Positions 1 to 20,000 of a DNA stretch of 20,000 nucleotides are shown piece by piece. The notes under the pieces are model-generated. The model saw only the letters and a list, made by a program, of their open reading frames with translations, did not search any database and was not told where the DNA came from. This DNA is from Atractiella rhizophila. Lineage: Eukaryota. Position 1 is the first letter of the stretch. Each line of letters starts with the position of its first letter. Position numbers and translations under genes: made by a program. The stretch covers positions 47,198 through 67,197 of the forward strand of contig MU271424.1 in the NCBI GenBank assembly GCA_021432655.1, given 5' to 3'.

Positions 1-46
1 CGAGAAGGCGTTGGACCTACAGTAGCTCCCAGATAACAGAGCTTAG

Positions 47-409
47 AGTTCGAGGGAACGGAAGCGACAAGGTGTTTGGGCACTTGCACACAATGAAAAC
101 CAAACCCAACCAACAACCACCGCCGTCATCGTCATTGCCAATTCAATCCAATTCAGTCCGGCTATCGCCCGGCCTGGGCAGATCGAAGAGAAGCGTCATG
201 CTTCACCGTACGCGGTATCATCTCAGTTACACTTGGAACTTGTTCGCCTCGTCTCTCCCCGCCATCGACACATCTGCGGACAAAGTTGACTCTTGTGTCT
301 GAACCCTGCTCTAATGATCACTATCAGCGGTAAGTTCAACGATGTCCAGGCAATTCGTCCTTCGGCTGTGAATTGGAGCCAATCATTTGTCGACCTCGTG
401 CCTTCATAA
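47..409 (+). CDS. Probable 3' end of a gene entering from the left (unknown product); candidate exons 47-207 and 328-409
   Basis: Acceptor-like ATAAC...TTAG ends at 46, donor GTACGC at 208, branch/acceptor CTAAT...ATCAG ends at 327. The spliced frame is open to TAA 407-409. No recognisable motif, and the frame is ambiguous. Confidence 0.3.
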
Positions 410-645
410 CTTGCACATTCTCTGTCATTGAGTAGCGAACCTCTTTATTGCAAGACAACATTCTGTCATCATTCGTATCATCGTTTTGTGTATCATTGAG
501 CTATCAGGCTATCTCTCATTAAGCACAGCGCCAATCAGAAGTAAGTGCATGCCGAAAAGCAAGGTGCGCAGTTTGCTCAGCTGAGGCATTTCTACGATGA
601 GTGCCTACAACGCCTTGCGAGGATCGGAATGAGTTAGATCTTTTA

Positions 646-869
646 AGGAATGTGGACCCTCAATCTGTCATGGATGGGCACATCAAGCTGCTCCACTAGA
701 ATACAATGAATGTGGGTGAGATATTTTCGCCCTTTTGACGCGCTGGCCAGCTGTCGAGCTTTTGAATCGAGAGGATGCTGCCCAGATCCTTATCGGAAAA
801 TTGGCGAACTTGGAAAGGTGCAGTATGAAGGAGTGGTACGACAAACTTGGAATGGATCCCGACGATTGA
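646..869 (+). pseudogene. SWI5: Swi5/Sae3-family DNA-repair/meiotic recombination factor, frame-disrupted as sequenced
   Basis: NVDPQSVMDGHIKLLH (to 696), then EYNE in another frame (699-710), an intron-like GTGGGT at 712 to CCAG at 750, then DAAQILIGKLANLERCSMKEWYDKLGMDPDD* (TGA 867-869). This matches the Swi5 signature HIxLLHxYNExKDxxQxLIGxLA. In-frame TAG at 697-699. 5' end unresolved. Confidence 0.65.
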
Positions 870-891
870 TCGTGGTTCATTTCTGCTAATA

Positions 892-1899
892 TCATGACGA
901 TGGATTACGATCGCAACGCGTCAATTTCCATCCATGCACTACTTCTCGGATCTCCTTCTCCTTCCTCCATTTTTCATCATCCTCCGGGAATGCGACTCCC
1001 CTCTTCTCTTCAATCACTCGTGTTACGTCCCATCCCGCTTCTTCGGCTAGTTTAAGGAAATTTAAATCTTGCTGCACAAGATGCGGCCGATGATGGGAGA
1101 AGAAACAGAGAACTCCGCTTTCTGAATGGGACAGGGAATCTAGCGACGCAAGAAGTGCTTGGTGCTGTACACTTTGTTATTCATCCGTCCAGGACGTGAG
1201 AGCGGAAGGACCTGCCTGGCTGTGATTAAAAACCAAGTCCGACAATAACAAGAGATCGAACGAAGTAGCGGGAAAGTCCCGGGGTGGCCGTCCCCAAACA
1301 AACCCCTGCTCATTCCAGTTATCAAGACCGTCGTTTCTAAAGCGGTCACCGTACCTTCGCTACTATTCTCCTTTTCTCTTCAGGAGAAAGATTTCCTTCA
1401 ATGTTCTCTTCTAAATTCTTGATCAGAGGAGCATCTGGATAATCCGTCACTATGACCTAGTTAAACTGTCCGTATCATGATTAATACGTGCAAAAAGAAC
1501 ACGAACCAACCCTGCCCCTTCTTTACAAGCGATCAGGCTAGGCAAACCACCTCCGGCTCCAAATTCAATGACCTTTTTGTTCCTCACAAGCTCGGGATTT
1601 GATTCGAGATATCGAGCAAGCGAAATCGATGCAGGATAGAGAACGTGACCTAATACTGAATAAGTTGAATTTCATCTCTCTGCTTCAAGGGACTCGCCCC
1701 AAAGTGGATGGGCGGATGGAAGAGATATTGTCAACTCTTGGCCGTTGGAGCACTGATAGCGCACGGGCGTCGGCCGCGGAGCCTGTAGAACTGGATTAGA
1801 GGTTTCTTGGATTCGTAAGAGCTCAGGTAGATACAGTACCTCTGGCTCAGGGGAAGGAGATCCTCCAAAAATGTTGTGCACTTCGATTTCGTCTTCCAT
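892..1899 (-). CDS. EFM7: Class I SAM-dependent protein N-terminal/lysine methyltransferase EFM7 (NNT1) family, ~250 aa; exons 1899-1840, 1782-1698, 1649-1507, 1456-1355, 1305-1216, 1164-892
   Basis: Spliced product contains HPLWGHVLYPAS, motif I VIEFGAGGGLPSL, VIVTDYPD, GFVWG, LLLSDLVFNHSQH and FFSHHRP. Exons total 753 nt with consistent phases. Confidence 0.9.
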
Positions 1900-2209
1900 T
1901 TGTGTTTCCGTGTTTCCGTGTCCAACAAAGTTTACAAAGAAGGTTTCTATGTGTGGCGAGAAGAGAAGATAAGCAATCGACGAAGACATGACGTCCACAT
2001 CCATTTTCATTTTGCCATTCAGCCATTCAGCTCTTTTGATGAGACTCGACGTGGTCAGCGATGTAGTGCTTCCAGAAAATCATCGCACGAGCATTGCACC
2101 AAATCCCACTCCGCAACTTCCAGCCATACCTTGTGTGTGTGTGACTGCTCGAAAGGTTGAATACACGTAGTTGAAGCTCTACTCACTGTGTCGCGTGATT
2201 CCGAACAAA
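1900..2209. promoter_or_regulatory. Likely compact bidirectional promoter between divergent EFM7 and the YbjQ-like gene
   Basis: Start codons at 1899 (-) and 2210 (+) face apart, 310 bp between them. Positional inference only. Confidence 0.4.
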
Positions 2210-3031
2210 ATGTAAGCCGCACGCCACAATATCAAATCTTTACTGACGCTTTTGTGAGCATATAGGCCTTTACTCTCAGCCAGAACTTACGTTGCGGATG
2301 CACCAGCTTTACGTCGCCGGTACTCTGCATCTGAACTCTCATCGGCTCCAGCAACATCTTACTACAGGGACCACGGAACATCTCATCGAATTAACCAGCT
2401 GGAACAACAAAAGGATATCCTTGAGCATGCGATCAAGTTGGAAAAACTTGAAATAGAGAGGAGAGAGGAGCTTCAAAGGGAGAGGATGAAGCAGTGGGAA
2501 AAAGAGAGGAATTTCGAGAGGAAGAGAACTCAGCTTCAGAGGCAAAGAAGCTCATCTCACGGAAGCTACGGTGCGTACACTTTCTCTGGCCATGCCAATT
2601 GGTTTATGTGTTTTCTATCAGGCTCTGGCCTAGACTACCCATATAACTACTACGTGTCGCCTTCTTCGACGTATTCCCAATCAAGTTCTTCTCGAATGCG
2701 GCGTCCTTCTATGCCTTCTCTACCTTCTTCTGAGCTTGTAGCACGCTCGCGCTCGTCAAGGTATTCGTTGTCCAATCAGCTTTCTGGTTTTCACCTTTCC
2801 TCTCGAACCAATGTACCTGCTGGCTATCGTCTTTCCGCCAATCTAGGACAGGTTCGAACGGGCATGGAAGATTCATTATACAGCCCGGATGAGGCGAGGC
2901 AAATTCTTCTCGAGAAACTCGCGAGAGTCGGAAGGGAGAGAGGAGCAAATGGAATCATTGGAGTTCGCGTTGGACGTGTCGGACGAGAGATATGGGCGAC
3001 GGGCGACGCAGTTGTGTTCGGGAGATATTGA
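2210..3031 (+). CDS. Protein with a charged coiled-coil/Ser-rich N-terminus and a C-terminal YbjQ/UPF0145-like (putative heavy-metal-binding) domain; exons 2210-2211, 2266-2570, 2622-3031
   Basis: C-terminus TNVPAGYRLSANLGQV...DEARQILLEKLARVGRERGANGIIGVRV...IWATGDAVVF resembles the YbjQ consensus (G.V...AREEAL..L...A..LGANAVVGV....GTAV). Introns 2212-2265 (GTAAGC..TACTGAC..TAG) and 2571-2621 (GTGCGT..CAG). Confidence 0.7.
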
Positions 3032-3506
3032 GACGCCATATTTCACTTAATTCAAATCTTTACATTGTTCGTACTGTTGAGGAAGTCTGAAGTACGCACG
3101 GTTGTCCATCGTCATCAGTTTTGGCCGCCACTTTGTAAATATCCTGTTGCATTGTTGTAAATATTAATATTCGGTTCTCTTTCCATGCACATCCACATGC
3201 TGATTGCTTCGTAAATGAGGTTCATTTTTAAGTACCGCGGCTAACCCGTGGTTTCTTACCCTTTGTATTCAGCTGTTGCAGCAAGTTGAGCCATGAATCA
3301 AACCGGAATCAGATTTTCTTCAGACTTTGCCACTTCAGAGTGCTCAAATTTGCTGCCGTCGTTGTTGAATGAAAACGAGTATTCCGCACTTCCCATTGAA
3401 TGACTTGGTGTAAGCTTTCTCTGGCTTGAAAGTGAAAGAACTGTCCAAGCCTCGAATAAGGAACGATCAGTATAAGTAGGGACGTTCAGTGATAGTCTAG
3501 CGAATA

Positions 3507-3830
3507 AAGAAGACAGTTAAATGCCAGCTCTGGGGCGACGGTGCGCTCCTCCTTTCGCCACCTGCGCACTTAGTCGCCTGTTTCGTTTTGTGGAATCTGC
3601 GATAGGGATCAAAGCGGACAAGGGCAACATCGTCATCAACCCAAACCGAACGATTGCGAATGGACCTATTGCGAATCAGTATGACCTTCCAGCCTTTATA
3701 GTGCCAATGAAAAATGCCTGGAATGTGTGATTTCCGCCGTCTTAAGACCGTGACCGTTTCTTCCCCTCATGCACAACCACCAGCTTCAGCTTCCAGTAGG
3801 CATTGGTACACTTGTGTGTGAGGTGAGTAC
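3507..3830 (+). pseudogene. Degenerate third copy of the neighbouring C2H2 zinc-finger gene family
   Basis: KKTVKC (3507) vs KKTVRC in paralog A. Phase-1 intron 3541-3605 sits at the paralogs' position. IKADKGNIVINPNR vs VEADKKNIVTNPNR. The ANENAWN motif has an extra A (gccaatgaaaaatgcctggaat), followed by a TGA at 3728-3730. Most of exon 3 is missing. Confidence 0.75.
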
Positions 3831-4736
3831 ACAGTATTTCATTCATTTCGGCCCTTTCCTTTCGAGCTCGATGTACCTTTCCATTCTAAAACACTCTTCT
3901 CTGCTTTGCCCACCATCTTCTCTCTCCGCTTACTAGCCACTTCGCTTTCATTTAGGGCCGCATCAACAGCCTTCGCTTTCCTTATCCATTCGTGAACTCT
4001 TTAATTGTTTTAGGTGCACTTACTTCATTTCCTTCCATGTCTCTATGCTATGATATCTTATACTATGTGAATTATGTTCTAGAACCCGTATTTCGAGCTG
4101 ACAATCCAACATGTTAGGCACTTGACCCTGTTTGAGCCAAACACCTAAATGATTTAAGGTTCAAATCAACCAACAGCCCCTCCTAACTAAGCCTTCAATA
4201 CGACCAAATAAGACGTGAAAGATGAAATAGAACAGGGAAGATGGTCACGGAGAAAGGAATTTCCAGCGAAAAGGAGCAACTTGAAGCCCTGGAGAAGAAG
4301 GACGACAGCACAGAAAGTGCTGGCTGTGCTGCAAGAAACGAAGGAGCAGTTTAACCACTTGAAGTATTTTACTCTTCTGTTTCTCACGACTCTGCACAAG
4401 TTTTCTTCATTGTCATGGTTCTCTGCTCCCTTTCCGCCTGCCTATCCGCTGAACTGCCCCTTGTTATCTCTCACTTCAGCATAATATGCTCTTTCTGGTG
4501 AGATTGCGCATGCACATGATATGATAAACCGTGGACACGTGGAAGAACGCTGTAGCATTCCTGAGGAAAAATTAGGAGACGGATCTGCTGACGGAAACCA
4601 CATCTGTCAGCGGCGATTGATGTGATGGATCACCATTTGGTCGCAGGCTGATTGTTATTTCTGGGAAAGTCTTCCAACGCCGAAGTACAGTGAGTGGATT
4701 CTTTCGAGACACATTTAACTCAATGGTTTAGCTGCT

Positions 4737-5820
4737 ATGCCCTATTGTTGCCGTCGATTCTTTGTCAGCCATGGCGACCTATGGAAGCATTTGGCAATGT
4801 CTCGCAACCATAATTGGTGTTCTGGTGCGTCTTTCGGCTCAGTTGCGCATTCCCATCACTTGGAAGACGGCCTGACAATGTCTGTCGGATAGAATGCAAT
4901 GAGGATTTCAATACCTCATTCGACCTTCGCGAGCACAAGCTGAACTCCAACAGGCATGCACTTTGTGGAATTTGCGATATAGAGTTCGACAATCACGACG
5001 ACTTAGAATATCACCAAAATGTGGAACATCCGGTTCATTGCGGCATCATATTCTCTTCTCCAGATGCGTACGATGATCACTGCGAAAACCAACATGTGTA
5101 TTGTCGACAGTGCCAAAGGTTTTTCTCGAATCACGACAATCTCAAAAGTGTGAGTAACGATTCTGGCCTAAGACTTAATTGATATTTCTGTGCAGCACCT
5201 TAGATCATTCATTCATACGAAGAAGACTGTGCGCTGCCTAATGGCTGGTTGTGGTGCCGTTTTCGTTTCCCATGCAGCGCTGGTGTTGCACCTTGAAGCT
5301 GGGGCTTGCGCTAGTGGCATAACAAGGCCAAAGGTTGACCGGTGTAAGGGCTTCCTCTCTCGCGTTCTCACACGAATCTGAATTGACGTATCATTTCAAG
5401 TCATCGTCGAAGCGGATAAGAAGAACATCGTCACTAACCCAAACCGAAAGATCTCGACGATTGGAAACAAAAAGAGTTCTCTAGCCTCCTATCTTGCGAA
5501 CGAAAATGCCTGGAACGGACGGGCATACGAATGTTACCTCTGTTATCGGGAGTTTTACAGGTCCGTCCAGTCTCTGACCATTCTATGCATCCTCATCCTG
5601 AGTCGATCAACTTGTCCATTAAAGTCTCCAGCCCTTGCGCGCACATCTAGCCTCTCCTCGTCATGCGGACAAGATTTATCGCTGCTTGGAGTGCAAGAAA
5701 GGGTTTACCGCTCTCTCAGGTCTTTGGCAACATGTTGAGAATGGGAATTGTGGCGTCCAGAGTGCCACGAAGCAGGCCATGGCACAACTCCTTGATAGTA
5801 TCCAACGAATGGTCTTATGA
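4737..5820 (+). CDS. Multi-C2H2 zinc-finger protein, paralog A, ~282 aa; exons 4737-4824, 4893-5149, 5196-5343, 5401-5560, 5625-5820
   Basis: Repeated CxxC-F-L-H-H units, plus HLEAGAC, AWNGRAYECYLC, HLASPRH and SGLWQHVE motifs. Canonical introns; 849 nt in frame. Confidence 0.85.
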
Positions 5821-6293
5821 ATTGCGTATTTTACCACTTCTCCGACATCAATCTTGGAAACAAAATAGTTATGGCGTCTCTCGACCACGATCTCCCAACG
5901 CTTCCAAGCACAGCATTAGATCTCACTTCTTATTCCGATCGCTGTTCTGCGAAGCATAATGTTGGACTTATAGAGAGCCAGTTAGTTCAGGTTCTTTCCG
6001 TCGTTATCCTGCATTGTAGTTATTTCCACATGAAACGAACAGACACTCCGCCTTGGTGATGTGGCTGTTTCGTGGGCCATTCTTCCCAGTCTAATTTAAC
6101 AAGCTAGCATAAATGGGAGTTGTCTTGACAGGACAGCCCAGGTGGTACCGTATTATACCGAGCCGCTCGAGATCGACAAACAAATTGGAGTCTCTGTTAT
6201 TTAACAAGTTGTTTCTCCTTCAGTTGGAACGCGTCGCTCACGTCCGTGGAGCAGACCTTAAATACAGCAGTCCAGACGGATGGCCTATCAAAC

Positions 6294-7396
6294 ATGGCGT
6301 ACTGCTCGCAATGCGACCGTTACTTCGTCCACTCCGACGCACTACAACAGCATGTTTCAAACTCTCAAAACCACGTAACATTGTTCTATTGCAGTGACTG
6401 TGATCGGGAATTTAGCTCTCATCATGCATTGCAGCAACATCTGTCTAGTGCTCGTGTTCACACTGACGCTCACTGCTCTGACTGCAACCGCTACTTTTCT
6501 AGTCAAGACGGCCTCGAACAGCATTTGTCAACTTCACACAAACATATTCAATATCCCTGGTGCGACGGTATGTGTTCATCTAGCTCACGGTCATCTTTTG
6601 TTCATTCTTGTTCAAGTGTGTAATCGAGCATTTTCGACTTATGAAGCTCTCCGTGCACACGAAACCTCCTCCAAGAAGCACAATTATTGTGGTGATTGTG
6701 ACAAAGTGTTCCAGACACGGGACCAACTTAACACTGTAAGCTCTCTTGCGAAATGTAACCTCGTAAACTCAGGTTGGAAGCCTTCAGCATCTTCGCTCGT
6801 CAATTCACAATTCCAGAGACATTGAATGTCCAATGACGAAGTGTTCTGCCCGCTTTGTTACTCATTCTGCGCTCGTCCTACATCTAGAATCTGGGTCGTG
6901 CACCAGTGGCTTAAACAGGGCAATGATCGATACCTGTTCGTCATGAGGTTCTTCTTCTTCCACAGCGATTTGTCTGAGTAGAGGAGTAGATGTAATGCGA
7001 GTGGACAGAACTCATGTTATAACGAATCCTCGCCGCATGATCGCAGGGTCAACTCTTCTCTCCCCTCCGACCTTCCAGGCAAATGAATACTCATGGAATG
7101 GCGACGCGTATGAGTGCTACTTATGCCACTCAGAATTCAGGACGTAAGCTGTTCAGTCAATTAAGAGCGACTGCCCATTCATCTTCACGCACAGTCTTAC
7201 ATCCCTAAATCAGCATTTGGCATCACCACGCCATGCAGACGAAAATTATTCTTGCCCTGCATGCAAGAAAGACTTCACGACGCTTTCCGGCCTTTGGCAA
7301 CATTGCGAAGCCGAGAAATGTGGAGTCCAGAGGTTCAGCAAAGCTAGGAAGATGATGGAGCAGCTACTAGAGGGAACGAGGAGGCTTACGATATAA
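6294..7396 (+). CDS. Multi-C2H2 zinc-finger protein, paralog B, ~298 aa; exons 6294-6567, 6617-6735, 6788-6935, 6990-7143, 7195-7396
   Basis: Three tandem YCSxCxRxF...LxQH fingers in exon 1, plus HLESGSC, SWNGDAYECYLC, HLASPRH and SGLWQHCE. Intron phases match paralog A; 897 nt in frame. Confidence 0.87.
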
Positions 7397-7591
7397 GACT
7401 AAGATTTCTGTACTGAGTTACTGAGTTCTCGCTTGTTTGCCACAGGATCCCGATTCAATTTTGGGGTAATTAGGTAATTGCACTGAAATGCAAGAGTTGA
7501 GATGCGTATATACACCACCATGAATAAGTTATATATTAGCTCTAGAGCAAAGGATTAAGTCTTGTACCCGAGACCTTGTCTAAGTGTTAGA

Positions 7592-10383
7592 TTACTTTTT
7601 CGATCCTCCAGCCCTAAACTTCTTGTAGTCTTCCATCATTTCCTTCTGCACTGATGCCATCACAGGATCGTGTTTCAGGTATTCCATTGTGAACTCTCCC
7701 TTTCCTTGCGTCTGACCCCTCAGAAAAGCGGAATCTAAAATTTAATCGTCAATATGCAATGTAAAAGGCACAGGCAAGGGACGCACAACCAAACATATCG
7801 TTCAAGCTCACTTCAGCGGTTAGAGTGAACTCGTCCTCCCCAATCTCTGTGTCTAAAATGTTTCCTCTTCTGGAGTTGATACCGCCAATTACATCACCTA
7901 TCAATGATGGAAAGTTAATATGTTAAACTTGTGTGAGGGGAAAAAGCACGCACCCTGGAACTCGATTGGCGCGATAACCTCTACGCGCATGATTGGTTCA
8001 AGGATGACGGGACTGGCCTGATTGTAGACTTCACGGAATGCACCAGCAGCGGCAGCACGGAAAGCCCATTCTGAAGAATCCACGATATGATGGAGACCGT
8101 CTTGCATCACCATTCGACACATCGTCACGGGGTATCCAGCGAGACCTCCGCGGGTAAGGGCGTCTTGGAATCCCTGTTGTCCGCTCAGACAGGCCTGAAG
8201 GAGATATTAACCTTTTCACATCCAGGTATGTATTCGAAAGGAATGTTGCCAGATGTGACATGATTCCAGAACTCGTGGTCCTTATCATCCACCCTCTCTT
8301 CTAGAGGTTCGATTCGTCCAATGACCCTTGCGAATTGTCCTCTTCCACCAGTCTGCTTCTTATGGGTATAATTGAACTCTGCCGCCTCCGTGATCGCCTC
8401 CTTATAGGCGACCCTGGGACGTCCAGAGACAGTTTCGACGTTATATTCTCGCTTCATCCGCTCGATATAGATCTCGAGATGCAGCTCACCCATTCCGCTG
8501 ATAATCGTCTCTTGACTATCGGGATCGACGTGGACGCGGAAAGTTGGGTCTTCGCGCTGGAAGCGCTGCAGGGCTTTGCTGAAATGAGGTGTTTCTTGGC
8601 CCCTTGGCCGGATGGCTAGGGAAACGACGGGGTCGGGGACAAACATCGAGCTCTGTGGGATGCATGCGTCTCTCGTTAACGGGTTCTGCATGAAAGAAGG
8701 GGAAGTAGAGACGAACCATGGTCAGCTCACTCCCGTTGCTAGCTGTTGTAAGGGTATCTCCAGACGCGCACTCAACGCCAAAGATTGCCGCAATCTCTCC
8801 AGCACCAACCTGATCTACTTCCTCCATCTCTTCACTATGCATTCTCACCAACTTTGGAACCTTGGTCTTTTTCCCAGTCCTCACGTTTACCACAATCGTG
8901 CCCTTGGTCAACACACCCTGATATATCCTCACGTAAGTGAGTTGTCCAAACCGGGACTCTTCCAATTTGAACGCCAATGCAAGAAGAGGCCCAGTGGCGG
9001 TGGGAACGAGAGGGACAGAAACGCTAGTTTGTTGCGGCTTCGGGACTGTGAGTGCGTTTGACGAGACTTCGTAAGGAGCAGGAAGGTAAGAACAGACTCC
9101 GTCAAGGAGCGGTTGGACAGCCAAATTAGATAGCGCTGATCCCATGAAGACTGGTGTGAACCGACGAGAGATGGTAGCGCGTCGAATGGCCGACTGTTCA
9201 CAACATCAAAACATCACAAATGCTCGCCGACGAAAATGGGAACGAACAGCAAGATCCTCGTTAGTTATTGGTTCTTCGGCAATGAATTTATCTCCCAATT
9301 CCTCGTCTGCATCAGCAACGCACTCGACGAGCTCCGCTCGATATTTATCCACCGTCTCCTTCAGGTTTTCTGGAATTTCCTCACTTCTCAGTAGCTCAAT
9401 CCTATTCGAGAAGCAAATCCAGTCAGCTTAAAGAAATAAAAAGTAACGAACGACAAACCCCTTGGTCCCTCCGTTTCTGTAACACACGCCCCAAACCAAA
9501 TCCACCACTCCTTCAAACGTGTCTTCACTCCCAATTGGCACCTGTGCGAGCGCTGCATTCAGCTTAAGTTTGTTCCGTAGCTGTCCAAGGACTTTGAAGG
9601 GATTTGCGCCAGGCCTACATTCCGAAGCAACCGGGCCCATAAGTATGCTTGGAAGTGAAGAAGGGAACAGGACTCACCGATCCATTTTGTTGACGAAACA
9701 TAACCGTGGAATATCATATCGCTTCATTTGGCGGTCAACGGTGATTGTTTGACTTTGAACTCCAGATACGGCGCAGAGCACGAGTACTGCGCCATCCAAG
9801 ACTCGAAGAGCTCGTTCGACCTCAATCGTGAAGTCGACGTGGCCTATTCGCGCACTTCGTCAGCACTCAGGTTTTGAACGGAACTCGAATGAAATGTACC
9901 AGGAGTGTCAATGATATTGAACCAATGTTTGTTACCCTTCACCCCGTCCACCTTTGCGCCATCTCCCTTGATATCCCATTCGCAAAAAGTCGCCGCCGAC
10001 TTAATGGTGATACCTTTCTCCCTCTCCAACTCCATGCTATCCATCTTCGCTCCTACTTCATCCTTCCCCCTCACCTCATGAATTGAAGCTATCCTTCCAG
10101 TATAATAAAGCACACGCTCTGTCAAAGTTGTCTTTCCAGAGTCGATATGTGCACTAATACCCAAATTCCGTAAAGGAGCGAGACGCGCATAGTCTGCCGT
10201 ATTTAGACTACGCTCTGTCAAAGTTGTCTTTCCAGAGTCGATATGTGCACTAATACCCAAATTCCGTAAAGGAGCGAGACGCGCATAGTCTGCCGTATTT
10301 AGACTGAGCGTGGATGGTGCGGAAGTCGAGGCATAGCGCCGAAAGGACTGCCCTAAACGGGGGAGCAGGCGTAGGGGCAGCAT
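7592..10383 (-). CDS. MEF1: Mitochondrial translation elongation factor G1, 783 aa as sequenced (751 without the duplication); exons 10383-9900, 9843-9678, 9614-9459, 9401-9248, 9193-8717, 8652-8212, 8173-7954, 7897-7787, 7734-7592
   Basis: Arg/Leu/Ser-rich presequence; G1 [74 protein letters not shown]. Exons total 2352 nt in frame. Confidence 0.96.
10114..10305. repeat. Perfect tandem duplication, 2 x 96 bp (10114-10209 and 10210-10305), inside MEF1 exon 1
   Basis: The two copies are identical base for base. The protein shows [32 protein letters not shown] twice. Confidence 0.97.
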
Positions 10384-11170
10384 GTATGGTCGAAAGTGTG
10401 GTCAAAAAAGTTTCCTCATAAGGTTTGGGACCTTTGCAAAGAAGGCTCGCATAAAGAAGCATTCGTCGCCAAACAGAAGGCTCGAATTCGCAACTTTGCC
10501 AGTCTGCTTTTTACGATCACGGCTTGGAACAGTTTTGGTGTGTATTGGTGTGTATTATTGCTTCGAGAGTTGTTGATGGGCGCATAATTGCTAGTGTTGA
10601 GGGGTCCCCAGTGAGTCCCCGTTTTAGTGAAGTAGGGGATGTGGCCTCGATGGTGGCCGTCATTTGCTCTTTTTTTTCAAGGTTATATGATGTGTTCGCT
10701 CTGAAGAACGCTTGGAAAGTCTCCCTATGATCAAAAGAAGTGGTGTCCTTAGAAGAAGGATCCTAATTCCCACTTCATATCTGTAGCGTCTCCTCCCGCC
10801 TTCGCTTCTGCTATCAAGATGCACTCTGCCCTTTGTGCATCTACCCGGTTCAGAAATGGTATATAGGCATCTTCCTCAGCCTCCAAATTTGAAGTTGTTC
10901 AACGGAGTTGACTCCTTGTTGCACCGGAGCCGTGAAGTTGAGTCGTGGACCAGCTCGTGAGTATAGTGTCGGTCGCCTAATCGCAACCAGCCTGCCAAAC
11001 CTTAAAATTGCTCCCTCAGTTTCTATCCTGGCGACTATCTGTCTGTGAAATATGCTCTAAAGGAGCCTTAGATTAAAACCTACAGACAACTTTTTGGAAA
11101 GTCTTCTTCCTGCGGAGCAATTTTTTTTTTCACTGTGAGATTTGGAACAAAGCACTCTTGTACGTGCTAT

Positions 11171-11306
11171 TGTATGTCAGGTGACCCATTGTGCGCCTGA
11201 CTGTATGTCAGGTGACCCATTGTGCGCCTGACTGTATGTCAGGTGACCCACTGTGCGTCTGACTGTACGTTAGTGACTCATTATGTCGAACGGTACGTCA
11301 GGTGAC
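11171..11306. repeat. 31-bp minisatellite TGTATGTCAGGTGACCCATTGTGCGCCTGAC, about 4.5 copies decaying rightward
   Basis: Units start at 11171 and 11202 (identical), 11233 (2 mismatches), 11264 (degenerate) and about 11293 (partial). Confidence 0.92.
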
Positions 11307-11649
11307 ACTGTTTGTGCAAAGAGTGTCGTCAGTCGTCACCATTTGATGCTGAATCAAATGCAACTGAAGCAATACTGTTTACAGCTTCCACAGGCACGCT
11401 CAACATGATGTCAGATAGACGGTATATTACAAACATATTCTTCCTTAACAATTTAATTCTACTAATACATTCTTGCAAAATTGTGCATCACACCATTCTT
11501 TCTTCACATGTACCTTGAACAGCTCCAGCCTCTTGAACTGGCAAAAAAAAATTTGGAAAAATTTGGAACATAATTCATCAACCATCATCAATGAGTCATG
11601 CTAAGGCACTGTTGTTGGGACTAGGTGACCGTCACCATAGCTTTGAGTG

Positions 11650-12525
11650 CGCATAAAATGAACTTACGCATCCATGACGATGATCAGACTGTTGAATCGA
11701 GTGTCCAACCCATGAAGCTCAATTTATGCATCCACATCAATAAAGAGAAGGACGTACTCAAAAGATTCAGGCATGAATTCCCCCGGTTTCTTTCGTGCCA
11801 AGTGACTGTCATTCTGGGGCTTTTCTCTCTTCCCCTTCGTCTGCGCAAGGCGGACATACGGTCTATCGGACAATTCTCATCCCATTTTGAACACTAAGTC
11901 ACGTCAAATTTGTTGTCTTCAGAAGTTCAAGGGAAAGGAATGCAGTCGCATCTCGCATTTCCTCCTCCTCAGCGTCCCGCGCCACGTCTTCCTGATCTCT
12001 AGTCAGACGCTGTGATTTGTGGCGGTCTTTCATGCAACTCCCAGGAAAAGGTTGGAAGTCAAAGCACCACGACAGAGAGTCCGTCAATTGATTTCAGTTG
12101 ATCACGAGTCGCGATCGCTGTTGACCTTCTCTGGCTCGCACCTAAAAAAGATCATGACTGTTGCATCAGCGTCTGAGCTTCAGCGGATCCACTTCAGAAT
12201 CCATATCAGTCAAAGCGTGAGGAGCAAATTAAGAAGAAGCTCCTTGGAGTGATCCCGGTTTGCGAATCATCGCTGCATCAAGAGCAGGAAGACCTGAAGA
12301 CCTGCAAGAAAAACCGATCCGCCTCGTGTTTCCAGAGCAATAAAATCCAAACAACCAAACAAAAACTTTATCGGGAGCTCGTTGCACCTCTTTTCGACTC
12401 TTCCCCTGATTCTATTCGCCCCTCTGTTCACAGGGACGCACTGAAAGGGTGAATGATCATGCAATAACTCCCCTTTGTGCAGAGGTTGCAGTGGGCAGCG
12501 ATGGGGCTTCCCGCTGGGATGACAT
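11650..12525 (-). pseudogene. Possible decayed gene relic(s) of unknown family
   Basis: Protein-like minus-strand stretches broken by stops (...KPGSLQGASS*FAPHALTDMDSEVDPLKLRR*CNSHD...), intron-like segments, and an internal diverged repeat. No complete model could be built. Confidence 0.25.
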
Positions 12526-12772
12526 TACGAAAAAGGGATCTCGATGCATGAGAAAATTATGAAGGTCAAGCGAACAACGATCAATAAACAGCCGAACTCA
12601 GCTTATGCTTAAATGCTCTAAAATAGCCAATATAACGAGGCCACGCCTCATTCCAAATCTTTCCCCGTTTGCTCCCCTCACATTTTTGCCCGCTTTCCCT
12701 CATCCTCCTACTTGAAAGAAGGGATCAGGACGATTCTCAAGCGATTGAGTGAGATAGGAAAAGAGAAGCATC

Positions 12773-15334
12773 ATGTCCTGTGAGTCCTTTATAGACCTTT
12801 TGCTTCCTCGTGTGTAGAATGCTGCGAAGCTAACGCCTTTGTCTTTTCTTTTCCTTTGTCCCTTCAAAGATCAATCCGATCAGCGTGGCAGACCATCGGT
12901 AGCGAGCAGACAGGAAGGAACCAGAGGCTCAAGAACGTCGATCGAGCTGAAAGGTGAATCCCCTGGTCCATTGCCCCCTCAACAATCGACAAGCTCGGCG
13001 ACAAAGAGACGGAGAAATGGATCTGCAAAAGCTCCTCTTCCCACCCCACACACAACTCAATTCTCCCTCCCTCCCAATCCAGCTCGTGCTCAGACATCTT
13101 CTCCTCCTTCAACTGTTCGACCTCGCCGATCAAGTCCTCGAGCTCGACATGGCACCCCATCGTCGTTGGATTCACAGGACGAAGTCCAGCTTCACACTGG
13201 TCGTCCCAAGGGACAGGCTGGAAGGGATGAGAGGGGTAACCTGCTCCCTCCTCTATATCATAAGGATGGTGATGCAAGAATGCGTGGTTACAAACTCGCT
13301 CTCTTGGAGATCGATCGTGACGACGTGACGAACTTGTTCAAGATTCGGAAGACGTTGGATTGGGCATGCAGCGTTGCAGAGCAGGCTATCTCTTTGGAGG
13401 AACAGAAGAGGATGGCACGTTATTCGGAAGAGATTGTGAGGGATGGCGATGAGAAGACCATGCCCTTCTCGTTCTTTGCACAGGAAGTAAGTCTTTTCTC
13501 TTTTCTAACCCGAACTCGCGGACCGCAATGTTAACTGAAGGGCTGGTTAGCCGGAGCGCTTCATGAGAACTCCTTACGCTGTCCCCGTCCCTTCTGCCCC
13601 TCCCGTATCGGAAGACACAGGGTTTCGGGAGTTCCGGCGCAAGCGACATATCCTAACTGATCCACAGTCGAACAAGATCGCGCATCAACAACGAAAAATC
13701 ATGGCTTCCTACGCGCAGAAGCTGATCGATCGCGTGCGTCGTCTGAAGGACAAAACCGGCGCAGATATGGAACAAGGATCAGTGCTGTCTTTCCCCCGAT
13801 CCCTTATCGATGAGAGTGAACCGTCCTACGACGGTGAATACCTACCAACCTTGAGGAGTTCGCGATACGTTAGAATGCAGAGAAAGCTCCTCGAGTACGA
13901 ACAGGCCCAATCTCCCGGCAGCGCACCTCCAACCCTCATCGACTATCTCAAACCTCACATTCAGGACTACGTGGATATGTGGCTGGGTGGGCCCAGAATC
14001 CCGAATTCGATTTAGAAGTCGAGATATCCTATCGTGAAATCGACAAAAAGGTGCAGGAGGACGAAGATCAACAACCGCCACCTGCACCCGAACCGACCCC
14101 TGTACTCAGTGGTGACGCGAATGCTCCGTTACAACCGCAGTCGGCAGAATCTCTGTCGTCAGCCCGTTTCGAAAGCGAGAGGCTCGTCTTTAGGGCTGCT
14201 GGGGAGAGAGAAATTGATCGAAGCCTTTCTCCTTTAGTACGGCAAGAGTGTGATTTGCGGACATTGAAGGCCAACCCATCTGTGGAAACACAGTCCGCTT
14301 CAAATGTAGCTGCTCCAAGGGTCCATGCCAACCATTCAAGCATGGGAGAGGGCGAGGAAGTGGGCGTGAAGCCGGGGCATGAAGGTCGCCCGTCGTCGAA
14401 GAAGCGGTGGATGTCAGACGATAGTCTGAAGATTCGTAAGCAAGGCGGAGCAGTCATTACCGTCAACGATCTCGGGATGCGAGTTCTCCCTACGACGGTC
14501 GTAGTAGACACCAAAAAGAAGAGAAAGCGAGACGAAGAGGTCGACGGGGTTGCTAGTAAACGAGTAAGACGACCTCCAATGTGGCCGTAATTTTCTAACA
14601 GTGGTTTCTCAGGTTCGGACAACACGACACTTCGTTCATCTAGATCCAATACCTCATGCTGAGCGGCCGGAATTTCCATACGACCTCACTGCTCACATCA
14701 TACCTCCTCCTGCTCCACCTCGGAACGAATTGACCAGCGAGAATGTCTTCGAACTGAAAGAGCGGCACTTGGGACCATACACCATCACCGGAAGTCGGGA
14801 CGGTTTACAATCTTGGGATGAGGAGAATAACGATGGCACTTATCTCGAGCGAGATCTGGGATACGCCCCATCCTCTGGCTACCGTGGTCGCAGGACCGTT
14901 CTCGTATGGCACATTCTTCTTGACTACGAACGACGATACTGACTCCTTTAACTATAAGGACGAGGACGAACTGATTGCCGCAGCTCGCGCTGATCCTGAG
15001 CATCCCTTCCCGAATGGTGTCCCAAGGTGCTACGCTGATCAAGCTCGGAAACCCATGGATGCTAAGATGAATGATTGGCTTGTAAGTCTTTGCATCGTCC
15101 ACTGTTTCCGATACGGGTCTAACTTGTGGCCAGACCAACTATACATACCCAAAGGCTACACCTGAACAAATGGTGGGGCCCATGCTCCCACCAGCTTATC
15201 CTAATTGGTCCTTCGTATACGATTACGAGTAAGTGGTGATAAGTTCTTATCTAAAATTATTTGACCAAACTGTAACCTTTAGACTTAACTACGAGATTGT
15301 GCGAGCCCCAACGCCTCGTAAAAAGTACTTTTGA
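12773..15334 (+). CDS. Orphan protein of about 710-730 aa, disordered and Pro/charged-rich with NLS-like KKKRKR; exons 12773-12779, 12870-13486, 13551-14563 (possible in-frame intron 13605-13667), 14613-14903, 14959-15081, 15134-15228, 15283-15334; one apparent frameshift near 13985
   Basis: Six introns with canonical GT donors, branch-like sites and AG acceptors join the ORF-track pieces in phase. The total is 2198 nt, 1 nt short of a whole number of codons. No family recognised. Confidence 0.65.
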
Positions 15335-15758
15335 GCAAGGGGTTGAGGAACGCGAGAGGGGGCTCACTTCATCTACAATCAGCATTCCAGAGCTAAATTA
15401 TACCACCACTTCATTGTTTCCGGGTGTTCAATTAAGTGTCAACCGTACTGTTGTAGGTTTCAAAATATTCCTTGAAATTTCCTTTATCCGTACCATCTCC
15501 TGTCGGCATTTCTTTGTTATGTGTCGTGGGCATCGATGACTGACGATATGTGCCCATCCGGTCCATTCCTTAATCCTTTCGTCGCGGCCGTTGAGCTATA
15601 TCTTGGCTGCTATATGGCTGGCAATGTACTACTAATACGTGCTCTGACATTGGGATATAGAAGAGGTGACACAATTTATCCCCGTTTGATTTACTTTAAA
15701 CATAGAAGCATAATCACATAAGTAAAGAACAAGGAAAGGGGGAAGTAACATATGTAGC

Positions 15759-17055
15759 TCATCGCCGCCCCGACACGGGAGGGACTTCTGAAGGGGACGC
15801 GTGAGGCTGAACCTGCGCAACCTGCGCCACTGCAGCACTGATAGGTCGTGAGGGATCCATCATTGGTGTCGGCTCGAGATCCGGATTCTCATCGCCCTCT
15901 TGCATCTGCTGCATCATCAAAGTATTTTCTCAGTCACTGGAAAGGAGGGAGGACACGGTAGAAGCTCACAATAAGATCAGAATCAATGGTCATATCATCC
16001 AGTGCTTCCTCCGCCTGTCCCCTCTCCTTCTCCTTGCCCTTCCCAGCCTTCTTGCCATTTTGTCTATTCGCATAATCTCTTCTGAACCAATAATCCTTCG
16101 AAAGACTCCAGAACTGCGAGTTGGTCAGGACTGGCCGTCCATCATCGACAGCAGCGTTGTACAGTTGACCAGACGTCCGGTCTCGGATGTCGTTTGCAAT
16201 CATCAACGCCACGCCTTCATAAATCTCGTTCGCTCGCTCCATCCCGAACTCTGCGCGCAAGTAGGCGAAAATTGAACGACCGTAGGAAGCGAGCAGATGC
16301 TCCGGAGTTCCATTCACTTCTGTTTCGAGGATGTTGTGCTCTCTGTTGATTTGGTTGAGGTGGCGCCCTAAGGTCTCCATGACTGAATCGGCGATGATTG
16401 CATGCTCCTAATGCCCAAGTTACTGAGAAATTTCATGACGAAATCATCGAGACGCACGAGAACTTGGTTGGAGTTTGCTTGAGTCAATCTCAGTGCAAGC
16501 CAACCTGTATCGGGTAGAGCATCTGTGCCTGCCTTTGGAATCGGATAGGTCTTGACGAATTCTGAAGGTTCTGGAGATCCTCGAGCCCTTTTCTCGTCCT
16601 CTTCTACTTCGCGGTACCACTGCTTGTGGGCCTCCAGGTTCTCCATTGATAGAGGCAGGTAGGGCGCCTCGGCTGCTTTTTGCTGTTGTACCTGTGGTCG
16701 AGCAAGGTGATTCTGGTCCGATGTTGGATTGGTGGAGATATCTGTCCTCTGCTTGCCACAAAATACTACACTCAGACTCCTCCATTCATGGCACTGAAAG
16801 CCTTAGGAACAACGGAAGACTTACAGAACGTTCAGGTCCATATCTCCCACCAGGTAGAGGACGAGGAAGAAATCCGTAATCCGTTGTTGCAGTAAGCTGC
16901 TCATGGTCATCAGCTTTCACCTTGATGCTGCTGCTGCCATTTGTATTGTTCTGAGCGGAGGCGGGTTGCGAAGCAGCTCGTTGGGCTCGTTTGGGTAGGG
17001 GAGAGATAAAGCGTCTTGCATTCAAAACTTCTTGCGGTGGTGCAGGATGGGACAT
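15759..17055 (-). CDS. Orphan protein of about 370 aa; exons 17055-16825, 16751-16458, 16407-15970, 15908-15759
   Basis: ATG in ACAATG context; donors GTAAGT, GTGCGT and GTGAGC, all phase 0; 1113 nt in frame. Helical-looking core (...YGRSIFAYLRAEFG...FWSLSKDYWFRRDY...). Probable 5'UTR intron donor near 17177. Confidence 0.7.
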
Positions 17056-17876
17056 TGTAAGATGTCTGCGCTAAGACGCAGGAACTTGTGTTCTTTAGTT
17101 GAATGTGTCTTCCGTGATTGTTGCCTTAAAAGACAATAAGAGCGACCCAGCAACAATAACTCAGCAAAGGAACTTACGTGACTTGTTTGAAACGCTCTAA
17201 GCTGCTGCTTCTCTTGCGTAACTTCGCAATCCTCCTTTGTGGGATGGCTTCAGTAACAAAACGCTGATCAGGTATGCCCCCCCCCCACGTTACAAGGAAT
17301 GCTATCAACTGTGCGACCTAACTCAAAAGGACAGTTCTATGAAACGCTCCGTAGATGCGATAGAGAGAACTGATGTTAAGCGGTAGAGGACGACGGTCGA
17401 AATTTGGGAGACAATCAAGGGAGAATCACGTGTTGCACGTCAACACGTCCAAACAAACAATTTGTGCTGACATGTGACTTGTTCAAGAGCTCGCATTTCA
17501 TTGCGCTCTGCTCTTCTTAAATGACCAAACGTTACTAGATAACGCTGTGGGTTGTAGTACGGCCATCGAGATGAAGTCGGAATTGCAAAGAAAGGTTTAT
17601 CGACTTAGAGCCACCTTCATGAATATCGACTTGCGGTCGAAAACGGGCCAATGATGGATGATCCCTTGCTTCAGCCGCCTCACGAACGGGAATGTATCCG
17701 ACAGGTGTCTTGAATGGCGCAGGCTCCTTTTAAGCCATCCAGAATGGTCAAGCAACTAGAGACGACGCAAAATCCAAAGTACAAAGGGAGGAAATGCAGA
17801 AGCATTATCATCTGGAGGCAATGATTCATCAGTAATCCACTCAAGGGCGAGGCGCAATCCATACTTCAATTGAAAA

Positions 17877-20000
17877 TCAGCGCCTCTTCTCCCTCTTAGC
17901 TCTTCCACCAGGAGCAGCACCTTTGCGATCAGCCTGCCGCCGATTTTTTGTATCCACTTGATCGTAAAAGTTGGTAGCCTTTTTCTTGCTTGTCTTCATC
18001 CTCTTCTCCTTTGTAAGCTTTGAATCAGGCTCGTCGTCATCGAAGTCGGCAGCTATTCCAACAGCGATTCACGTTCAGCGACCTAAAGAACTGAAGACTA
18101 AAGAGACCTACCTCGTTTCTTCCCTTTCGGCGGTACCTGGGCCTTCATTGATGCCTGCGCAGCTTTCGATCCAACTTTGGATTTTGGCTTGGATTTGGAA
18201 GATTCGGCTGGTGGAGGGGTATTGACGAAGATTTCAACCGACTGTTCGCTCTCTTCATCCCAGCCATCTAAATCTTCATCGCCATCCTCATCCTCATCAG
18301 CGTCCTCGTCCTCGTCCTCGACAGCATGCATGAGGCGTTCCACTTTGCTACTGATAGACTTCGTCGGCGATGTGCGACCATTGTTCATAAGGTCATCCCA
18401 ATCGATCTCCTCTTCATCACCCTCTTCCTCTATCTCGTCTTCCTGCTCAGCGACAGCGGATGTATCTTCCGCCTCCTCTTCATCGCCCTCATCTTCCTCC
18501 AGGAAACGGCCCTTCTCTCGCACCACCTGGTGTAGTGGTTGAGCAACTGCTTTAAGCCTACCAACCTCCACTTCAGGGTTCTTCGCGGTATTCTTCTCCT
18601 TTTTCTTCTCTGTCACCTTTCTACCAGCATCTTCTTCTCAGTACCGTCTTGCCCTTTCGATTCTGTCTCAGGGGGACGCTCAAAATACGGAATCCTCCCC
18701 CGTATCCAGTCGTTGAGCACCATGATGGAGGTTGTTCTCAAATCTGCTTCTCCACCCTTCAACAAGCGACCGCTCTTCCGTGAGAGTACGTCAAGAAAAT
18801 CCTCGGAGTCCCGTCCCACTTCCATGCATCGTGGAGACCGTAAGTTCGCCGAATGTAGTCAGGTTTAACCCGTGCGAGAAGGGGAGCAATGTGATCTTGT
18901 GGAGAGGACAAATGTTCGACTCGGACGACGCCTTTCAACACCTTCTGTGCTTCGGTATCGCGAGCGGAAGCAGGAACGATACCAGGACAGTCGATGAGGT
19001 AGATACGGCGCATGAGAGTAATATATTGCCACACCTGCTCAGAAGCGTAACTCATCAGTATGTAGGATGCTGTCGAGTGTAAATCACTGACTTTCGTCTC
19101 TCCGGGAATTGGCGCAACATTGCACACCTTCTTTTTCTTCAAAGTATTGATAATACTCGACTTCCCGACATTAGGATATCCGAAAAATCCCACAGAGATC
19201 TGTTTTTTGTCGTTGAAAAGAGTGGAGAATTGGCGGAGGAGCGATATGAGGGAACCTTTCCCAAATGAGTTGTTGATGGATGCGTGGAAGGCGATGGTCG
19301 GATTGAACTGAGAAAGGTATTTGACCCATCGCGCCTATGTCAGTTTTCAACTATGTGTTAGTATTGTCATTGTGAGGACTTGAAATAATTATGTGCGAGT
19401 ATTAACTAAGAAGTGCGGCACGTCTTTCCCTTTTTAAGAGGAAATCGACTAGCCTGTCTTTCAACTGCAAGTCCGAACTTCTACTCTTTTAAAACTTTCG
19501 ATCTTCCACAAACGTAACGGTCATTCCCTCATGTTGTCCCTTGATAGGGTTAGGAGGACCTGACTTGTTGTGGTGCAAGGAATGCCTTGAAAAATGATGA
19601 AAAAGACTCACAGCTACCCAACCAGGGACCAGATCGATCTTATTGAGTACCCAAACAAGCTTCTTCCCACGCTTTTCCTTCGCCAAATATTTCTCAATGT
19701 GCTCGCAGCGAGTACCCAAAGGATCTCTCGCATCCAGGACATTGATCAAGACATCGGAAGAATCAATGACCTATTCGTCTCGTCTCTCAGCTTTGACGAC
19801 CACAGAGGACACAAACTCACCTTGTACAATTCCCCCCAAATCCTCTTCGACGTTCCTGCGCTGAGAATGTAATCCGGATTCACATCGTTTAACTGCATTT
19901 CCTCCTCCACGCCCTCCACGGCATCCACGGGCTGGGCTTCTGCTGGTCCATCAATTGCAACCTTCGAACTGCTTGCCACTGGCTCAGCCGCCGTTTTCGC
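17877..20000 (-). CDS. NOG2: Nucleolar GTP-binding protein 2 (circularly permuted GTPase, pre-60S assembly), 5' end beyond the window; introns 19820-19771, 19611-19335, 19091-19035, 18111-18053; two apparent 1-nt deletions
   Basis: [91 protein letters not shown], an acidic tract and basic C-terminus [11 protein letters not shown] at 17879-17877. Confidence 0.95.
19389..19575 (-). ncRNA. snR191: Intronic box H/ACA snoRNA, snR191/U19 (SNORA74)-like guide for LSU rRNA helix 69 pseudouridines
   Basis: Two hairpins. Pocket 1 is AGUCA (19565-19561) / GUUAC (19518-19514) around stem GGUC/GACC. Pocket 2 is AGAGU (19487-19483) / UAGUUA (19408-19403) around stem AGAAGU/ACUUCU. The ACA box (19394-19392) lies 14 nt from pocket 2. 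The host is the NOG2 intron, as in yeast. Confidence 0.88.

Follow-up and report, generated by a model that had tools for sequence, protein, structure and literature searches.

An in-frame P-loop duplication in the mitochondrial EF-G gene of an Atractiella rhizophila assembly, very probably an unmerged contig overlap

The EF-G1mt gene and its tandem repeat

The window, by which we mean the whole 20,000-nucleotide stretch of DNA analysed, corresponds to C245:47198-67197 in a 51.5-Mb assembly of 1998 pieces. On its minus strand it carries a gene which, as judged from sequence comparison, is EF-G1mt (presumably MEF1 in yeast, the name also used by the first-pass annotation). Exon 1 occupies positions 9900-10383 from the presumed start ATG and contains G1, G2 and the repeat that is the subject of this report; exons 2-9 follow within 7592-9843 (9678-9843, 9459-9614, 9248-9401, 8717-9193, 8212-8652, 7954-8173, 7787-7897 and 7592-7734). 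The eight introns were taken from splice joints in contigs of the sequencing runs X3 and X4, and all of them are GT-AG after adjustment. Elsewhere in the window, plus-strand frames rich in C-x2-C and H-x3-5-H at 5000-7400 apparently belong, by eye, to a multi-exon C2H2 zinc-finger gene or a pair of such genes, and minus-strand frames at 17900-20000 resemble circularly permuted GTPases such as Nog2.

The spliced product is 783 aa long as assembled and 751 aa long with one copy of the repeat, and its frame is open to the normal stop. All three matches at E <= 1e-20 in a structure search are mitochondrial EF-G (PDB 6YDP, 6YDW and 6VLZ), which bears out the gene call made in the first-pass annotation. 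The NCBIfam model TIGR00484 (EF-G) ranks first for all four pieces searched, with scores below the whole-protein cut-off because only exons served as query. The Pfam G domain (PF00009) is above cut-off, as are domains II, III and IV (PF03144/PF22042, PF14492, PF03764) in the two exons scanned, and the spliced frame shows what we take to be the motifs G1 to G5 in order. The N-terminal 25 residues contain many R, L and S and no acidic residues, and are a candidate mitochondrial targeting peptide. With one copy, the protein resembles the three solved EF-G1mt structures in its G1 region, which is nearly identical in alignment (E = 3e-29), and it is like EF-G1mt in its length of 751 aa and in the presence of G1-G5 and domains II-IV; as assembled, it differs from EF-G1mt by 32 extra residues and a second G1 motif, neither of which is found in the other two haplotypes described below.

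These extra residues are encoded by a tandem pair of identical 96-bp copies at 10114-10209 and 10210-10305 (Tandem Repeats Finder, TRF: period 96, 2.0 copies, 100% match, 0 indels), and the same pair was recovered by a separate repeat search of the window. Its exactness is far beyond chance. Identity ends at both edges of the unit, so that there is no microhomology at 10114-10305. The minus-strand frame from ATG 10383 is uninterrupted, and the motif AHIDSGKT stands at residues 46 and 78. The first-pass annotation, which had described an exact in-frame 96-bp duplication with an intact frame and no obvious flanking microhomology, is accurate in these respects. It was also right that the duplicated 32 residues hold the G1 motif AHIDSGKT, while its placement of the unit needs a small correction, as the unit starts about 12 residues ahead of the first beta-strand motif. 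What these searches confirm is the assembled sequence of the repeat, not the DNA of the organism. A literature search found no report of an internal P-loop duplication in mitochondrial EF-G.

Copy number in other haplotypes and in sequencing-run contigs

The locus is found in two further contigs of the assembly, C298 and C425, at about 98% identity and with conserved gene order. The unit is single in each. The G1 motif count is one in both contigs and two in the window as assembled, and a 60-mer spanning the junction between the copies is absent from C298 and from C425. C425 encodes an intact 751-aa protein with one residue different from the one-copy form of the window, and C298 spans 581 codons without a stop. 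We also considered a frameshifted or dead gene and rejected this, as none of the three haplotypes shows a break in the reading frame over the part that it covers. With one copy the gene is almost certainly a normal, ordinary EF-G1mt of 751 aa with a single P-loop.

Each of C245, C298 and C425 has private variants, and there are therefore at least three haplotypes. These three haplotypes, 1-2% apart at the locus itself and 1-4% apart over the region, occur together in one assembly and in one DNA sample. This points to a heterokaryotic (multinucleate) or polyploid organism, or to a mixed culture, and redundant haplotypes inflate the 51-Mb assembly. Two heterozygous sites bracket the unit. Two bases before it, at 10111, the window has C where C298 and C425 have T; directly after it, at 10306, C425 has A where the window and C298 have G. 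The 98-base stretch between 10111 and 10306 is identical in all three haplotypes. Private alleles of the window, among them those at 10111 and 10396-10419, lie on both sides of the repeat, and a haplotype switch at the seam was rejected on these grounds.

The sequencing runs provide a second source of copy-number evidence. All 16 runs listed are sets of contigs, and contigs can drop rare forms. Four runs (X1-X4) were used, the other twelve having small shares; X1 and X2 are DNA runs of one sample, which is possibly the source of the assembly. In each of X1 and X2 one contig crosses the site while skipping exactly 96 bases, at depths of 186.7 and 266.9. The bin depths over the repeat, 79.4 and 113.5, equal 71/167 of these values, and there is therefore no other X1 or X2 contig on the repeat. 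No X1 or X2 contig fits the junction at 10209/10210, in a data type from which rare forms may have been dropped. Contigs of X1, X2 and X3 enter the unit unbroken at its left edge. In X3, which has another organism label and spliced contigs, 9899-10209 is covered once and 10239-10405 not at all, a weak hint only; the X4 contig ends at 10093 and is uninformative on the repeat. We regard the single-copy run contigs as support for an assembly artefact and not as proof.

The same runs show that the window haplotype itself is present in the sample. A 369-base contig equals window positions 10623-10991 without difference, over which C298 and C425 are only 88% alike, and it stands at 0.39 and 0.38 of the depth of a shared contig in the two runs. 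Alleles private to C298 and alleles private to C425 are also present in run contigs.

These observations bear on the possibility that one of the haplotypes really carries a tandem duplication of very recent origin. The C-terminal copy would then complete a normal G domain, leaving 32 extra residues between the targeting peptide and the G domain, and the duplicated allele would be protected by intact counterparts in other nuclei or on other chromosomes. In favour of this, the 783-aa frame runs to the normal stop, the window is a haplotype of its own to the left and to the right of the repeat, the DNA runs contain this haplotype at 0.38-0.39 of the shared depth, and the existence of two intact alleles makes tolerance plausible; moreover, contigs cannot demonstrate absence, and a loop present in about a third of the molecules could have been dropped from them. 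Against it, the junction finds no fitting contig in X1 or X2, and the contigs of X1, X2 and X3 pass the left edge without a break. It would also require three coincidences: that the repeat unit is exactly 96 bases long, that it stops right at a heterozygous site and that its seam base is an A. All three features recur at unrelated seams of the assembly (see below). We consider a real duplication highly improbable. Were it nevertheless to exist, it would be a fresh in-frame duplication of 32 residues giving EF-G1mt a second beta1-P-loop-helix element beside two intact alleles, an equally improbable state of affairs, and would offer a natural test of whether the G domain exchanges or excludes a duplicate P-loop strand.

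Recurrent seams across the assembly

The repeat can be decomposed as 95 bases, an A at 10210, the same 95 bases and then the variant base 10306. There is no N between the copies, only this single A, which matches the upstream homolog (base 10114) and not the downstream one. We surveyed 865,298 bases in 68 stretches for comparable structures; three contigs were chosen for the EF-G locus and the rest regardless of content. A census of head-to-tail joins yielded eight positions with a base belonging to neither copy, and this base is A in all eight. Two of these were set aside, L073:7954 for its short flanks and L080:5828 as part of a multi-copy array, together with the other rows from L080, which are natural-looking arrays and include one join without A (4031/4032). 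Twelve two-copy seams remain, with periods from 96 to 3160 bases, and A stands at the join in 12 of 12, although in four of them the A sits inside a short overlap and the seam was placed on it by the analyst. Where the seam base is unmatched it is A in six of six cases (chance 0.256^6 = 3e-4), and at the remaining six seams, 10210 included, the joining A is matched by a base of a neighbouring copy as well. In this last respect the A at 10210 is unlike that of the six informative seams elsewhere, where it behaves as a filler.

The length of the identical flanks follows a pattern as well. Exactly 95 identical bases border one side of the seam in five of the 12 cases. Among the seams with a period above 96, three of ten have an exact 95, compared with an expectation of about 0.004 per side (p ~7e-5). 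Tandem copies that are identical or almost so, separated by one A, are found at L088:6017-6207, L073:6858-7072, L055:9115-9739 and L051:8799-9557. The first of these (C575) is an exact twin of the repeat in the window, as it reads 95 + A + 95 with an A matching neither neighbour. For the L088, L073 and L055 seams, a search of the assembly for a second contig returned only the self-match.

Runs of A on the plus strand are consistent with the same picture: among runs of 12 or more there are five A-runs and no T-runs, 95-base repeats adjoin one run of 36 A and one of 11 A, and a 94-base repeat adjoins one of 24 A. Longer gaps in the assembly stay N. This points to short or negative gaps being written as A in this assembly. 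Searches for papers on assembler artefacts turned up no account in which an A is used to fill a gap.

Head-to-tail stacks of 2-3 kb at 95-99.9% identity were observed at C245:39171-44412, C298:30247-34398, C425:7675-13150 and L031-L032 (C150). Two of these longer stacks, in C245 and C425, escaped the census because of nearby variants and are compatible with an A by eye; each of the two is single in the other contig. The 2-3 kb stacks are probably two alleles placed end to end at a seam, and as such would yield false tandem genes. Multi-copy arrays with periods near 162, 201 and 402 bases at L080:500-5900 (C495) are natural-looking and are without an A seam.

Origin of the repeat and its implications

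Taken with the single-copy contigs, the recurrent seam geometry leads us to conclude that the duplicated P-loop is, with a probability of about 0.97, an assembly artefact, in which two contigs with a 95-base overlap were linked through a single filler base and left unmerged. When k is 96, branches of a de Bruijn graph terminate contigs, and the edge that follows a branch starts with the preceding 95 bases. The stretch of 98 bases common to the three haplotypes is barely longer than a 96-base k-mer, and the haplotype paths would meet there. The left contig would have stopped at the branch point, so that the first copy on the plus strand (10114-10209) would be its last 96 bases, of which 10115-10209 form the 95-base overlap; that a contig ends at the repeat is deduced from this geometry. 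The right contig would have opened with the k-1 = 95 bases immediately before the variant at 10306, that is, with the second copy of the overlap at 10211-10305, which makes 10306 its 96th base. The scaffolder would then have assigned a negative gap, written as one filler letter that reads A, and the overlap would have stayed unmerged as 95 + 1 + 95. The A at 10210 presumably replaced a gap letter, and since it equals base 10114, the repeat looks like a clean 96-mer. The reading frame survives by accident, because 96 is divisible by three.

The excerpts of PMC5368935 give k = 96 for ALLPATHS-LG, report an excess of variants at position k counted from the ends of contigs, and describe negative gap sizes for contigs that overlap. 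From the seam pattern together with this k value we infer that ALLPATHS-LG was the assembler used here. The likeness to the excerpted account extends to the position of a variant at base 96 of the putative right contig, to the exact 95-base matches that border other seams and to the negative gaps given to overlapping contigs. The same excerpts are concerned with variant calls and not with tandem copies, and they blame unresolved repeats, whereas the "repeat" here is a stretch common to three haplotypes; they contain no mention of an A filler.

The A at the seam allows a more specific version of the artefact, in which the A at 10210 is the allele of C425: the left contig would have kept the k-mer of the A branch and been joined to the G branch with the overlap unremoved. 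C425 does have an A right after the unit, and the branches of a k = 96 bubble would read 95 + A and 95 + G. As an A also stands at every other seam, even where neither neighbouring copy has one, a filler suffices, and we regard the allelic origin of the A as unlikely. It is a form of the unmerged overlap and not an alternative biology, and its share is counted within the probability given above.

The case also resembles published false duplications at assembly gaps. As far as the excerpts of PMC9516828 describe them, it is of the false exon gain type, with a boundary between homozygous and heterozygous sequence (10306 and 10111), haplotypes kept as separate contigs in the assembly, an unsupported junction (here by run contigs only) and an altered coding sequence. 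It differs from those excerpted cases in comprising 96 bases only, within one exon, and in having one A instead of N as the gap. The cases excerpted from PMC9516828 were judged by read depth and discordant pairs, whereas ours is judged from contigs.

The first-pass annotation had offered a two-P-loop protein arising from a recent, tolerated duplication. This proposal runs against the single copy in C298, C425 and the X1/X2 contigs and against a repeat geometry that is that of a recurring unmerged overlap, whereas its accompanying caution that an artefact was no less likely holds. For the gene itself there is no biological consequence, as it is an ordinary EF-G1mt. For the assembly, a 96-base seam preserves the reading frame and gaps can be masked as a single A, so that false in-frame duplications, tandem genes and chimeric genes will recur. 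The 12 seams in 865 kb correspond, by rough extrapolation, to several hundred in the 51-Mb assembly, and any finding of tandem duplication in this genome calls for a look at whether the joining base is an A and whether an exact flank of 95 bases adjoins it.

The haplotypes also differ upstream of the EF-G gene, where an insertion of about 670 bp at 10964-11636 is absent from C298 and C425. It has imperfect terminal inverted repeats by eye and an internal 31-bp tandem array at 11171-11282, and it gives 23 matches in the assembly and a high depth in X1/X2. It has the appearance of a non-autonomous transposon whose presence varies among the haplotypes.

Follow-up and report, generated by a model that had tools for sequence, protein, structure and literature searches.

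A predicted snR191/U19-type box H/ACA snoRNA of compact form in the NOG2 intron of Atractiella rhizophila

The NOG2 locus and its 277-nt intron

The DNA analysed here is a 20,000-nt stretch of an Atractiella rhizophila contig, referred to below as the window. Its minus strand carries two exons separated by a 277-nt GT-AG intron (19335-19611), within which a box H/ACA snoRNA is predicted (Table 1). By sequence similarity, the host gene is NOG2. The downstream exon matches yeast Nog2 in solved pre-60S structures (E 2e-59), with its first residue aligned to yeast Nog2 residue 271, as well as the Pfam family MMR_HSR1 (3.4e-13), and shows 100% identity with P0001, an NCBI protein under the name Atractiella rhizophila (Pucciniomycotina). 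A sequence-only reading of the window, made before any database search, had named NOG2 as the host and a "basidiomycete-like" fungus as the source, and both designations are borne out by these matches. No tRNA genes were found in the 20,000-nt window.

The same reading had singled out the intron by its length, and the intron proves to be real. Exactly 277 bases are skipped by one contig of sequencing run X20 and by one contig of the RNA run X3, and the skipped segment has CT..AC ends on the plus strand, that is, GT..AG on the minus strand. The public protein P0001 reads VPGWVA/ARWVKY over the junction (marked by the slash), where its gene model splices; the same gene model gives the two flanking introns lengths of about 50 and 57 nt, and hand reading gives 52 and 54 nt. 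The intron ends with ACATAG at 19335, and the TACTAAC motif lies 31 nt past the predicted 3' end of the snoRNA and 23 nt ahead of the 3' splice site.

All four sequencing runs consist of contigs, and the ends and the strand of the snoRNA are predicted. The intron contigs of runs X20 (19309-19614) and X1 (19339-19596) extend past the predicted snoRNA and may therefore derive from pre-mRNA, lariat or DNA. The X1 contig, of 258 nt, lies wholly inside the intron, and a 151-nt contig of run X2 (19395-19546) lies wholly inside the predicted snoRNA; both runs are guessed to be RNA. Exon bins adjoining the X1 and X2 contigs are without cover, which resumes within about 50-110 bases, and these gaps carry no weight.

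Table 1. Features of the NOG2 intron region, in window coordinates
Feature	Positions	Strand	Basis and remarks
NOG2 exon upstream of the intron	19612..19767	-	P0001 residues 28-79 map exactly; ORF listing
Spliceosomal intron of NOG2, snoRNA host	19335..19611	-	X20 and X3 contigs; P0001 splicing; letters read
5' splice site GTGAGT	19606..19611	-	Letters read; contig joint
Predicted mature box H/ACA snoRNA, ~185-188 nt, snR191/U19 orthologue	19389..19576	-	Rfam snR191 match; ends inferred
5' hairpin: lower stem CCACAA/UUGUGG, pocket 1, upper stem GGUC/GACC and inner stems	19506..19573	-	Folds, covariation
Pocket 1 5' guide AGUCA	19561..19565	-	Predicted pairing with UGACU of helix 69; motif as in Rfam consensus
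Pocket 1 3' guide GUUAC	19514..19518	-	Predicted pairing with GUAAC of helix 69; 14 nt to H box
H box AGAUCG	19499..19504	-	Letters read; ANANNA with G in last place
3' hairpin: lower stem AGU-UUAA/UUAA-ACU, pocket 2, upper stem AGAAGU/ACUUCU, long apical part	19398..19496	-	Constrained fold, covariation
Pocket 2 5' guide AGAGU	19483..19487	-	Predicted pairing with ACUCU of helix 69
Pocket 2 3' guide UAGUUA	19403..19408	-	Predicted pairing with UAACUA of helix 69; 14 nt to ACA
ACA box	19392..19394	-	Invariant in 10/10 sequences; aligned to ACA of Rfam model
Branch site TACTAAC	19357..19363	-	Letters read; role inferred from fungal consensus
NOG2 exon downstream of the intron, 81 aa, G1/P-loop region	19092..19334	-	PDB Nog2, Pfam and P0001 matches

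Predicted architecture and guide pockets

A whole-window Rfam scan at gathering thresholds yields 0 matches. In a 451-nt search, the Rfam family snR191 (RF01263), the assignment originally proposed from the letters alone, matches positions 19391-19575 of the minus strand over the full length of the model (positions 1-273), with 29.4 bits and an E-value of 5.9e-5. This is below the gathering score of 46 bits, which is a curated cut-off and not a biological property. The low score is attributed to the missing central domain of the RNA: opposite 103 model positions, the window has just 2 bases. snR191 is the sole significant Rfam match in the searched region, and the window copy fits it better than SNORA74, only the best match being listed per clan. 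Weak matches of the intron to SscA, sR17 and DUF805b (E 0.23-4.8) were taken as chance.

The predicted RNA has the hairpin-hinge-hairpin-tail layout of box H/ACA snoRNAs, each hairpin consisting of a lower stem, a pocket and an upper stem according to both folding and the covariation described below. All the stems named in the sequence-only reading could be located: CCACAA (19573-19568) pairs with UUGUGG (19511-19506), GGUC (19560-19557) with GACC (19522-19519), and AGAAGU (19482-19477) with ACUUCU (19414-19409). The first hairpin is present in the unconstrained fold, from which the canonical 3' hairpin is absent; with the guides held open, both hairpins adopt the canonical form. By minimum free energy, neither the RNA nor the intron folds better than shuffled sequences do (z -0.65 and -0.28), and such z-scores were set aside as uninformative for the candidate at 19389-19576. 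The H box starts 14 nt past the first base of the pocket 1 3' guide, and the ACA box, likewise, 14 nt past the first base of the pocket 2 3' guide, at 19394-19392, as had been read from the letters. The spacing in both hairpins is 14 nt, in line with the roughly 14-16 nt by which a target uridine precedes its box in this class. The predicted 3' end at 19389 is three bases beyond the ACA box. The H box, at 19504-19499, is an addition to the earlier description, in which it was not named.

Read by hand against the general LSU helix 69 sequence cited in the sequence-only reading, the two pockets are complementary to the loop and leave the equivalents of yeast U2258 and U2260 exposed; in A. rhizophila the four guides would pair with GUAAC, UGACU, UAACUA and ACUCU. 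Both pockets have the same motif cores as the yeast-family consensus of Rfam (GUCA/GUUAC and GAGU/UAGU). The leading A of AGAGU is found in the window only, the orthologues described below carrying U or C at this place, and this extra A would lengthen the pairing with helix 69 rather than shorten it. The last three bases of the UAGUUA guide double as bases of the lower stem, and this guide has just 3-4 unpaired bases as long as that stem stays closed at its top. The pattern AGTCA..GTTAC..AGAGT has a single occurrence in the window, for an expectation of 0.03, and was matched in 5 of 200 shuffles, whereas AGAGT..TAGTTA..ACA, also with a single occurrence, was matched in none of 200; both patterns were composed after the sequence had been seen.

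Orthologous NOG2 introns

A search of metagenomes yielded 80 NOG2 loci, in 72 of which both flanking exons are present. A gap of at least 200 nt at or near the place of the intron is found in 14 of the 72, and eight of these long-gap loci (L002, L004, L005, L006, L008, L041, L045 and L056) contain the same RNA at the same intron position, with the junction WVA/A.WVK. At a ninth locus, L011, the RNA lies directly upstream of the same exon, the upstream exon being off the contig. The location of the RNA in the NOG2 intron is the same in the window and in the eight loci with both exons; identity with the position in yeast is taken from Lim et al. 2021 (PMC8476143, Fig. 7), where it is asserted for eight species. 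Among the 17 loci scanned with Rfam models, snR191 scores above the gathering value of 46 in L005 (63.6 bits), L056 (63.4) and L004 (53.7) and below it in L041 (42.6), L008 (39.2) and L045 (34.5), while L006 scores best with SNORA74 (27.6 bits).

A full-length MAFFT alignment (A1) was discarded, as it set the 3' hairpin of the window against the central domain of the orthologues, and the two domains were aligned separately instead (A2 and A3). In the resulting set of ten sequences, the guide cores located in the window are nearly invariant: AGUCA is found in 8/10 (L006 has UGUCA and L011 GAGCA) and GUCA in 9/10; GUUA is present in all ten and the final C of GUUAC in nine; GAGU, UAGU and ACA are each present in 10/10. 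Non-conservation of the guides in orthologous introns had been named beforehand as an outcome that would count against the snoRNA, and these counts speak for it. With the guides held open, all ten sequences fold into lower stem, pocket and upper stem, and 19 of the 20 hairpins have their box 14 nt past the first base of the 3' guide.

Covariation among the ten sequences reaches 0.523 in the 5' hairpin, against 0.232 in shuffled alignments, and 0.491 in the 3' hairpin, against 0.200, with 0 of 500 shuffles as high in either case; when the partners are slid by 1-3 columns, it drops to 0.10-0.22. Paired cells amount to 74.7% and 76.7%, against 58.6% and 59.8% after shuffling, again with 0/500 as high. 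RNAalifold, unaided, recovers both upper stems: two-sided changes are seen in 6 of 7 pairs of the first and in 8 of 9 pairs of the second, the upper stem of the 3' hairpin, of which 91% of cells are paired. Since the ten sequences are related and include some close pairs (L004/L005), the shuffle controls overstate this support. MAFFT sets the lower stems of the window 1-2 columns off register, so the pairing counts understate the window row. Two custom models, R1 and R2, found nothing beyond their ten training sequences in 71 other sources (at most 1500 bases on each side), which indicates that the loci with short or absent introns hold no snR191-like RNA in the fetched DNA; the window, being part of the training sets, matches these models by construction.

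It is extremely improbable that the intron is merely a long one with a chance resemblance to a guide RNA. The folding energies, no better than those of shuffled sequence, and the motif patterns, written post hoc, would fit such a resemblance, but it is already contradicted by the full-length Rfam match, by the placement in the known gene and intron position of the family, and by the presence of the same RNA, with covarying stems, in nine other NOG2 loci. The 277-nt NOG2 intron of A. rhizophila very probably encodes a box H/ACA guide RNA orthologous to snR191 of yeast and U19 (SNORA74) of vertebrates.

The arrangement is lost at some other loci. At the basidiomycete-like loci L015-L019, the introns are 51-59 nt long and the snoRNA is gone from the NOG2 intron; at another such locus, L001, the intron itself is gone. 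By these sequences, the pairing of NOG2 with snR191 is not universal in Basidiomycota. Loss within the phylum, the score under the Rfam gathering threshold, the absent central domain and an imperfect H box would all suit a decaying relic, that is, remains of snR191 in an intron that is no longer made into the RNA or no longer guides, with a second copy or a stand-alone enzyme as substitute and the loss of the central domain as part of the decay. Such decay is quite improbable, however, given the intact state of the four guides, the two boxes, the four stems and the 14-nt spacing in each hairpin. The H boxes of the orthologues read AGANNR or AUAUGA, and an H box ending in G is shared by 3 of the 9 (L002, L041 and L056). 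Near-identical contigs from three other runs show 8 differences in the snoRNA, all outside the four guides and the ACA box, which argues weakly against decay, as one of the eight (19500) falls within the H box.

Proposed function and the compact form

For a functional snR191 orthologue, processing, protein binding and the two modifications can be proposed by analogy. By homology, the snoRNA would be transcribed within the NOG2 pre-mRNA, and its two hairpins would be bound by Cbf5, Nhp2, Nop10 and Gar1. After splicing and debranching, exonucleases would trim the intron to a protein-protected core of about 19576-19389. The two strands of each pocket would then pair with helix 69 of 25S rRNA on either side of one uridine, which would be kept at a distance of 14 nt from the respective box and converted to pseudouridine by Cbf5; pocket 1 would serve the position equivalent to yeast U2258, and pocket 2 the one equivalent to U2260.

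Yeast snR191 resides in the intron of NOG2 (PMC8476143), and its targets are pseudouridines 2258 and 2260 (PMC8476143; bioRxiv 10.1101/2024.02.02.578723); the bioRxiv study states that losing them alters ribosome dynamics. PMC10667330 reports that yeast loses fitness when the NOG2 intron is removed, independently of Nog2 levels, and describes this intron as a stable intron under stress. The 2018 fungal snoRNA survey (PMC5824354), which took in "Atractiellales sp", predicts targets of the second snR191 hairpin that differ by lineage: the yeast site in Saccharomycotina and Taphrina only, and U6-85 in Pezizomycotina. The last two reports lend some plausibility to an RNA that is made in Atractiella but has changed its job, modifying one site only, acting on other targets, or serving as a stable intron or regulator of NOG2. 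This is nevertheless very improbable, since both pockets retain the yeast-consensus cores at canonical spacing and the extra A of AGAGU would make the pairing with helix 69 longer.

The snR191 orthologue predicted here belongs to a known arrangement. With snR191 of Saccharomyces cerevisiae and other fungi (RF01263; HACA_42 of the survey) it shares a location in a NOG2 intron, the ACA box, an H box (here AGAUCG, with G for the last A of ANANNA) and the pocket cores; it differs in size (~185 nt against 273 model positions), in lacking the central branched domain (1-2 hairpins with CGUUUUG-like loops) and in the longer apical part of its 3' hairpin (45 bases against 20 model positions). Vertebrate U19, an H/ACA RNA of ~200 nt with two hairpins, lacks the central domain of the fungal form and has been described as the snR191 counterpart guiding two helix 69 pseudouridines. 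Its Rfam family SNORA74 (RF00090) belongs to the same clan, CL00043, as snR191, and the fungal intron of L006 fits it best. Lim et al. 2021 (PMC8476143) report the same host gene and snoRNA class, at a conserved intron position, in Ustilago, Malassezia, Pseudozyma, Meira, Candida, Sporothrix and Cyphellophora, and state that the intron position and an H/ACA snoRNA are kept in ~72% of fungi, basidiomycetes included; 4 of their 8 species are basidiomycetes, all Ustilaginomycotina, whereas Atractiella is an Atractiellomycete (Pucciniomycotina). The conserved host-snoRNA pairing put forward in the sequence-only reading is supported, but it had already been published and is less than universal in Basidiomycota. 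The NOG2-intron/snR191 arrangement is already described across fungi, and the Atractiella copy is a correct but ordinary find.

Its distinguishing feature is the segment between the H box and the 3' hairpin. A central domain with CGUUUUG-like loops is present in the yeast-based Rfam model and in all nine orthologous introns, among them one locus that is Tremellomycete-like and others for which the closest named NOG2 is that of a non-Dikarya fungus. In 9/9 orthologues this domain spans 51-103 nt, against about 2 nt in the window. A CGUUUUG-like loop motif is absent from the 277-nt intron; the window as a whole has a single CGTYTTGG, at 8161, where chance alone predicts 1.48. As predicted from these comparisons, the window snR191 is a compact form without the central domain. 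That it is a naturally minimised RNA, from which the central domain was cleanly deleted while both helix 69 pockets stayed intact, is tentatively proposed, with slightly less than an even chance of being right.

The Atractiella copy adds an early-branching class of Pucciniomycotina to the fungi that keep a helix 69 guide in the gene of a pre-60S GTPase, an arrangement already used, in textbook style, to explain the retention of particular introns by intron-poor fungi. Annotation at the curated Rfam threshold misses such an RNA unless synteny of the NOG2 intron or lineage-specific models are used, which calls for care before published absences of H/ACA snoRNAs in Pucciniomycotina are taken as true losses. 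The missing central domain offers a naturally occurring deletion of a conserved snR191 element. If the minimised form is real, compact copies would be missed at this threshold and may feed the reported "loss" of H/ACA snoRNAs in that group. Guiding of the two helix 69 pseudouridines would then not require the central domain, which would serve a separate function, lost or moved elsewhere in the Atractiella lineage.

Host gene and splicing of the long intron

The exon downstream of the intron (81 residues), taken together with the one that follows, has as its best structural match the Nucleolar GTP-binding protein 2 of solved pre-60S particles from yeast (E 2e-59), residue 1 of the downstream-exon query aligning to yeast Nog2 residue 271. 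Human and Chaetomium Nog2 are the next-best structure matches, and a wide score gap separates them from the paralogous GTPases Lsg1, Nug1 and GNL3, which bears out the NOG2 assignment of the sequence-only reading. The host exon also matches Pfam MMR_HSR1 and shares 100% identity with an NCBI protein under the name Atractiella rhizophila (Basidiomycota, Pucciniomycotina, Atractiellomycetes); the description "basidiomycete-like" was therefore correct. The public protein model P0001 (251 aa, window 18762-19898, - strand) is a truncated version of the host gene that begins at an internal Met, lacks the N-terminal NGP1NT domain and ends in a readthrough of the next intron, where another partial model, P0051, goes on.

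The 277-nt intron, singled out initially for its length, is truly spliced out. Exactly 277 bases with GT..AG ends are skipped in one contig each of runs X20 (depth 145.7) and X3 (a metatranscriptome), all expression data being contigs only, and P0001 is spliced across the same intron. Its neighbours on the P0001 model measure ~50 and ~57 nt, so that it is about five times longer than they are. Alongside the spliced contig, X20 has an intron-retaining one (19309-19614, depth 21.6); run X1 has a contig covering 19339-19596, and run X2 one at 19395-19546 that carries five substitutions and a deletion relative to the window. None of the eight differences that these three runs show inside the predicted snoRNA touches any of the four guide motifs or the ACA box, and one (19500) is in the H box; this pattern lends weak support to a snoRNA.

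At 19442, all three other covering runs (X20, X1 and X2) have T versus A in the window; at the RNA level this would be a U to A change within the 3' hairpin's apical stem, and the window seems to carry the minority allele.

Rfam match and architecture of the RNA

Scanning 19250-19700 against Rfam at relaxed thresholds returned snR191 as the sole significant match. It spans model positions 1-273 (29.4 bits, E 5.9e-5), though under the RF01263 gathering score of 46 bits, and for this reason the scan of the window at standard gathering thresholds reports no match. The model alignment accounts for the low score: the intron RNA has only 2 bases opposite the 103 consensus positions that separate the H box from the 3' hairpin.

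Features of the NOG2 intron and of the predicted snoRNA (window positions)
Feature	Sequence	Position	Strand
NOG2 intron, 277 nt	GTGAGT..ACATAG (ends read from sequence)	19335-19611	-
Branch site (read from sequence)	TACTAAC	19363-19357	-
snR191 (RF01263) match		19391-19575	-
5' hairpin, lower stem	CCACAA/UUGUGG		-
5' hairpin, upper stem	GGUC/GACC		-
Pocket 1, 5' strand	AGUCA	19565-19561	-
Pocket 1, 3' strand	GUUAC	19518-19514	-
H box	AGAUCG	19504-19499	-
3' hairpin, lower stem	AGU-UUAA/UUAA-ACU		-
3' hairpin, upper stem	AGAAGU/ACUUCU		-
Pocket 2, 5' strand	AGAGU	19487-19483	-
Pocket 2, 3' strand	UAGUUA	19408-19403	-
ACA box	ACA	19394-19392	-

The two hairpins and the ACA box 14 nt after pocket 2 that had been noticed by eye are both present, in a canonical fold with the guides held open, and the first base of each 3' guide lies 14 nt ahead of its box (H or ACA). 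The last base of the H box is G, which is also the case for three of nine orthologues. Against the helix 69 sequence used in the sequence-only reading, pocket 1 would form 5+5 base pairs flanking the U2258 equivalent, and pocket 2 between 5+4 and 5+6 flanking the U2260 equivalent; the longer pairing of pocket 2 needs the lower stem open, because the last three bases of UAGUUA double as lower-stem bases. A small hairpin, CAAGG-CAUU-CCUUG (19576-19589, - strand), directly 5' of the lower stem of the snoRNA, could mark the 5' end for processing or protect it, or could be due to chance.

In the Rfam model the central domain consists of two hairpins with CGUUUUG-like loops, enclosed by a closing stem. 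In all nine orthologues a central domain of 51-103 nt separates the H box from the 3' hairpin and contains one or two such hairpins per locus, whereas the RNA of the window has none and a motif search did not find the loop motif in the intron; it is thus predicted to be a compact two-hairpin form. The absent central domain is the sole unusual feature of the Atractiella snoRNA. Vertebrate U19, which belongs to the same Rfam clan as snR191, is likewise a two-hairpin RNA. The orthologues share a strongly conserved central loop, CCGUYUUGG, also found in the Rfam consensus (L002:1266-1368, L005:1315-1366, L041:1191-1267, L056:1276-1356 and others).

Orthologous introns and conservation of guides and stems

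The folding free energy is not better than that of shuffles (z -0.65 for the RNA, -0.28 for the intron); such unremarkable z-scores are not unexpected in RNAs with large internal loops, yet they do not speak for the RNA either. Two guide-motif strings, composed post hoc, occur once each in 20 kb versus 0.03 and 0.00 expected. The real test of more than chance is comparative.

Metagenome contigs scanned with the exon peptide yielded 80 NOG2 loci, 72 with both flanking exons. At the intron junction, 43 of these have no gap, 15 a gap of 28-106 nt and 14 a gap of at least 200 nt. The snoRNA lies directly upstream of the ...WVK exon in eight long-gap loci (L002, L004, L005, L006, L008, L041, L045, L056) and in L011, whose upstream exon is off the contig. 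In an Rfam run on 17 loci, snR191 scored above gathering in L005 (63.6 bits), L056 (63.4) and L004 (53.7), and reached 42.6 in L041, 39.2 in L008 and 34.5 in L045; L006 matched SNORA74 (27.6 bits), and L002, with no Rfam match at E of 1 or better, has the guide motifs and the fold nonetheless. None of the remaining six long-gap loci (L024, L025, L026, L060, L071, L072) has an snR191-like RNA; the long intron is placed a few codons upstream in L024, L026, L060 and L071, L025 matches L024, and the placement in L072 is ambiguous.

In three of these loci, from other eukaryotes, this upstream intron, before ...VPAWV..., contains a box C/D snoRNA resembling plant snoR117 (L026:1256-1345, L024:1049-1163, L060:999-1085; 36.9, 27.6 and 26.9 bits, all below the gathering score of 42). 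Neighbouring NOG2 introns appear to host different snoRNAs in different lineages.

Across the ten sequences (the window and nine orthologous loci) the guide cores are near-invariant, folding with the guides constrained to stay open gives canonical hairpins in all ten, and the 14-nt spacing is kept in 19 of 20 cases. RNAalifold finds both upper stems unaided, with 6/7 and 8/9 pairs changed on both sides. Over the four named stems, paired cells amount to 74.7% in the 5' domain (58.6% shuffled) and 76.7% in the 3' domain (59.8%), and the covariation scores to 0.523 (0.232) and 0.491 (0.200), for sequences that are related (L004 and L005 nearly identical) and a structure derived from the same sequences. 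These values were reached by none of 500 shuffles, sliding the structures by 1-3 columns gives scores of only 0.10-0.22, and re-alignment to the covariance models gives the same picture.

In L011 (185-263), pocket 1 has the 5' guide GAGCA rather than AGUCA and keeps the 3' guide GUUAC; this may reflect a weakening of pocket 1, or else poor alignment of the contig's 5' part.

Distribution and standing of the Atractiella copy

In published surveys, the NOG2 intron encodes an H/ACA snoRNA (in yeast snR191, guiding pseudouridines 2258 and 2260), its position being conserved among eight intron-poor fungi, of which four are basidiomycetes, and retained in 72% of fungal species (PMC8476143), with losses and relocations documented in Saccharomycetaceae (PMC4202332). 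PMC5824354 lists snR191 as HACA_42, gives Dikarya as the minimum range over which hairpin 1 is conserved, predicts the yeast target of hairpin 2 only in Saccharomycotina and Taphrina, describes several Pucciniomycotina as seemingly without most H/ACA snoRNAs and names 'Atractiellales sp' among the species discussed.

Locus affiliation here means only the best named NOG2 match among 120 proteins listed. L001 (1339-2682; 89.6% identity to Rhodotorula glutinis NOG2) has no intron at the snR191 junction and has introns elsewhere in the gene. In L015-L019, for which Rhizoctonia is the best or second-best named match (three of five compared), introns at this junction (around 1442-1500) are only 51-59 nt, and the flanking DNA retrieved (up to 1500 bases) contains no snoRNA. 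The Kwoniella-like L002 retains the snoRNA, and L004, L005, L006 and L008 are nearest Basidiobolus NOG2 (50-62% identity). R1 and R2, covariance models built from the ten sequences, found no snR191-like RNA in any of 71 other sources within fetched flanks of at most 1500 bases on each side. Taken together, the NOG2-snR191 link is widespread yet repeatedly broken, inside Pucciniomycotina too.

The sequence-only observation is confirmed, and the Rfam match and the orthologous introns with covarying stems support its reading of the intron RNA as the snR191/U19 orthologue of Atractiella rhizophila. A literature search on Atractiella and snoRNAs turned up PMC5824354 alone, and this copy may already be listed in the per-species tables of the PMC8476143 and PMC5824354 surveys. 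Because the orthologue lies in the expected host intron, the arrangement is a known one, of which the Atractiella copy is a new or little-noticed example.
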